From a virus, in IMG/VR virus record IMGVR_UViG_3300027857_000001, positions 32,001 to 96,000 of that record: DNA of 64,000 bases, one strand, 5' to 3'. A program made the translations under genes and the position numbers. Below, one piece after another: positions 1-64,000 of this stretch (its first letter is position 1; the number at the start of each line of letters is the position of its first letter). The notes under the pieces are model-generated. The model was not told the DNA's origin. It made no database searches and worked only from the letters and a program-made list of their open reading frames with translations.

Positions 1-9
1 GATCATGTA

Positions 10-522
10 ATGTCTTGTCACATGTCGCCAGGTGATGAGGAGCCGCAGCGGGAGCATCCGCGGGAGGTCGGCGATAACGTGCGCCGGTACCGGGAGTTCC
101 GGGGCATGAGCCAGGAAGCCCTCGCCCGCGAGATGGTGAAGCGGGGTTTCCCCTGGTTCCAGTCCACGGTCTACAAGGTGGAGCACTCGGGGCGGCGCAT
201 GGAGATGTACGAGGGCCGCGCCGTATGCGACATCCTCGGCATCTCCGTCGACAGGCTGTTCTGGGCCGGCGATGAAGCTGCCGAGATGGCGCTGGTCGAA
301 GGTGCCATCTCATCGCTGAGGCAGGCGCACGACGAGACCGCCCGGGCGGTCGCGCGGCTTGACGCGGCCGCGCGCGCCGCCGCGCGCACCCTGAGGGACC
401 GCGGCGGCAGCAGGTACGAGCGGGTCCGGGAGACCTGCGGCGACCTGGAGGCCGAGCTGGGATCGTCCACGCTCGACCTGGCCGTCGCGAGAGCGGGGGA
501 GATCCTGGATGGTGACAGCTGA
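10..522 (+). CDS. XRE-family HTH transcriptional regulator
   Basis: VGDNVRRYREFRGMSQEALAREM...STVYKVEHSGRR is an XRE HTH pattern; stop overlaps the integrase start (TGATG). Confidence 0.75.
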   Translation: MSCHMSPGDEEPQREHPREVGDNVRRYREFRGMSQEALAREMVKRGFPWFQSTVYKVEHSGRRMEMYEGRAVCDILGISVDRLFWAGDEAAEMALVEGAISSLRQAHDETARAVARLDAAARAAARTLRDRGGSRYERVRETCGDLEAELGSSTLDLAVARAGEILDGDS

Positions 523-2168
523 TGGCGTACGCGGAGCGGGTGAGATCCCCGAAGGGCGACTACTGGCGCGGCCGGTACCAGGACCCTGACGGCCGGTACC
601 TCACCGTGCGGGACGCAGGCGGCCGGGTCATAAGGTACCCGGCGAAGCTGGACGCCGAGCATGGTGCCGACGACGCCGAGTCAGCGGTCCGCGGCGGCGA
701 CTGGATCGACCCGCGTGCGGGGCTGGTCACGTTCGGGGAGTGGGCCAGCGCGTGGTACAGGAAGCAGGACCTGGCCGAGTCCACGATGGAGAACTACCGG
801 CAGCACCTCGTGTACCACCTGCTGCCGTATTTCCAGCACAAAGCCCTCGCCGACATCAGCGAGGAGATGATCGGCAAATGGGCCCGGTCAGAGAGGGCCA
901 GGGGCTACGAGCCGGACAGCATCAGGACCTGGCGGGCCACCCTGCACACCTGCCTGGAGGACGCGACAGGCACGCACATCAGCGTGAACCCGGCCACCCG
1001 GAAAAGGGGCAGGGGGAAGAGATCGGGCCGCGCCGCCGGGGACAGCGCCGAGGAGAAGATGATCACCGACCCGCTCGGCGTCCTGCTCATCGCCGAGCGG
1101 ATGGCGATACTCTCCGGCCGCGACGACGAGCTCGTCATGGTCGTCACGGGATTCTGGGATGCGCTGCGGCTCGGCGAGACTGTCGGCCTGGAGAGCAGGT
1201 ACGTGCGTCCCCGGACACTGCGGGTGGACTGGCAGCTTCACGAGATCGGCGGGAAAGACCCCGGGACCGGCGCCCCTGGCGGCCGGCTGGTGCGCTGCCC
1301 GCCGAAAGACGGATCGAGGGGGACGCTGGACCAGCCGCAGTTCCTCGCCCGCCTGCTGGCCGAGCACATCATGCGGACCCGGCCGGAGCCATGCCCCTGT
1401 CACGGGAAGACCTACGTGTTCCGCGGCATGGGCATCCCGCGAGGCCCGCGCGGCTCCATGTCGATGCGTGAACTGGCCGCCCTCGCCGGGGTGTCGGAGA
1501 CCGTGGTCGCGACGGTGCTCGGCAAGCCGGGCCGCGTCAGCGAGCAGACACGCCGTCACGTCGAGGCTGTCATCGCCGCGTGCGGCTACCGGCGGGAGGC
1601 GGGGACGGACCGTCCCGCGTGGCACTGGCGCAGGTCCGCGTTCGAGGAACTGTTCACGGCTGCGGCATCGGGATGGCTCCCGGCCCGCGCGCCCCTGCCG
1701 CGCCGCCCCGTCCCGGTGGCCGGGGACTGGCCGGGCATGCGGGTGCGGGGCCGCAACGCGCAGGGCCGGGCGCAGTTCTGCTGGCTTCCTGTCGCCGAGG
1801 GGCTCACTCCTCACGGGCTGCGCCACTCGGCGAAGACGTGGATGGAGGAGGAGGGGATACCGGAGGTGCTGAGCGAGCAGCGGCTGCGCCACGAGATCGC
1901 CGGGATCTCCGGCCGGTACCGTCACGTGACGCAGAGGATGCGCGACGAGCTCGTGGCTGCGATGACGGCGGCGTGGGAGGGCGCGCTGGACGCGCGGCTG
2001 GCGATGTCGGAGCGCTCGCCGGCAGCGGTGCTCGACACGCTGCTGCGGGAGCGGCTCGAGGCGCGCAGGCCCAGGGCCGTCCCCAGGAATTCCCCAGAAA
2101 CAAGTGAAGCGGTGCTCCCGTTTCCTCGGGGCACCGCCTCTGACCTGGGTCGGGGTGGCCGGATTTGA
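522..2168 (+). CDS. int: Tyrosine recombinase/phage integrase with an internal LacI-like HTH insertion
   Basis: Catalytic motifs LRLGE (R), HGLRH (HxxR), LRH and RYRHV (Y); N-terminal arm-binding-like region; 3' end overlaps the att core. Confidence 0.9.
   Translation: MAYAERVRSPKGDYWRGRYQDPDGRYLTVRDAGGRVIRYPAKLDAEHGADDAESAVRGGDWIDPRAGLVTFGEWASAWYRKQDLAESTMENYRQHLVYHLLPYFQHKALADISEEMIGKWARSERARGYEPDSIRTWRATLHTCLEDATGTHISVNPATRKRGRGKRSGRAAGDSAEEKMITDPLGVLLIAERMAILSGRDDELVMVVTGFWDALRLGETVGLESRYVRPRTLRVDWQLHEIGGKDPGTGAPGGRLVRCPPKDGSRGTLDQPQFLARLLAEHIMRTRPEPCPCHGKTYVFRGMGIPRGPRGSMSMRELAALAGVSETVVATVLGKPGRVSEQTRRHVEAVIAACGYRREAGTDRPAWHWRRSAFEELFTAAASGWLPARAPLPRRPVPVAGDWPGMRVRGRNAQGRAQFCWLPVAEGLTPHGLRHSAKTWMEEEGIPEVLSEQRLRHEIAGISGRYRHVTQRMRDELVAAMTAAWEGALDARLAMSERSPAAVLDTLLRERLEARRPRAVPRNSPETSEAVLPFPRGTASDLGRGGRI
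2078..2101 (+). repeat. Arm-type integrase site, copy 1 (CGTCCCCAGGAATTCCCCAGAAAC)
   Basis: Exact direct repeat of 2341-2364; internally two TCCCCAGRAA units. Confidence 0.8.
2111..2135 (-). terminator. Stem-loop downstream of the tRNA fragment (possible terminator after integration)
   Basis: GGTGC(T)CCCG-tttcct-CGGGGCACC hairpin just 3' of the tRNA end on the minus strand. Confidence 0.4.
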
Positions 2169-2191
2169 ACCGGCGGCCTCTTCGTCCCGAA
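2147..2191 (-). tRNA. 3' half only of tRNA-Pro(CGG) = att core, not a functional tRNA
   Basis: Reverse complement TTCGGGACGAAGAGGCCGCCGGTTCAAATCCGGCCACCCCGACC gives anticodon loop (CGG), T-arm and acceptor 3' strand; the 5' half is absent. Confidence 0.85.
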
Positions 2192-2340
2192 GAAAGTAGC
2201 CGTAAGTTCACGGGTTACGTTAAACCAGGATGTTCTCACTGTTCCGACCAGGACGTTTTCGGTTCGCCAGGTCAGAGGCCCAACGGCAAAGTCGCGTTCA
2301 GCGGCGTTCAGCGATATCCGCTCACGTTCACGGCTAGTCT

Positions 2341-2364
2341 CGTCCCCAGGAATTCCCCAGAAAC
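2341..2364 (+). repeat. Arm-type integrase site, copy 2
   Basis: Identical to 2078-2101. Confidence 0.8.
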
Positions 2365-2484
2365 GCCGTCCGCCGGGTTGCCGAGTCGGCTTGCCGCCGT
2401 CAGGCAGAACCCCATCCACGAATGCCCGGAGACTGACTCGCACCGTCTCGTGGTCGCAGCGATCGGCGCGATCTCAAGATGGAT

Positions 2485-3618
2485 GTCTCAGCAGATACGG
2501 CGCTGAGCGGACGTTGCGGCCGCAGAGGCCCCAGGGTCGAGGCGCTATTGAGGTGGATGTCTCAGCAGGTACGCACCCGAGCATGCGTTACCACCGCAGC
2601 CCGGCGGAGACTCGTGTTGCGTCGGCATCACGTCTCAGCGTTTACGCAGCTGAGCATGCGTTGCGACTTGACCGGGGTAGCGGTCAGGCCGACCAGGTAG
2701 GCGTCGTCTCAGCGTTTACGCAGCTGAGCATGCGTTACGACAACGCGCACGAACACAAGCGCACCTGGGACAGCCGGGTCTCAGCGTTTACGCAGCTGAG
2801 CATGCGTTGCGACCAGGACGAGGGCTCCACCCGCGGCCAGTCTCAGCTCAGTCTCAGCAGGTACGCAGCTGAGCATGCGTTGCGACGCCGCATGCACTCA
2901 TGGCACGGGTAGGTGGTGGTGGTCTCAGCAGGTACGCAGCTGAGCATGCGTTGCGACTCTTACAGGGTATGCTTCACCGTTCCTGGGATAACGGAGGTCT
3001 CAGCAGGTACGCAGCTGAGCATGCGTTGCGACCGCGCACACGCCACTGGCTTCGCTGCCTCGGCGTGGGTCTCAGCAGGTACGCAGCTGAGCATGCGTTA
3101 CGACGTCCAGGGTGCCTTCAGCCGCACGCTCCACCCACAGCGTCTCAGCAGGTACGCAGCTGAGCATGCGTTGCGACGCCGCATGCACTCATGGCACGGG
3201 TAGGTGGTGGTGGTCTCAGCAGGTACGCAGCTGAGCATGCGTTGCGACCGCGGAGTGGACATCCCGCCCGACGCATGGGATCTGAGGTCTCAGCAGGTAC
3301 GCAGCTGAGCATGCGTTGCGACTAGCGCTAAATTAGTGCTAACTTACCGTTGCGTGTGGTCTCAGCAGGTACGCAGCTGAGCATGCGTTGCGACCATGAG
3401 CGCGCCAGGATTGCCGAAGCGGTGCTTGAGTTCGTCTCAGCAGGTACGCAGCTGAGCATGCGTTGCGACCTTAACGTTGCCCTAGATCGAGTGCAACCAT
3501 TAATCCCGGTCTCAGCAGGTACGCAGCTGAGCATGCGTTACGACCGTAGGACAAACGTGAGGAGGCGACGACCATGGACATGGTCTCAGCAGGTACGCAG
3601 CTGAGCATGCGTTACGAC
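2485..3618 (-). CRISPR. CRISPR array: 16 repeats of 36 nt, 15 spacers of 35-39 nt; consensus (minus strand) GTCGCAACGCATGCTCAGCTGCGTACCTGCTGAGAC
   Basis: Repeats start at 2485, 2559, 2632, 2706, 2778, 2851, 2922, 2997, 3069, 3142, 3213, 3287, 3359, 3434, 3509 and 3583. Degenerate copies are at the left end, so the leader is on the right and transcription is on the minus strand. Confidence 0.97.
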
Positions 3619-3713
3619 CGCTCCCGGTTTTCACCGGGTATGGCCTGCGGGAATGCGGTGGCTTGCGAGCGGTCCTGAATGCTGGCCTCTAGCGGCTTAA
3701 CCGCCGCTCAATC
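3619..3713 (-). promoter_or_regulatory. Putative CRISPR leader
   Basis: Non-coding and adjacent to the conserved end of the array; contains CCCGG-ttttca-CCGGG and AGCGGC-ttaacc-GCCGCT hairpins. Confidence 0.55.
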
Positions 3714-3880
3714 CAGCCAGGGTTCGTGCCGTGTGACCTGCACGCGAGCGGCCCCCGGGGGTTCCGGGCACCACCGGGCCGCTCGCACGGACAGCCCGGG
3801 GGACGTTCAGTACAGCGGACAGCAGCAGAGCTGTCCCGGGCAGGCTCCCGCATCTGCGCCGGCCAGGGATGCCTGGCTGC
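3714..3880. ncRNA. Candidate structured RNA between the array and the wHTH gene
   Basis: Nested complementarity: CAGCCAGG(3714)/CCTGGCTG(3872), GCGAGCGGCCC/GGGCCGCTCGC (11 bp), GGACAGC/GCTGTCC. No credible ORF. Confidence 0.35.
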
Positions 3881-3950
3881 GCGCGGTGAACCTGCCGCCC
3901 CGTCAGTGGCGGACGGGCACGCCATGGGTTATGGACTTGTCAAGAAACAG

Positions 3951-3976
3951 CCTGCACCGGAGTCTACCGGCGCAGG
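3951..3976 (-). terminator. Hairpin downstream of the 219-aa gene
   Basis: CCTGC-A-CCGG-agtcta-CCGG-C-GCAGG. Confidence 0.35.
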
Positions 3977-4012
3977 CTTAGCCTGTCGTCAGGCGTGGCC
4001 GCCGTGAGCCGG

Positions 4013-4672
4013 TTATGCCGTTGCCGGGACCGGCTGGATACCGCCGCCTCGCGCCTCAGCGTACGCACCGGCCCAGTCCCGGGTGAAGTACAGCCGGTCA
4101 CCATCCGGGGCGACGCAGCCATGCTCGGTGAGCACGTCGATCTCCTCCGGGAGCAGCACCGACGGGTCGTAGCCGGCGCGGTCGAGCGCGGTAGAGGCGT
4201 CGTACAGCATCTCGGCCACGGCCTCCAGCCCTGCCAGCCGCTCAGCGGCGGCGTCGCGGCGTATCTCCAGCTCGCGCAGCTGCCTCTCGGCGATGCGCAG
4301 GTCGCTTTCCGCGTGCCTGAGCTCCCGCGTGGCGGCTGCCTTGCGCTGGTCGAGCCGTCGTTTCCGTGCGTTGAGCCACCTGCGGTGCTGCTCCATCCGG
4401 AGCTTCGCCGGGACCTGCGGCCGTTCCCTGGCCTGCTCCAGGCCCTTCTCCGAGATCCGGTAGAAGATCGGCGGCCGGCCGGGCTTCCCTGTCGGCATGG
4501 GCTGCCGGTCGATGATGCCCTCGGCCACGCCGGCTTCCAGCCAGCGCCGCACTGTGCTGAGAGACGGGTTCCTCGTCAGGGCCAGGCCCTTGTTCCAGGG
4601 CCTGCGCGGCTGCTGTTTCGCGACGGCCGCGGTGATGGCCAGTGCGGTCTTCAGCTTGCGGCGGTTGCTCAT
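4013..4672 (-). CDS. Winged-helix DNA-binding protein with long coiled coil (CRISPR-adjacent)
   Basis: STVRRWLEAGVAEGIIDRQPMPTGKPGRPPIFYRISEKG matches the wHTH wing pattern (GRPxxxYxL/ITxxG), followed by heptad-rich helix; ATGA-coupled to the upstream gene. Confidence 0.7.
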   Translation of the reverse strand: MSNRRKLKTALAITAAVAKQQPRRPWNKGLALTRNPSLSTVRRWLEAGVAEGIIDRQPMPTGKPGRPPIFYRISEKGLEQARERPQVPAKLRMEQHRRWLNARKRRLDQRKAAATRELRHAESDLRIAERQLRELEIRRDAAAERLAGLEAVAEMLYDASTALDRAGYDPSVLLPEEIDVLTEHGCVAPDGDRLYFTRDWAGAYAEARGGGIQPVPATA

Positions 4673-4857
4673 GCCGCCAGCTTCCGCTGCCGTTCGCGCA
4701 GAGCCCGCTGGGCCATGACCCTCGCGCAGCCCTTCGAGCAGTACACGGCGTCAGCCCGGCGGTTCCTGAACGCGCTCCCGCAGTCCGGCCGGGCGCAGGT
4801 CCGTCTCTCCGGCATCGGCTGCTCGCAGTGGGGGCACAGCTCGGTGGTGCGCTTCAC
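4669..4857 (-). CDS. Small zinc-finger protein (62 aa)
   Basis: CPHC...CARPDC...YCSKGC, resembling CGNR-type zinc fingers, with a basic C-terminal helix. Confidence 0.65.
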   Translation of the reverse strand: MKRTTELCPHCEQPMPERRTCARPDCGSAFRNRRADAVYCSKGCARVMAQRALRERQRKLAA

Positions 4858-4866
4858 GTCGGCAAG

Positions 4867-4881
4867 GTATCACGGTGATAC
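4867..4881. promoter_or_regulatory. Palindromic operator GTATCAC-G-GTGATAC overlapping a candidate leaderless promoter
   Basis: Perfect 7-1-7 inverted repeat 10 nt upstream of the GTG at 4857; minus-strand TACCTT (-10-like) sits 6 nt before the start. Confidence 0.6.
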
Positions 4882-5087
4882 GTTCCGTGCGGGCTGAAAT
4901 ATCACGCCACGGTGAGGGAATAAGCGGTTACCACCTGAGGTCCGGTGCCGTATGCCTGTACTTCCCGTCCGGCCAGGACGCACGTTCCTCGATCTCGGCG
5001 GCACGGGCCCGCCATTCCCCGGACAGTGCCAGTTCTTCGGGTGACGAGTCCTCTGGCCATGGCGGGTACAGGCCGGCGCTCCTCTGC

Positions 5088-5204
5088 TCATCGGTCCGCC
5101 GGTCGTAGAGCAGCGCCAGCGGCAGCGAGTACGGCCTGGCATTCGCCGACCGTCTGCGCGGCCGGGATCGCGGTTGTGTAGTTCAGCGGCCTGCCGCTAG
5201 CCAT
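5088..5204 (-). pseudogene. Truncated phage-type gene (38 aa)
   Basis: MASGRPLNYTTAIPAAQTVGECQAVLAAAGA resembles the N-terminus of a longer phage protein family (recalled motif LNYTT..A..TVGE.Q..LA..GA); coupled to the ASCH stop. Confidence 0.35.
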
Positions 5205-5697
5205 CGCTCCCCTCCATCTGCTTCCGTACTGCCTTCTCTACGTCATCAGGTAGCCGCCACAGGCCGAGAGCACCCCGGCACGGGACCGGCTCAGCGAGCG
5301 GGCGGACGTTCTCCAGGAGCCAGTGGTACTGATCGCGGACCGCCCACGGCGAGCACAGCGGCCGGGTCGCGCCGCACGTCCCGCCGAAGTCAGGGCTCAG
5401 GTGGCAGCCGGACAGGCCGGCTACCGCGACTATGACGCCCTGGCCGGATGCGGCCTCATCGATCTCGAACCCGCACGCCTCGACGGCATCGAGGATGAGG
5501 TAGTTCTCCACGTCGCTGCGGTCCGGTCTGGTCTTGCTCGCGTGGATGGCAATAAGGCCCCGGTAGGCCGTTCCCCACGTGCGGTTCTCGACCGGCTTCG
5601 CCCCGATGGCGATCGCCCAGGCGTACGGCTGCCTGATCGAGAGCGCCCGCATGGCGTCCGGCTTGCCAGCTGGCATGTCAGTGAGCATGCGGGCCAT
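5197..5697 (-). CDS. ASCH domain protein
   Basis: ALSIRQPYAWAIAIGAKPVENRTW...RGLIAIHA is the ASCH signature. Confidence 0.85.
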   Translation of the reverse strand: MARMLTDMPAGKPDAMRALSIRQPYAWAIAIGAKPVENRTWGTAYRGLIAIHASKTRPDRSDVENYLILDAVEACGFEIDEAASGQGVIVAVAGLSGCHLSPDFGGTCGATRPLCSPWAVRDQYHWLLENVRPLAEPVPCRGALGLWRLPDDVEKAVRKQMEGSDG

Positions 5698-6031
5698 CGC
5701 CAGCTACCTCCGGGTGTCTCCCGTTCACGTAGAGCCGCATCTCTTCGACAGCGTTGCCCACCGCTTCGCCGACGCTGGCCACGCCCGCATCGAACCCGGC
5801 CGCGTAGGCGTCCCGGTCGCCTGGCACCAGGAGCGTCATCGTGCGGCCTTCCGCTCGCCGGAGCACGTCGTACCAGTCCGGGTGCTGGCTATCCCAGGGG
5901 GTGTCGGTGGTGTACCAGTTGCCGATGTTCGCCTTGTTCGACACCCACACCTCCTGACGCGGCTCGCCCCAGTCGATGGCGACCACGGAGCCGGTCGGGG
6001 GTTCCGGCTTCAGATACTGGTCAGGTGCCAT
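5678..6031 (-). CDS. Hypothetical protein
   Basis: Operon packing, codon bias. Confidence 0.55.
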   Translation of the reverse strand: MAPDQYLKPEPPTGSVVAIDWGEPRQEVWVSNKANIGNWYTTDTPWDSQHPDWYDVLRRAEGRTMTLLVPGDRDAYAAGFDAGVASVGEAVGNAVEEMRLYVNGRHPEVAGDGPHAH

Positions 6032-6127
6032 CGCTGTCCTCCTCGTCGTCGTAGCAGGTGCACGAGCAGTCGCACTCACCGCAGTCAGGGCACGCCTCGC
6101 GGGTGTAGACGCACAGGGAGCACGTCA

Positions 6128-6424
6128 TCAGTGGTCCTCCTTCAGCCTGTCGAGCATGGCCAGCCGCAGCACGCATTCGGCCTCGGTCATCCGGTGGCCC
6201 GCGTCCCACGTGCAGCGGGAGCAGATCAGGGTGCCGTCCTGCGCTGTCTCGGGGGTCGCCGACAGCGGATGGGTCGTGAGAGCTTCCCGCAGCGCGGCCA
6301 GGGTGCGGCGGAGATCGAAGTAGGCGGTGCGCCGGAGAGTGGAACCAGACAGGCTCAGCTTCGCAATGTTCTCTTCGTTGCGCTGCTCGATCGCGTCGAG
6401 TGCGGCGGCCAGGTCGTCAGCCAC
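6128..6424 (-). CDS. Hypothetical protein
   Basis: Operon packing; CxxC at C-terminus. Confidence 0.5.
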   Translation of the reverse strand: MADDLAAALDAIEQRNEENIAKLSLSGSTLRRTAYFDLRRTLAALREALTTHPLSATPETAQDGTLICSRCTWDAGHRMTEAECVLRLAMLDRLKEDH

Positions 6425-6722
6425 TTGCGCCCTCCTCCCCGAGCAGCTCACGGGTGATCGCCTCGCGCAGGTCACGGGCACACGCGGCGCGGACCCAGCC
6501 GCGATCCTCGGTCAGCGCCGACACCGGGCCGTCATCGATCTCGTCCCACTTCCCCGGCATCCCCAGTACCGCGTCCAGCGCGGCCAGGAGCCGGGGGACA
6601 TCAGCGGCGGATGCACCCGCTGCCGCCGGGCTGGCGTATGCGAGCGCGGCCCGGTTCCTGATCCTGGCCAGCTCGGCACGGACGGGACCGGGGTCTGGTG
6701 CGTGCCCTGCCGGGTCAGTCAT
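6417..6722 (-). CDS. Hypothetical phage protein
   Basis: Overlapping start/stop; DVPRLLAALDAVL motif is common in phage early proteins. Confidence 0.55.
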   Translation of the reverse strand: MTDPAGHAPDPGPVRAELARIRNRAALAYASPAAAGASAADVPRLLAALDAVLGMPGKWDEIDDGPVSALTEDRGWVRAACARDLREAITRELLGEEGASG

Positions 6723-7209
6723 CGAACCCGTCCGCGTACGAGCACAGCAGCCATGCCGGCTTCTCCGCGACCGGCGTCAGGCCGAGCGTCCCGAGCGCGG
6801 CGGCGAGCTGCTCGTCCCAGCCGCGCCGGGTCGCCTCGTCCGCGCCGAGCAGTCCGCCGGCGTCCTGCGGGTTGCCCCGGCTCGCCTCCAGCGCCTTCGC
6901 GGCCAGGATGAACATCGGCGCGGTATCCGAGCAGTGGATGACGATCGTGACGCCGAGCAGCTCCAGCGCCTCCTCGCGGTGCTGGTAATAGTCCGCCGAG
7001 CCGTCTTCCGCAGTGAAGCCGGCAGCGGCCAGAAGCTCGTCCTCGGCTTCAGCGGCGAACGCGCTCAGGTCATCCCAGTGGCTGCACCGCTCGTCGTGCC
7101 AGGGGACAGCCAGCTCCCCGTACTCACCGACCTCGCGGACCTTCCACTCGTCGTCGGCGCTGCCCAGGTCGTAACCGTAGGCGAGGATCGCGTCTGTTGA
7201 CCGGCCCAT
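6715..7209 (-). CDS. Hypothetical protein
   Basis: RBS (AAGGAG) and operon packing. Confidence 0.65.
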   Translation of the reverse strand: MGRSTDAILAYGYDLGSADDEWKVREVGEYGELAVPWHDERCSHWDDLSAFAAEAEDELLAAAGFTAEDGSADYYQHREEALELLGVTIVIHCSDTAPMFILAAKALEASRGNPQDAGGLLGADEATRRGWDEQLAAALGTLGLTPVAEKPAWLLCSYADGFDD

Positions 7210-7212
7210 TCG

Positions 7213-7446
7213 TTACTCCTTTCCCGCCGTTACGGCGGCTGTCTCATCCCACTGCCCGTATTCGGCTAGCGGGATCACGCCGAGCTTCACGCCTTCAGCG
7301 AGCACAGTCGCCGCGGTGAGCGCCAGCAGCGCGTGCACCTGGGCGAGCTGCCCGGCCTGGACGTGATGGTTACGAAGCTCGCCCTCGTAGTCCGCGGCGG
7401 CCATGGCGAACCGCTCAGCTATGCGAAAGTGCTCCGGTCCTGTCAT
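7213..7446 (-). CDS. Hypothetical protein
   Basis: ATGA coupling. Confidence 0.55.
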   Translation of the reverse strand: MTGPEHFRIAERFAMAAADYEGELRNHHVQAGQLAQVHALLALTAATVLAEGVKLGVIPLAEYGQWDETAAVTAGKE

Positions 7447-7715
7447 CGGCTGTCCACTCCTGTCGTTGCGGCGGTCATCTCAAGCAGCTCCAGCCCGTAC
7501 ACCCAGAGCCGCACGTGCGTCGTGAACCCGGCTGAGGCCCGCACCGAATACCCGGCGCACTCCTCGCACTCCATCCGGGTCCGCCTCTGCGGCGACAGCC
7601 CGGTCAGCCAGTCGGCGACGACCAGCCGGGTGGCGGTGGCGTGCCGGCACGTCTCGCAAGTCAGCGGCTGCTCAGGGCCGGCTGCCGCAGGCACGGCCGC
7701 CGGATCGGCACTCAT
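7443..7715 (-). CDS. Hypothetical Cys-containing protein
   Basis: TGATG coupling; two CxxC motifs. Confidence 0.5.
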   Translation of the reverse strand: MSADPAAVPAAAGPEQPLTCETCRHATATRLVVADWLTGLSPQRRTRMECEECAGYSVRASAGFTTHVRLWVYGLELLEMTAATTGVDSR

Positions 7716-8056
7716 CAGGGCCTCACCCCGGCCTCGTCGACGCTCCCGCGCACCCCCATGCGCCCGAGCAGGCCCATGGTCCGCAGCACCCGCAGCACCG
7801 GCTCGGCGGTGCACGCGATGGCGAACTGGCTGCCACGGGCCTCCTGACGTTTCATCGCGCCCACCAGGACGCCGACGCCCACGTTGTCGAGGAACGTGAC
7901 GCCGTCCAGGTCGATGACGAGCGGGGCAATGTTCTCCTCGGTGATGCTCCTGGCCAGTTCGCGAAGCTGCGGGGCGGTGCGGAAGTCCACGGACCCGGCG
8001 ACGGTGATGACCACCAGGTCGTCAGACGTCTCGTGGCTGAGCCTGATCGCGGTCAC
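7715..8056 (-). CDS. STAS-domain anti-anti-sigma factor (BldG/RsbV-like)
   Basis: VVITVAGSVDFRTAPQLR...LVIDLDGVTFLDNVGVGVLVGAMKR...ACTAEPVLRVLRTMGL; GTGA coupling. Confidence 0.85.
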   Translation of the reverse strand: MTAIRLSHETSDDLVVITVAGSVDFRTAPQLRELARSITEENIAPLVIDLDGVTFLDNVGVGVLVGAMKRQEARGSQFAIACTAEPVLRVLRTMGLLGRMGVRGSVDEAGVRP

Positions 8057-8475
8057 TGCCCGGCCTCCAGTTCGCTCATCTTCGCCAGCGCTGACATCGC
8101 GGCTCCGGTGTGGGTGCCCCACGCGATCGCGTCAGCGACCTCCCCGGAAGCCTCTGCCGCATGAAGCGCGGCCTCGGTCTGCTCTGCGCTGAGGGTCAGG
8201 TAGCCCTTCAGCGCCTCCCAGCGGGCCTCTGCGGCACCAGGGAACACCGCGCCGAGCGAGACGGCGAACTCTTCCAGCCATTCCTCGGCGGCCAGCTTGA
8301 GCACCTCTGGGTCCTCGTCCCGCCGGTACCTCTCGCAGAGGACGGGGAACGCCGAGCTGAGCGTCCAGCACCTGGCGTCTCCCCAGATCATGAACATCCG
8401 GTCCAGGGTGCCGGCGTGGCCGCTCCATCCGCCGTACCGGGCCTGCTCCCAGCGGATGCGGGCGGTCCCGGTCAC
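8053..8475 (-). CDS. Hypothetical protein
   Basis: Coupled start/stop. Confidence 0.6.
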   Translation of the reverse strand: MTGTARIRWEQARYGGWSGHAGTLDRMFMIWGDARCWTLSSAFPVLCERYRRDEDPEVLKLAAEEWLEEFAVSLGAVFPGAAEARWEALKGYLTLSAEQTEAALHAAEASGEVADAIAWGTHTGAAMSALAKMSELEAGQ

Positions 8476-8813
8476 GAGAACTCACCCGGCACGAACCGGT
8501 TTCCCTCCGCGTCAAGATGCTCGCCCCGGTTCAGGTCGTTCCGGCCGCCGCGCCGGTCCTCGATCAGCTTGAGCAGGTCCGCCTCCGGTACCTGGCGGCC
8601 GTGCTCGTCGTAGATACCGCCGAGGTCCAGCAGCTTCCGCCAGGACGCGAAGTCGTTCACCGGCTCGGTAACCACATCCGGGCCGTCCCATTCGGGGTTC
8701 GGGTAGGCGCGGAACGTGAAAGCCCAACCGGTGCTGGACTTTCCGAGGTGAACCCAGCGCGAGCACTGCTTCTCGCACGCACCCTCGGGGCGGACGTAAT
8801 AGTTGGTCCCCAT
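8472..8813 (-). CDS. Hypothetical phage protein
   Basis: MGTNYY...HLGKSSTGWAF is a phage-type N-terminus; RBS present. Confidence 0.65.
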   Translation of the reverse strand: MGTNYYVRPEGACEKQCSRWVHLGKSSTGWAFTFRAYPNPEWDGPDVVTEPVNDFASWRKLLDLGGIYDEHGRQVPEADLLKLIEDRRGGRNDLNRGEHLDAEGNRFVPGEFS

Positions 8814-8816
8814 CAG

Positions 8817-9140
8817 TCAGTCCTTCCGTGCGGTGACGATCAGGCGGCTGAAGTACCCGCCCGCCTCCCCGCTGCGCTCAACCGCGTACCCGGCCGCCTC
8901 GATGACCTGCGCGTAACGCTCCTCCATCTCGGCGGAGCGCTGGCGGTCGGCGTCAGCGGAGTGGAACCGACCGTCCTCGTGCCCGACGTGCACACGACCG
9001 CTCTCGTAGCCGCGGACGACGTAGCCCTCACTGTGGTTGCGCCAGCCCTTGACGCCGGTCGCGCTCGACTCGGACCGCTCAAAACCGGCACGCTTCAGCA
9101 GGGCGCTGATGCCCTGCGGGGTGGGGGGCTTGTGGGTCAT
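8817..9140 (-). CDS. Hypothetical protein
   Basis: ATGA coupling. Confidence 0.55.
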   Translation of the reverse strand: MTHKPPTPQGISALLKRAGFERSESSATGVKGWRNHSEGYVVRGYESGRVHVGHEDGRFHSADADRQRSAEMEERYAQVIEAAGYAVERSGEAGGYFSRLIVTARKD

Positions 9141-9316
9141 GACCTTCTCCCGAAGAGGACAGACATGATTGTCAGGCCGATGCCGTAGATCAGCAGGAAG
9201 TAGCCCAGGGTCGGGACCAGGGCGCTCAGGTGGTGCTGGTGGGTGAGCACCGCTGTGCCCCAGAAGGTGCACAGGAAGGCGATGCTGAGCTTGAAAGCCG
9301 CAGTCTTGTCCATCAT
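9137..9316 (-). CDS. Small membrane protein (59 aa, not in the ORF track)
   Basis: MMDKTAAFKLSIAFLCTFWGTAVL...LGYFLLIYGIGLTIMSVLF; two hydrophobic segments; coupled at both ends. Confidence 0.55.
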   Translation of the reverse strand: MMDKTAAFKLSIAFLCTFWGTAVLTHQHHLSALVPTLGYFLLIYGIGLTIMSVLFGRRS

Positions 9317-9699
9317 CAGTCCTCGTAGTCGGTGCGCTCTTGCGCATAAAGATCTTTGGTCTCGCGGTCCGGCACGGCCGGGGAATCAGCGGTCCACCCG
9401 GAAGCGATCAGGTCAGCACGGAGGGCGGCGAGCTCCGGCGGCAGCGGTCGCTCAGCGGATGCCAGCGCGGAACCGTCTGCTGTTGCTCGCCGCGCCTTGG
9501 GCAGCGAGGAGAACAGGCCGCAGTCGGTGCCGGTCGGCAGGTGCTCAACCGTCCACGGGGTTCCGGTGTCCTCGACTCGCGTGAAGGCGTACTCGCCGTC
9601 CTTCGAGACTGCCGCCCAAGCCTCGGTCCGGCCGGTGCGGAACGACGGGTGCTGCTCGGTTATCTCGACCGGGGTGAGGCGGGTCCGGGTACTGGTCAC
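9316..9699 (-). CDS. Hypothetical protein
   Basis: Operon packing. Confidence 0.6.
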   Translation of the reverse strand: MTSTRTRLTPVEITEQHPSFRTGRTEAWAAVSKDGEYAFTRVEDTGTPWTVEHLPTGTDCGLFSSLPKARRATADGSALASAERPLPPELAALRADLIASGWTADSPAVPDRETKDLYAQERTDYED

Positions 9700-10265
9700 C
9701 GGCCAGTCCCCTCCCTGTTCGGCATCGCCACGCCGAGGACCGCGGTTACGATCTGGTCCAGCGCACGCGGGATCGTGCCGGAGAAGCCGTTCCCGGCCCC
9801 CGGGAACGCGATGCTGCGGCGGACGTCATCCTCGCCCCACCGCTGGACTGCGGCGTAGGTGATCCCGGCGCGGTCAACCGCGTAGATCGAGCGGATCTCC
9901 CTCGCGTCAGGGCGCTGCTCGATGCGGTGCGCCATGGAGTCGGCCAGAGCCTCGCTCCGCCGCGCCGTACCGGGCTTGCCGCCGTCGATCTCCCACGCCT
10001 CGCAGCGGAACGCGGCACCGTGGAGCCCTTCCGGCGCAACACTGGACAGCAGCGAGGACTGACTCGTGCTGATCGCGGCGAACCGCGCGAGCACGGCCGG
10101 CGGCCGGTCCGCCGACCACATCTCGTCGGGCAGCGGAAGGGCGGAGATCCGGGGCTTGCCGCCCTCCACGTACAGGAAGCACAGGGCGGGGGCCTCGTCC
10201 CACTCGCGCCGGGCGAGCAGCTCGGCTGCGAGGGTGTCCGCGATCAGGTGGTGCAGTCGTCCCAT
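9696..10265 (-). CDS. Hypothetical protein
   Basis: RBS, operon packing. Confidence 0.6.
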   Translation of the reverse strand: MGRLHHLIADTLAAELLARREWDEAPALCFLYVEGGKPRISALPLPDEMWSADRPPAVLARFAAISTSQSSLLSSVAPEGLHGAAFRCEAWEIDGGKPGTARRSEALADSMAHRIEQRPDAREIRSIYAVDRAGITYAAVQRWGEDDVRRSIAFPGAGNGFSGTIPRALDQIVTAVLGVAMPNREGTGR

Positions 10266-10268
10266 CAG

Positions 10269-10457
10269 TCAGTCCTCCCCGTCCGGGCCTTCAGCGATGT
10301 ACTCCTCAAGCGCGCAGGCGAAGGTCTCGACGCGCTCATCAGTCACAAGCACTGCGGCGCTGGCGTGCTTCACCAGGAACTCGCGGACTTCGGTCCGGTC
10401 CACTTTCGGGGCGATTGCCGCGAAGATGATGTCGGCGGGGGTCTTCTTGGCAGTCAC
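10269..10457 (-). CDS. Hypothetical protein
   Basis: Operon packing. Confidence 0.5.
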   Translation of the reverse strand: MTAKKTPADIIFAAIAPKVDRTEVREFLVKHASAAVLVTDERVETFACALEEYIAEGPDGED

Positions 10458-10460
10458 CGA

Positions 10461-10634
10461 TCAGCCCTCCTGTCCCTGGTACCACGCCTCGGCGGCGACC
10501 TCGCGGTCTGCTTCCGCGCAGCAGGCGTCGTCTTCCGCGTCCGTGAGGACATCACCGTCCGTCTTGCCGAACAGGCGCTCAGCGGCGTTCTGGTGGGCGG
10601 ACGTCCAGCGGTCGTCCTCGGCTGCACTAGTCAT
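10461..10634 (-). CDS. Small acidic hypothetical protein
   Basis: First gene after the divergent promoter at 10635-10690. Confidence 0.5.
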   Translation of the reverse strand: MTSAAEDDRWTSAHQNAAERLFGKTDGDVLTDAEDDACCAEADREVAAEAWYQGQEG

Positions 10635-10677
10635 GTGACTAGTATTGCGCGGACATTGCCCTCTAGTCAAGTGCCTA
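10626..10677. promoter_or_regulatory. Two operator-like palindromes in a divergent promoter
   Basis: ACTAGTCA-TG-TGACTAGT (10626-10643, perfect) and the related CTAGTCAAGTGCCTAG (10663-10678). Confidence 0.6.
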
Positions 10678-10691
10678 GTAGCATCGAGACT

Positions 10692-10901
10692 ATGGTTCTT
10701 GCCGTGCACCATCTCGTCGGCTCCCAGGAGATTGGGGCAATGCTCGGTGTCGGCCGCCAGCGGGTACAGCAGCTCATCAAGCGCCACGACTTTCCTGTAC
10801 CCGAGGTAACGCTCGCGATGGGGAAGGTCTGGAAGCGCGCCGACGTGGAAGAGTGGGCACGGGGGCGCGGTCGCCTCATTGCTGACGAAGCTCCCGCGTA
10901 G
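10692..10901 (+). CDS. AlpA/excisionase-like small HTH protein
   Basis: HLVGSQEIGAMLGVGRQRVQQL...DFPVP...GKVWKRADVEEWA. Confidence 0.75.
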   Translation: MVLAVHHLVGSQEIGAMLGVGRQRVQQLIKRHDFPVPEVTLAMGKVWKRADVEEWARGRGRLIADEAPA

Positions 10902-10906
10902 CCCGC

Positions 10907-11458
10907 TCACGCCGCCCCATCCCAGAGCGTCAGCGGCATCTCCCGGCAGGCAGCCTGCGCCGGCCGGGAAACCGACGTCCACGGCCTGGCCGACGGGTTC
11001 AGCACCCGCTCCCACAGGTACCGGGTAACTCCGCCGGTCCCGTGGTCCTCGCGGTACCGCCGCGACGACTCGAAGTGGTCAGTCCGCGGCCTGCGCTCGG
11101 CGATGAGCACGAAGCCGGCGGCCCGCAGGCTGGCCCTCGACTCGCCTTCCTGCGTGTACGTGATGATCCGGCCCCACCCGAGCGCCTTCGCGGCCCGGGC
11201 GGCGGCACCGTAGAGCATGGAGCAGGCATTATCGGTGCCGTCCGTCGTGCAGCGGGTCACCTCCAGCGTCACGCCGTCCTGGTTGCCCGGGCCGCTCGGC
11301 CTGCCGCTGATCGCCACGCCTAGCAGGACATCCGCGTCGTCCGCCACGCCGACACTGAACTTGTGGCTGGCCGGGAGGACGTGGCCGTGGTGCCGGTGCC
11401 ACATCGCGGTGAACGCTTTCGCGTCGTCGCGGGAGACGGTGACGATGCGGAGGGTCAC
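10907..11458 (-). CDS. XF1762-like protein
   Basis: AFTAMWHRHH..KFSVGV..GVAISGRP..TLEVTR..TDGTDNACSMLYGAAARAAKALG..RIITYT..ESRASLRAAGF. Confidence 0.75.
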   Translation of the reverse strand: MTLRIVTVSRDDAKAFTAMWHRHHGHVLPASHKFSVGVADDADVLLGVAISGRPSGPGNQDGVTLEVTRCTTDGTDNACSMLYGAAARAAKALGWGRIITYTQEGESRASLRAAGFVLIAERRPRTDHFESSRRYREDHGTGGVTRYLWERVLNPSARPWTSVSRPAQAACREMPLTLWDGAA

Positions 11459-12297
11459 GCCGTCTCCAGCCCGTCGAACAGGCTGCCCTGCGCGAACGGG
11501 CGGTTCGACCACAGAACCTCGGTTCGCCGCGCGGTCCCGTCGTGCGAGTTGCCGGTGAACGCCGGGAACTCGACCCGGTGCCAGCCATCGTAGGCCGATG
11601 AGTACAGCGGCGAGTCGTAGCCCGACAGGACGACTGCCGCCCGGGCCGCCAGCAGCGCCTCGGCAAGCTCTGCGTGCTCAGCCTCGGTGCGCATCTCGTG
11701 CTGGTACGACGGGCCGCGGCCGGCCGACGAGCGGGTCTCCTCCAGATACGGAGGATCGGCGTAAATCAGGACGTTCTCGTGGCGGCCGTAGCGGCTGATG
11801 ACCTCCAGCGCGGGCAGGCATTCCAGCGAGACACCCGCGAGCCTTGCCGCAGCGGGAGCGATCCGCCCGGCGTAGGCCGCGAGATAGTCCGGCATCGTGG
11901 TCCGCGAGCCGCGCGCATCCTGGTAGTGCCTCCAGCCGGTGAGGTGGTGCAGCTGCCCGCTCCGGCCCTGGGTGAGCCGTATCCACACGCGGCGGGCCCG
12001 CTCCAGCTCGTCCGTGCCTTCCGCGATCCGGATGGCGTCAGCGTGCTCTGCCCGCGAGTGCGGAGTCAGGAAGCATGCGCGCTCAAGGTCGTCCGGGCGT
12101 TCCCGCAGCGTACGCCAGAACGCCACGAGATCGCCGTCGAGGTCACTGACCGTCTCCATCATCGACTGCGGCTTGGCCAGCAGGACCGCCAGGCTTCCCG
12201 CGAACGGCTCGACGTAATGCTCGTGCTGCGGCAGCAGCGAGGCGATCTCGGCGGCAATCCGCGTCTTGCCGCCGAAATACGTAAAGGGGGGCTTCAC
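11455..12297 (-). CDS. dam: Dam-like DNA adenine methyltransferase (orphan)
   Basis: YFGGKT, YVEPFAGS and IYADPPY motifs. Confidence 0.9.
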   Translation of the reverse strand: MKPPFTYFGGKTRIAAEIASLLPQHEHYVEPFAGSLAVLLAKPQSMMETVSDLDGDLVAFWRTLRERPDDLERACFLTPHSRAEHADAIRIAEGTDELERARRVWIRLTQGRSGQLHHLTGWRHYQDARGSRTTMPDYLAAYAGRIAPAAARLAGVSLECLPALEVISRYGRHENVLIYADPPYLEETRSSAGRGPSYQHEMRTEAEHAELAEALLAARAAVVLSGYDSPLYSSAYDGWHRVEFPAFTGNSHDGTARRTEVLWSNRPFAQGSLFDGLETA

Positions 12298-12299
12298 GG

Positions 12300-12551
12300 C
12301 TAGAACAGCTCCTCAAGCGCCTTGGCAGCGCCGCACTCCTGGCAGCAGTAGCCGCCTTCGCCGTCGGCGCGGATCTTGTCCCCGAGAGCGATCCGGCCGC
12401 CGCAGCCGGAGCAGGAACCCGGATAGCCGGCCCGGAACCACGGCGAGCCGGGCATGACCGGGTGGTGCTCCCCGGCGCGTGCCCGTTCCTCGGCACCAGT
12501 GCAGTGGCCGCACATCTCCGGGGGAAGATCCGACATCTCGCAGCGGATCAT
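12300..12551 (-). CDS. Small Cys-rich protein
   Basis: Three CxxC motifs; coupling. Confidence 0.55.
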   Translation of the reverse strand: MIRCEMSDLPPEMCGHCTGAEERARAGEHHPVMPGSPWFRAGYPGSCSGCGGRIALGDKIRADGEGGYCCQECGAAKALEELF

Positions 12552-13078
12552 CAGAACGGTGCTCCCTTGTCAATGAGGGCCGGGACGCTGGGCACTCTGG
12601 CCAGCCGCCTGGCGGCCGATGTGAGCGAGCACCGCACGTCCCCGCGGATCCGCTCGCGCTCCTCATCGGCGAGCGGGGTCCAGCCGCGCAGGTCGTACAT
12701 CAGCTTCTGCATCAGCCGGACGGGAGGGCGCCACACGACGCGGCCGTTCACGACGATGGCGCACGAGTGCACCCACTCGTCGCGGACTGCCTCCAGGAAC
12801 GTGCACTCCGCGACAGGGGCGTCGGTGCTCCAGGATGCATCCGGCCGGTGCTCCTCTGCGGTCCAGAAGAACGCCGCGAACCCCTCATAGGTGCTCCAGC
12901 ACGACGGGTGGTTGATCCTGCCGTTCGTCAGCCGGCTGTAAGTCATCAGGCGCAATCCGCCGGCCGGGCCGAGCGCCTCAGCCGCTCCCGGCACGACGGC
13001 CAGGAGGTCAGCGTCGAAGGTGTCGCACCACATGCCGGAAGGCTGCCCCGGCGCCGTCTCGGGCTGCCCGGCGATCAC
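12551..13078 (-). CDS. Hypothetical protein
   Basis: Coupled start/stop. Confidence 0.55.
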   Translation of the reverse strand: MIAGQPETAPGQPSGMWCDTFDADLLAVVPGAAEALGPAGGLRLMTYSRLTNGRINHPSCWSTYEGFAAFFWTAEEHRPDASWSTDAPVAECTFLEAVRDEWVHSCAIVVNGRVVWRPPVRLMQKLMYDLRGWTPLADEERERIRGDVRCSLTSAARRLARVPSVPALIDKGAPF

Positions 13079-13431
13079 GACGGCTCCACGATGTCGAGCA
13101 GCCGCTTCAGCGCATCATTCTCGCCGTCGCTGAGCGGCCGGAACCCGGCCAGGACGGTCTCCAGCTCCGCACGGGGCACCGTGACCATGCCCTCCGCAGC
13201 CCGGCAGCGAGAAGCGGCCGGCACACCGTGGCCTGCGAGGAGCGCATCCGCTGTCGTCAGGTACAGCGCGGCGAACGCGGCCAGCTCCTCGGCGGACACC
13301 CGCCTGTTGCCGCGCTCTATCTCGCTGACCGCTGACCGGCGTATCCCGAGGCGGGCCGCTGCCTGCTCCTGCGAGATGCCGAGGCCGACCCGGAGGTCAC
13401 GGAGGGTTGCGGCAAGATCAGCGGCGGTCAT
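13075..13431 (-). CDS. XRE-family HTH protein
   Basis: LRDLRVGLGISQEQAAARLGIRRSAVSEIERGNRRVSAEEL. Confidence 0.8.
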   Translation of the reverse strand: MTAADLAATLRDLRVGLGISQEQAAARLGIRRSAVSEIERGNRRVSAEELAAFAALYLTTADALLAGHGVPAASRCRAAEGMVTVPRAELETVLAGFRPLSDGENDALKRLLDIVEPS

Positions 13432-13642
13432 GAGACGCTCCCGTCCTGCGCGCTGGCCAGCCTGCGGTGGAACGTGACGGCCGGGCACGCGCCGGAGCGG
13501 TACTTCAGTGTCATCCTGGACGTCCCGTCCTTCTTGTACACCGCTGGCACCCACGTGCATGTACAGGCGTGGTGGATCTCGGGTACCGAGAGGAGGACCG
13601 CCGGGCCGGAGAAGGGTCCGTTCTGCTCGCGGCGCTGGAAGG

Positions 13643-14077
13643 TCATGACACCCTCCTGGCATCCATCAGCGCGCGGACCAGGAGCAGGTACCCGAGCAGT
13701 CCCTGGTGCACCGACCACACGACGTGGCGCTGGCTCTCGTCGCCGCCCTCGTGCTCAGCGAGCCAGGCAGAGCAGGACACGGACGCCGCGAGCAGCTCGC
13801 CATGGATACCATCAACGGAGGCTCTGGTGCTGTTGTCCCGCCGCCCTGCCACCTCGTCTTTCAGCCGGGTGATCTCCGCGACCCACTCCTCAAGCCGGTG
13901 GGTGCCGAAGTGGTCCGACAGCTCCCGCTCGATCTTCTCTGCGTGCCCCTGCGCCGATACGAGGGTCATCATGCCCACGCCGAACACGTCCGCCAGCGCC
14001 GAAGCCCGCACAGTCGGCGCATCGGCGGCAAGGGTCCACGGGCAGGCGGCGATCGGGCATTCGATGATGGTCGTCAT
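13643..14077 (-). CDS. Hypothetical protein
   Basis: ATGA coupling. Confidence 0.5.
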   Translation of the reverse strand: MTTIIECPIAACPWTLAADAPTVRASALADVFGVGMMTLVSAQGHAEKIERELSDHFGTHRLEEWVAEITRLKDEVAGRRDNSTRASVDGIHGELLAASVSCSAWLAEHEGGDESQRHVVWSVHQGLLGYLLLVRALMDARRVS

Positions 14078-14748
14078 GCCGCCGCACTTTCCGCCAGCAG
14101 GCCGTCGATCCACTCCATGAACGCCGTCCAGCGCTCCTCGGGGGTCTTGAGCTCATAGGTCTCGTCGTTGCGGTAGGCCAGCTGCCAGGCCAGCGTGTAC
14201 GCGATGCCTGCTTCCTTCTCGGCAAGGCCGGCGGTTTCCGCGAGCGGGTCGCCGCCGTCCTCGCCGTCGATCAGGATGGGCAGCGAGGCGAACGCCTCGT
14301 CGGGGTCCATGCCGTCGCGGACCTTCCGGTACCAGAGCAGGGCACCGTTGACGCACACCCCGCAGCCCTGCTCGGCTTGCTTCCCGGCCAGCGCCTCCCG
14401 CTCGGCCTGCCGCTCGTAGCGGAGATTCCGCGCGCGTTCCTCCAGGTAGCCGTCCAGATCGCGGGGTGTCCAGCCGGAGGACCGGATGTACTCGCGGCTC
14501 TCATCCGCGTCCCGCTCGACGTCGGCGTCGGTGATCTCCGGCAGGCGAACGTCGACCGTGCCGACGGTGCACATCGCCCCAGAGATCAGGCGGCGCTCAG
14601 GCAGCGCCAGGAGCGCCTCGCGGATCTCGGCGAGGGCCTTGCGGCCTCGCTTGCTCCTGAGCACCTGCCGGGCGTTGTGCGCCCACCTGCCGTAGGCGAG
14701 GACCGCCTCCGGGTCGTCGTCGTAGTCGCCGTCCCGGTAGCGGCTCAT
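14074..14748 (-). CDS. Hypothetical phage protein
   Basis: Coupling, codon bias. Confidence 0.65.
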   Translation of the reverse strand: MSRYRDGDYDDDPEAVLAYGRWAHNARQVLRSKRGRKALAEIREALLALPERRLISGAMCTVGTVDVRLPEITDADVERDADESREYIRSSGWTPRDLDGYLEERARNLRYERQAEREALAGKQAEQGCGVCVNGALLWYRKVRDGMDPDEAFASLPILIDGEDGGDPLAETAGLAEKEAGIAYTLAWQLAYRNDETYELKTPEERWTAFMEWIDGLLAESAAA

Positions 14749-15293
14749 CGCTTCGGTCCTCCCGTCTCGCGGTCACGGCGGATCGCCGCGAGAAGCTCCG
14801 CGCGGTGCTCCGGGCTGTACGCCCGCTTCTCCATCGCCGCTGTCAGCTCCTCCGCGGTGAAGATCTCAGCTGTCACCTCGGCTTCCCCGGCCTGGCGCAG
14901 CGTCCGCGCTGCGTCGTTCAGCCGCTCGATCTCGTCCTGGTCGATGCCGAGGTCCGCCAGGTGCCCGGCGAGCAGCTCTCCCGCTAGCCCGTCCGCCGTC
15001 AGTGCTTCCCCGATCTCGCGGGCGGCCAGCGCGGCGACGTACGGGACCGCCGCCATCCTCGCCAGGAGCGTGACGATCGTGAACCCGGACCGGAACTGGT
15101 CCAGGGCGGCCAGGTTCGCGGGGAAGTCCTCGTACATCCATGCCTGCCACGCGGACTCGGCCTGTACCGCGAAGTGCCGTGCGAGGGAACGGGCAGGGTG
15201 CGGGTCGTCAGCAGCAGGCCACGGGGCGATCCCGTCCATGCGGGCGCGGATCTGGGCCGCTGTCATCGGGACGGCGTCGGGGGTTGCAGTCAT
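14745..15293 (-). CDS. Hypothetical protein
   Basis: Coupling. Confidence 0.6.
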   Translation of the reverse strand: MTATPDAVPMTAAQIRARMDGIAPWPAADDPHPARSLARHFAVQAESAWQAWMYEDFPANLAALDQFRSGFTIVTLLARMAAVPYVAALAAREIGEALTADGLAGELLAGHLADLGIDQDEIERLNDAARTLRQAGEAEVTAEIFTAEELTAAMEKRAYSPEHRAELLAAIRRDRETGGPKR

Positions 15294-15565
15294 GGCGTGG
15301 TCTCCTTGCTCAGCAGGGCCATAGCGGCATCGACGTCAAGCGCGCCGGCCTTCCACGCTTCGTCAGCGGGCAGGCCGAGACGCTCCAGAAACACCCGGAG
15401 CTTCGTCTCGCCGCTGTAGAGGTCACGGAGCTTTTCGTCGGCGAGCGTCTGCAACTCGCCTACCAGCCGCTGCTGGACGGCGAGGTCGGCGATCAGCTGG
15501 CGTGCTGCCAGCCTTGTCGCGCGAGCCAGCGGGTCCGGGGTCGTGGTCTCTCCGGTGGGGGTCAT
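15290..15565 (-). CDS. Hypothetical protein
   Basis: Coupling. Confidence 0.55.
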   Translation of the reverse strand: MTPTGETTTPDPLARATRLAARQLIADLAVQQRLVGELQTLADEKLRDLYSGETKLRVFLERLGLPADEAWKAGALDVDAAMALLSKETTP

Positions 15566-16491
15566 GGCCTCGCAACCTCTCCTGGTGTGGCGTCAGCCGC
15601 TTCCGGCTCTGGCTGCGGAACTACATCGGCGTTCAGGTCGCTGCCGTCGCCGTTCGTGAGGATCCCGGCCGCGACGGAGGTCAGCCGGCTCGCGACCGCG
15701 TTCCCGAACTCCCGCTGCGCCACGCCGAGCACCGCCGCCAGGGTGTACGCGTAGTTCCCGGCCATGAGGCCGGTGAGGTAGGCATCACGCTGGACCTGCG
15801 GCGCATTCTCGTCGTAACGGGCGATGCGGTGCGTGTCCTTGATCAGGCGCCACTGCTGCACCACCTCGACCAGTTCGCGGCGCAGGTCGTCCACCGTCTC
15901 GTAGTACTCCGAGACGCGTTGCGCCGTGACCTCCGGGGCGCCTGGCGTGTTTTCTCCGGTGGCGGCGGTCACTGGCCGGGCCGTCGCGACTGCGGCGGCG
16001 ATCCCGCCTACGCCGCCAGCCTCAGCGAGCCGGGCGGTCATGTCCGCCAGCCGCTCGTACTTGACCTCGGTCGTATGGCCGTCCCACGTCGGCTCTGCGG
16101 TGGCCGGGACATGCGCGAACAGGCCGAGGTCGGCCCTGGCGACGTGCCATGAGAGCTGGCCGGCCGGCGTATCGACGAACACGATGGGCCAGTCCGGTTC
16201 CGCGTCGTCGGTGAGCATGACTGATGGATAGCAGGCGGCGAGGAACGCGACGAGGCGGGCACGCTCGGTGTAGACCGCGCGGAGCTGCTCGCGGATTCCG
16301 GCCAGCTCGGGCACTACAGCCTCAGTGATGACGCTGGCGGCGTCCACCGGGTCACGGCCGTTCGCCTTGATGTAGGACGAAATGGCGGCCCTGGCGGCGT
16401 CTTCCCAGAGGGACCATCGTATTGATCCCTGGTTGGCCCAGATCTCGCCGTACGCCTCGCAGGCGGCACGGCCTGGTGAAGTCCCGGTCAT
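15562..16491 (-). CDS. WDGH-motif phage protein
   Basis: YTERARLVAFLA...TPAGQLSWH...WDGHTTEVKYERL. Confidence 0.6.
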   Translation of the reverse strand: MTGTSPGRAACEAYGEIWANQGSIRWSLWEDAARAAISSYIKANGRDPVDAASVITEAVVPELAGIREQLRAVYTERARLVAFLAACYPSVMLTDDAEPDWPIVFVDTPAGQLSWHVARADLGLFAHVPATAEPTWDGHTTEVKYERLADMTARLAEAGGVGGIAAAVATARPVTAATGENTPGAPEVTAQRVSEYYETVDDLRRELVEVVQQWRLIKDTHRIARYDENAPQVQRDAYLTGLMAGNYAYTLAAVLGVAQREFGNAVASRLTSVAAGILTNGDGSDLNADVVPQPEPEAADATPGEVARP

Positions 16492-16847
16492 GACTGGTCG
16501 TCCCATTCCTGCACCAGGCCCTTGAGCGTGTCGGCCAGCTTCCGGCCGTCGCTGGACCGCAGCCGCAGCGCGAAGACGGGGCACACCTGCGCGCTCGTGT
16601 CCTTGCCGGCGAATACGAGCGCAGTCAGCAGCGTCCCGGTCGGCATTCCGGGGTCGCGGCCGGCAGCGACGGCAGATGCGGCTCGCTGGTCGTCCACCCG
16701 CCCGGCCTCGGCTATGCGCTGGTCGATATCGGCCTGAGTCAGCGCCGGGGGCGAGAAGCAGTTGCGGTCCCACGGGCAGGTCGCGCACAGCATCGCCGGG
16801 TCGGTGCCCGCCTTAAGCGCGTCCTGCACGGTCCTGTAGTCGGTCAT
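16488..16847 (-). CDS. Hypothetical Cys-containing protein
   Basis: CATCPWDRNC; coupling. Confidence 0.6.
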   Translation of the reverse strand: MTDYRTVQDALKAGTDPAMLCATCPWDRNCFSPPALTQADIDQRIAEAGRVDDQRAASAVAAGRDPGMPTGTLLTALVFAGKDTSAQVCPVFALRLRSSDGRKLADTLKGLVQEWDDQS

Positions 16848-16850
16848 CGG

Positions 16851-17258
16851 TCAGGCTCCGTTCTCGGGTTCGGTGGTCGGTGCCGGGTCCTGGTCGCGCC
16901 CGCCGCTGATGATCGCCAGGACATCCCCGGCGCTGATCTTCATGTCATCCGGGCGGACCCGCATCGGCATTGAGGCGCTGAGGTCGTCGGCCTTCGCCTG
17001 GCAGTACGCCACGATCGCCGCCAGCTTCGCGTCGGCCGCCTTGGCACGGCCCCGGTCTGAGGCGGCAGCGGAACGCGCACCGGCCAGCTCGGCGGCCAGG
17101 CGGACGATCTCGGCATCGCAGGCCGCGTGGCCGCCCTCCTCCCAGCACACTGCGCTTCCGGCCGTGATGCCGGGGAGTCCCGGCCCGGTGACGACCGCTC
17201 CGGACAGTCCGGCGACGTCGCCGTCATGCGAGGCGTACTCCTGCTCGCCGCTGCTCAT
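16851..17258 (-). CDS. Hypothetical protein
   Basis: ATGA coupling. Confidence 0.5.
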   Translation of the reverse strand: MSSGEQEYASHDGDVAGLSGAVVTGPGLPGITAGSAVCWEEGGHAACDAEIVRLAAELAGARSAAASDRGRAKAADAKLAAIVAYCQAKADDLSASMPMRVRPDDMKISAGDVLAIISGGRDQDPAPTTEPENGA

Positions 17259-17572
17259 GTCAGCTCCACCTCCCGCACGGTGCCGTCGTGCTCGATGACC
17301 GCGAGCCTGTTCCCCGCCGCGGTCTCCTCTTCGCAGAACGCCCACACGGCGATAGCACGGCGTACTCCCTCGGTCGCGGTGACGCCCTTAGCGGCGATGA
17401 GAGAGCGGAACGTGGCCGCCGTCCCGGCGCTGATGTTGACCGACAGGCGCACTGCCTTCGGCGCGGCGGCTGCCTCGTCCTCACTGCTCACGACTACCTC
17501 CACTTCGCTGCCGGGTGGATCACGCGCCACCAGAGCGGCTGGTGACGCCGGTAGGACCGGGTCATCCCGCAC
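17255..17572 (-). CDS. Small CopG/RHH-like protein
   Basis: VRLSVNIS...LIAAKGVTATEGVRRAIA has a beta-alpha-alpha pattern. Confidence 0.5.
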   Translation of the reverse strand: MRDDPVLPASPAALVARDPPGSEVEVVVSSEDEAAAAPKAVRLSVNISAGTAATFRSLIAAKGVTATEGVRRAIAVWAFCEEETAAGNRLAVIEHDGTVREVELT

Positions 17573-17642
17573 GTGCAGAGCGGGGTCCGGCTGGTTGAGC
17601 GGGGATCCGGGTCGTAGCGGTGCGGCCTGCGGTACTTGTCCA

Positions 17643-18554
17643 TCAGTGGACTCCTGCTGCCGGGCCGGCCAGGGTCAGCCACGCGCCGAACCCGGCGAGC
17701 AGGAACGTCCCTGCCGCGAACACGGACAGGACACGCTCCACGGCCTTCCCGCGCGGCGCCTGGCCGCCACTGGAGGTCATCAGCCAGCGGACCCGCAGCC
17801 GGAAGCCAGGCGGCCCGATCAGCGGCAGCCGCCGGGCCACCGCACCGGTTACGCCCGTGGATGCGCGGCGGGCAGCCTCCCGCTCGGCCAGGTACCACTG
17901 CACCTCGTCGGCCGGACCCAGCGAGGCATGCCGGGCGCACAGCCACGAGCCGAGGATGCCCAGCAGGATGATCTCCCAGTGCCCGGCCGCGATGAACCCG
18001 TTCGCCTCGTTCGCCAGCACGCCGCTCCCGGGGACCGCCCAGCCGTGCTGCCGCATCCACGTCACCCGCCAGATGATCACGCCGCCCACCGCGACGCCGG
18101 GGACCGCGTACAGCAGGGCGAGCAGCGGGGTCGCGGCCAGCCGGTGCCACGAGTACACCCGGCGCTCCGTCCGCGGCTTCGCGAACAGGAAGAACACCAC
18201 GACGCCCGTGATGATCCCGATGACCAGGTCGCGGGCGGCGTGCCGGTCGAATACCCACCACGCCGGCGCGGACTGCCCGGCGAACCAGTGCTCGTGCAGC
18301 ATGTTCCGGATGTGCACGGGGAGCCGGTCCCAGAGGTCTTTCGGCCCGTAGTCCCACACCCTGTGCCCAGCCGGGTAGTCGAAGCCGACCTGGAGCTGGA
18401 TGACCAGGAAGTACAGGGCATCGACGGCCCAGCGGACGACGTGGCCGATGATCACCACCCAGGCGATGTTCTCGGCGATTCCGGCCGCACCGAGCTTCAG
18501 GCGCGGAGCCATGGCCGTGGCTGCGGTCCGGGTGCCGGCCTGCGCGGCGGTCAT
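17643..18554 (-). CDS. Multi-pass membrane protein
   Basis: Several hydrophobic helices. Confidence 0.65.
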   Translation of the reverse strand: MTAAQAGTRTAATAMAPRLKLGAAGIAENIAWVVIIGHVVRWAVDALYFLVIQLQVGFDYPAGHRVWDYGPKDLWDRLPVHIRNMLHEHWFAGQSAPAWWVFDRHAARDLVIGIITGVVVFFLFAKPRTERRVYSWHRLAATPLLALLYAVPGVAVGGVIIWRVTWMRQHGWAVPGSGVLANEANGFIAAGHWEIILLGILGSWLCARHASLGPADEVQWYLAEREAARRASTGVTGAVARRLPLIGPPGFRLRVRWLMTSSGGQAPRGKAVERVLSVFAAGTFLLAGFGAWLTLAGPAAGVH

Positions 18555-18611
18555 CTGGGACCGCCCGTGAGACCCGTGGCTTCAGCCACGGGGAGGTGAG
18601 GGCGAAGCTGG

Positions 18612-18753
18612 TTAAACGTTCCGCGGGTTCTCGGCATAGCGCTTGATGACCTCCAAGGTTGCGCCGCCCACCGTGGCGACGAAATAGCTGCTTGTTCACA
18701 GAGCCGGCAGGCGCCGGCGCAGCGACGGGAACTCCCGCCGCAACTGCGCCGTG
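18612..18753 (-). pseudogene. tnpA: IS200-type Y1 transposase C-terminal remnant
   Basis: LRREFPSLRRRLPAL*TSSYFVATVGGATLEVIKRYAENPRNV; TGA replaces the conserved Trp (18696-18698); the N-terminal HUH part is missing. Confidence 0.85.
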
Positions 18754-18769
18754 CTGTAGCGTGGATGGT

Positions 18770-19948
18770 GTGTTCGAGACGGTGCGCTACACCTACCGCC
18801 TGCGCCCTGGTACGCAGGCGGAACGCGCGCTGCTTGACGAGTGGGGCCGGTGCCGCTGGCTGTGGAACGAGGCCGTCAACCAGCGCAGGACCGGGCGCAA
18901 GCCGACGTTCTGCAAGCTGTCCAAGTTGCTGACCGCGGCACGAGCGGCAAACGAGTGGCTCCGCGAAGGTTCGCAGGTCGCGCAGCAGCAGACGCTGCGG
19001 ACATACATGCTGGCCCTGGACCACTCGTTCAAGGTCAAGGGACGGCGCACGCCGGTGATCAAGCGGCGCAAGGACACCCTGCCGTCGCTTGAGTACACCG
19101 TGCGCGGGTTCTCTGTCCGCGATGGCCGCCTGTGCCTGCCCAAGGGCGTATCGGTACCCGTGGTGTGGTCCCGCGACCTGCCGTCTGCCCCGTCGAGCGT
19201 CCGCGTCTACCAGGATTCGCTGGGCCACTGGTACGCGTCGTTCGTCGTCACCCGCGAGGCTGAGCCTGCGCCGGAAGCCAGCGGGAAGATCGGCATCGAC
19301 TGGGGTATCAAGGTCACGGCCACGGCCACGGACCCGGCTTACGATCTGCCGTACGGTGGGCACAGGAAACGCTGCGCGGCTGAACTGGCGAGGGCGCAGC
19401 GGAAGATGAGCAGGCGCCGCAGGGAACGCGGCCAGCCCCAGTCGAACGGGTACCGCTGTGCCAGGCGGGAAGCAGCGGAGCTCCACAAGAAAGCCGCACG
19501 GCAGAACACCCACGCGGCCCGCGTGTGGGCACGGCGGATAGTGGACCATCACCAGGTAATAGCCGTTGAGGACTTCAGGCCGCTGTTCCTGGCTAAGTCC
19601 ACGATGGCGCGTAAGTCCGCTGATGCCGCGGTAGGTACCGCGAAGCGGGCGCTGATCGAGTATGGCAAGCGGGCGGCCCGGAAGGTGGTGCTGGTTCCGC
19701 CCGCCTACACGACGATGACGTGCGCTGAGTGCGGTACGAGAGCCAAGGAACGCCTCACGCTCGCCGAACGGGTCTTCGTGTGTACGGCCTGCGGATGTAT
19801 CGCGGGCCGTGACGCGAACGCCGCGAGAGTGATTCTCGCCCAGGGTGAACGCATCCTGGCTGGTGCTGACGACGTAAGACAACTCCCTTGCCTCCCTTCA
19901 GGGGTAGCGGGCGGAATGCGGTCTGAGCCAGGAATCCCCCGGCACTAG
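18770..19948 (+). CDS. tnpB: TnpB RNA-guided endonuclease
   Basis: RYTYRLRP N-terminus; RuvC IGIDWG (D), IAVEDF (E), RDANAA (D); zinc finger CAECG/CTACG; stop lies inside the right-end hairpin. Confidence 0.92.
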   Translation: MFETVRYTYRLRPGTQAERALLDEWGRCRWLWNEAVNQRRTGRKPTFCKLSKLLTAARAANEWLREGSQVAQQQTLRTYMLALDHSFKVKGRRTPVIKRRKDTLPSLEYTVRGFSVRDGRLCLPKGVSVPVVWSRDLPSAPSSVRVYQDSLGHWYASFVVTREAEPAPEASGKIGIDWGIKVTATATDPAYDLPYGGHRKRCAAELARAQRKMSRRRRERGQPQSNGYRCARREAAELHKKAARQNTHAARVWARRIVDHHQVIAVEDFRPLFLAKSTMARKSADAAVGTAKRALIEYGKRAARKVVLVPPAYTTMTCAECGTRAKERLTLAERVFVCTACGCIAGRDANAARVILAQGERILAGADDVRQLPCLPSGVAGGMRSEPGIPRH

Positions 19949-19961
19949 CCGTGGGGAAGCG

Positions 19962-20342
19962 TTAACGCGCGTGCTCCGCGCACCCGGCGGCGTCCTGGGC
20001 CAGCTTCGCCTCGCCGGCCTTGCGGACAGCCTTCCCGGCGGCCAGGTTGACGTCGTGCTCTGCTGCCGTCATGACGCACGTCTCGGCTGCCTGCCGGTGC
20101 GCTGGCGGGATCCTCATGCATGCGGCGAACGCGGCCCGGCCGGACCTGGTCAGCAGCGCCGCCTGGTCAGACGGCATGCACGGCTTGATGAGGGCCTCGG
20201 CGGTCTTCTCGTCCGCCTTCACGGCGGTAGACGTAGCGGCGGCCGATGCACGTGCAGCGGCGCTGTGGGTGCCGTGGCCGCACGCTGCGAGCAGCAGCAT
20301 TCCGGCTGCCAGCATGGCCGCTGCGATGGGTCTGGGGGTCAT
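19962..20342 (-). CDS. Putative lipoprotein
   Basis: Signal peptide with LAAC lipobox; the stop codon is supplied by the IS end. Confidence 0.65.
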   Translation of the reverse strand: MTPRPIAAAMLAAGMLLLAACGHGTHSAAARASAAATSTAVKADEKTAEALIKPCMPSDQAALLTRSGRAAFAACMRIPPAHRQAAETCVMTAAEHDVNLAAGKAVRKAGEAKLAQDAAGCAEHAR

Positions 20343-20370
20343 CTCGGGGGTTCCTCTCGGGGGTTGTTGG

Positions 20371-20679
20371 TTACGCGGCGGCCGGGGTCATCCCGAGCGC
20401 CTCGGCGAGCACTGCGACCAGCGCTGCGACTTCGCAGGCGTAGCGGGCCTGCCACGCCGCCTCGCATTCGAGCCGCCACTCCGCGACCGCCGCCTGCCAT
20501 TCGGGTGCCTTGCGTGCCCGTTCCAGCCGTTCCCGCCGTGCCGGGACCACCAGCTCGGTCAGGCCGGCCAGGACCGCAGGGCGGGTGATGAGCCGCTCAG
20601 CGGCGGCCAGGTCGCGGCGGCTTAGGCAGTCCCGGAGCGCTGCGACGGCGGCGAGGGGATCGGCGGTGCGGGTGTTCAC
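20371..20679 (-). CDS. Hypothetical protein
   Basis: GTGA coupling. Confidence 0.5.
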   Translation of the reverse strand: MNTRTADPLAAVAALRDCLSRRDLAAAERLITRPAVLAGLTELVVPARRERLERARKAPEWQAAVAEWRLECEAAWQARYACEVAALVAVLAEALGMTPAAA

Positions 20680-20879
20680 GCTGCACCGCTCTGGCCCTCG
20701 GCGGCCAGCCGCGCGGCACGGCGGGCCCTCCAGTCCCGTGTGTATTCCGCGCGGGCCTTACGGCACTCCTCGCACGGCTCCGTCCCGTACGTGATGTGCT
20801 GCTGGTAGCCGCTGCTCGTCCCGTGCTCCGCCTTCCGGCGGCCCACTCCGCTGAACGGTCCCGGCTTCGCGCGGCTCAC
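20676..20879 (-). CDS. Small phage protein with HGT..GY..H...PC..C motif
   Basis: HGTSSGYQQH...EPCEECR. Confidence 0.6.
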   Translation of the reverse strand: MSRAKPGPFSGVGRRKAEHGTSSGYQQHITYGTEPCEECRKARAEYTRDWRARRAARLAAEGQSGAA

Positions 20880-22426
20880 GCGGCACCGCCGAACAGGTCA
20901 GGCTGGATCGGCTTCGACAGCCGGACCTTCGCCAGCTCGGCGTTGGCCGGGTCCTGCTCGATCAGGACGCAGCGGAACCCCTCGATGACGCACGCCTCGG
21001 CCGTGGTCCCGGTACCCGCGAACAGGTCAAGCACGGTGCCCCCCCCCGGCGTTACGAGCCGGACCAGCCAGCGCATCAGGTCCAGCGGCTTGACGGTGGG
21101 GTGGGCGGTGCCGTCCGGCAGCCGGGGGCGCTCGGACGCCGGGGCCTTGGCCTGGTAACGGAACACCGGGAAGAAGCGGGACGCCCCGCCGGTGTCGCCG
21201 TAGCCGACCATCTGCGATCCGGCTGGCCGCGATTCCGTGCCGTAGGCCGCGCTGGTGTTTCCTTCAGCGTCGGAGCCGCTGAGCCTGCGGACAGCAGGGA
21301 TTCCGGAGGTTAGAACGCCGCTCTGCCGGTCCAGCTCGGCTACCGGGCAATCGCCGACGCACGACCAGGCCTCGACGGTCTCCGCCCCGGATCTCCGCTC
21401 GGCGAGTCCCGCCTGGCCGCTCCAGCCGCCCATGTAGCCGCTCTCGCCGCGCTCCGCAGGGTGGTGACCGTCCGTCCGTACCGTCCGCATGCCCAAGGGT
21501 CGGCACGCTGCCGAGTGGGTCAGCAGGATGTTCGCCGGCCAACGGCCCGCCGGCACGGCACCCGTCCGTGAACGCTGGACGCCCTTGCCGTTGTTCTCGT
21601 ACGTCGCCCCGAACTTCGGCGCGGTGCGCCTGCTGTCGTCATAGTCGGCGGGGTTCAGGTCAGCGGCCGTGCCGACGCGGCACCCGTCGACGTTGATCGC
21701 ACCCGTCCCGTGTTCCACAACGCTGGCGGCCACGGTCCCTGTCAGTGGCTTTCGGGCGACGAGGACTGGCTCATGAGCGGGCTTGAGGCCGGTGCCCCAC
21801 CCCGCCCAGCGGGCAGCGCCGTCGGTCGCGGGGGCGCTGATCGACGGCCCTTCGCTGTGCTCGGGCTCATCACCATACGTTGCGCCAGTCCACGTGCCAT
21901 TCGGCTTACGCGATGCGAATGGCGACACCCCGATCACTTCGCGCTCGGCCCCGGCCGCCCGGTCGATCGCCTTGGACACATCCAGCGACTTCGGGAAGCC
22001 GGCACCGTAGATCCAGTGCAGGGAGTCCCTGACCTCGAAGCCTGCATCCTCGATGCCGCATGCGAGCCGGTGGTAGGTCCGGGTCCCGCCGAACGCGAGC
22101 AGGTGACCGCCGGGCCTGAGAACCCGCAGGCACTCGACGGCCCAGGTCCGGCACCAGGACTGGTACGGCTGCCCGGCGATGTAGGCCTCTGGCGTTGCCG
22201 TGACCGACTTGCCGTCAGCGGGGTTGGTCCGGCCGTCGGCCCGCGTCCGGATCCGGGCGGCGGACGGCTTGAACGTGTCCCACTCGCGGCCCATGAATTC
22301 GAGCCCGTACGGCGGATCCGTGACGATCGCGTCGACGCTGCAATCGAGGAGCGACGGCAGGACCGCGAGGCAGTCGCCGAGGTGCAGGACCACGTCGCCC
22401 TCGTCGCTCGACCAGTACGGCTTCAC
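20876..22426 (-). CDS. Beta-class N4/N6 DNA methyltransferase (orphan)
   Basis: IVTDPPYG (motif IV) precedes HPTVKP...VLDLFAGTGTT (motifs X/I). Confidence 0.9.
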   Translation of the reverse strand: MKPYWSSDEGDVVLHLGDCLAVLPSLLDCSVDAIVTDPPYGLEFMGREWDTFKPSAARIRTRADGRTNPADGKSVTATPEAYIAGQPYQSWCRTWAVECLRVLRPGGHLLAFGGTRTYHRLACGIEDAGFEVRDSLHWIYGAGFPKSLDVSKAIDRAAGAEREVIGVSPFASRKPNGTWTGATYGDEPEHSEGPSISAPATDGAARWAGWGTGLKPAHEPVLVARKPLTGTVAASVVEHGTGAINVDGCRVGTAADLNPADYDDSRRTAPKFGATYENNGKGVQRSRTGAVPAGRWPANILLTHSAACRPLGMRTVRTDGHHPAERGESGYMGGWSGQAGLAERRSGAETVEAWSCVGDCPVAELDRQSGVLTSGIPAVRRLSGSDAEGNTSAAYGTESRPAGSQMVGYGDTGGASRFFPVFRYQAKAPASERPRLPDGTAHPTVKPLDLMRWLVRLVTPGGGTVLDLFAGTGTTAEACVIEGFRCVLIEQDPANAELAKVRLSKPIQPDLFGGAA

Positions 22427-22701
22427 GGGGCACCTCCGTGCTCGCTGCGGTGCTCAGGCAGCGGGGGCATCGCGGCGAGCTTCTCCCGCAGGGCGGCGAC
22501 CTCCGGGACCCTGCTCGGGTCAGTGCCCGTGCCGTGCTGCCGCCAGTCAGCAGCGGGCCGGGCCTCGGTCGGCCGCCATCCCTGCCCTTCCAGCACGGTC
22601 AGGCACTCAGCGGCGACCGCACGTGGGTACGAGTCGTTCTCCTGGCCCTCGCGTATGAGCCGCTCCAGCGTGTCGATGGCCCGTTCGCGGGTGTCCGTCA
22701 T
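22423..22701 (-). CDS. Hypothetical protein (MTDTRERAI...)
   Basis: RBS GGAGG; ATGA overlap with the stop at 22698. Confidence 0.55.
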   Translation of the reverse strand: MTDTRERAIDTLERLIREGQENDSYPRAVAAECLTVLEGQGWRPTEARPAADWRQHGTGTDPSRVPEVAALREKLAAMPPLPEHRSEHGGAP

Positions 22702-23127
22702 GACGCCTCCAGGTCTTGCCGGGTGAGGCCGAGCGCCTCGCGGGCCTTCGCTGCGCCTCGCGGGCCTTCGCTGCGCCTCGCGGGCCTTCGCTGCGCCTCG
22801 TGCCGCAGTGTCCGGGCCCGGACCGGACTGGCCGGCCTGGTACGGGCCCGGACCGCGCGGGTGCCTGTGACCGCACGCTGAGTGCAGCGGCAGCCGCTTG
22901 CCGATCGACCCGTCCGGCCGTCGCTTCGGGGCACGGTTGTCGGTGATCGCCAGCCACTTCTGCGTGATCACGGCCGCGTCGGAGACGACGTACTGGGTGC
23001 ACGGGCCGCCGAGAGCAGCGAAGACGGCCAGGTCGTCAGCGCCGGCGGCGGAGCTGAACTTGTGGGCGTCCTCGGGCTGACCGCACCGGCCGCAGGCGGT
23101 GATGGCGAGACGCTTGGCGGGGTCCAT
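22698..23127 (-). pseudogene. Hypothetical gene frameshifted by a 20-bp tandem repeat
   Basis: Removing two repeat units gives ...GAAKAREALGLTRQDLEAS* with ATGA coupling. Confidence 0.55.
22733..22800 (+). repeat. Tandem repeat GCGCCTCGCGGGCCTTCGCT x3.4
   Basis: Exact 20-bp units starting at 22733, 22753 and 22773, plus a partial unit at 22793. Confidence 0.95.
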
Positions 23128-23624
23128 CAGTAAGCCCCCTTGCGCCATTCCTCGGCCTCGGCGGGCAGGCAGCCAGGCCAGATCAAGGCGTCTGCGAGGC
23201 TAGGCGCCCGGAGTTCCCAGCCGTGGTCTGAGTATTTGCTGATGGTGCCCACGATCGTCGCCATGGGCTCGGCGTTCCCGTACTCCCAGAAGTCCAGCAC
23301 CAGGATCGCGCGCTGGTTGCTCCACCACGCCTGCGTCATGCGCCAGAGGATGTCTTCGACTGGCTTGAGGTCATCGGATTCCAGTGAATCCGCGAGGATC
23401 CTGGCCGGCTTCACCTCGACATACTCGACGTACGCGCCGCCGGTCTCGGGGAAGTTCCGCCTGAAGTCCGGCAGCCACTGTCCGCGCGGACCGGCGAAGC
23501 ACTCCGGCTCGTAATCCCAGTCGCCAGCACCCGTCCGGTCGAGGTATGCCGCGTAGTCAGCTTCGAGCCGGGACCGCATCTGGATGCCCTTGTAGAGCGT
23601 TGGCCGGGCCTTGATCACGGTCAT
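23127..23624 (-). CDS. PD-(D/E)XK nuclease-like protein
   Basis: MRSRLEA...WDYEPECF...WLPDF...YVEVKP. Confidence 0.7.
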   Translation of the reverse strand: MTVIKARPTLYKGIQMRSRLEADYAAYLDRTGAGDWDYEPECFAGPRGQWLPDFRRNFPETGGAYVEYVEVKPARILADSLESDDLKPVEDILWRMTQAWWSNQRAILVLDFWEYGNAEPMATIVGTISKYSDHGWELRAPSLADALIWPGCLPAEAEEWRKGAY

Positions 23625-23700
23625 CGAGCAGCCTCGCGGTTGACGTTGAAGCCGGATTTCGCTCGCGTGCGCGTAACGAAGGTGCAAGATATTCCGCCGC

Positions 23701-23827
23701 CGTCACGATCCATCTTCGTAAGTCCGTACGTCCGTTCGTTCGTGCGAACGTGACGCGCACCGTGACAAGCTCCGTGACGTTGCGATGCCCTGTCACGATC
23801 CGCGTCACGATGCTTCGTCACGATGCT
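23701..23827. repeat. Iteron-like GTCACG/CGTGAC cluster (candidate replication origin)
   Basis: Multiple (G)TCACGA and (C)GTGAC motifs in about 130 bp at the 3' end of the rep-like gene. Confidence 0.45.
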
Positions 23828-24227
23828 CGGCAGCCTTCTTTCCGGCGCGGTACTTCGCTGCCCGCTCGGCATCGGACATGGCCTCGTGGCCTTCCCAGCG
23901 TGCCGCAGCACCGGCCATCGCCCGTTTGCGGCGCATCTTGGTTTCCTCGGTCGTCGGCTGGAACTCGTCCCAGCCGTTGATGAGCCACCCGCCCGGCTGC
24001 GGTACCCAGAACCCGTACTGGACGAGCAACTCGGCGTCTCTGGCACGGCCATGGAGGAAAGGGAGCGACTCGCGGGAGAGGAAGCCGTCCGCGCCCTGAG
24101 CGCCGGAGCAGGCCAGGCCGCAGAGATAGACGAATGCCGCGCGGTGCCCGTCCTTCTCGGTGAGCATGGCGAGCAGCTTCTGGTTCTGCGGGAACCCCGT
24201 GTCAAGCCGCACCCACGGCAGTGGCAT
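23805..24227 (-). CDS. Phage replication initiator-like protein (possibly frameshifted; would otherwise extend to 23621)
   Basis: MPLPWVRLDTGF...DGFL...LVQYGFW..QPGGWLINGWDEFQP resembles actinophage Rep N-termini. Confidence 0.55.
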   Translation of the reverse strand: MPLPWVRLDTGFPQNQKLLAMLTEKDGHRAAFVYLCGLACSGAQGADGFLSRESLPFLHGRARDAELLVQYGFWVPQPGGWLINGWDEFQPTTEETKMRRKRAMAGAAARWEGHEAMSDAERAAKYRAGKKAAEHRDEAS

Positions 24228-24286
24228 TCACGTACTCCGTTCACGTCTGCGATCTCACATCCTCAGGGGGCCGTGCAGTTGATGTG

Positions 24287-24406
24287 GCGACTCTAGTCGC
24301 AATCCTGATAGCGATGCAAGTCGCAATTCAGGTCGCCACGTGAGTCGCGACGTGCTAACGTATGTCGGTCGCTACCTTGCATTGCAACTGGCAATGCGTT
24401 GACAAT
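24287..24406. promoter_or_regulatory. Divergent promoter region with palindromes
   Basis: GCGACT-CT-AGTCGC (24287-24300) and GCATTGC-AACTG-GCAATGC (24379-24397); AT-richer than flanks. Confidence 0.5.
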
Positions 24407-24412
24407 GAGGGC

Positions 24413-24775
24413 GTGGATGAGACGGTGAGACAGGAGCTGGCCGAGCTGGAAGCCATCGCGCAGCGCATCGTGCGCCGCAACGCCGCGAACAGGCAGGACG
24501 AGGAGGAGATCCGCAAGCGGCTTCCCGGTTTGCGCAAGGCAGGCGTCGGCCCGGCAGCTCTTGAGCGCACCATCCACCACGTCTTCGTCGCCGGGACGAT
24601 CAGCCGCTGGACCGTCGACGCTGCGGGTACGGGCAGGAAGAAGGGCGCTCAGGCGCAGGACCCCGCCGTGGCTCTCGCGGAGCAGCAGGTCCGGGAGACC
24701 ATCGAAGGCATGCGCGGGGAACTTGATGACCGCCTGACCGCTCCCCCGAAGTTCACTCAGCCGCCCGGGTCCTGA
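24413..24775 (+). CDS. Small putative DNA-binding protein
   Basis: Lone plus-strand gene at a divergent promoter; HTH-like GVGPAALERT...AGTISRWT. Confidence 0.5.
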   Translation: MDETVRQELAELEAIAQRIVRRNAANRQDEEEIRKRLPGLRKAGVGPAALERTIHHVFVAGTISRWTVDAAGTGRKKGAQAQDPAVALAEQQVRETIEGMRGELDDRLTAPPKFTQPPGS

Positions 24776-25356
24776 CCACCCCCGGACACGCCGGAGCCGC
24801 CCGGTGACGGAACATCCCCGGATACCCGCTGACCGATCACGCGCAGAACTCAACCCGCATCACCCGATCGTCCTTGAAGCTCGTCGATCCGGGCCAGCAT
24901 CTGGGCGATCTCCCCGGACTCAGCCTCGGCTGCGTCGAGTGCCCTCAGCCGCTCCCCGGTGTGCACCCTCAGGCACGACGACGCGGACCGGCCAGCGCAT
25001 TTCCCGCAGATCCCGTCATTCGCCGCCTCGGCACGCAGGCCGAACCTGGCATGGCACCAGCAGAGGCCGTCGCCGGGTGAGGTCTTGATGCCCTTCACGC
25101 TGCGCCTGCCGGCGCAGCTAGCTTCGGCCGGCTCACCCGGCATCACCTGCCGCCTCGCAGCACCAGCACCCGGCCGGGCCGGTCCACTCAACCTGCTCGT
25201 GCCCGTCTGCGCATGACCGGGGTCCGGCAACGGCACGGACGGGCGAGCCGGTCCACCTCACCGCGCCGGGGACGGGGCGCCATTTCCCGGTGAGGACCGG
25301 AGCGGGAAGCCGGGGCGGGGGAGGCGGGGAAGGGCGCAGCAGGCGGCCGAGGATGC

Positions 25357-25680
25357 TCACCGCGGACTCCTCCCGGCGCCTGCGACGGCGGCCAGCTCGC
25401 GCGCCACCCTGCCGCTCACGAGGTCGGCAGGACGCCACGTATCAGCGTCGGCGCCAGCAGCCCTGAGGGTCCGCTGCCATGCCTCCTGCGCGGCTGTGAG
25501 CCGTCCCGTGGCGCTCTTGAGCTCGCGGAACATGACTCCGCCGCCCCCGGCGAAAACCCAGTCGGGGAAGCCGCTGGGGCTCCGCCGCGAGTCGTGCGTG
25601 TGGTAGCCGAGGATCAGCCCGAGCGGGGCCAGGTCCTGGAGGATCTGGCGTACGTGCCGCTCAAGCTGAAGCTCGGACAT
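25357..25680 (-). CDS. VRR-NUC domain nuclease
   Basis: YHTHDSRRSPSGFPDW...FRELKSATGRLTAAQEAW...WRPAD. Confidence 0.85.
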   Translation of the reverse strand: MSELQLERHVRQILQDLAPLGLILGYHTHDSRRSPSGFPDWVFAGGGGVMFRELKSATGRLTAAQEAWQRTLRAAGADADTWRPADLVSGRVARELAAVAGAGRSPR

Positions 25681-26021
25681 GGAACCGGCCGGGGGCACGC
25701 TCACCGCCGCTTCCCCGCAGCTCAGATGCGCACCCCCAGCCGGAGCAGCATCCCCGTGCTGGCCTCCGGTGACGGCAGGGATGCCACCAGAGGCCAGGCG
25801 CCGGGTCCCCGCGGCCAGAGGGCCTGGCTCCGGTCGCGGGGACTTCTGAGCGCGGCGGGTCGGGGGGGAACCGGACGATTCCGCCGCGCGGTCTGAGGTG
25901 GCCACGCCAGGTCCGCTGGGGGGCGACAGTCCTGGCGTGGCCGTGCCCGGGCCGCGGTCCCGGGCAGCACGGCGAGGGGAAACGGGGGCATCCCCTGCCG
26001 CGCGGTCTGTGGATGATGCGG

Positions 26022-26414
26022 TCATGTCGCTGACCTCGCCTGCTCGCTGGCCCTGCGGATGGCCATCTCGGCTGTGTCGGCGACGAGCTTCACCGCGCGC
26101 CTGATGTCGTCCGGCGCCCCCGGGTAAAGCCATTGCGGCAGGCTCCTGCCGTCCATGTCGCGGCCGGTGAAGATCAGCACCGGGCGGGTAACCCCGGCGA
26201 CGGGCACCATCGCGGCCTTGACGACGAGCTGGGCGACGAGAACCGTGTCCTCCCCGAACATGTCCGCATGGCTGACCGGCTCAGGGAACTCGATCGTCGG
26301 CATGTTGAAACGCTGGCCTTGTGCATGCAGGGCGTCGAGCACCCGCTTAGCCGGGGCACACAGCAGCAGGTCGCCGTGGTGCTGCTCGCAGTAGCGGCAC
26401 GAGATCATGGTCAC
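26022..26414 (-). CDS. Hypothetical protein
   Basis: GTGA coupling. Confidence 0.55.
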   Translation of the reverse strand: MTMISCRYCEQHHGDLLLCAPAKRVLDALHAQGQRFNMPTIEFPEPVSHADMFGEDTVLVAQLVVKAAMVPVAGVTRPVLIFTGRDMDGRSLPQWLYPGAPDDIRRAVKLVADTAEMAIRRASEQARSAT

Positions 26415-26704
26415 GGCGCTCCGCCGGTCCTGCGCGCCAGGGCCGCGTCCCTCATCGCCTGGCCGTGCCTCGTGCAGTCCGGGCAGAAACGGTCAGCGCA
26501 CTGCACCCCCGGCCCGCATACCGATTCCTCGATGGCGCGGGCTATCTCCTCGGCGACAGCGGCACGGAGGGCGGCCGCCCCTGCGTGCTGCGGTTGCGTC
26601 GCCCGGCCTCCGCTCAGCACGCTGCCTTCACCGTCCACGGTCACCTGGGTCCCGTGGGGGAAGGTGAAGGTCACCTCCTGGTCAGCGCCCGTGCCCGTAC
26701 TCAT
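26411..26704 (-). CDS. Hypothetical protein
   Basis: ATGA coupling. Confidence 0.45.
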   Translation of the reverse strand: MSTGTGADQEVTFTFPHGTQVTVDGEGSVLSGGRATQPQHAGAAALRAAVAEEIARAIEESVCGPGVQCADRFCPDCTRHGQAMRDAALARRTGGAP

Positions 26705-27096
26705 GTCCGCCCCTCCCGCATCCCGGCGATGTGATCGCGCCGCGCCGCCACAGCCGCCCGGTAGCCCGCTGCGACCTCGAACGGCTGCCCCGGTGCGCAC
26801 GTCTCGCAGGTGACCTCCCAGGCCCGCCGGAGCGTCACGACATGCGGCGGCGAGAGCGGCATCCGCAGCCCTGGCAGGTCATCGGGCTGGACCAGGTCGG
26901 CCAGGTTCAGGTTCACCAGGGCTGCGATGACCGCGAGCCGCGAGATGCTCATGTCCTGGCGGCCGGCCTCAAGGTTGGCGATGGAGGACCGCTTGAGCCC
27001 GACCTGCTGTGCGAGCTGGTCCTGGGTCAGGTCCGCACTCCGGCGTGCAGCCCTGATCCGCTGCCCGATGCGCTGGTGCAGGAGCGTGTCATCCAT
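26701..27096 (-). CDS. XRE-family HTH protein
   Basis: IGQRIRAARRSADLTQDQLAQQVGLKRSSIANLEAGRQ. Confidence 0.85.
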   Translation of the reverse strand: MDDTLLHQRIGQRIRAARRSADLTQDQLAQQVGLKRSSIANLEAGRQDMSISRLAVIAALVNLNLADLVQPDDLPGLRMPLSPPHVVTLRRAWEVTCETCAPGQPFEVAAGYRAAVAARRDHIAGMREGRT

Positions 27097-27595
27097 CGCG
27101 CTGCTCCCGCTTCCACCCGGCGCGCAGGACAGCGCGGGCAATCTCCCCTGCGGCGGGCCCGGAAGCGGAATGCCAGTCCGGGGTGCCCTGGATGATCGCC
27201 CTCGTCAGCTCCTCGACCTCAGCCGGGTCCGGATCGGACTCGGCCTCGTCGGCGAGGGCCGCGAGATCAGCAGCGACACGGCGGAGCACGTCAGGCTCAT
27301 AGAGCGTCCCGGTCTGGATGCCGCCGTGAACCCGGGTGGCATCCACACCGGAACCGGGCCGGATCGTGAATGTCACGCCCTCGAACACGAGCGAGGCACG
27401 GGGATGCTCGGGCCGGTCCAGGATGACCGGTGCGGGCAGCCCCGCTGCCTGGTACAAGCAGGCTGCGATCACCGGGAAATCGGCCGGCGCGATGCATACT
27501 CCTGCTCCGGTGTGCCTGAGCAGGACAGAGCCATCTCCTTCGCTCAAGAACGTCAGCTCGTCCCCGTCGGCATCGGTGAACCTGGGACCGCTCAC
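27089..27595 (-). CDS. Hypothetical protein (paralog of 32048-32536)
   Basis: Shared D.DG.EL, FP.I...L..AAG.PAPV.L.RPE and LRAG motifs. Confidence 0.6.
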   Translation of the reverse strand: MSGPRFTDADGDELTFLSEGDGSVLLRHTGAGVCIAPADFPVIAACLYQAAGLPAPVILDRPEHPRASLVFEGVTFTIRPGSGVDATRVHGGIQTGTLYEPDVLRRVAADLAALADEAESDPDPAEVEELTRAIIQGTPDWHSASGPAAGEIARAVLRAGWKREQRDG

Positions 27596-27933
27596 GGGAC
27601 ACGCTCCTCGCTGCTGTCCTTGACTGCGTCCTGCCCGGCCTCGCGGTCGTCCAGGACCTCTCTGAGCGGCGTATGGCCGTGCTTCACGATCGCCGCGATG
27701 ACCAGCAGCGTCGCCGCAGCAGCCAGGAACCCGGCCAGCAGGTGGCTGCGCATCCCGCCGGTCATCATGCCTGCGCCGAAAGCCAAGAACGTCCACAGCG
27801 CCCGGGTGCTGGCCCTGTGCGAGCGCGGGAGAGAGCGGTACTCCGGGGAGAGGACCACCGAGCCGACGACGACCAGCGCGGCCGCCGCGATTGCCAGGCA
27901 CGCGCCGTAGATCCCGGGCTGGAGAGCGTTCAT
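27592..27933 (-). CDS. Membrane protein
   Basis: Three hydrophobic segments. Confidence 0.55.
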   Translation of the reverse strand: MNALQPGIYGACLAIAAAALVVVGSVVLSPEYRSLPRSHRASTRALWTFLAFGAGMMTGGMRSHLLAGFLAAAATLLVIAAIVKHGHTPLREVLDDREAGQDAVKDSSEERVP

Positions 27934-28199
27934 CGGAGACCGCCCGTGGCGACCTGCGTAGCGGGAGCGTACTCCCTGAGGTAGGCGTCAGCGAGGTCCG
28001 CCGCGTACCTGATGCACGGCGGGTCGTCACACAAGCCGAGCCGGAGGATGCCGTTCTCGGTCCGGGCGCCCGCCGCATCTCTGGCCAGCGTGTCGAGCCA
28101 TCCGGCCAGGACCAGGTGCCACGTGGGCGCGCCGGGATCGCGCAGCAGGCTCGCGGCCCGGGCGACCGGCCCGGCTGGGGCCGGCACGGAGTCAGCCAC
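27930..28199 (-). CDS. Hypothetical protein
   Basis: Coupling. Confidence 0.5.
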   Translation of the reverse strand: MADSVPAPAGPVARAASLLRDPGAPTWHLVLAGWLDTLARDAAGARTENGILRLGLCDDPPCIRYAADLADAYLREYAPATQVATGGLR

Positions 28200-28388
28200 C
28201 GGAAACCCCTGTCAGGTAGTGAGCGGCGGCGACCAGGAAGGCGATCATCGCCACGTCGATGAGGAGCCCAGTCGCCACGCCCGCCTTAGCTGGGGCATTG
28301 TCCGGCCACGCGGCACGGCAGCGGAGGATCGCGCCCGCCCCGTACCAGAGCGCAGCGAGGTAGACGATGATGCCGAGGGTGTGGGGGC

Positions 28389-29171
28389 TCATGACGGCAG
28401 CTCCGCAGGGGTGGCAGGGAACTCCCTGATTCGCAGGTCTTCGGGCCAGCGATGCCAGTCGCCGCCCTTCGGCCCGGCGCCGAGCTGGCGGCCGAGGACC
28501 GATCCGAGTTGCTTGCAGAAGAACGGGATCTCCCACTCGGCGCACACAGCGTGCAGCTCCCGGAGCCATCTGAGTTCGCAGCGGCGAGCCCCCCGTCCCG
28601 ACTCGCCTCCGGCGACTACCCAGCTGATGCCCGACAGGTCGACGTCGCCGAGCGGGCCGATCAGCGGTTCGCAGGAGAGCCAGCGCACCTCGGCAGGAAC
28701 GGTCTGGAGCTGGTGGACGCGGCCGAGTTCGGATCCGTCCTCGACCGATACGCCCATCCACAGGTTCGGCGGCCAGTCCAGTTTCTCAGCGATCCTCGGC
28801 AGCCGGGATGCTCGCTTCGTGAGCACCTGATAGGTGTGCTGCGGAGTCTCCCAGATCACCGCGAACACCTGCTGCACGAAGTCAAGCGGGACCCTCGCGT
28901 GGAACAGGTCGCTCATTGAGTTCACGAACACCAGCCGACGGCCGGACCACGTGAACGGTGTACCGAGCGTGTCCGGGTGAAGGGTCAAGCCGAAACCCGG
29001 ACCCGACGTGCGCGGATCACCGTCTTTCTGGTACTTCGGCGACCCCATGGCCTTCAGACGGCGGGCTAGTTCCAGCGCGTAGCAGTTATCGCAGCCTGCC
29101 GAAATCCGGTCGCAGCCAGTCGTCGGGTTCCATGTGACCTGCGTCCACTCGATCTTGCTGCCGTCGCTCAT
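28389..29171 (-). CDS. DUF5131 (phage Gp37/Gp68, radical-SAM-like) protein
   Basis: SKIEWT..TWNPTTGCDRISAGCDNCYA...VFVNSMSDLFH...WVVAGGESG. Confidence 0.9.
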   Translation of the reverse strand: MSDGSKIEWTQVTWNPTTGCDRISAGCDNCYALELARRLKAMGSPKYQKDGDPRTSGPGFGLTLHPDTLGTPFTWSGRRLVFVNSMSDLFHARVPLDFVQQVFAVIWETPQHTYQVLTKRASRLPRIAEKLDWPPNLWMGVSVEDGSELGRVHQLQTVPAEVRWLSCEPLIGPLGDVDLSGISWVVAGGESGRGARRCELRWLRELHAVCAEWEIPFFCKQLGSVLGRQLGAGPKGGDWHRWPEDLRIREFPATPAELPS

Positions 29172-29739
29172 GCCGCACGACCGATCGGCGTTACGGCCTG
29201 CTCGCTGCCGCCCTGATCCGCAGCCGCGTCAGGTGCGCTGGCACCCGCCGTATTCTTTGCCCGGCCGGTACGCCGCGGGGCCGCCGGCGACGAGAGCTTC
29301 ACGCGCCCGAAGAACAGCAGCGACCAGGCAGCGGCGATGATGGCCAGGTCCACGATGCCGCGCACCAGGATGTCCAGCTCAGGGGGGCTCACCGCCGGCC
29401 CCCGTTTGCGAGCGCAAGTGCCGCATCTTCGTGCCGCCGCCACGCGCGGTAGTCCCGCTCGTCGCGGTAACGCCGCAGGCGGAACAGGGCAAAGGCGGCG
29501 GTGACCAGGAGGGCCGGGACGCCGGCCGTGATAAGGGTCGGGGTCACCGCTCGCCACCGCCTTCAAGCCGGGCGTAGGCTCTGACCGCAGCGACGAGGCG
29601 CGCCACGGTAACGACGGCCAGGATGATCACGCAGGCCGCCACGACGAGCCCGAGGAGCGCGAGGCCCCAGACCCACACCGGGTAGTCGGGGATCATGTCG
29701 CCCTCACGATCCTCGGCCCTGCCTCGTTCAGGCACGCGG

Positions 29740-30288
29740 TCATCCCGTACCACCCGTGACGGCGTCGAAAATATCTCTCACGAGCCTCGCGTCAGCGAGC
29801 GCGGTATGGGCCTCGTAGGCGGCCGGGTCGATGCCCATCACGCTTGCGGCATCAGCGAGCTTGAGCGGGAACGGCAGACGGCGTCCTTGCGCAGCGGCCC
29901 AGCCGCGCACGAGACTCCCGGCGTCCTGAAGGTGGTAGTCCCACGCCGGGCACTGCCCGTTCGCCCGCAGGAACATGTCCAGAAAACTTGTGTCGAACGC
30001 CGGGTTCGCGGCGGCGATCATCGCGCCGGCTGTCAGCGACGCGACGGTCCCGGCAACGCAGGCCGGTTCCGCCCACTCCAGCGGGGAAAGCTCGGCGAGG
30101 CGCTGATAGTACCGGTTGACCCTCAGCGCGCCAGGATCGGCGGCGGCGACGTCCGGCTCGATCAGCCAGGTGAACTCCGAATCCTCGCGACCCGTGCTGT
30201 CGTCCCGGATGATGACGGCGATCTCCCACAGGTCGTGGCGAGCCGGATCGGTCCCGGTGGTTTCACAGTCGGTGAAGGCGAGTCTCAC
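29740..30288 (-). CDS. DnaQ-like DEDDh 3'-5' exonuclease
   Basis: TDCETTG, NPAFD, AHTALAD motifs. Confidence 0.85.
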   Translation of the reverse strand: MRLAFTDCETTGTDPARHDLWEIAVIIRDDSTGREDSEFTWLIEPDVAAADPGALRVNRYYQRLAELSPLEWAEPACVAGTVASLTAGAMIAAANPAFDTSFLDMFLRANGQCPAWDYHLQDAGSLVRGWAAAQGRRLPFPLKLADAASVMGIDPAAYEAHTALADARLVRDIFDAVTGGTG

Positions 30289-30761
30289 GCCGGGGCCTCC
30301 TTGCGGAAACGGCCACTGATCTCGTCGCGGGACCGGCCGTCGCCCGGGTCGGCACCGACGCGGCTGGAGGGGATCGCGGCAGCGCCGCCGGTCCTGCGCG
30401 AGGCCAGGAACGCCCGCACCTCGCCGGCACGGAACTCCCACCGGCCGGACGCCGTCCTGGACGCGGCGAGCTTCCCGTCGCTCGCCCACCGCTGAGCAGT
30501 CGACACATCAACCCCCGCGAAGCGCGCCACCTGACGGCTCGTGAGCGTAACGTCACCGTCCGGGCAGACGGCGGCGGCACGCGGGACGGCCGTCCCGCCG
30601 AGGAGCGCGTTCACCTCACCGGCCCGGTACCGCCGGTGTCCTCCGGGGGTGCGGAAGCTGGCGATCTTGCCCCTGTCCGCCCACCGCGTCACGGTCTTCG
30701 GATCGACCCGGAACAGGCGGGCGACCTCGCCGGGCGTGTAGGCCTCATCGCTATCGTTCAT
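30285..30761 (-). CDS. Tandem BldC-like (MerR-type HTH) DNA-binding protein
   Basis: TPGEVARLFRVDPKTVTRWADRGKIASFRTPGGHRRY plus a second domain TSRQVARFAGVDVSTAQRWASDGKLAASRTASGRWEF. Confidence 0.85.
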   Translation of the reverse strand: MNDSDEAYTPGEVARLFRVDPKTVTRWADRGKIASFRTPGGHRRYRAGEVNALLGGTAVPRAAAVCPDGDVTLTSRQVARFAGVDVSTAQRWASDGKLAASRTASGRWEFRAGEVRAFLASRRTGGAAAIPSSRVGADPGDGRSRDEISGRFRKEAPA

Positions 30762-31154
30762 GCAGCGCCTCCGGGTCTTCCCCTCCAGCGCCGAATCAGC
30801 GCGCAGTGGATGATGCAGTACCTGTCGGGCCGGATCAGCGTCCAGAACCTCAGCGACGGCGGGCACCGGTAGTCAGGCGGCTCCCACCCGCAAGTGCAGG
30901 CGTGAGTCGAGGTCTCCCGGATGCCGCAGGCAGTGACCAGCGTCATGGCTGCCTCCCGTCCAGCGGGCCGAACACGATCTCATCGCCGAAGTTCGTGTAC
31001 CAGCGCGGGCGGAGCCGGCGCTGCGGCCGGCGGCCAGCGGACGAGACCGGCCGGGTGTCAGGCTCGCCGTGATGTTCCCTTGCTGCGGATTCCCAGAGCA
31101 GGTCCGGCGGCGTGGCGTCGGGACGCGGGAGGCGAACGGGGCGCCTGATCAGGC

Positions 31155-31385
31155 TCATCGCCGGTCATCCTCGCCGGAGTCCCTGACCGTCGCGCACTCA
31201 TGGCCCCACGCCCACTGCACCAGGTCGCCGAGCAAGGCCGTCATGTCAGCGCCGCCGTCGCGGCGGAAGGTGAACGGGCCGCTGGCCTCCCCGCATGCAC
31301 AGGTGACCTTCACGGGCTGGGTGAACTCCTGGGACTCGTCGTCGAGCCCTGCGACGCGGAAGCCGGCCAGGGCGCTGAACCTCAC
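31155..31385 (-). CDS. Hypothetical protein
   Basis: GTGA coupling. Confidence 0.5.
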   Translation of the reverse strand: MRFSALAGFRVAGLDDESQEFTQPVKVTCACGEASGPFTFRRDGGADMTALLGDLVQWAWGHECATVRDSGEDDRR

Positions 31386-31888
31386 GGCGCGCCTGCCTTC
31401 AGCGCCTGGATCGTCGCGGCTGCTGCTTCTGGATGCCGAGGAGGCTCCGTCGTGTAGCCGCCGTACCTGTCAAGCCGCAACGTCGCGCTGACGATGAGCA
31501 CGGAGACCTCTGCCGGTTTGTCGCTGCCGCGGACGAGCCAGCCGGCGTCGCGGGCATCCGCTGGATGGGCATGCACCCATCCGTGACACCCGGTAGTCCC
31601 GGTCCCGCAGAGTGTAAGGAGGTTCTGGAGCTCGTTCCGGCCGCTCTGGCTGCGCCGCTTGCGGTGATGGATGCTGTACGCCCTGTCCGTGATGTCGGCG
31701 CCGCAGCGGACGCACGCGTAACCGTCACGTTCCAGCACGGTCAGGCGCATCTTCGCGTCGGGCCCGGGGTCACGGCTGCGGCGGAGCGGGATTACCGGGA
31801 TGCCTGCATCTGGCGGAGCGGACTTCCGCCACGGTGAGCGCTTCAGCCCCGCACTGCGGTTCAGGGTGCTGTTCCAGATCCGGGCCAT
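31382..31888 (-). CDS. HNH endonuclease
   Basis: ERDGYACVRCG...HHRKRRSQSGRNELQNLLTLC...CHGWVH. Confidence 0.85.
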   Translation of the reverse strand: MARIWNSTLNRSAGLKRSPWRKSAPPDAGIPVIPLRRSRDPGPDAKMRLTVLERDGYACVRCGADITDRAYSIHHRKRRSQSGRNELQNLLTLCGTGTTGCHGWVHAHPADARDAGWLVRGSDKPAEVSVLIVSATLRLDRYGGYTTEPPRHPEAAAATIQALKAGAP

Positions 31889-32047
31889 CAGGTCGCCACC
31901 CCTAGCTCGATAGCAACCTCGTGCATGCACCAGATGACCCGTGACCCGGACGGGCACGTCCAGGCGTGCCAGGACGTGCAGTAGTGCCCGTCGTATGAAG
32001 CGCCGAACGAGGCGGCCAGCACCTGCGCGGGGCCCGGCTGGCACCGG

Positions 32048-32536
32048 TCATTCATCGCGGCCGCCTCCCAGCCGGACTCCGGCGCGCAGCAGGCAGGCCG
32101 CGAGCCCCGTCGTGTCCCCGCTGACACGCTCCGACGCGTCGATCAGCGCGGCCAGCGTCCTGACCCGGCCAGCGTCGGGCTCGGCACCAGCCTCGTCAGC
32201 CTTGATCGCGATGACTGCGGCGAGCACCCTGGCGACGGGCGGCTCCAGATCCAGACGCTCCCCGTCTGCCCGGAGCCGGACCTTCCCGGCGTGCACGGCT
32301 ACGGCGAGCCGGACTCCCTCCCAGATCCCGTCCGCGATCTCCGGGCGCGGCAGCATGACCGGGGCCGGGTACCCGGCCGCTTCCCACAGCGCCGAGGTGA
32401 TGGCCGGGAACTCGGCCGCCCCGGCTGCGAGCGCGGCACTGCCGCCTGAGTCGCTGACCTCCAGGATCGCGCAGCCCGGCGCGCCCGGCTCCACCCGCAG
32501 CTCAGTGCCGTCGTCGTCAGACAGCGTATATGTCAC
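32048..32536 (-). CDS. Hypothetical protein (paralog of 27089-27595)
   Basis: See the paralog entry. Confidence 0.6.
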   Translation of the reverse strand: MTYTLSDDDGTELRVEPGAPGCAILEVSDSGGSAALAAGAAEFPAITSALWEAAGYPAPVMLPRPEIADGIWEGVRLAVAVHAGKVRLRADGERLDLEPPVARVLAAVIAIKADEAGAEPDAGRVRTLAALIDASERVSGDTTGLAACLLRAGVRLGGGRDE

Positions 32537-32751
32537 GTCGTTCCCCAGTTCTTCGGCTGCCGCTCGAACGGCAGCTCGTCGGTGGCGCGGGTCACCTGCC
32601 TGGCCGCGACCCGCACGGCGTCGTGCGCCTCGCTGACGGCCAGGGCGGACGAGTGCTCGTCCGACAGGCTCAGTTCGGCTACCCTCAGTGCGGCCATCGC
32701 CCGCTCGAGAGCATGGAACGCGCACACGTCGTCCATCAGTGCCTGGCTCAT
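32533..32751 (-). CDS. Hypothetical protein
   Basis: ATGA coupling. Confidence 0.5.
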   Translation of the reverse strand: MSQALMDDVCAFHALERAMAALRVAELSLSDEHSSALAVSEAHDAVRVAARQVTRATDELPFERQPKNWGTT

Positions 32752-33770
32752 GACTCGTTCTCCGATGCAGCGAGAACGCGGAGCAGGTCGTTCAGGTACC
32801 CGTCCAGTTCCTCCCAGGCGTCGTCGACTTCCACCAGGTCCTGGCCGCACCGGCTCACGGCGGCGAGCTTCATCAGCTCCTTGATGCCGCTCCTGGTCAC
32901 GGTGGTCTTCGCGCGGTCGGCGATCTCCTGCGCGGTGACCTGCCCGGCCCCGGGTGCCGCCTGCGTGGCCGGACACGCCTGGCCGGCATCCGGCGGCACC
33001 GGGCCAGCCGTGATCGCACGGTGCCGGCCGCCGGCTGCCGGCGGCAGCTGGTCGGCGAGCGACCGCCCCGCGATCTGCCCGGTCGCGATGGCCCGCACTG
33101 AGTCGTCCACGCGGATTGCGGGCACGTTGTACTGGCGCAGCATCCCGTCCACCCGGGACTCCCGGTATTCCAGCGCCAGCGTCGCGGCCAGGTACTGTCC
33201 GGCGGCGCGGGCACGCTCGAGCAGGAGGGCCTTGTCGATGATCTCGGCCGCAGCGTTCTCGCTCTTGGACAGCAGGCGCCACACCCCGAAGTCGCCGACG
33301 TCGACGAGGCTGACATTGATCCACGTGTACGGGTAGCAGCCCTGCGGGGTCTTCAGCGCCGCCCGGCGGCGGCGCTCCTTGATCGCCTGCCAGAGCGATT
33401 CCTCATCGCCCGGTATGGCGGGCTGCGGGCACTGGCACGGGCCGTGCTGAGGCTGGGTGGTGGTCATCCCGTCGCAGACCATCGTGGGACCGCCGCCGGA
33501 CCAGCGCATGAACGCCTGGCTGATCACCAGCCGGCCCGGAGGGAGCGCGATGGTGATCTCGCGGAGCCTGGTGTACACCTCCCACTCCTGGCGCCACGGC
33601 CGGGGCTGGCTGCCGTCGTACAGCTCGGCGATCTCGGCTGCGCGCTTCGGTGACGGGCTGGTGAACCGGAACCCGTCGAGCCGGTGCGGGTGGCCCTGGT
33701 CGTCCTTGTCGCCGGTCCTGATCCGGCCGACCACGTAGTTCCGTGCCTGGATTCCCGTGAGGATCGGCAT
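32748..33770 (-). CDS. Gp3-like (phiC31-type RDF/recombination) protein
   Basis: GRIRTG...RLDGFRFTS...WEVYT...WSGGG....CDG pattern. Confidence 0.7.
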   Translation of the reverse strand: MPILTGIQARNYVVGRIRTGDKDDQGHPHRLDGFRFTSPSPKRAAEIAELYDGSQPRPWRQEWEVYTRLREITIALPPGRLVISQAFMRWSGGGPTMVCDGMTTTQPQHGPCQCPQPAIPGDEESLWQAIKERRRRAALKTPQGCYPYTWINVSLVDVGDFGVWRLLSKSENAAAEIIDKALLLERARAAGQYLAATLALEYRESRVDGMLRQYNVPAIRVDDSVRAIATGQIAGRSLADQLPPAAGGRHRAITAGPVPPDAGQACPATQAAPGAGQVTAQEIADRAKTTVTRSGIKELMKLAAVSRCGQDLVEVDDAWEELDGYLNDLLRVLAASENES

Positions 33771-34930
33771 CACGCAGCCTCCTGTTCGCGCTGCGCCTTG
33801 ACCGGCAGTTCCTCGCCCTTGAGGGACAGCCCGTGGTCGGCGAGCATCTGCCGGATGGCGCCGAGCAGCTTGCCGCCGATGCCCTTGACCTTCAGGCAGT
33901 CCCCGGCGTCCATCGCCGCGAGCTGCTCCAGGTCCTCGATCCCGGCCTTGACCAGCGGGGACAGTGCCCGGCCGTAGCCCTCGCCGTCGAGGTCCGCGAT
34001 GCGCGGCTGCTGGATGGTGCCGTCGGCGCGCAGCGGGTAGCAGACCTTGCCGGGCTTGGCGTTCTCGGCCTTGCGGCCCTGGAAGATCTCCACGTCGCGG
34101 CGGAACCTGTTCCACGCTTTCGCGTCGTCGGCTCCGGAGATGAGGTGGAACCGGTAGCCGCGCGGGTGCTCGGGCCGCAGGTGCAGCACCGCCCCGGCGT
34201 CGGTGGCGGGCATCGGGACGAGGTCCCCGAAGCCGGCCGGGTCGGCCTCAGACGCGTGCCGGTAGGCGGCGATCTGCTCCCGCCATGTCTTGTCGGGATT
34301 CTTGCCGGTCTTCACGTCGCCGCAGACGGTCACGCCGGGGCCGGGGATGAACCGGCCGGCCGGGCCAATGGCCAGCCCTGGCAGGAACACGATCTTGTCC
34401 AGCGTCCCGGCGACGCCGAGCGGGTAGTTGAACACCGTCATCTCGGCGGCAAGGAAGTGTGGCCCGTAGTCGGCTACCCAGTTCAGGAAGCCCTCGATCA
34501 TCCAGTCCGCGACGACCTCGACCGGGTCTTCGTCGTACTCCTGGCCGGCGAGGTGGCCCGGCAGTTCCGGCAGCACGAGGTCAGACCCGTGCCCTTCCGG
34601 GGACGCCTGCCACAAGACCAGCGCCTCGACCACGTGATGCACGTACGAGCCGACGTCGCGCTTGAGATCGCGGACCTTCTCGGCCCGGCCCTTGGCGAGG
34701 TCGACGGCTGCCTGCCGCCCGCTGGCCCTGGCGGCCACGGACATCGCCCGGCCGCTCAGCACTGCCTCCAGCAGGCCGAGATTGTCCACGGCGCACTCGG
34801 CGGCGAGCCGGGCCGCCCAGGGCACCAGGTACCGCTGCTTGCCGTCCGTTGCGTCCAGGATGGTCGTGACGCGAGTCAGGTTCTCGCCTGTCGGCGGGTA
34901 GATGTACGTGTCAGATTCATTGCGGCTCAC
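33770..34930 (-). CDS. PD-(D/E)XK phage exonuclease with C-terminal RNAP alpha-CTD-like/HhH domain
   Basis: VTTIL...VGSYVHH...AEMTV...VAGTLD...GDVKTG...QIAAY; C-terminus AGIEDLEQLAAM...KVKGIGGKLL. Confidence 0.7.
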   Translation of the reverse strand: MSRNESDTYIYPPTGENLTRVTTILDATDGKQRYLVPWAARLAAECAVDNLGLLEAVLSGRAMSVAARASGRQAAVDLAKGRAEKVRDLKRDVGSYVHHVVEALVLWQASPEGHGSDLVLPELPGHLAGQEYDEDPVEVVADWMIEGFLNWVADYGPHFLAAEMTVFNYPLGVAGTLDKIVFLPGLAIGPAGRFIPGPGVTVCGDVKTGKNPDKTWREQIAAYRHASEADPAGFGDLVPMPATDAGAVLHLRPEHPRGYRFHLISGADDAKAWNRFRRDVEIFQGRKAENAKPGKVCYPLRADGTIQQPRIADLDGEGYGRALSPLVKAGIEDLEQLAAMDAGDCLKVKGIGGKLLGAIRQMLADHGLSLKGEELPVKAQREQEAA

Positions 34931-35262
34931 TCCGCCGCCTCCGTCCCGGTCCGCGCCTGGTACTCGGAGAACAGCCGCCCGGCAGCGGCGGCAGCGTCGG
35001 TCATCTTCTGCTGCGCCATCCTGACCGCCATGTCCTGCGGGTCGCCGCCGAGCATGAACAGGCCCGGGTCGTACTGCTCCCACGCCATCTCGCCGGAGAC
35101 GAGAAGCCTGTACTCCTCACAGGCGTCGGCAAGGACGTTGCGGCGTTCGGTCAGGACCGCCAGGGCCTCCGTTGCGGTGTGGAGCACGCGGCGCGCCACG
35201 TCGGCGGGCGCGGGGGCCTGCGGACGGGCGCTGACGGCGGCGGCGCTCATGCGGATATCCAC
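34927..35262 (-). CDS. Hypothetical protein
   Basis: Coupling. Confidence 0.5.
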   Translation of the reverse strand: MDIRMSAAAVSARPQAPAPADVARRVLHTATEALAVLTERRNVLADACEEYRLLVSGEMAWEQYDPGLFMLGGDPQDMAVRMAQQKMTDAAAAAGRLFSEYQARTGTEAAE

Positions 35263-35951
35263 CTGTCATCCTCGGCAGATTCCCCGGCATGCTCGCTGCC
35301 AGTGCCGCGCGGCTCCGGATCCTCGCCCTGGACCGGGTCCGGCTCGGCGTCCGCCGCGACGGGAACGGTCGTGGCCAGGAGGTCGGCCCTGGCTGCCCCG
35401 AAGGCGGCGATCGCCGCGTCGAGCCACGCAAGGTCCCCCTCGGCGAGGAACTCGTCCGTGTCGTCGGTGCCGAGAGACACGCCCGCGACGACGCCTGCGC
35501 CGCCGGCGAGCCGCAACCCGACATATACGGGCGTGCCGGCGAGCTGCTCCTCCCGCCAGTACACGCCACCGCGGTACGCCCGCAGCAGCGCGACCGGTGC
35601 TGCGGCCGGCATGGCTGTACCAGGCCCGGCAGGGTCAGGTGCCGCGATGAACGGCCGGTCGTGCGCCGGGACAAGGTCCATGTCGGTGATGCCGGACCAG
35701 TCCTGCGGGTCGCCCGGGAGCGGGCCGGGTGCCGGTGCGGGAGCGCCGTCGTCCCAGGGGGCGCTTCCGGCGCAGACAGCCTCAGGCGGGCGGGCCTGCC
35801 CGCTCTCATGCTGCTGCGTGCGGCCGGACCACGGCCAGCGGAGCCGCAGGACGTGCCTGAGCCGCACCGGGGCGTCCGCGGAGGCTGTGCCTGCAGTGAT
35901 CGTCTCGGCCAGGAAATGCGCGGCAGAGTGCCGGCCGGCGACTGTGCTCAT
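35247..35951 (-). CDS. Hypothetical protein
   Basis: Coupling. Confidence 0.45.
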   Translation of the reverse strand: MSTVAGRHSAAHFLAETITAGTASADAPVRLRHVLRLRWPWSGRTQQHESGQARPPEAVCAGSAPWDDGAPAPAPGPLPGDPQDWSGITDMDLVPAHDRPFIAAPDPAGPGTAMPAAAPVALLRAYRGGVYWREEQLAGTPVYVGLRLAGGAGVVAGVSLGTDDTDEFLAEGDLAWLDAAIAAFGAARADLLATTVPVAADAEPDPVQGEDPEPRGTGSEHAGESAEDDRWISA

Positions 35952-36187
35952 CGTCCCGCTCCCATCCTCGTCATGAAGCGCTGCACGGCCCGGCGCGGGC
36001 ACGATGCGCAGTGGTTGACGTAGACGCGGCCGGCACCGATGGTGGCGGGCACGTGGCAGTGGCTGCAGCGGTAGGGCCGGGCGAGGCGGGCGGCCTCGTC
36101 GCGGCCGACGAGCTTAGCTGCAGCGCTGGTCAGGACCGGGGTAACTGCCGCCGGCGCTCCGCTAGTCATCTGGGGTGACCCGGACAT

Positions 36188-36646
36188 TTACGCGGCCCCC
36201 GTCCCGGCAGCTGCAGGCACGGGCTCGTCGGCAGGCAGGCGGACCCACTCGGTCCCGCCGCCGCACGTGCAGGTGACGTGCTCCTCGGCAACTGCCTCCC
36301 GCCACGCCCTGACCTGTACCTTCAGGCCGCCCGGGAGGGGCGCCTCAAGGACGTAGTAGTAGCCGCTCTCGTCCGGCCTGCCTGTGAAACTGGCGTGCAG
36401 CGCGGCGGCGAGCAGCGTCTCGGCTGCCGCCATGCACCGGCGGGCCTCCGCTCCGGTGCCGGGGATCGTGAACGCGATCCACCCGCCGGCCACGCTGGGC
36501 CGGCCGAGGAGCGGGTGCGGCTCGGCTATGTCCAGGATGCGCCGCACGCCGGCGAACCACGTCGCGCGCTGCTTCTCCCCGGCGGTCATCGCGGCGATGG
36601 CGTCCCGGCGATCCTGCTCAACGGGAGTGAGGCCTTCCGTCTCCAT
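36188..36646 (-). CDS. Hypothetical protein
   Basis: RBS GGAAGGAG. Confidence 0.55.
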   Translation of the reverse strand: METEGLTPVEQDRRDAIAAMTAGEKQRATWFAGVRRILDIAEPHPLLGRPSVAGGWIAFTIPGTGAEARRCMAAAETLLAAALHASFTGRPDESGYYYVLEAPLPGGLKVQVRAWREAVAEEHVTCTCGGGTEWVRLPADEPVPAAAGTGAA

Positions 36647-36960
36647 CGTTCTCCTTCCGTTACCATTCGGGGTGAAGGTCGTTCTCCTTCACCTGGCCCG
36701 GCGGCTATGGACCGCCTGGCCGTCAGTGCCTCCGCCTCACGCCGGCGGAGGCACTCTTTTGCGTTGTGACCGCTGCCACAGCGGTGACCGGCAGGGCGAT
36801 GGCGAGTAGCGGGCGCGCCGCCGGCTGCGGGCCAGGTACTCGGCATCGCTCTCCCCGAACCGGCAGATCTCCCGTCCCCACCAGGCGAGGCCCGCTCCCA
36901 CCAGGACGGTGGCGGCCACGTCAAAGCAGGCACCGAGGGCGAAGGAGCCGAGGGTGGCGA

Positions 36961-37692
36961 TCACGCGGCATCGCCTGGAGCATGGGCCTGGAACACTGGG
37001 CCGGCCGAGCCGGGCAGATGCGACCCCGTGCTCCGCAGGGATGCTCCAGCCTGCGATACGAGCGCCGCATTAGCTTCAGCCCACGTCTTGCTCTCGTCAC
37101 CGCCGACCGCCGCGCTGAGCCGGTCAATGTAGGCGAGCCGTTCGCGGTCTTTCCTCGCCTGGCGGCTCGTCCACTCGGACATGTCGACTGCGTACTTGCG
37201 GAGCTCGGCGATTGTGGACAGCTCGTCCGCGACGGACTCCTTGAAGTACTCGAACAGCTTGAGCTGCCCGCTGGCCCCTTGCCCGATGCGGTCGATCGCC
37301 TCTCCGGCGTCCCGAGCTTCCTCCTCCGGGGTGCGGGGATCGTACGGAGTGGTGTCGGCTCCGAGGGGCAGCTGGACGGGCGGGAATCCGGCTTCACGGA
37401 GCTTGTGCCAGGTCTCGAATCGCGCACGGACGTGCGTGATATGAGCCTCGCTCGGGTACTGCTTGGCCGCCTTGATCCGATGCTGGATCTCGCGCCGGCT
37501 GATCTTGATGCCCTGCCGGCCGGCGGCTGCGATAAGCCCCTCAATGACCCCGTTGCGGAGGTTGCCGCTCCGCGTGGTCTTGGTGCGGTCGACCAGCAGG
37601 CGCCGCGCGTACTCCCAGCGGGCGCGGATGCTGCGGACGTCGGCAGCGGCGATCGCCTTCTCAAGCCGGCCGTAGGCGTCGAAGCTGCTCAT
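36961..37692 (-). CDS. Hypothetical protein immediately downstream of cro-like gene
   Basis: ATGA coupling; helical, with a possible HTH (ISRREIQHRIKAAKQYP). Confidence 0.65.
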   Translation of the reverse strand: MSSFDAYGRLEKAIAAADVRSIRARWEYARRLLVDRTKTTRSGNLRNGVIEGLIAAAGRQGIKISRREIQHRIKAAKQYPSEAHITHVRARFETWHKLREAGFPPVQLPLGADTTPYDPRTPEEEARDAGEAIDRIGQGASGQLKLFEYFKESVADELSTIAELRKYAVDMSEWTSRQARKDRERLAYIDRLSAAVGGDESKTWAEANAALVSQAGASLRSTGSHLPGSAGPVFQAHAPGDAA

Positions 37693-37910
37693 AAAGCGGC
37701 CTCGGGCATCAGGTCGTCGATGTCGCAGTCGAGTACTTCTGCGAACTTGTGAAGCGTCTGCACCGAGACCCCTCGCTGCCCGCGCTCGATCAGCGAGATG
37801 AAGCTCTTGTTGAGCCCGGCGCGCGCTGCGAGGGAGGGTCTGTCAAGGCCGGCGCGGATGCGGCGCGCCCTGAGTTTGTCCGGGTCGATGAGGCGCTGGC
37901 TACCACTCAT
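37689..37910 (-). CDS. Cro-like XRE regulator
   Basis: LRARRIRAGLDRPSLAARAGLNKSFISLIERGQRG; divergent from the cI-like gene. Confidence 0.85.
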   Translation of the reverse strand: MSGSQRLIDPDKLRARRIRAGLDRPSLAARAGLNKSFISLIERGQRGVSVQTLHKFAEVLDCDIDDLMPEAAL

Positions 37911-38076
37911 AAGGACAGACTATCGATGACTAAAAGCTACACGCAACTGTTGGGTCTAGCCAGTCCGGAGAATTTATGCTTTCGTGACTTAGCGGGAGCG
38001 GAACGGACTAGGAACGCCTGACGTCAGTCGCCTAGAGTCGCCGTTAGTCATCACACAGCAGGGAAGGCTCCCCCGC
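37911..38076. promoter_or_regulatory. Divergent immunity switch region
   Basis: AT-richer intergenic region with recurrent GACTA/TAGTC motifs between two XRE genes. Confidence 0.65.
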
Positions 38077-38679
38077 ATGGAACCGGACAATCAGGCCCGG
38101 CCCCCGGAAGCAGTCCTCATCAAGCGCGCCCGTGCGGCGGCGGGAATGACTGTCGAGGCTGCCGCGGCGGCGGTCCGCGCGGCCGGAGGCCAGATCAGCA
38201 CCTCGTACTGGGGTGATGTCGAGCGCGGCCAGGGCGGCAGGAGGAGCAGGCGGGTACCGGTCCGGGCGTCCGCCCGGACACTGGCGCAGATGGCCCGGAT
38301 CTTCGGCATCACCCCGGATCGCCTGGCCGGCGAGGGCCAGCGGCCCGATGCCGCAGAGATCCTGGACGAGATCCTGCGCAGTGAGGAATCCGGTCAGCCG
38401 GCGAGTCAGGATGGCAGCCGCCAGCCCGCTCACATGAAGTTCCTCGACCAGGTGGATGAGGGCGCTCTCGCCCCGTTCCTCGCAGCCGTCGAGGCGCAGG
38501 TCCGGGCGGCGACCCCGGCTGACGGCCGCAGGCCGTCCGGGGCGCAGGCGTTCCCGGGCGCCCCGCAGGAAGCAGAGCTGTGGGAGACGCGGCACATCAG
38601 CGATGCTGACAAGCCGCGGGCGATCGCGATGCTCCGGCTGATCGCGGCCGGGGATACGGCCGTGCGCCGTGCGACATAA
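38077..38679 (+). CDS. CI-like immunity repressor
   Basis: LIKRARAAAGMTVEAAAAAV...ISTSYWGDVERG...TLAQMARIFGITPDRL. Confidence 0.75.
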   Translation: MEPDNQARPPEAVLIKRARAAAGMTVEAAAAAVRAAGGQISTSYWGDVERGQGGRRSRRVPVRASARTLAQMARIFGITPDRLAGEGQRPDAAEILDEILRSEESGQPASQDGSRQPAHMKFLDQVDEGALAPFLAAVEAQVRAATPADGRRPSGAQAFPGAPQEAELWETRHISDADKPRAIAMLRLIAAGDTAVRRAT

Positions 38680-38855
38680 CCGCGCATCAGCACGTCTATT
38701 GTAACGAACCGATTACGACGGGTGACATTTCCGGCATGTCCCTTGCGTGACGGTTCTCGCAGGACGAGACTCCAGAGAAGCACTACCCCTGGGGGGGAAC
38801 CTGGGGGACACCGGGGCAGCCCCGCAGCCCCCGGCAGGTTGGGGAGGACCGCGTC

Positions 38856-39911
38856 GTGAAAGGCGCACTGCGGGAGCGTGCCCAGGACCCCGGCACCGAC
38901 GAGATGCTGGCTGCGCTCATCACCGTGAACAGCAGGCTCCAGGCGTCGAGCTGGTCGCTCCAGGCGCACACCTACGCCCTGCTCGCGCGGCTTGAGGAGA
39001 CGGCCCGCGCCACCGGGACACTGGACGAGGACGTCATCGCCGAGGTGTACTGCCTGCAGAGCCGGTATGAAGAAGGGCGCCGCGCAGTCCAGGAGAACAG
39101 CGCCGCCATCGAGCAGGCCCTCGGGCACCTGGCATTCAGCCGCGCAGACCGCCGCCAGTGGTACGAGGAGGGCATCGCCGAGGGCGAGCGCCGGGAGCGT
39201 GCGCGGCGCGGGAAGGGACGCCGCACCGGGGGACGCGCGGCCCTGCGCGTCGTCCCCGTGGCCGCCGTCCTCGGCGGCGGCTGGACGTTCATCCGGTCCG
39301 TCTCCGCCGCACGCAAGGCCGCAGCCGCCCTCACGGCCGCGCACCAGCCTGCGGTCACCGCCATGCTGGTGCGTCACCTCGGCAGGGCTGTCAGGGTGGG
39401 CACTCTCGGTGCTGCTGTCTCCGCCACCACCCTGACGCTGGTCGTGCAGACCGCGCCTCACACCACTGCGATCCCGCCCCGTCCCGCCGGCGCCCCGTCG
39501 TCCGACCCGGCCGTCCCGGCCGCAGGCACTGCCGCGATCCCGGCGCACGCTCACCACGAGCGGCACCGTCTCCATCCGGCGGCCGTGCCGCCGCCCGCGC
39601 CGCGCCGCCCCCGGCACCCCAGCCTGTCTGCGCCGCCATCCCCGGCACCGCCCGGGTCCCTCACCGCGCCCGCGGTGGTCATCACGGCCGGCGGCACCGG
39701 CATCCTCACGCTGACCGCCGCCGGCGGCCCGGTCGCCTGGACGCTGACATGCTCGGCCGGCATCACGCTCAGCACCTACAGCGGGCAGCTCGCCGAGGGT
39801 GCCTCGGTCATGATCACGGTCACGGCAGCCGGCCCGGACGTGAACGGCACGATCTGGCTTCCGGGCGGCTGGCCGGTAAGGGTCCGGCCGTTCGGTCTCG
39901 CCCCCGGCTAG
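38856..39911 (+). CDS. Hypothetical membrane-anchored protein with Pro-rich linker and C-terminal beta-rich domain
   Basis: Hydrophobic segment, Pro/Ala linker, LTLTAAGGPVAWTLT beta pattern. Confidence 0.5.
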   Translation: MKGALRERAQDPGTDEMLAALITVNSRLQASSWSLQAHTYALLARLEETARATGTLDEDVIAEVYCLQSRYEEGRRAVQENSAAIEQALGHLAFSRADRRQWYEEGIAEGERRERARRGKGRRTGGRAALRVVPVAAVLGGGWTFIRSVSAARKAAAALTAAHQPAVTAMLVRHLGRAVRVGTLGAAVSATTLTLVVQTAPHTTAIPPRPAGAPSSDPAVPAAGTAAIPAHAHHERHRLHPAAVPPPAPRRPRHPSLSAPPSPAPPGSLTAPAVVITAGGTGILTLTAAGGPVAWTLTCSAGITLSTYSGQLAEGASVMITVTAAGPDVNGTIWLPGGWPVRVRPFGLAPG

Positions 39912-40732
39912 CGGACCCGCCCGACCCCCGCGAGCGCGTACGCGGACCCGTCGGCCTCCAGGCAGTCGTGCCATCCCGGCCGCCAGCCCCGGGCCGGGAC
40001 GACACCCGGGTCGAGGAGATCCATGCCGTCGAAGAAACCCGCGATGTCCTGCGCGGAGTGGTTGAACAGGTCCAGGCCGGAACGCCGGACCAGCTCGCGG
40101 ACCTGCCGGAACACCTCATCGTCGTCGTTGTGCCCGGCGGAGATGACCACATAGCTCCCCGGCGCTGCTGCCCGCGAGTACGCGGCGACGACCTGCCGCG
40201 CCTGCTCGCCGGACAGGAAATGCAGCACCATCCCGAATATCAGCCCGGCCGGCCTGCGCAGGTCGATCAGCTCACCTATGCGCCAGTCAGCCAGGACCGC
40301 TGCCGCGTCCGTCAGGTCGGCGCGGATCGCGATGACTCCCGGGGCAGTCGCCATCGCCCGTGCATGCGCGACCGCGACCGGGTCAGAGTCCACGTAGACG
40401 ACCCTGGCTGAGGGAAACACAGCCCGGGCAGCCTCGTGGACGGGGATGATCCGGACCCGCTCGCCGCCTGCTTCTGTCTCTCCCCTCGTGGGGATGCCCG
40501 CGCCCAGGTCCAGGAACTGCCCGACGCCCTGCTGCGCGAGCCAGGTGACCGCCCTGCCGAGGAATAGCCGGTTGCGGACGGCTATGAGCCGGGTTCCGGG
40601 GAACAGGCGCTCCACCTCGGCGGCGGCTGCCCTGTCGGCCGCGAAGCTGTCGCTGCCGCCCAGCCAGTAGTCGTACATCCGGGCGATGCTCGGGACACCA
40701 AGATCGACCGGGGGCCTGTCCCCGCCTCGCAT
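39908..40732 (-). CDS. Actinomycete SAM-dependent methyltransferase (DUF574-type)
   Basis: PSIARMYDYWLGG..SFAADRAAA...QFLDLGAGIPT...VVYVDSDPVAVAHARA. Confidence 0.9.
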   Translation of the reverse strand: MRGGDRPPVDLGVPSIARMYDYWLGGSDSFAADRAAAAEVERLFPGTRLIAVRNRLFLGRAVTWLAQQGVGQFLDLGAGIPTRGETEAGGERVRIIPVHEAARAVFPSARVVYVDSDPVAVAHARAMATAPGVIAIRADLTDAAAVLADWRIGELIDLRRPAGLIFGMVLHFLSGEQARQVVAAYSRAAAPGSYVVISAGHNDDDEVFRQVRELVRRSGLDLFNHSAQDIAGFFDGMDLLDPGVVPARGWRPGWHDCLEADGSAYALAGVGRVR

Positions 40733-40970
40733 GGAGGTCACTCCCTTTCCCCGCCGTCCCGTTCCCTGTTCCTGGTCAATATTCCCGCTACCTGCCGGTA
40801 ACGTGCCGTTCATCCGTGGCCGCGCGGACGGCCGTGCCGGGGGCGGCTGCCTCCCGCGCCGCCCCCGGCACATGCCTCCCTCAGGCCCGGTCACCGCGGG
40901 ACGGCGGGGGTGCGGTGACCGGGCTTCCCGGGCGGCACGGCATGCCGCACCATCGTGCCGGCCGGGAAGC

Positions 40971-41201
40971 TCACTGCGCGTGGTCCGGGTAGTGCCTGTC
41001 CGCCTTGGCCATCAGCCCCGCCAGGTCATAATCCACGAGAACGCGGTACCCGTCCGGTTCGGGGACTGTGAGCTCCCACGGATGGTCGAGGCCCGACGGG
41101 CGCAGGACCGTCGCCCCCGGCATCCTGTCCATGAAAGCGTTGAGGCGCCGCACCTGGCCGGGATCCTCTGCCCGGCCGGGCACGAGGTGGAGGTAGCTCA
41201 C
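40971..41201 (-). CDS. Hypothetical protein
   Basis: GTGA coupling. Confidence 0.5.
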   Translation of the reverse strand: MSYLHLVPGRAEDPGQVRRLNAFMDRMPGATVLRPSGLDHPWELTVPEPDGYRVLVDYDLAGLMAKADRHYPDHAQ

Positions 41202-41434
41202 CGCAGCTTCCCTCCGACGGCGTCGAATCCTCGCAGCGCGACGGGGTCACCGAGCTCCTTCAGCGCCCACCAGACGAACCGCTGGGCCATGCCGTCGCGC
41301 GGGTTGCGCCACAGACGCAGGGCCTTGATGGCGTCGGCGACGGTCCCGGCCGGGTGCGCCGCCCGCCAGTCCCTCAGCTCGCTCGGCAGGTCCGGGTGCT
41401 TGCGCTCGAAGGCCGCGCACTCCTGCTCGGTCAT
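41198..41434 (-). CDS. Hypothetical protein
   Basis: ATGA coupling. Confidence 0.5.
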   Translation of the reverse strand: MTEQECAAFERKHPDLPSELRDWRAAHPAGTVADAIKALRLWRNPRDGMAQRFVWWALKELGDPVALRGFDAVGGKLR

Positions 41435-41658
41435 GTCGCACGCTCCCTCGGCACAGGATCGGCGAAGTAATCCGAGACGATCCGCAGCCGCAGCCCGGCC
41501 GGGCAGGGGTCTGACAGCTCACTCCCCTTGCCGTCCCTGCGCCGTGCGCGGCACCGGCCGTCGGCGGCCCAGATCTCGTATGCGTCGCCCCAGTGGTACC
41601 TGACCTCGGCGAGCGGGCCGGCGAACCGTCCCGCGATGCCGCGCGGACGCGCGCTCAC
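41431..41658 (-). CDS. Hypothetical protein
   Basis: WGDAYEI..W.ARRRDG-type small actinomycete protein. Confidence 0.5.
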   Translation of the reverse strand: MSARPRGIAGRFAGPLAEVRYHWGDAYEIWAADGRCRARRRDGKGSELSDPCPAGLRLRIVSDYFADPVPRERAT

Positions 41659-41864
41659 CGTGGCCTCCTGTGCCGCCGGCGCAGTTCCGGCACCACGCCG
41701 AGGCCGAAGACCGTCAGGAGAATGATGGCGGTGCCGATCTTGAACGGGGTCATGCGCATCGCGCGCCCCCCCCGGCAGTCTTGTTCCCTGCCCTGCCCAT
41801 CCGCTGGCCTCCCTGGCGCGACGATCGGGATACGGGCAGTCAACTACGGGGAAAGGCAGGCGAC

Positions 41865-41908
41865 GGGTACACGTCGTACCCCGTCACCGATGGGTACGTT
41901 CTGTACCC
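41865..41908. promoter_or_regulatory. Two GGGTAC-N5-GTACCC operators
   Basis: Exact palindromes at 41865-41881 and 41892-41908. Confidence 0.65.
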
Positions 41909-43194
41909 GTTAAGGCGGCGATGCCGACTGCGGCAGCCAGGGACCGCGCCCGCTCGCGTATCGCCTCCGCGCCCCTCTCGGCGGCATCGGCCACCCATGA
42001 GCGGGTGAACAGGTTGTACCGCGCGGTATCCGGCGACTCGTCCCGCGCCTGCTCCAGCAGGCTGATGATCGCCACCGGGTCCGGTCGCGCCGTGCGCGAG
42101 CGCAGGGAACGGGCGCGTGCGGACTCGATCAGGTGGAAGCTTCGGCGGGTCGCGCTGGGCATGCCGGCCAGGCGCAGCCGGTTCGCCTGCCGGACCGCGT
42201 TACCGCCCTGCATCAGGTCAGCATGCATGGTGACCGCGTACGCCTCGGTCATCCCGGGGCCGAATATCAGCCAGGGGTGCGCGTACCCGGCACCCAGCGT
42301 CCTGGCCGCCCTTGACGCCTCGTCCCAGTAGCCCCACGCCTCACCCTCGCGCCCGGTCTTCGCGTACGACAGGGCACACGAAAGCTGGAGCAGCCCCCAC
42401 AGTGCGAGATCTTCCTCAGACTCGCCCGGGCGGAGCAGCCGCGCGGCGGACAGCGCCAGCGCAGTACGGGCCTCGGCCGCCTCCCCCGCATCGCGGAAGA
42501 CGTGATTCAGGTACCAGGCCGCAGCGGCGATCGCCGCCGGGTCGTCCGCGTCCTGCGCGGCCTGCATGGCCCTGTCGCCGCACAGCATGATCAGGTCCGG
42601 GCGCGGCTGGAAGGAAAGGAAGAGCTGGGTGACGTGATAGGTCTGGGCGAGCGAGCGGAGCGCGGAGCGGCGCTCGTCGCCGGCCAGGCGGCGGGCCGAA
42701 TCCCGCGCATCCCGCAGCAGGCCCGGGAGCACGACCGACACTGCCGTCCGCTGCCGTCTCGCCCCGTGCCACATCTCCCACGCCTCGCAGGTCCGCGCCG
42801 AGAGCTCGGATGCCGCGACGGGTTCCGTATCCGCCGGCCGGAACATGTAGTCGGTCAGCGCGCTGCTGACTGTGCCGAGGGACTCATGCCGGGCCTTGCC
42901 GAACTGGGCAACGGAAAGGCGCTGATCCCCGGTCAGCTCTGACAGGTCAGCGACCTGGAGTATCTCCGCGATGCGCAGCAGCAGCGGAATCCGGGGGACT
43001 TGCAGCCGTCCCGTCTCCACGGCCTTCACCCATTCTGCTGACTTCCCGGCAAGGCCCGCGAGTACGGGCCGGGACATCCCCGCACGCTCCCTGAAGTACC
43101 TGATCCGCTCGCCGGCCGGTTTCCCGGCAAGCTCGGGGCTGCTCCCTGGTGTAGAATCCACGATGAGACCCTGCCTATCTGACTGCATCGACAC
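41884..43194 (-). CDS. XRE HTH regulator with large helical C-terminal domain
   Basis: GERIRYFRERAGMSRPVLAGLAGKSAEWVKAVETGR followed by helical repeats. Confidence 0.85.
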   Translation of the reverse strand: MSMQSDRQGLIVDSTPGSSPELAGKPAGERIRYFRERAGMSRPVLAGLAGKSAEWVKAVETGRLQVPRIPLLLRIAEILQVADLSELTGDQRLSVAQFGKARHESLGTVSSALTDYMFRPADTEPVAASELSARTCEAWEMWHGARRQRTAVSVVLPGLLRDARDSARRLAGDERRSALRSLAQTYHVTQLFLSFQPRPDLIMLCGDRAMQAAQDADDPAAIAAAAWYLNHVFRDAGEAAEARTALALSAARLLRPGESEEDLALWGLLQLSCALSYAKTGREGEAWGYWDEASRAARTLGAGYAHPWLIFGPGMTEAYAVTMHADLMQGGNAVRQANRLRLAGMPSATRRSFHLIESARARSLRSRTARPDPVAIISLLEQARDESPDTARYNLFTRSWVADAAERGAEAIRERARSLAAAVGIAALTGTERTHR

Positions 43195-43476
43195 CAGCCA
43201 GCATAACGCGGGGTCTTAACTATGCGCAGCTTGTGAATCACACGGGCAGGGGGACAAGCACCCGGGTGCATGGGGAATAGTCCCTATCCCGGGGTTACGC
43301 GCCGGTTCGTCACTCTGGCCCGGCTGACGGGCAGTCCCGCCCGGGGGCGCCGAATTGAGTGCGGGCACCCGGCCGTCACGCCGCCGTCCGGCCCCAGGAT
43401 GACCGCGTCCCGCCGGCCCTCTACCGGGACCTCCTTCACCCGGCTGGCAGGCACCATGACCAGCACGTAACGCTGC

Positions 43477-43998
43477 TCATCCATTCCGGTCCTCCTGTTC
43501 CGGCCGTGCTTCCACAGACGCCCCGTCCAGGTCCCAGTCTCTTCCGGCCGCCTCGCGGATAAGCTCGCAGAGCCGGTCGGCCGCATGCCCGGAGTGCGCG
43601 GCGAGGATGACGGCCGCGACTGCTGGCCCGTCCCCGGCCAGTGCTGCGCCCACGGCCTCCGCCATAGGGTCATCCGCGACCACCGCCTCGAGCGCATCAA
43701 GAAGCCTGCCGTATGCATCGGCGTCGATACCGGGGGCCGCAAGGGCAATGCGGGCCACGACGGCGTAGCGGTGCAGAGGGAGGACTACCGTGCCGCGCCC
43801 GTCGCCGACTCTGGCCAGCCGCCACGCGACCAGCGTTTCCAGCGCCCTCTGGGCGACAGACTGGGTGACTCCGTACTCGCGGGCCATGGCCGGAGCGCCA
43901 GGCAGGGTGACACCCGGAGCCCACTCGCCGGCGAGTATCCGCTGCCGCAGGTCCCGCGCTACCTGTTCGTAGCGCGCCACTGGCGGCGTCAGCTTCAC
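43477..43998 (-). CDS. GntR-family regulator (KorSA/TraR-like)
   Basis: YEQVARDLRQRILAGEWAPGVTLP...MAREYGVTQSVAQRAL...GRGTVV; divergent from the transfer operon. Confidence 0.8.
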   Translation of the reverse strand: MKLTPPVARYEQVARDLRQRILAGEWAPGVTLPGAPAMAREYGVTQSVAQRALETLVAWRLARVGDGRGTVVLPLHRYAVVARIALAAPGIDADAYGRLLDALEAVVADDPMAEAVGAALAGDGPAVAAVILAAHSGHAADRLCELIREAAGRDWDLDGASVEARPEQEDRNG

Positions 43999-44077
43999 GC
44001 GGCGCTTCCCTCTCCTCCGTCTCCGGCTATCGCGCCCATCGTATTGCCGGTAACCGTTAACGCCTAGCTCCGGCGGA

Positions 44078-44106
44078 TTGACATTTACGCGGGCAGGGGT
44101 CATGGT
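44078..44106 (+). promoter_or_regulatory. Sigma70-type promoter for the transfer operon
   Basis: TTGACA-17 nt-CATGGT. Confidence 0.55.
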
Positions 44107-44153
44107 TGGAGTATCTCACGGATAACGCTCAGAATTAATACGGAGATGACCGC

Positions 44154-44681
44154 ATGAGCACCTCCCTCCTTCCCTGGCTGATCGCCGCAGGCCTCGTCCT
44201 GGTGTGGCTGTTCAGCTGCGTCTCGGCCTGGTCCGATAACCGGTACGAGGTCACTGCCGTCTCGTCATGGCGTTTCCGTCTCACCCGCCGCTGGTACAGC
44301 ATCCGCAGTAGGGTCCGGTGCGGTGACCGCGGCGAGGTCTACGAGGTGCGCGACTGGTCCGATGACGGCACCGCCGTCCCGTGGCTGCTGGTCGCGAACT
44401 TCAACGGCGATCCTGACGACGTGTACTGGTGCCCGGTCACGGACTGCACCCCGTCCGCCGTCCGCCGGTTCCGGCCGCGCCTGCTGGTGGTCCGCTACGG
44501 CCGGATCCCGGTGCCGTGGCTGTTCCTGTTCTGGTACGAGCCGGCGCCCCGCCAGTGCAAGTACTGCGGCGAGCCTGCCACCTGCGAACACGACTCCGCC
44601 ATCAGCCACGGCGGGTGCCTGTGCGATGCACACCTGCTCGCGGCCGACCGGGTCCGCACCCGCGAGCAGGGTGCGTCATGA
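44154..44681 (+). CDS. Hypothetical protein with N-terminal TM segment
   Basis: RBS; first gene of the operon. Confidence 0.55.
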   Translation: MSTSLLPWLIAAGLVLVWLFSCVSAWSDNRYEVTAVSSWRFRLTRRWYSIRSRVRCGDRGEVYEVRDWSDDGTAVPWLLVANFNGDPDDVYWCPVTDCTPSAVRRFRPRLLVVRYGRIPVPWLFLFWYEPAPRQCKYCGEPATCEHDSAISHGGCLCDAHLLAADRVRTREQGAS

Positions 44682-44971
44682 ACGGCCCGCCCCGAGCGTG
44701 GATGCGGCACGCTGCGTGCCGTGATCTGCCGCTGACGCTCTTCTTCGGCCCGGACGGCGAAGATGCCGTAGCCCGCGCCGAGCGCGAGAAGCAGGCGAAA
44801 GCCGTCTGTGCCGGATGCCCTGTGCGCGTCGAGTGCCTGATGTACCGGCTGGGCTACCCGTATCAGCGGGATGACGGGATCTGGGCCGGGTTCGACGGCG
44901 GCCAGCGGGCTCAGCTCCGCCGCAGCGATCTCCGCCGCCAGCGCCACGCAGAGAGGACGGCGGCGGCATGA
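44678..44971 (+). CDS. WhiB-family Fe-S transcription factor
   Basis: WMRHAAC...FF...AKAVCAGCPVRVEC...GIWAG; four Cys. Confidence 0.9.
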   Translation: MNGPPRAWMRHAACRDLPLTLFFGPDGEDAVARAEREKQAKAVCAGCPVRVECLMYRLGYPYQRDDGIWAGFDGGQRAQLRRSDLRRQRHAERTAAA

Positions 44972-45174
44972 ACACCCTGTACGCCATCGTCGCCGCAATC
45001 GGCGCTCTCATCGCCGCCTGCCACCAGCACGTCACCGTCACGCTGGCCGGGCACGCCTTCGGCACCTCGCTGGGCGTGCTGATCCTGTGCACGGTCATCG
45101 CCGTCTGCATGGCCGCGACCGTGATCACGGTCCGGTCAGTGTTCTGGCCGGCCATGTCGCGGGTCGCCTCATGA
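44968..45174 (+). CDS. Small membrane protein (Spd-like)
   Basis: Two TM segments, directly upstream of traB. Confidence 0.55.
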   Translation: MNTLYAIVAAIGALIAACHQHVTVTLAGHAFGTSLGVLILCTVIAVCMAATVITVRSVFWPAMSRVAS

Positions 45175-47501
45175 CGAGCCTCAACGGACACGGCGAGGAT
45201 GAGGGCGGCCAGGTCATCGCCCTGCGGCCGGATTCCGGTGCGGATGCACAGGACTCCGGCCAGCCGCCCGGCCCGCCAATCCCGCCCGCGGTGGCCGCCG
45301 GTGACGGCGAGCCAGGCAAGCGCCGCCCCATCGTCCCCCCCGCGCTCGGCCGTGACCGCTGGCGGCAGACCGCCGGCGAATGGGCCGGGGAAACCTGCTA
45401 CCGGTGCGCGTATCACGCGGTCAGGTCACCGTGGTACCCGGTGTGGTTCAGCTTCCTGGCCGGCCGGGGCGGGTGGCGGCTGGTGAAGAAGCTAGCCCGC
45501 TGGTGGTCCGCACCTGAACTGAAGATCCTGGAATCCGAGGCTGTCGCCAGGGGCAATGCGGCCCACCACCAGGCGATGCAGGCCCATCTTGAAGGCACGC
45601 GGACCCGCAAGCGGCACGGCCAGATCGTCGGGGTCAGCGCGTTCCTGGCGGCCGGTGTCATCGCTGCGGCCCTGAAGTTCGCGCCCTGGTGGGCCTGGCC
45701 GCTCGCCGGATGCGCCACGTACCCGGTGCTGGTTTATCACGGCAGGCCCATCGGGAAGCCGATCATCCACTCGGCGATCGTCCCCCCGCAGTACCAGCCG
45801 CCGACGAAGGAGATCATCACCCAGGCGTTCGACAGCCTCGGCATCGGCAGGCTGAGCGCCCACATCAAGACGGCGGGCACGCTCGACTGGATCATCGACC
45901 TGCACAACGACAACGACGGCTGGGCGATCGAGCTTGACCTGCCCAAGGGCGTCACCGCGAAGATGATCATCGCCAAGCGCAAGGAACTGTCGTCCGGGCT
46001 GCGCCGCCCGCTTTCCGCCGTCTGGCCTGAAGCGGTTCCCGGAGAGCACGAGGGGCGCCTGTTCCTGTGGATCGGCCGCCGCGACCTGGCGAAGCAGAAG
46101 CCCGTCCCGTACCCGCTGCTGAAGTCCGGCACAGGGGACATCTTCCAGCAGGCGCCGTTCGGCACCCTCCCGCGCGGGACGAAAGTCACCGTACCGATGT
46201 TCCAGGCCAACTGGCTGGTCGGTGCGACCATGGGCAACGGCAAGACCGCGACACTCAGGGTGCTGCTGGCCTGGGCCGCGCTCGACACGGTGTGCGACCT
46301 GTGGATTCACGAGCACTCCGGCAAGGGTGACCTGGAGCCGTACGCGCAGGTATCCCACCGCTACGTGTCCGGGATCGATGACGAGTCCATCGCCTACACC
46401 GCCGAGTCCCTGCGCATGCTGCGCAGGGAACTGGAGAAGCGGCAGAAGATCTTCAAGACCATACCTGGGGAACGCAAGCCGGACGCCGCCCTGACCCGCG
46501 AGCTGGCGCTGGCCGACAGGCGGCTCCGCCCGATCGCGGCCGTGTTCGATGAGGCTCACAACGCCTTCAGCCATCCCAGGTACGGCGAGCAGATTGAGGC
46601 GGACATGGAGTTCGTCATGCGCCTCGGACGGGCCTACGGGATCATGATCTTCCTCGCGACCCAGCGGCCCGGCCAGGGCTCGATCCCGCCGGCCATCACC
46701 GCCGTGCTCGTGATCCGGTTCTGCCTGAAGGTCAACGACCAGGTCACTAACGACATGATCCTCGGCACCGGCTCATACACGGCGGGCTGGAACGCCGCCG
46801 AGTTCCGTCACGAGATAGACGCGGGCCTGGGCTGGCTGCGCGGGGCTGCCGAGCCCTGCGCGCCGAAGGTCTACTACCTCAACCTGCCCGCGACCAAGAA
46901 AGTCGCTGCCCGTGCGCGAGCGATGCGCGAGGCCGCCGGCGTGCTGTCCGGTCACGCGCTCGGCGAGGAGAACCCGGCGGAGGAAACCCGCGACTACCTC
47001 GCCGATGTCCTGTCGGTGTTCGGCACCGAACCGAACCTGTGGTGCAAGACCATCGCCGAGCGCATGCGTGACCGGATCCCGGGCGTCTACGCGGACACCA
47101 CTCCTGCTGCGGTCTCAAGCCAGCTCAAGGCGCGCGGAGTCACCGTGAAGAACGTCCGTGAGCCCGGCAGGGACCCGAACCTGGGATGCGAGCGCGCGGC
47201 TGTAGAGGCGGCACTGGCCGGCAAGGTCCCGGCCGCAGCGCCTGCTGAAGGGCAGCGGGCCGACCCGGAACTGCTGGCCCTCGCTGCCGAGCAGGTGATC
47301 AGCACCCAGCACGCGACGACCGCGATGCTCCAGCGCAAGCTCCGGGTGACGCACGCCGAGGCACTGGACCTGATGGCTGCGCTCGAGCTGGCCGGGATCG
47401 TCGGCACGGCGAGGGAAGGCTCGGTCTCGCGGGATGTCCTCGTGAAGCCGGACGGCCTCGGGGACGCGCTCGCGAGGGTGAAGGAGACGGCCGGTGTGTA
47501 G
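45171..47501 (+). CDS. traB: FtsK/SpoIIIE-family DNA translocase (TraB-like)
   Basis: TM segments, Walker A GATMGNGKT, Walker B AVFDE, ATQRP, and a C-terminal FtsK-gamma-like domain (LQRKLRVTHAEALDLMAALE..GIVG). Confidence 0.88.
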   Translation: MTSLNGHGEDEGGQVIALRPDSGADAQDSGQPPGPPIPPAVAAGDGEPGKRRPIVPPALGRDRWRQTAGEWAGETCYRCAYHAVRSPWYPVWFSFLAGRGGWRLVKKLARWWSAPELKILESEAVARGNAAHHQAMQAHLEGTRTRKRHGQIVGVSAFLAAGVIAAALKFAPWWAWPLAGCATYPVLVYHGRPIGKPIIHSAIVPPQYQPPTKEIITQAFDSLGIGRLSAHIKTAGTLDWIIDLHNDNDGWAIELDLPKGVTAKMIIAKRKELSSGLRRPLSAVWPEAVPGEHEGRLFLWIGRRDLAKQKPVPYPLLKSGTGDIFQQAPFGTLPRGTKVTVPMFQANWLVGATMGNGKTATLRVLLAWAALDTVCDLWIHEHSGKGDLEPYAQVSHRYVSGIDDESIAYTAESLRMLRRELEKRQKIFKTIPGERKPDAALTRELALADRRLRPIAAVFDEAHNAFSHPRYGEQIEADMEFVMRLGRAYGIMIFLATQRPGQGSIPPAITAVLVIRFCLKVNDQVTNDMILGTGSYTAGWNAAEFRHEIDAGLGWLRGAAEPCAPKVYYLNLPATKKVAARARAMREAAGVLSGHALGEENPAEETRDYLADVLSVFGTEPNLWCKTIAERMRDRIPGVYADTTPAAVSSQLKARGVTVKNVREPGRDPNLGCERAAVEAALAGKVPAAAPAEGQRADPELLALAAEQVISTQHATTAMLQRKLRVTHAEALDLMAALELAGIVGTAREGSVSRDVLVKPDGLGDALARVKETAGV

Positions 47502-47543
47502 GACCAGGACCCCGGAAACCGTTAAACATCTCCTACAGCCCCG

Positions 47544-47669
47544 GACCTGCGAAGACATGGAGCGCGATAACGGGCGCTACAGAGTGCGGGCCTGTGACCT
47601 GCGATGTTATGCGGGACCTACACAGGCATCACGGCGCGCGGAATGGCAGTCCCTAGGGAGCACCTGCAC
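47544..47669 (+). repeat. Imperfect GACCTGCGA-type repeats downstream of traB (candidate clt)
   Basis: GACCTGCGA at 47544 and 47596; variants at 47589, 47615 and 47661. Confidence 0.35.
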
Positions 47670-47689
47670 AAGACGGAGGATCAGCGGGC

Positions 47690-48310
47690 GTGCGGATCTC
47701 GGTATCGCTGATCCGCTGCGGCCGGTGCGGGAAGACCTACTCCCGTCCGCTCGGGCACGTCTGCGTCACCAGTGCCACGAGCAAGCGCAGGACACGGCGC
47801 ACTGCCTTCCGGCCGCACGTCTCGCTGACCTGCTCGAAGTGCGGCAAGCCGCTCGGCAACCCGCTCACACACACCTGCACGGTCCGCACCGACTGGAAGA
47901 AGCGGGCCGCCGCTGCCGAGCGGAAGCGCAAGGCCTCGGAGAAGCGCCGGAAAGCCGCGCCGGCGAAGGCTGCGGCGAAGGCCCGCCGGAAGGCCGCGGC
48001 TGGTGTCCGCCGCGCCGCCGAGCGGGAACGCCGCAAGCAGGCCGTCGCCAGGGCCGTAGCCGCCGAGCGCGCCCGGAACGAGAAGGCACGCAGGCGTGCA
48101 GCCAGCCAGACCCACGACAGGACACGCCATGAGCCTCAGAGCTGCGGGGACCTCAATTGCCACCGCTACCCGTGCCGCATCTGGCGTGAAGCTTCCGAGG
48201 CCGGCCACCTGCGCGGACTCGCCGAGGGCTACGCGAAGGGCTACGCCGACGGGTACGCGAGCGGCTACCCGGACGGGATCAGGGCGTGTCCCCTTCCCCA
48301 CCAGGGGTGA
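47690..48310 (+). CDS. Cys-rich basic protein
   Basis: Two CxxC..HxC motifs. Confidence 0.55.
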   Translation: MRISVSLIRCGRCGKTYSRPLGHVCVTSATSKRRTRRTAFRPHVSLTCSKCGKPLGNPLTHTCTVRTDWKKRAAAAERKRKASEKRRKAAPAKAAAKARRKAAAGVRRAAERERRKQAVARAVAAERARNEKARRRAASQTHDRTRHEPQSCGDLNCHRYPCRIWREASEAGHLRGLAEGYAKGYADGYASGYPDGIRACPLPHQG

Positions 48311-48313
48311 GGC

Positions 48314-48646
48314 ATGCTGATCGCCGTCCTGGCCGTCGTCGTCGCTGCGTGCGCCAGCCACGGTGCACTAGCGCTGATCCTCGCCATGTTCGCAGCCGTC
48401 ACCGTGTACGTGCTGGTCACGCTCGTGCACCCGGTGCACCGCTGTGTGCGGTGCCGGGGACGGCGGGTCATCGTGCACGGGAGCCGTGCACAGGCATGCC
48501 GGCCCTGCAGGGCGTCCGGCCGTACCAGGCGGCTGGGCGCCCCGGTTATCCACCGTCTCGCCTGGTCGCTCATCGGCCCGGCGCTCCGCTCTGTGCTGGA
48601 AGTACGCCACGAGGAGCTGCGCGAGAAGGCGGGGTACCCGGAATGA
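48314..48646 (+). CDS. Small membrane protein with DnaJ-like zinc-finger motif
   Basis: TM helix, then CVRCRG...CRPCRASG. Confidence 0.55.
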   Translation: MLIAVLAVVVAACASHGALALILAMFAAVTVYVLVTLVHPVHRCVRCRGRRVIVHGSRAQACRPCRASGRTRRLGAPVIHRLAWSLIGPALRSVLEVRHEELREKAGYPE

Positions 48647-49074
48647 GCTGTCCTGGCCTCCACTGCCCCGGCTGCGGGTCCTGCTCGGGCGGCGGCGGCC
48701 AGCTCGCTGCGTGGGCGCTGCTGGCCGCCGCCGCGACCGGAGTCCTGTCGTGGCTCGCAGCCCGCATCTGGTGGATCGCCGGGGCGGCAGCCGGAGCTCT
48801 CGCCCTCGCGATCCTCGCCGCCGTCCTGCTGCGCCGTGCCATGCACCGGATGCGGGCGGCCGACCTGGCGCAGCTCGCCGCGACGCACAAGACCATCGCC
48901 GCCGAACGGAAGCCGCAGGTCACGAAGGTGACGCCGACCGCGATCACGAACCACTACCACGGGCCCGAGGTCCACTTCCACGGCGCGGGGGCGGCTGAGG
49001 CTGCAGTCCGCGCCATGCAGCAAGCGATACCCGGGCAGGCCGGGGACGCCATCACCGGAAGGAACGAGCGATGA
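48643..49074 (+). CDS. Membrane protein
   Basis: ATGA coupling; two TM segments. Confidence 0.55.
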   Translation: MSCPGLHCPGCGSCSGGGGQLAAWALLAAAATGVLSWLAARIWWIAGAAAGALALAILAAVLLRRAMHRMRAADLAQLAATHKTIAAERKPQVTKVTPTAITNHYHGPEVHFHGAGAAEAAVRAMQQAIPGQAGDAITGRNER

Positions 49075-49253
49075 CCAAGTCAGTCAGCGGATCGCGCCGC
49101 GCTGACGGCAAGCCAGAGACGGCAGCCGACAAGCGGTTCTTCGACCTGCGCGAGTCCGGCTACACCGGGCCGATCGACCAGGACGGCCGCGTCCCCGCCG
49201 AGGACCGTCCAGCGCGCGGGATCCTCCACGCGCTCCGCAAGCGCGAGGCGTGA
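49071..49253 (+). CDS. Hypothetical protein
   Basis: ATGA coupling. Confidence 0.55.
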   Translation: MTKSVSGSRRADGKPETAADKRFFDLRESGYTGPIDQDGRVPAEDRPARGILHALRKREA

Positions 49254-49257
49254 CGTC

Positions 49258-49926
49258 ATGACCCACTTCACCCTAATCAGGGCCCGGTCCCAGCCTGACG
49301 GCATCCTGCCCGGCAGTGACAACACAGGCCAGCCGCCTATTGTCACGGCCAACCCGCGCTGCCTGCTGCCCTCGGAGGTATTCGGCGACACCGAGACGGA
49401 ACTGCTCGGGCACGCCTGGGAACTGGCCGGACTGGAGCCGCGCGGGCCGGTCACCGAAGACGAAGGCGACGCTGAGTGCCCGGACGGCTGGACCATCACG
49501 AGTCGCACGGCGGACCTGTCCGCGATGCTCGGACCGCAGGCCGCCCAGATCCTCGACGCGATCGCCGAGGCAGAGAAAACCCTGGTCAGCGGCGGTCCTG
49601 GCGACGCGACAGAGGTCGCGGAGGCGTACCACGCTGCTGTCGAGGCGGACTACCGGGCCATCGACACCGCGGCCGACGCCGCAGTCGCCGCGCTGGAAGC
49701 GTACGGAGCGGACGGGGACTGGTGGGCCGGGATCGGCGCCTGCCAGTACGGCCGGGGCGAGATCCTCGCCCTCGCCGCCCGCGACCTCACCGGCACCACG
49801 ACGGAATGGGCACAGGAGGCTTACGGCACCCTGACCCGGCCCTGGCTGACCGCATTCGGTCGGCCGGTTCACCCAGATGACAAGACGGCTACGGCCGGGA
49901 AGGAACAGTTATGCCACTCCCAGTAA
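49258..49926 (+). CDS. Hypothetical protein
   Basis: Operon packing. Confidence 0.55.
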   Translation: MTHFTLIRARSQPDGILPGSDNTGQPPIVTANPRCLLPSEVFGDTETELLGHAWELAGLEPRGPVTEDEGDAECPDGWTITSRTADLSAMLGPQAAQILDAIAEAEKTLVSGGPGDATEVAEAYHAAVEADYRAIDTAADAAVAALEAYGADGDWWAGIGACQYGRGEILALAARDLTGTTTEWAQEAYGTLTRPWLTAFGRPVHPDDKTATAGKEQLCHSQ

Positions 49927-50231
49927 TGACCCCTGAGCAGCGCGCCGAGGCGCTCCGCAAGGCCGCCGCATCCCGCGCCGCCAGCTCGGCCGCGCTCGCG
50001 AAGGTCCGCAGCGGAGAGATCACCGTCGCCGACGTCCTCGACAGCGACGACTCCCCGCTGCTGGCCGCACCCGTCCGCCGCGTCCTGCTCGCCGTCCCCG
50101 GCATCGGCTCCGCGAAGGCGGACAAGATCCTCGCCGAGGTCGGCATCGACGGGAAGCGGCGCTTCCGGGGCCTCGGCGTCCAGCAGCGGGCCATCCTGCG
50201 TGACCTCGCCGAGAAGTTTCCCGCACCCTGA
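49911..50231 (+). CDS. mihF: Actinobacterial integration host factor (mIHF/sIHF) homolog
   Basis: LPVMTPEQRAEALRKAAASR...LLAVPGIGSAKADKIL..VGID..RRFRGLG..Q. Confidence 0.9.
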   Translation: MPLPVMTPEQRAEALRKAAASRAASSAALAKVRSGEITVADVLDSDDSPLLAAPVRRVLLAVPGIGSAKADKILAEVGIDGKRRFRGLGVQQRAILRDLAEKFPAP

Positions 50232-50239
50232 CCCTCCAT

Positions 50240-50278
50240 CCCGCACCCGCCCGGTCCCCGCTTCCGGGCGGGTGCGGG
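50240..50278 (+). terminator. 15-bp stem-loop
   Basis: CCCGCACCCGCCCGG-N9-CCGGGCGGGTGCGGG. Confidence 0.7.
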
Positions 50279-50314
50279 AACCGCCCCGAAGACGACAACC
50301 CGAGGACACCTGAC

Positions 50315-51601
50315 ATGGCACCCCTTACGCTCCCGAACCCGCCGCGCTTCTGGCGCAAAGGCGAGACGCTGGCGTGGCCTCAGCGCAAGCAGGACGACGC
50401 CAGGACCGCCATCGACGGCGACACGGTGATACGCCTGCTGACCGCCTTCGTGGTCCTGGCGGTCGCAAGCTTTGCGGCAGTGATCAGCTACAGCCATATC
50501 TTCTTCCTCGGACGCCACCACGGCCAGGATGGCACTGCCGCGCGGCTGCTGCCGCTGTCGGTCGACGGGCTGATCGCCGCCGCGTCTCTTGTCATGCTCC
50601 ACGCGGCAAGAAACAGGCTCTCGGTGCCGTGGCTGGCGCGCGCCATGCTGGCAACCGGCGTCGGAGCCACCGTCGCCGCCAACGTGGCGTATGGCCTGCC
50701 CTTTGGCGTTGCTGGCGCACTGGTCAGCGCATGGCCTGCCGTCGCGTTCGTAGGCTCGGTTGAGATGGCCGTCCGGTTCGTGCGTGACGCACGCCATGCC
50801 GCCACGGCACCGGCAGTAGAGCAGACAGAACACCGGACAGCCGGCCGGACAGAAACCGGCGCCGAAGGCGACAGCAAAACGGCAGATGCCCAGGCCGGCT
50901 CTGACAACCTGCCGGACAGAGACTTGGCCAGAATGCCGGACAGCGTGGCGGACAGGGACCGCCGCGAACGCCGCCACCGCCAGCCGTCAGCACGCGCCCG
51001 CGCCGTCACCACGCTGCGCCGCAACCCGGCACTGACTGACGCCGAAGTGGCGAAGAAAACTGGCGTGTCGGAGCGCACTGTCCAGCGCGCCAGGGAAGAC
51101 CTCGCGGCGACGGCCAAATTACAGAGGAGCAGACCCATGACCACGACAGAGACCGGGCAGCCATACGAGCGCACCGACGGCCCGGTGAACCTGTGGTTCA
51201 GCCTCAGCTACGCGAACTTCCTGGTGTGGCACCGGACCCACATGCAGTCGATGCCGCTGGACTGGCAGGACCGTTTCGTGGAGCTGGCGGAAGAACTCGA
51301 GGCGGCCTTCCCGGACCACGCGGCGACCGGGTACGAGGTCGCCACCGTCCGCGACGCGTACGTCAGCGAGCTGACCGTTGCCGAGATGGAACAGCTCGGC
51401 ATCACCGCGGATGGCGAATCCGGTGAGTACTACGACCGCAACGGCCGGACCCTCCACAGCTTCCAGCATGTCGGCATCCCGGTCCCCGACCCGGTTCCGC
51501 ACTACCGCCGGTCTTACCTGCCTCCCGATGAGGAGGCCATAGCTGCTGTCCGGGCAGCCCGCACTGCGAATCACTGTAGTGATGACCGGTTATCCGGCTG
51601 A
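50315..51601 (+). CDS. DUF2637-type membrane protein with HTH, read through into a second gene (internal start 51138)
   Basis: AAVISYSHI...LLPLSVDGLIAAAS...VAANVA...SAWPAVAF; HTH LTDAEVAKKTGVSERTVQR. Confidence 0.7.
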   Translation: MAPLTLPNPPRFWRKGETLAWPQRKQDDARTAIDGDTVIRLLTAFVVLAVASFAAVISYSHIFFLGRHHGQDGTAARLLPLSVDGLIAAASLVMLHAARNRLSVPWLARAMLATGVGATVAANVAYGLPFGVAGALVSAWPAVAFVGSVEMAVRFVRDARHAATAPAVEQTEHRTAGRTETGAEGDSKTADAQAGSDNLPDRDLARMPDSVADRDRRERRHRQPSARARAVTTLRRNPALTDAEVAKKTGVSERTVQRAREDLAATAKLQRSRPMTTTETGQPYERTDGPVNLWFSLSYANFLVWHRTHMQSMPLDWQDRFVELAEELEAAFPDHAATGYEVATVRDAYVSELTVAEMEQLGITADGESGEYYDRNGRTLHSFQHVGIPVPDPVPHYRRSYLPPDEEAIAAVRAARTANHCSDDRLSG

Positions 51602-54552
51602 CGCGGCATATCGCCGGGCACCCAGGTCACCCCTAGTTCCGTGAGCACCTCCTGGGCCTCGGGATGAATCTTCCCGCCGCGGCGGACGACCGCCTTCTTG
51701 TTCGCCAGCCACTGCCCCAGCTTCAGGCCATCCGGCGTGACATACGTGCCGGGCACCATAGCGTGCCCGTTCTCGGCGTGCCAGGCGCGCAGCGCCGCGA
51801 TCATCCCGGGCTGATTCCGCCTCCTGGGCGGGTGCCACCGCACCCGTAGTTCCTCCAGTGCCTCGCGCGTGGCGGGCAGCACCGTGTCCCCGCGTGCGAG
51901 CTGGGCTTTCTTGTTGCGAAGCCATTGCCCGAGCCGCAGGCCATCAGCCGTTACGTACCGGTACGGCACGTCCGCGTTCCCGTTCTCGGCGCGGTACGCA
52001 CGCAGCGCCGCGATCATCTCGGACTGGTCGCGGTCTCGCGGGCTGCCCCATTCGATCCCGAGTTCTTCCAGCGCGGCTGCCCTGTCTGGCGCGAGCCTCC
52101 CGGCGGCATAATCTTTGCGGCGGTTGCTCAGCCATGAGCCGAGCGCCTTGATCCGCTTGCCGGCCGCAGGGTGCGGGATGCGCAGGTGACCGTGCTCGCG
52201 GCGGAAATCGCGGCAGTCCTCCAGCCCGTCAAGCCAGGACGGCTCGCCCGGGTCCAGCGGCACCCCGAGTTCCTCGAGCGCCGCCGTCCTGGCGGGGGCG
52301 AGCATCCCGGAACGCCACTGCTTCCGGGCGCCGGTGAGCCATGGGCTCAGCCTGATGCCCCGAGGCGTCCGGTAATCGCGCGGGAGGACGCAGTGACCGT
52401 GCTCCGCGATGAACTCCCGGAGCGCCTCCAGGTTGTCATCCCATGTCCATCTCGGGCTCCAGTCGATCCTGAGCCGTTCCAGGACGGCCGCGCGCTCCGC
52501 AGCCAGCTCGCCCTTCCGGTACTGGCCGCGCAGCATGACGATCCACGTGCCGAGCTTCACGCCGCTGACCGGAGGGTGCCCGGACGGGACGTTGATGTGC
52601 CCGTGGACGGCGTGGTACTCGCGCGCGGCAGCGAGGTTCCGCTCCCACGCGTCTCCCAGGTCCCACCGCATGCCGAGCGCTTCCAGGGCCGCGGCACGGC
52701 CGGATGCGAGCTTCCCGGCCCGGTAGTCATCACGCCGGCTGTCGATCCACGTGCCGAGACGGAACCCGTCGTCAGCGGCATACCGCTGCGGGACGTCAAG
52801 ATGGCCGTGCTCCGCCCGGTACGCGGCAGCCGCCCGGATGCCTGCCTGCCAGGCGGCTTCCGCGTGCACGGCCCCCATGTCCCAGACCATGCCTAGCTCG
52901 TCGAGCTTCGCGACCCTGTCAGGCGGGAGCTCTCCCCGCTTGCGCGCTGTCCGCTGGCCCGCGATCCACCGGCCGAGCAGGTACCCGTCAGGTTCCGGCT
53001 GGTCGACGGGAACGCGCAGGTGCCCGTGCCCGGCACGCCAGGCGACGGCGCGGGCGTACCCGTCCAGCCACCGGCTCGTGGTCGCATTCAGCAGCCTGAG
53101 TTCCAGCGCGCGGGCGAACGCGGCCGTGACCGGCTGCCCGGCCAGGCTCAGCCACTGCGGCGCATCCAGGATCCCGCCCTTCCCCTCCCTCGCCCCCCAG
53201 GCGGTGACTCGGACGCGGCCCTCGTCGAGCCAGTCGCTGAGCCGCTCGTCATGCGACCGCAGTGCCCGCACGACCCGCCATACCGTGTCGAACTGCGACC
53301 CTTCCAGCGCCGCCTCAGGGTTCTCGGCCGCATTCAGGAGGACAGGCACGATGACCGTCGCGATCTTCCCCTCCGCCGTACCGCGCCGGAGCGCACGCCC
53401 GACCGCCTGGACCACGTCGGTCGCGGAGTCACGGGGATCGGCGAACAGCACCGCGTCCAGCTCCGGGATGTCCACTCCCTCGGCAAGTACCTGGCAGTTG
53501 CTCACCACCACAGTCCGGTCGCGCGGGTGGTCCAGGTGCCGCAGGATGTCGCGGCGCTGCCAGGGCGGCATCTGCCCGTCCACCGCCTGCGCTGCGACGA
53601 TCGCGGGCCTCTCGCCGGCGGGCAGCAGGCCGGCGGCATTCAGCAGGGTTTCCGCGAACCGGTGCGCGGTCGCCACCCTGGAGTGGTAGGTGATCACGCG
53701 CCGCAGGTTCCACTGTGCCGAGGCTTTGAGTGCCGCGATCTGGGCGGCGAGCATCCCGGCGGTGACCGGCGGCCCGTCCGCCGATACGATCCGGTTCGCG
53801 GCCGGCGCGGTCAGGCGCGCGACCTCCGCGTCAGTGACGACCACCACGGCGACCCTGTAGTCGGCCAGCAGTCCCGCCTCGATCGCGTCAGCGAAGGCCA
53901 GCCGGAACACTTCCGGCCCGAACACTGCCTCCTTGTCCATGCTGACTGTCTCGTATCGTTCCGACGACATGATCCGGGGCGTCGCCGTCATGTAGAGCCG
54001 CCGTGCCGCCGGGATGGCCGTGTCGTAGTTGATGACGTTCCAGGCCCGGTCGGTACGGCCCGCCGCCCGGTGCGCCTCGTCGATCACGGCCAGGTCCCAT
54101 CCGGGAACACCGGGCGCGGTATGCGCGGCGGCGACTGCGGGCAGCGAGCTGTAGGTGGTGAACACCGTGACCCGCCTGCCGCTCCGGAGCCATGCCGCGA
54201 TGCCGCCAGGATCGGTGGACACCCCGCCGTTCAGGTGCGCCAGCGCCGGCCGCAGCCGCGCCGCTTCGGCCTGCGCGGAGTGATCCGAGCAGGCGGCGCC
54301 GATCACCCCGGCGTTTTCCCCCAGCCATGCGGCGTACACCCGGGCGGTCTGTGCGAGCAGGTCCAGCGTCGGGACCACGACCAGGACTTTCCCTGACGCA
54401 GCTACCAGCCGGGACACCTCAGCTCCGACCAGGGTCTTCCCGGTGCCGCACGCCATGATCACCTGGCACCTTCCCCCGCTCGCGAGGGCAGCCGAGGCGG
54501 CCCTGACGGCGTCCGCCTGGTGCGGCCACAGCGGCTGCGCGGACCGGGTCAC
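51571..54552 (-). CDS. SF2 DEAH helicase with seven C-terminal helicase-associated (HA) repeats
   Basis: MACGTGKT, VIDEAH, MTATPR, LAEGVDIPELD; seven W...L....EHGH..VP...LG.W repeats. Confidence 0.9.
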   Translation of the reverse strand: MTRSAQPLWPHQADAVRAASAALASGGRCQVIMACGTGKTLVGAEVSRLVAASGKVLVVVPTLDLLAQTARVYAAWLGENAGVIGAACSDHSAQAEAARLRPALAHLNGGVSTDPGGIAAWLRSGRRVTVFTTYSSLPAVAAAHTAPGVPGWDLAVIDEAHRAAGRTDRAWNVINYDTAIPAARRLYMTATPRIMSSERYETVSMDKEAVFGPEVFRLAFADAIEAGLLADYRVAVVVVTDAEVARLTAPAANRIVSADGPPVTAGMLAAQIAALKASAQWNLRRVITYHSRVATAHRFAETLLNAAGLLPAGERPAIVAAQAVDGQMPPWQRRDILRHLDHPRDRTVVVSNCQVLAEGVDIPELDAVLFADPRDSATDVVQAVGRALRRGTAEGKIATVIVPVLLNAAENPEAALEGSQFDTVWRVVRALRSHDERLSDWLDEGRVRVTAWGAREGKGGILDAPQWLSLAGQPVTAAFARALELRLLNATTSRWLDGYARAVAWRAGHGHLRVPVDQPEPDGYLLGRWIAGQRTARKRGELPPDRVAKLDELGMVWDMGAVHAEAAWQAGIRAAAAYRAEHGHLDVPQRYAADDGFRLGTWIDSRRDDYRAGKLASGRAAALEALGMRWDLGDAWERNLAAAREYHAVHGHINVPSGHPPVSGVKLGTWIVMLRGQYRKGELAAERAAVLERLRIDWSPRWTWDDNLEALREFIAEHGHCVLPRDYRTPRGIRLSPWLTGARKQWRSGMLAPARTAALEELGVPLDPGEPSWLDGLEDCRDFRREHGHLRIPHPAAGKRIKALGSWLSNRRKDYAAGRLAPDRAAALEELGIEWGSPRDRDQSEMIAALRAYRAENGNADVPYRYVTADGLRLGQWLRNKKAQLARGDTVLPATREALEELRVRWHPPRRRNQPGMIAALRAWHAENGHAMVPGTYVTPDGLKLGQWLANKKAVVRRGGKIHPEAQEVLTELGVTWVPGDMPRQPDNRSSLQ

Positions 54553-55121
54553 TGCTCCGTAACCCGCAGTCCTGCCGCGGCGAATCCCTCCGCGCTGTCC
54601 GCCCGGAACCCGTCGTCAGGGTCCCGCCACTGCCCGCCGTCACGCGGCTGGACGTCCTGCCACCAGCGGGAGATCGCGTCGGCCAGGGCGTGATCCGCTG
54701 CCGGGCCCAGCGACCCGAGGTAATCCAGCAGGACGGACTCGTCAAAGCCGTGCTTGCGGCCGTAGCTGCTGCAGTCCCCGGCCGGCCCGGACCTGGCGAG
54801 GCGGAACGCGTCGTGACACTGGGCGAATACCATGCCGATCCCGGTGCTGACAGCCGGCTCGATGTCCGGAGAGTTCAGCACCTCCGCGACTGCGATCGCC
54901 TGCGGCAGGGAGAGCCGGATCCGGGCAAGCTCGGCGGCCAGGACTGCCCGCCACAGGCCGATCTCGGTCGCTGCCTGGGTGTTCTTCGACACGATCTGGG
55001 CGCGCGGCATGCGGCCCATCCGGGACGCGAGCCACCGGCCGGTCTCTGCGCTGGCGCGGAACTCGACCCGCACTGAGCCGGCGGCCGGGCGCCCGCGCTT
55101 GCGGTGCCCGACGGCGGTCAC
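54549..55121 (-). CDS. Hypothetical protein
   Basis: GTGA coupling to the helicase. Confidence 0.6.
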   Translation of the reverse strand: MTAVGHRKRGRPAAGSVRVEFRASAETGRWLASRMGRMPRAQIVSKNTQAATEIGLWRAVLAAELARIRLSLPQAIAVAEVLNSPDIEPAVSTGIGMVFAQCHDAFRLARSGPAGDCSSYGRKHGFDESVLLDYLGSLGPAADHALADAISRWWQDVQPRDGGQWRDPDDGFRADSAEGFAAAGLRVTEQ

Positions 55122-55549
55122 AGGGAGGCCGCGGCGTGCTTGTAGGTGACGGTCTCCATGACCTCACCGGTAACCGGGTCGCTGCCCCACGTGTCGGTGA
55201 GCCGGACGAGGTCGCAGCAGCCGCAGGACTCGCGGATGAGGACGCCGCCGCCGCTGCCCCGGACGCTTTCCTCCTGCCAGTCGTGCGCTGCGTCAGCCGG
55301 AGTGCACGCGGGCTCGGCCGGCTGGAATGTGTGCGTCACGGTACGCCAGCCGGCCTGGTACTCGCCGCCGTCTTCGCCGGTCTCGACGCGGGTGACCTGG
55401 GCGCGGACACGGAACGTCCTGCCTGACTGCTCCTGGCCGTAGTCTCCGGTGCGGAGCAGTTCCAGGGCGTGCGCTTCGGCGGCAGCCTCGTTCGCGGCCT
55501 CGAACCGCTCGTCGTATCCGCTGTCCTCGCGGTAGATGTACGTGGCCAT
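55118..55549 (-). CDS. Hypothetical protein
   Basis: RBS, codon bias. Confidence 0.6.
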   Translation of the reverse strand: MATYIYREDSGYDERFEAANEAAAEAHALELLRTGDYGQEQSGRTFRVRAQVTRVETGEDGGEYQAGWRTVTHTFQPAEPACTPADAAHDWQEESVRGSGGGVLIRESCGCCDLVRLTDTWGSDPVTGEVMETVTYKHAAASL

Positions 55550-55561
55550 GGGGCGTTCTCC

Positions 55562-55912
55562 TCAGAAGTCTCCGGCGTCGCAGGTGCCGGTCACGGTGAC
55601 GGCGGCGAGCGCGGCGGGGGTCATGAGCCGGTAGGTGACGTGCCGGCGGTTCACCGGGGTCTCGTCGTCGTAGACGATGACGTCGGCGCCGTAGCTGCCG
55701 CCGAAGTCGGAGGCGGCGGTGTTCTCGTCGCGGTCCCAGTCGCCAGGGGCATCGATGACGACGAGGCCGGTGAGGTCGATGTCCACGGTGTGCAGGTAGT
55801 GGGCCTGACAGGCGGCGAACGCGTAGTCGCGGGCCGCGTCGTCGTCCTCGGCGAGGCACAGGCCCTCGTGGAGAGCTGGTGTCTGGCTGCTGCTGCCGTG
55901 GTACATCCTCAT
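55562..55912 (-). CDS. Acidic hypothetical protein
   Basis: Very strong C-ending codon bias; first gene after an AT-rich promoter. Confidence 0.6.
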   Translation of the reverse strand: MRMYHGSSSQTPALHEGLCLAEDDDAARDYAFAACQAHYLHTVDIDLTGLVVIDAPGDWDRDENTAASDFGGSYGADVIVYDDETPVNRRHVTYRLMTPAALAAVTVTGTCDAGDF

Positions 55913-55920
55913 AACCATTA

Positions 55921-55951
55921 CTGTAGACCAAAACACAATATCTGTCTACAG
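55921..55951. promoter_or_regulatory. Inverted repeat CTGTAGAC-N15-GTCTACAG in an AT-rich promoter
   Basis: Perfect 8-bp arms just upstream of the ATG at 55912. Confidence 0.5.
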
Positions 55952-56325
55952 AAATTCTGCCGCTAATTCTCCGGATTCTCCCTGGCGACCCGGCGGCTCA
56001 CCGGCCTGCCCGTCCATGTACAGCAGCCGCGCCGGTAGGATTGACATAGCGCACTCGCGCCCATCTGCCTGCCAGTCCCCCCTGATCGGTGCTGTCTCCC
56101 CGTGATCACCGCCGTACTGCTCATCGCCATGTCCGCCGCGATCCTGCTCATCGTCTTCATGCCGGAACTTGACTCGCCGCGCAACGACGAGCCCCGCCAG
56201 GAGGACCGGGAACCGCAGGATAGACGGGACCAGGCGGACGCGCAGCTCGCCGCCTGACACGCCCGGAACCGTCCCGGCCGTCGGCGGCCTTTGCGTCTCC
56301 TGTCCCGGCAGGTCATCATGGGCGC

Positions 56326-57459
56326 ATGCCGCGCTTGCGTTCAGGGTCCCTTCCGCGCCGGCCCGCAGCTGACGGGGGCGAGCAGCAGGAGTGCGGCCGC
56401 GGCGACTGGTGCTCGTCCAGGACCCGGGACCAGGACGGCGTGTGGCGCCCCGCTCTCACCTGGCAGGCGTTCTGCTCGTCCGACACCGGCGTCATCAGGC
56501 AGCAGGCCACGCAGATCCCGGCGCTGATCGGGCTGCTCGCCGACCCGCGTACCCGCGTGCTGGCCCGCCCTGGCCGTCCCGGGCGCCGGGTACCGCCCGG
56601 GCCGAGGGTGAACGCCGCCGTCGCGGCCGACGCGCTGCAGCGCGAGGCGGCGGCACTGCTCGGCGGCTGGGCGGCCCGGGTCCGTGCCGTCCCGGGCCTC
56701 GGCATCACCGAACCTGGCAGCATGCCGGGGACGGCGGAGCGGCTCGCTGCCGACTGCCGGGACCTGGCGCTGTACACGGTGCCGCTGCTGGCGCTGCAGC
56801 CAGGCTGGACGACCCGCACCTACAGCCTGCCCGCCGGCCGGGACGGCGGGGTCGTCCGCTCCCGCGGCACCTGCCGCCTGTGCGGGCGGGCAGTCACCCG
56901 CAGTCCCGTCTCAGGCTGGTGGTGGGCACTGGACGGTGCCGCGGCGTTCTGCGACCACGACCCGGGCCGGATCCCGGGTGCCGTGACGCCGGGCCCGGTA
57001 CCGGACGACCTCGCCGCGCAGATCGGCGATGACGAGATCACCGTGTGCGGCGACGGGTGGGTCAGGGTCATGACCCGGCGGGACGGCCGGTCAGCCGGGC
57101 TGGAGATCCTCGAGCTGCATTACCGCGGCCGCCGGCTCGCCGGCTGCGTCCCCGCGCCGAGGGTCCGGCTCGACGGGGTCCCGTGCCGCCGCCAGGACTG
57201 CGACCAGATGGCACTGGAGCTCGCCGAGCCTCCCTCTGACCCGTCGCTGCCCGCGATGCACTCACGGTGCGCCGCGTGCCGTGACGAGATGACACGGGAA
57301 GAGTACGACGAGTGGGCTGCCCGGTATGCCCGGTGGGCGCAGTCCGCGGGGACGTTCCCGTGCAGCAGGTGCCGGCTGGGACGCTGCGGCGAGTGCCGGT
57401 GGGACGCGTGCCAGTGCCGCGCGGGAGGGCACGCCGGCCACGCCGGCGAGGCTGCCTGA
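56326..57459 (+). CDS. Cys-rich actinophage-type putative late regulator
   Basis: Multiple CxxC motifs; sits upstream of a MerR-like HTH, as at the right end of many actinophages. Confidence 0.55.
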   Translation: MPRLRSGSLPRRPAADGGEQQECGRGDWCSSRTRDQDGVWRPALTWQAFCSSDTGVIRQQATQIPALIGLLADPRTRVLARPGRPGRRVPPGPRVNAAVAADALQREAAALLGGWAARVRAVPGLGITEPGSMPGTAERLAADCRDLALYTVPLLALQPGWTTRTYSLPAGRDGGVVRSRGTCRLCGRAVTRSPVSGWWWALDGAAAFCDHDPGRIPGAVTPGPVPDDLAAQIGDDEITVCGDGWVRVMTRRDGRSAGLEILELHYRGRRLAGCVPAPRVRLDGVPCRRQDCDQMALELAEPPSDPSLPAMHSRCAACRDEMTREEYDEWAARYARWAQSAGTFPCSRCRLGRCGECRWDACQCRAGGHAGHAGEAA

Positions 57460-57564
57460 ACCGGTTGCGGCACCCCAGACCACCCCGGTATCATTAGCTG
57501 CACCAGCCATTACCATGCCCCGGGAGCGCCACCCGTCCCGGGGTATCACTGTCTGCAGGGGCAG

Positions 57565-57834
57565 GTGAGCAGCATGCTCCCCGCCCGCGGCGACGGCTAC
57601 CTGACGACCCCCGAGGCGGCGAGGCTCGCCGGCGTGGAGCCGGTGACGATCCGGAAATGGCGCCGGATGGGCTACCTCGCCGTGCAGGGTCTCGACGAGC
57701 GCGGCTACCCGCTCCACACCGCCGAGGCGGTGGCCGCGGCGGAGAAGCATGTCCGGGACCGGGGCATCATGTGGTCGGGGGTGGACCCCCGGGCGGTACG
57801 CAAGAGCACCCGCCGCCTGAGCGGCGCCGCCTGA
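57565..57834 (+). CDS. MerR-like HTH protein
   Basis: YLTTPEAARLAGVEPVTIRKWRRMGYL. Confidence 0.8.
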   Translation: MSSMLPARGDGYLTTPEAARLAGVEPVTIRKWRRMGYLAVQGLDERGYPLHTAEAVAAAEKHVRDRGIMWSGVDPRAVRKSTRRLSGAA

Positions 57835-57865
57835 GCGGCACCGTCCCCCGTCCTTCGTGCCCCGT

Positions 57866-58825
57866 TCACTCGCCGCGCATCTGCGCGGCGAAACCCGCGA
57901 ACCGGTCCCTCACGGTCTCATCCCGCGACGGCGCGCCCGCGAGTTCCCGGCATGCGGCACGGGCACGTTCCGGCCAGTCCCCGCCCGCCGCGTCCGCGAC
58001 GGCCAGCAGAGGCCGCCAGATCTGCGCGGGACGCCCGTGGATCCCCGCCGGCACCTCCGGGACGGCTTTCGCGACCTGCCCGGCGACCTGCCCCGCCCAG
58101 ACCGCCATCCACCTGCGGATCTCTCCCGCCTTGCTCTCCGCGTACTCGTCCAGGTCGCGCGGCAGGTCATCCGCCGGCGCCGGCTCCATCCGTATCCGGA
58201 TTCCCCGCGACAAGGTTGCCTTCATCTGCTCCCCGGCGTTCTTCTCAAGCATGTCCAGCCCGGCGACCGCCATCGCGCCGAACACGCCGGTCCGCGTCGC
58301 CTTGCTCCCCGTCCCGTTGAGGACCGTGCCCGCGCGGGTGTACCCGCCGTTGATGACGGCCCGCACGGCACTCTTCCGTGCCCCGGCCCCGAACAGGATG
58401 TCAGCCTCGTCGATGAACACCGTCGCGTGCTCCTGGCTGACCGTCGCGACGAGGCCCGCGAACGACGGCTCCAGGTCCAGCCCGTAGTATGCCGGGGACA
58501 GCAGCCCGGTCGCCTCCAGCACCTGCGACTTCCCCGACCCGCCCGCCCGGGACAGCACGAACAGCCGCGGTGACGCCCGGGTCACCAGCACCCCGCCCGG
58601 GTCCCGCATCCACGCGTGGCCCAGCCACAGCGTCACCGTGTCGTACGCGGCAGCGGACGGCAGGCGCGTGTACGACCCGTACCAGCAGTCGCGGACCAGG
58701 CCGAGCAGCTGGTCACCCGGCACCCGCGCCGCCTCCGGGCACACCGCGCCGGAACCGCCCGGCGCTACCACCGTCCCGGTGATCGCCCCGCCGTCCCCCC
58801 GGGCCGCCACCACAGCACGGGCCAC
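57866..58825 (-). CDS. DUF3631-family P-loop protein, apparently lacking the C-terminal domain
   Basis: TLW..H...PRL..LS..GGSGKSQVLE...TVFIDEAD..F...RAVINGGY...FGAMAVAGL...WRPLLAVADAAGGDWPERARAA. Confidence 0.7.
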   Translation of the reverse strand: MARAVVAARGDGGAITGTVVAPGGSGAVCPEAARVPGDQLLGLVRDCWYGSYTRLPSAAAYDTVTLWLGHAWMRDPGGVLVTRASPRLFVLSRAGGSGKSQVLEATGLLSPAYYGLDLEPSFAGLVATVSQEHATVFIDEADILFGAGARKSAVRAVINGGYTRAGTVLNGTGSKATRTGVFGAMAVAGLDMLEKNAGEQMKATLSRGIRIRMEPAPADDLPRDLDEYAESKAGEIRRWMAVWAGQVAGQVAKAVPEVPAGIHGRPAQIWRPLLAVADAAGGDWPERARAACRELAGAPSRDETVRDRFAGFAAQMRGE

Positions 58826-58827
58826 GT

Positions 58828-59070
58828 CTATCCGGCGCCGCGCCTCCTCCCGGTACGGATCCAGGCCTGCGGCTCCGGCTCCTCGCTGAACAGGTCCATC
58901 TGCCCGCCGTCCGCCTGCGGCACCGCCGGAACCTCCCGGGCCGGCAGCACCTCGCTCACAGGGAACAGCCCCGGCGGCAGCCCCCGGTACTTCCTCGGCA
59001 GCAAGCCCTCGTCGAAGTCCTCCGGCCTCATGTCCAGCCACGACAGCCCCTCCCTCCCCTCCCTGCCCAT
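58828..59070 (-). CDS. Small hypothetical protein
   Basis: RBS GGAGG; stop 3 nt before the DUF3631 start. Confidence 0.5.
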   Translation of the reverse strand: MGREGREGLSWLDMRPEDFDEGLLPRKYRGLPPGLFPVSEVLPAREVPAVPQADGGQMDLFSEEPEPQAWIRTGRRRGAG

Positions 59071-59603
59071 CCGGCACCTCCTCGCATTCGCGGGCGGTCA
59101 CCGCGGCACGCCCGTCCCGTGCGGCAGCACGCTCATCTCTCGCCGACGCAGCCAGTTCCTCCTGGTACCGCGTGATGGTCAGTCTCGGATGCACCGCCCA
59201 CCAGTCCAGCAGCTCCGGCGACGCATACAGCCGGGCCCTCCGCTCCGGCCCCGACCACAGCCCCTGCGGATCCACCCCCGCCTCGGTCCCGGCCCGGGAC
59301 AGCAGCACCCCCCGGCACTCCGCCTCCGCCGCCAGGTACTGCGCATGCGCGGCAAGCCGCCACCCCTCCGCCACTGACTCACGCACCCGCCCTGCAGCCT
59401 CCAGGCGGTCCAGCCGGTCACACTCCGCCACGACGGCGTCATACACCGCTTTCAGCCCGGCCATATCCAGGCCCCGCAGCTCATCCACGACAGTCACAGC
59501 AGCACCTCCACAGGAGCACGGTCAGGCCCGTGCCGCCAGCGGCGCAGGCAACACGGAACAGCAGGTCACACCCTCAAGCACACTTGAACAGGGGGCACCG
59601 GAA

Positions 59604-60245
59604 ATGACCACCCCCGCCGCCGGCAGCCCCGCCCGGGCCGGCAACACCCCGCCCCGCAACGGCCACGGCCGCTACATCCGCGCCATCCAGACCATCGACC
59701 GGGACCGCCGCGCCGCCGAACTCGTCACCCAGGGCTGGACATACGAGCAGGCCGCGAAAGAACTCGGCTACAGCGACCGCGGCGACACCTGGCGTGCCGT
59801 CCAGAAAATCCGCCAGGAAGCCGCACGACTCGACGGCACCAGCGAGGAAATCCGCCGCCAGCAGCTCGCCGAGCTCACCGAACTCCGCCGCCGCATCTGG
59901 GACCAGCTCAACAACCCCCTCCCCGCCATCGACCGCCTCGGCCGCATCGTCCTCGACGGCAACGGCAACCCCGTCCCCGACGCCCAGGCCCTCACCGCAG
60001 CCGGAACCCTCCTCGTCCGCGTGAACGAGCGCATAGCCCGCATCCGCGGCACCGACGCCCCCCGCCGCGCCATCACCCTCACCGGACACACCGGACCCGA
60101 GGAAATCAGGGCATTCATCGCCAGCGCCAACCCCCAGGACCTCGCCGCAGCCATCGAGATGGTCCGCCGCGAAACCGAAGAAGCCGAACGCACAGCAGCC
60201 ACCCACGACAACCCGAAAGCCATCACCGCCACCGTCGAACCGTAA
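59604..60245 (+). CDS. Terminase small subunit-like HTH protein
   Basis: GRYIR..DRRAAELVTQGWTYEQAAKELGYS...AVQK...ELRRRIW...ERIARIRGTDAP, a pattern recalled from actinophage TerS-like genes. Confidence 0.6.
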   Translation: MTTPAAGSPARAGNTPPRNGHGRYIRAIQTIDRDRRAAELVTQGWTYEQAAKELGYSDRGDTWRAVQKIRQEAARLDGTSEEIRRQQLAELTELRRRIWDQLNNPLPAIDRLGRIVLDGNGNPVPDAQALTAAGTLLVRVNERIARIRGTDAPRRAITLTGHTGPEEIRAFIASANPQDLAAAIEMVRRETEEAERTAATHDNPKAITATVEP

Positions 60246-60593
60246 CCGCAGCCCAGCGGTTACCCCGGCAGCGAGTCACTCCGCGCACGGCGATGCACCC
60301 GGCCAGCCAGCAAGCCGCACACTAGCCCCGCAGCTCACAGCCATGTCCCGCCTGGCCGCCGGCCCGACGACCCCGGCAGAACACAACCCCGTGACCCTCC
60401 AGACCCCCCGTAAACCCTCCATCCGGCGATCCCGCTCACCAGCCTGCGCCCGCGGACCTCACGAGACGCGGACCACCGGAACCCTGACGCCGGACCACCG
60501 GAACCCTTGGGACAACGGCTGGCCGCGACAACTGGCTTCGCGGGTGATCAGCGGGCAGACGGCAGGTAAACCAGCAGGTCAGCGACCTCAGCC

Positions 60594-60779
60594 TTACCGG
60601 TCCCCGGCGTCCGCGGTGTCCCGGCGTGCCCGCAGCCTTGCCTCACCGGACGCGGCGAGCACCCGGCCGATTGCGTCGATCTGGTCCTGTGCGGTGTCCC
60701 TGACTTCGCGGAGCCGTTCCAGCTCGGCGTAGAGGCGTGCTACCTCCGGCTCGCCGAGGATGACGGTGGCGTCGCTCAT
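60594..60779 (-). CDS. Hypothetical protein
   Basis: ATGA coupling to the RHH gene. Confidence 0.5.
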   Translation of the reverse strand: MSDATVILGEPEVARLYAELERLREVRDTAQDQIDAIGRVLAASGEARLRARRDTADAGDR

Positions 60780-61093
60780 TTCTTGCCTCCTGTTTCCGGG
60801 TGGCATACGCCGCATTTGCAGCCGGCCCGGTGGGCGGCGGTGACTGGCGCGGGGGTCCTGGCGGCTGGCTGTGGTGGTGATACAGGCTCAGCCGGGCCCG
60901 CGCTGGTGGTTATACGGGTGGTTATACCGGTGGTTATACGCGGGGCGTCCATGGCGAGCTTCTCCTCGATGGCGCTGACGACGTAGGCGGTCACGGTCAC
61001 GTTCCGCTCGCCGGCGGCGGCCTTCAGGGATGCCATGAGGTCAGCCGGGATGCGGAATGCTGTCTGCGTGGTCTTGTGGATTCCGCTGGGCAT
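60776..61093 (-). CDS. Ribbon-helix-helix DNA-binding protein
   Basis: KTTQTAFRIPADLMASLKAAAGERNVTVTAYVVSAIEEKL. Confidence 0.75.
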   Translation of the reverse strand: MPSGIHKTTQTAFRIPADLMASLKAAAGERNVTVTAYVVSAIEEKLAMDAPRITTGITTRITTSAGPAEPVSPPQPAARTPAPVTAAHRAGCKCGVCHPETGGKK

Positions 61094-61280
61094 CGTCAGC
61101 GCCTGTTTCCGGACTTGCTCATCGCCGCCATTCCTCGTGTGGATGCCAGGGCAGTTCCTCTAGGCCCGCTGCGCTTGCGGCGGCTCCGTCCGGATGCCGC
61201 CTTGCCGTGCTCTTTCTGTATAACCACGCTAGAGCGGTGGTTATACGGTGTCAACCGGTGGTTATACAGGGTGGTTATAC
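60874..61280. repeat. GTGGTTATAC iterated sites
   Basis: Direct copies at 60906, 60918, 60930, 61237, 61258 and 61271; inverted copy at 61218; variant at 60874. Confidence 0.9.
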
Positions 61281-61814
61281 GGAGTCAGGCCCGGGTCTCT
61301 GCCCGGGCGGGGGCGCGGGTACCTGCTCCTCATCTGCCTCCTGGCGTGACTGCCGGCAGTCCCAGCACGGGCACCCGCGCTCGTGCGGCCAACTCAGGAT
61401 AGAAATCGGTCACCGCTCCACTCCTTCCTGGTCGCACAGCACCTCCAGCTCCTCGGTGCTGAGATCGTCGAGCCCGCACGTGACCGCCAGCCGTTCTGCT
61501 GCCTCCTCGTGGCCGGCGCTCACCTCGGCGAGTATGGCCGATGCGCAGACGGCGTCGTCAGCGGTGAGGATCCGGGTCACGGCGATCATCGGCCCGGGAG
61601 ATGTCGTACTGGCCGTCCGGGTCGAGGGTGATCGCCCAGGCGGCCCGGTACATGCCGCCAGGGCCGTCCGAGTACGCGACCCTGGCGGGGCCGTCCCACA
61701 GCGGGGCGTTAACGCCCTTGTAGGGCTCTATCCGGGTGATGCGGTGCGGGACGCCGAGGAACCACAGGTCGTCTCCGGCCCGGACATCCTGGCCGCGGGT
61801 CCGCCGGATCGCCA

Positions 61815-62057
61815 TCAGCCCTCCCACGGCGTAAAGACGCTCAGGCTCACGGTCCCGCCAGGCGCCAGCTTGCCCTCGGCGTCGTACAGGCCGCCGTCCG
61901 GGTGCCGGTCCCGCTTCGAGTGCCCCAGCCCGGTGATCCGGCCCGGGACCTGGTCCCCGGCTGCGAGGCCGCAGGCGTTCGGGTATACCGGCTCGACGGC
62001 TACCCGCCAGTCCTGCGGCTCGTCCTTCAGTGCCTCGATCAGTTCGGCCACAGTCAT
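61815..62057 (-). CDS. Hypothetical protein
   Basis: MTVAELIEALK phage-type start. Confidence 0.55.
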   Translation of the reverse strand: MTVAELIEALKDEPQDWRVAVEPVYPNACGLAAGDQVPGRITGLGHSKRDRHPDGGLYDAEGKLAPGGTVSLSVFTPWEG

Positions 62058-62123
62058 GTCAAGTCCTCCTCGTTCCCAGCAGGGTCATCATGCTCGTCCG
62101 GTGCGGCCCACATGGCCATCACG

Positions 62124-62348
62124 TCAGCGCACCTCCAGCCGGATCGCATCGCCCAGCCCGGCCAGCAGGTTCGGTACGGTGCGGGTGCCGGCACCGCGCC
62201 TGTAAGTGTTCTGGTTGATCCAGACCAGCGCGCCGATGCGCTCCATCGACTCAAGGTCCGGGATGTCCGTCTTGTGACTGCGGACCTTATACGTCGTGCC
62301 GTCGTAAGTGACGGCCGGCTTCGGTGTGCCCTTGAGTGTCACCGTCAC
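62124..62348 (-). CDS. Hypothetical protein
   Basis: GTGA coupling. Confidence 0.5.
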   Translation of the reverse strand: MTVTLKGTPKPAVTYDGTTYKVRSHKTDIPDLESMERIGALVWINQNTYRRGAGTRTVPNLLAGLGDAIRLEVR

Positions 62349-62472
62349 GCCTCCTGCCCGCTTGCGGCTCTCCTGTCGGACTGAGCGCTGAACCGGTGGT
62401 CCCGCAGGTACAGCAGGTCCTCGCAGGTGCCGATCTTGATCCGGCGCCGGCGGTACAGCGCGTACTCGCCCA

Positions 62473-62736
62473 TCATGTCCTCCTTGCCGCGGCGATGATC
62501 GCCGCTGACGCATGCCTGATGTCGTTGTCGTCGCTTTCGGCCCACGCCTGGAACGCGGCCTCAGCCGCCGGCGACCGCTCGCAGATGACATCGATCAGGA
62601 CACGCCGGGCGAACCGCTCAGCGTCATCGAGCTTCTTCTTGCGGTCCATCAGCGCGAGCCCGTCAGCCAGCATCCGCAGCGGACGCTGGCTGAGCAGTGC
62701 CCGCATCTTCTCCTCGGCGTGCTCGCGGGTGGTCAT
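62473..62736 (-). CDS. Hypothetical protein
   Basis: ATGA coupling to DUF932. Confidence 0.5.
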   Translation of the reverse strand: MTTREHAEEKMRALLSQRPLRMLADGLALMDRKKKLDDAERFARRVLIDVICERSPAAEAAFQAWAESDDNDIRHASAAIIAAARRT

Positions 62737-63830
62737 GCCGCGAGTTCCAGCGGGCGCCCGAGGACGGTGCCGAGGGTGGCGAGCGTCGCGCCGTCGAGGG
62801 CGTCGGTCCGTCCCTGGACGGCGTTGAGCATGTTCCGCTCGGCACGGACGGCGCCCCGGACGGTGCCCATGTGGTGGGCGTAGGTGTTGACGGCCTGCAC
62901 GACTCCCCACGCGGTGCCGTTCCACGGCGCGACCCTCTGGTCGTAGGTGTACAGGCGGTGCAGGTCGCCGCGCTTGCTCTCCGCCATGGTCCGGGACCGG
63001 CCGGGCTGCGCCGGGACGGGCACGTGCGCGTCGAGGAACCTCGACCACTCGGTTCGGGACACGCCGGTGGCGCACAGCTGCGCGACTTCAGCGGCGAAGT
63101 CGTCCGTGATCTCGTGGATGACGCTGAGAGCCTGCCTGGCCTCGGTCAGCTTCAGGTGGCTGTACCGGGAGTGCCGGATCTTCAGCTGCTGGCCGCGCTC
63201 ACCCATGGCGATTCCGTGGGTGTTGTCGCACACGACGTTGGTGACCTTCCGGCCGAACGTCGTCGACAGCGACCCGTCGAACGAGGTGGTCGCTAGCAGG
63301 TAGGGGCGGAACTCGACCCCTTCGGGGAGCTTCACGTTCTCGGGCATCTCAACGGACACCCAGGCGATCGCGCCGTCGCGGAGCAGCCCGGCGGACCCGA
63401 TCTGCAGGTCGTCGTCCAGGATGCTGGCGACTGTGGTGAGCAGCCACCGGTCGTACGGGTGCTTCTCGTACCCGTCGGTGAACAGGCCCATCACGTGGCC
63501 CGTGTCGGACCGCGCGATGGCCTGCCGGTGCTCTTCGTGCTTCAGGCCCAGCGACCGGAGCACGTACGCCTTCGCCTCCTCGGCGGTCGGCTGGGCAATC
63601 AGCTCCCCGATGTCCAGGGTGACGTCGCCGGGCCGGCGCACGTACACTTCCCACGACTCGGCGTCCCACCCGAACAGGCGGCGCCGGACGTCGCCGACCG
63701 GGACCGCGCCGGGATAGTGGTTGGGCTCGCCGCCCTGCAGGTCGGCCCGGTAATGCCAGGCGCTGCCCCGCTTGTCCGTGAACCCGACGAGAACGTTGCT
63801 GTTCAGCCACTCCATGGTTTCCCTAGACAT
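62733..63830 (-). CDS. DUF932/DUF945 phage-plasmid protein
   Basis: SAGLLRDGAIAW...PYLLATTSFDGS...VVCDNT...IRHS...GTAWGVVQAV. Confidence 0.85.
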   Translation of the reverse strand: MSRETMEWLNSNVLVGFTDKRGSAWHYRADLQGGEPNHYPGAVPVGDVRRRLFGWDAESWEVYVRRPGDVTLDIGELIAQPTAEEAKAYVLRSLGLKHEEHRQAIARSDTGHVMGLFTDGYEKHPYDRWLLTTVASILDDDLQIGSAGLLRDGAIAWVSVEMPENVKLPEGVEFRPYLLATTSFDGSLSTTFGRKVTNVVCDNTHGIAMGERGQQLKIRHSRYSHLKLTEARQALSVIHEITDDFAAEVAQLCATGVSRTEWSRFLDAHVPVPAQPGRSRTMAESKRGDLHRLYTYDQRVAPWNGTAWGVVQAVNTYAHHMGTVRGAVRAERNMLNAVQGRTDALDGATLATLGTVLGRPLELAA

Positions 63831-64000
63831 AGCTGTCTCCTTCCGGATCGTGACCGCCCCTTGACGGGCGCGCCACGCGCACGAGCCAGGCCCGTTCGCG
63901 CGCCGGCGTGCCAGTCAGGACCAGCTCACGGCGTGACCGGCCGCCGGCTCGTGATCAGGTCCCGCCATGCTGCGGTCAGCGCAGCGAACTGCCCGCCGGT

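Follow-up and report, generated by a model that had tools for sequence, protein, structure and literature searches.

The CRISPR array described here is most probably (roughly an 80% probability) a stranded type V-M array of the Cas12m2-like kind, whose own locus has been broken and which would be inert alone. It lies at positions 2485 to 3620, on the minus strand, of the window, the 64,000-nt stretch of DNA that was analysed, and is a piece of a known system rather than a new kind of RNA-guided machine. The array is cas-less because the cas12m/cas1 locus of the phage itself has been broken, and it would do nothing by itself because Cas12m both processes and uses the pre-crRNA. The genome carrying the window is 135 kb long, complete and circularly assembled (127-bp overlap, direct terminal repeats, CheckV 100%), and is that of a temperate actinophage of soil origin. 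Megablast of window positions 1-6000 against phages and plasmids gave no match, and no close relatives of the phage integrase were found in IMG/VR. In the probable source run, contigs are consistent with the window but are broken within the array, with bins 3001-3600 uncovered; run X2 yielded only pieces resembling a tRNA and the gene for a 219-aa protein.

Sixteen 36-nt direct repeats, at intervals of 71-75 nt, and 15 spacers of 35-39 nt make up the array. It runs from the trailer end at 2485 to the leader-proximal repeat at 3583-3618, and an exact internal duplication (unit 2851-2957 equals 3142-3248) leaves 14 unique spacers. On the minus strand the repeat is GTCGCAACGCATGCTCAGCTGCGTACCTGCTGAGAC, and its 3' end forms a 6-bp stem (CTCAGC/GCTGAG) followed by AC. 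The initial annotation had described both this repeat end and an array of this size about 120 bp from an attP arm, and both descriptions hold: a gap of 120 bp separates the array from the second copy of a 24-nt repeat beside attP. The two repeats at the left end have degenerated and the three after them have a variant linker, which puts the leader on the right and gives the array a minus-strand reading; 14 of the 16 repeats are intact, and the 11 nearest the leader bear a newer linker variant. A covariance model matches all 16 array repeats on the minus strand, and elsewhere in the phage it finds no convincing solitary repeat, with one weak match at chance level. Nowhere in the phage is there a complement of the repeat longer than 13 nt that could act as an anti-repeat or tracrRNA. 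Searching with exact words of the repeat gave no match for a 27-mer in 185,579 species-representative genomes, nor for a 20-mer and a 19-mer in viral contigs; related repeats were reached only by a loop-degenerate pattern.

Its sequence and pairing place the repeat in the type V-M (Cas12m) family. When the window repeat was aligned with 16 that adjoin cas12m genes (17 in all), a two-stem pseudoknot paired 86% of cells, with compensatory changes at all 11 of its pairs; none of 500 shuffles did as well, and slid controls reached 28-44%. Published Cas12m crRNAs have the same layout of stem I, stem II and pseudoknot (PMC11013384 Table S5), need no tracrRNA and are self-processed (PMC11013384; PMC10442227). 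The degenerate pattern also led to a 113-kb IMG/VR contig, whose array is directly adjacent to a gene for a 605-aa Cas12u1/Cas12m (full-length match, 1e-97). A set of 25 cas12m loci from genome contigs was also compared: wherever an array is detectable it follows cas12m on the same strand, and its repeats, of ~36 nt, end in GAC or AAC. The suggestion that this was a type V, Cas12m-like repeat is thus confirmed, and the recommended search for genes flanking similar repeats found homologous arrays beside cas12m.

The closest relative of the array is found on a 4-kb soil-metagenome contig from another sample (L040), in which 12 or more repeats match the older repeat variant of the window exactly. 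This contig also encodes a Cas12u1-type ORF (7e-39), the cas12m beside its array, and a Cas4-Cas1 fusion. Its Cas12m2-like gene has the H-D-D RuvC triad found across its clade, and full-length clade relatives match the Cas12m2 structures 8HHL and 8HIO at 4e-42 (P0082 against 8HHL, 4e-42). The kinship of L040 with the phage is read from the CRISPR unit alone, and the two arrays have no spacer in common; two other loci that were compared with the phage, L006 and L007, share no protein with it. Effectors of the cognate clade occur on chromosome-like contigs and on temperate phage-like or AICE-like contigs of high-GC bacteria, and one such contig has five gene families in common with this phage.

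What remains of the original locus can be found in the same genome. An N-terminal piece of cas12m, at genome positions 29844-30218 (minus strand), represents the first ~135 codons; it scores 8e-35 with a profile built for this analysis and 5e-8 with an independent PADLOC model, and covers model positions 6-130 only. A cas1 fragment of ~90 codons, at 29641-29910 (plus strand), scores 34.5 bits, above the Pfam cut-off, and its positions 29654-29789 are 97.8% identical to L040. The two fragments are fused head-on 1.7-2.4 kb before the window start, 4.2 kb past the trailer end of the array, with the lysogeny module in between. Their fusion implies that a once-complete locus was broken in a way that spared promoter, leader and array. 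The order of the rearrangements can only be conjectured. A single inversion was considered and rejected: it would account for the head-on cas1/cas12m junction, but not for where the array now stands. Searches of the 135-kb genome by tblastn and by profile found no intact cas12m, the other matches being the zinc-ribbon ends of three TnpBs, and the phage has no Cas2 or Cas4. The initial annotation had recognised no cas or Cas12-like ORF in the 64 kb. As regards cas1/2/3/6/7/9/13 and cas12m this was correct, but the window does encode a TnpB/Cas12f-like protein of 395 aa at 18761-19948 on the plus strand (PADLOC Cas12f 1.5e-34; Pfam OrfB_IS605 and Cas12f1-like TNB), which is an IS-type TnpB and not the effector of the array. 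Extending the search for Cas12 and TnpB genes beyond the window undercut the view of the orphan array as a novelty, with a broken cognate cas12m on the same element and homologous arrays beside cas12m elsewhere. The phage has no intact effector and carries the relics of one.

The leader occupies 3621-3980 on the minus strand. The Cas12m2-like clade conserves this GC-rich, structured region of ~330 nt, in which a promoter-like TTGACA lies at 3943-3938. Compared with the leader of L040 it shows 90% identity over 364 aligned columns, and homology stops near 3980. The initial annotation had seen a structured non-coding stretch on this side of the array, and rightly so: positions 3621-4012 fold better than their shuffles (z = -3.3). 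This 'structured RNA' is the conserved leader of the Cas12m clade. Islands of the leader are conserved across six loci with weak covariation, and RNAalifold of the six leaders gave little covariation (term -1.1), which does not demonstrate a conserved RNA fold. Rfam gave no family for window positions 1-8000 at E values up to 1, and at gathering thresholds a scan of most of the genome (the window plus four loci flanking it) gave one phage tRNA only. The same stretch was also considered as a dead cas12m, which was rejected for want of any tblastn signal. At 3949-3978 (minus strand) is a terminator-like hairpin with a 12-bp stem, nine GC pairs and a following GTTTCTT; it is a match to the consensus only, and would close the operon of the 62-aa and 219-aa genes just upstream of the array promoter.

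Any present activity would require a Cas12m in trans, an effector that we can only conjecture. The TTGACA promoter would drive a minus-strand transcript of the array, which a cognate H-D-D Cas12m sharing the cell would cut to crRNAs of ~50-60 nt. The host chromosome, a plasmid or a co-resident prophage could each supply such an effector. These crRNAs would then guide PAM-dependent DNA binding without cleavage, which could silence the transcription or replication of rival mobile elements. We put the chance that the array is now an inert relic at about even, and use in trans somewhat below that. In its past the array appears to have been active, as suggested by the lack of spacers common to L040 and by the newer linker variant of the 11 leader-proximal repeats. 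Searching for targets with the whole array found no protospacer in the phage collection and, in the plasmid collection, one 24-nt match to a Weissella plasmid (E = 0.3), taken as chance. The guide seeds of spacers 15, 14 and 12 had no match in IMG/VR, and there is no self-target in the phage; missing database protospacers are weak evidence in any case.

The strongest rival to a simple relic is a module of guides kept by selection, which would use the Cas12m of the host or of co-resident plasmids and prophages against competitors or host genes. This reading is tentative. The promoter, the leader and 14 of the 16 repeats are intact, cognate-clade effectors occur on chromosome-like and temperate phage-like or AICE-like contigs (including the one with five shared gene families), and a locus with the identical repeat occurs in another soil sample. 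The use of host Cas proteins by virus mini-arrays, whose spacers number one or two and whose repeats match the host's exactly, is established (PMC11656645). Spacer composition can be read in the same direction: 3 of the 14 unique spacers have a GC content of at most 52%, compared with 1.7% of phage 37-mers (P = 0.0016), L040 behaves likewise, and such spacers fit promoter or intergenic targets suited to silencing. However, they may simply stem from targets of lower GC content. Intact repeats, promoter and leader are no proof of selection either, since the dead cas1 shard is equally well preserved and the break is simply recent. Moreover, the cas relics show an origin in a complete cis locus and not in guides captured alone, and neither a target nor a host effector was found. 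A more specific form of this proposal is still more doubtful, namely that a guides-only module, left once the phage's effector was lost, is actively kept for use with Cas12m2-like silencers of the host or co-residents to repress rivals or host promoters, and derives from an undescribed V-M variant clade of temperate actinophage-like elements. Such a clade would be marked by H-D-D effectors of 650-790 aa with helix-turn-helix inserts, a ~330-nt leader with invariant inverted-repeat islands, and Cas4-Cas1.

Another possible origin is the imprecise excision of a prophage, by which array and leader would have been captured from a host and the phage would never have owned a complete system. The setting invites this idea, as the array starts 120 bp from attP, a classical site of captured host DNA, and some cognate cas12m genes have chromosome-like contexts. 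The attP core, at 2149-2191 on the minus strand, resembles a tRNA 3' end and shows a depth spike with loose ends at 2149 and 2191, a stretch also matched by tRNA genes from other organisms; ARAGORN detects no complete tRNA there. The core is flanked by an exact 24-nt direct repeat (2078-2101 and 2341-2364, 100% identical), and the tyrosine integrase (548 aa, 522-2168, plus strand; Phage_int_SAM_3 and Phage_integrase domains plus a LacI-type HTH insertion) belongs to the lysogeny module separating the array from the cas relics, with excisionases and a repressor upstream. It is this layout that makes the idea improbable: fragments of cas12m and cas1 belonging to the same clade are found within the phage beyond the integrase module, where one excision error would not place them. 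Cognate loci also adjoin integrases or recombinases on phage-like contigs, and the array of L040 has no adjoining tRNA.

A decoy function of the kind known from RNA anti-CRISPRs (Racrs) is less probable still. Here, transcripts of the repeats would soak up the Cas12m of the host and blunt its immunity, for which an effector-less, phage-borne array with an intact protein-binding repeat scaffold could in principle serve, and single repeat units that inhibit Cas proteins have been described in viruses (PMC11656645). Known Racrs are solitary, however, whereas this array has 15 diverse spacers of normal length behind a canonical leader, and the covariance model found no solitary repeat elsewhere in the phage beyond the chance-level match. 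Having no spacer in common with the nearest relative also fits adaptive turnover rather than a decoy.

Least credible is an undescribed guided system made up of the array, its RNA and two small proteins, or use of the array by a phage TnpB; the chance of either is negligible given the following. The two genes do stand upstream of the leader, at the position held by cas12m in related loci, and the initial annotation had read them as a zinc-finger and winged-helix operon. The larger, at 4013-4672 (minus strand), encodes a 219-aa phage protein that is modelled as a small winged helix and a long, coiled-coil helix with weak PadR/MarR-like fold matches, in keeping with that reading; for the 62-aa Cys-rich protein at 4669-4857 (minus strand) the zinc-finger matches (NinG and zf-CGNR) are weak only. 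The 219-aa protein has no tblastn match in phages and no Pfam or PHROG family, and as a truncated Cas12m it was rejected (hhalign probability 0.6%); the 62-aa protein does not resemble Cas12m either. Homologs of the 219-aa protein occur on five phage or mobile-element contigs, all without an array, and the 62-aa gene is not conserved upstream of them in the three contigs compared. With the terminator-like hairpin and a separate promoter between operon and array, and the RNA being the leader of the clade, the proposed system is not supported: the two genes are unrelated phage neighbours, independent of the CRISPR unit. As for TnpB, the core of the Cas12m crRNA resembles that of TnpB guide RNAs (PMC11013384), but the three phage tnpB genes are ordinary IS605-type genes that are divergent (28-32% mutual identity), lie 10-70 kb away from the array and have no repeat-like unit in their vicinity.

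Taken as a stranded V-M array, this locus illustrates one concrete route to orphan arrays on mobile elements, in which cas genes are lost by rearrangement while promoter, leader and array are kept, here caught early. It also suggests that the Cas12m2-like clade in high-GC soil elements comes with Cas4-Cas1 and a long conserved leader, whereas surveys describe V-M without both; the link of V-M to an adaptation gene is drawn from one 4-kb contig and the phage cas1 shard. If the array does work with an effector in trans, this would be an example from nature of a non-cutting, silencing CRISPR effector being exploited through guides alone.

Several known systems can be compared with this array. With the TnpB/omega-RNA of IS200/IS605 elements it shares a related guide-RNA core and, through the three tnpB genes, a genome, but a TnpB guide (~150 nt) is encoded at the 3' end of its own gene, and the phage tnpB genes stand apart from any repeat-like sequence. 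Like Racrs, it is virus-encoded repeat RNA without an effector, although Racrs are solitary repeats and the phage has a complete array, with spacers and a leader. Virus mini-arrays (PMC11656645) are also cas-less, and competition between elements is the likely use in both cases; the phage array differs in having 15 spacers and in the relics that mark its orphaning by decay of the virus's own locus. V-M is found in some prophages (PMC11656645), and myxophage MV-1 has an intact 610-aa D-E-D Cas12m without adaptation genes (bioRxiv 10.64898/2026.09.14.751636). Both MV-1 and the present phage are tailed phages with a V-M array and no detectable protospacers, but only gene fragments, including the cas1 piece, remain in the latter. 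The closest likeness is to subtype V-M itself (formerly V-U1; MmCas12m2 8HHL/8HIO, GoCas12m 8PM4), with which the array shares the 36-nt repeat, stem I, stem II, the pseudoknot, the GAGAC end and the lack of an anti-repeat or tracrRNA; in relatives the array is downstream of cas12m on the same strand, and the cognate clade has the H-D-D RuvC triad of the non-cutting MmCas12m2. V-M has been described as being without other cas genes (PMC10691335). The phage element differs from it in having no intact effector, and the cognate clade in its larger proteins (650-790 aa, with helix-turn-helix-like inserts), its ~330-nt leader and, in L040, the Cas4-Cas1 fusion.

The array at window 2485-3620 comprises 16 repeats of 36 nt, spaced at 71-75 nt, and 15 spacers of 35-39 nt, the counts that the initial annotation had given. 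From left to right come two degenerate repeats, three with the linker variant GTT and, closest to 3620, eleven with AGG, an order that places the leader on the right and makes the array read on the minus strand. On that strand the repeat is GTCGCAACGCATGCTCAGCTGCGTACCTGCTGAGAC, which does end in the 6-bp stem and AC described earlier. One repeat-spacer-repeat unit is exactly duplicated (2851-2957 = 3142-3248), and no anti-repeat longer than 13 nt occurs anywhere in the phage. The Cas12m repeat model also matches 4592-4624 (+) weakly (20.8 bits, E = 0.025), antisense inside the gene for a neighbouring 219-aa protein, probably by chance in GC-rich DNA.

Assigning the array to a CRISPR type relies on its repeat, whose exact words have no match in public genomes or viral contigs. 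Searching with a degenerate pattern, in which the stem was fixed and the loop left free, gave one IMG/VR contig of 113 kb (L006/L007) with an array directly beside the gene for a 605-aa protein, itself an end-to-end match to the PADLOC Cas12u1 (V-U1 = Cas12m) model (1e-97). The proposal to search for the repeat and list its flanking genes was thus productive: related repeats adjoin cas12m both here and in L040, a soil-metagenome contig with an identical repeat. The array of the 113-kb contig (L006:8000-10400) has more than 27 repeat copies, regularly spaced (72-74 nt) only near the effector and irregularly (42-250 nt) farther off. A profile made from 56 homologs of the 605-aa protein was used, and 25 cas12m loci were fetched from species-representative genomes; where an array is detectable, it follows cas12m on the same strand at a distance of about 100-200 nt, and its repeats are about 36 nt long and end in GAC or AAC. 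The window repeat was then aligned with 16 cas12m-locus repeats and pairs were counted under a two-helix pseudoknot model (stem I, columns 8-12/21-25; stem II, columns 15-20/30-35). Across the 17 repeats 86% of cells are paired, with compensatory changes in 11 of 11 pairs, a score matched by 0 of 500 shuffles, while slid controls reach 28-44%. Stem I is ACGCA/TGCGT in the window repeat vs GGCT/AGCC-type pairs in most relatives, so the fit is one of covariation and not of sequence identity. Published Cas12m crRNAs in experimental use (Ms, Tf, Go, Mm and others) are laid out in the same way. Cas12m dispenses with a tracrRNA, matures its pre-crRNA itself and binds DNA but does not cleave it (PMC11013384; PMC10442227).

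Among metagenome contigs, the degenerate pattern picked out L040 (4,040 bp, G+C 66%), in which 12 of 15 repeats are identical to the older variant of the window array. Its leader and window 3619-3980 share 90% identity across 364 aligned columns, TTGACA motif included. About 1 kb upstream, on the same strand, is an ORF that is truncated at the contig's end and matches the Cas12u1 model at positions 261-528 (7e-39), and downstream of the trailer end lies a Cas4-Cas1 fusion gene (L040:3-1061, minus strand; Pfam PF01930, 3e-16, and PF01867). Full-length relatives of this effector have 650-790 aa and share no more than 59% identity with the L040 ORF; the closest solved structures are Cas12m2 (8HHL, 8HIO; 4e-42) and GoCas12m. 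Their H-D-D triad (AVHTGWR, vDxWe, VDQDxNM) is that of the non-cutting MmCas12m2. In contrast to Cas12m proteins of about 600 aa, the clade carries one to several helix-turn-helix-like inserts in the N-terminal half (alignment A3, P0082-P0095), with Pfam HTH_23 found in that of P0084. Loci of the clade occur in two kinds of context, chromosome-like and phage-like or integrative. Among the latter, the array is followed by an integrase in L047, and L053 holds tail genes and a serine recombinase; GntR, FtsK/TraB-like and three more gene families are common to L052 and the phage.

With both Cas12m clades as tblastn queries and profile searches in six frames, the complete genome gave a single Cas12m-specific match, at genome 29844-30218 (-), 1.8-2.2 kb before the window start. 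It covers model positions 6-130 of 656 (8e-35 with the custom profile; 5e-8 with the independent PADLOC model) and is 48% identical to P0082, a full-length relative of the L040 ORF (tblastn, 4e-20). It represents the 5' portion (the first ~135 codons) of the cognate cas12m, now an open frame of 151 aa. A Cas1 fragment at genome 29641-29910 (+), covering profile positions 11-102 (34.5 bits vs a Pfam cut-off of 22.3), abuts it head-on; the fusion spans genome 29641-30257 (L002:14641-15257 in locus coordinates), 1.7-2.4 kb before the window start. Within it, the DNA of genome 29654-29789 is 97.8% identical to the cas1 portion of L040, and the match breaks off sharply at 29654. The complete genome contains no Cas2, Cas4 or further cas12m pieces. 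The two fragments are relics of the array's own cas genes. The phage thus comes from an element that had a complete effector-array-adaptation locus, the genes of which were destroyed by rearrangement. An inversion with breakpoints in cas1 and cas12m would account for the head-on junction. As a full account, a single inversion was rejected: it leaves the array's present position unexplained. There are several insertion sequences in the vicinity, and L040 has a 60-nt remnant of the 5' end of a tnpB (2477-2536, between cas12m and leader; 85% identical to window 18775-18834) at the exact point where phage homology stops, a position that hints at IS-mediated breakage. Leader-side homology to L040 ends near window 3980, and in L052 cas12m ends with a stop codon about 45 nt before the TTGACA motif of the leader; the promoter-leader-array unit thus survived whole.

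The initial annotation was mistaken in seeing no Cas12-like ORF in the window, since 18761-19948 (+) encodes a TnpB/Cas12f-like protein of 395 aa. The wider search for Cas12/TnpB genes that it advised found two more tnpB genes outside the window, at genome 21845-22993, flanked by two DDE transposases, and 104954-106054, besides the cas12m 5' piece, but no intact cognate cas12m. The three TnpB/Cas12f-like proteins are only 28-32% identical to one another and look like ordinary IS passengers.

The non-coding stretch beside the array was rightly described as folded (shuffle z = -3.3); it is not a separate module, being the array leader. This leader, about 330 nt, is kept in six loci of the Cas12m2-like clade (window 3621-3980; L040:2109-2465; L052:12287-12638; L053:7906-8285; L047:4434-4725; L048:9956-10266) and is much longer than the 100-200 nt of canonical cas12m loci. 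Its invariant islands are GCGAGCG, CGCTCGC (twice) and GCAGGTCA (twice), and the first could pair with either copy of the second. Covariation across the leaders is weak, so a conserved RNA fold is not demonstrated; the islands could be DNA-level leader motifs. A novel system joining array, RNA, the 219-aa protein and its 62-aa neighbour, as had been suggested, finds no support: five contigs with homologs of the 219-aa protein (24 homologs in all) are phage or mobile-element DNA without any array, a terminator-like hairpin (3978-3949, -) followed by TTGACA (3943-3938) separates the 62-aa/219-aa operon from the array, and the 62-aa gene is not conserved beside the homologs in three contigs compared. 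In two of the five contigs the homolog lies upstream of terminase genes. The 219-aa model (pLDDT 84.7) combines a small winged helix with a helix of 77 residues and a small C-terminal domain, with only weak PadR/MarR-like fold matches and no relation to Cas12m.

The carrier is a single contig of 135,301 bp (G+C 70%; the window is its bases 32001-96000), probably from a soil metagenome. It is a complete temperate actinophage, as its ends overlap by 127 bp, its virus record lists direct terminal repeats and 100% completeness by CheckV, it encodes portal, terminase and tail proteins, and a full lysogeny module adjoins the array: two excisionase-like genes, a repressor-like HTH gene, a tyrosine integrase (window 522-2168) and a tRNA-3'-like attP core (2149-2191). 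The terminase shares about 50% identity with the terminases of Actinoplanes phage phiAsp2 and Streptomyces phage TurkishDelight. Between its SAM-like domain and its catalytic domain, the integrase has a LacI-type helix-turn-helix insert (residues 314-358). Two exact copies of a 24-nt direct repeat (2078-2101 and 2341-2364) lie on either side of the attP core, the first of them within the integrase gene's 3' end; they may be arm-type sites or the scar of an attP replacement. In the genome parts searched, the sole Rfam hit at gathering thresholds is a phage-encoded tRNA (genome 24671-24744, L002:9671-9744, minus strand).

Spacers were added after the window array and L040 had diverged, as the two have no spacer in common and the leader-proximal repeats of the window array carry a derived linker variant. 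Of the 14 unique spacers, three have a G+C of 52% or less vs 1.7% of phage 37-mers (binomial P = 0.0016), and about a fifth are low-GC in both the window array and L040:1072-2072, against a background of 70%. Low-GC windows of the phage are mostly intergenic. Such spacers could suit a promoter-aimed silencing effector or reflect lower-GC targets. No protospacers turned up in the phage itself, in collections of phages and plasmids or, for three guide seeds, in IMG/VR. Some spacers (window 2668-3582; L040) resemble promoter or ribosome-binding regions, spacer 15 having AGGAGG and an ATG 8 nt later. As for the present, we favor an inert recent relic, with a probability of about 0.5. That the array is still usable with a Cas12m supplied in trans is plausible though short of an even chance. 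Its intact repeats and promoter are no proof of current selection, since preservation is just as good in the dead cas1 shard. That the array acts as a decoy is very improbable.

V-M systems are enriched on plasmids, with some in prophages, and viruses with cas-less arrays are already known (PMC11656645); a 2026 preprint describes Cas12m encoded by phage (bioRxiv 10.64898/2026.09.14.751636). The present phage is truly effector-less, with the wreckage of its cas genes still readable. In a 2023 survey, V-M was associated with arrays and without other cas genes (PMC10691335), whereas L040 has a Cas4-Cas1 fusion and the phage a cas1 shard. This difference, seen in one short contig and one shard, hints at a V-M variant with adaptation genes.
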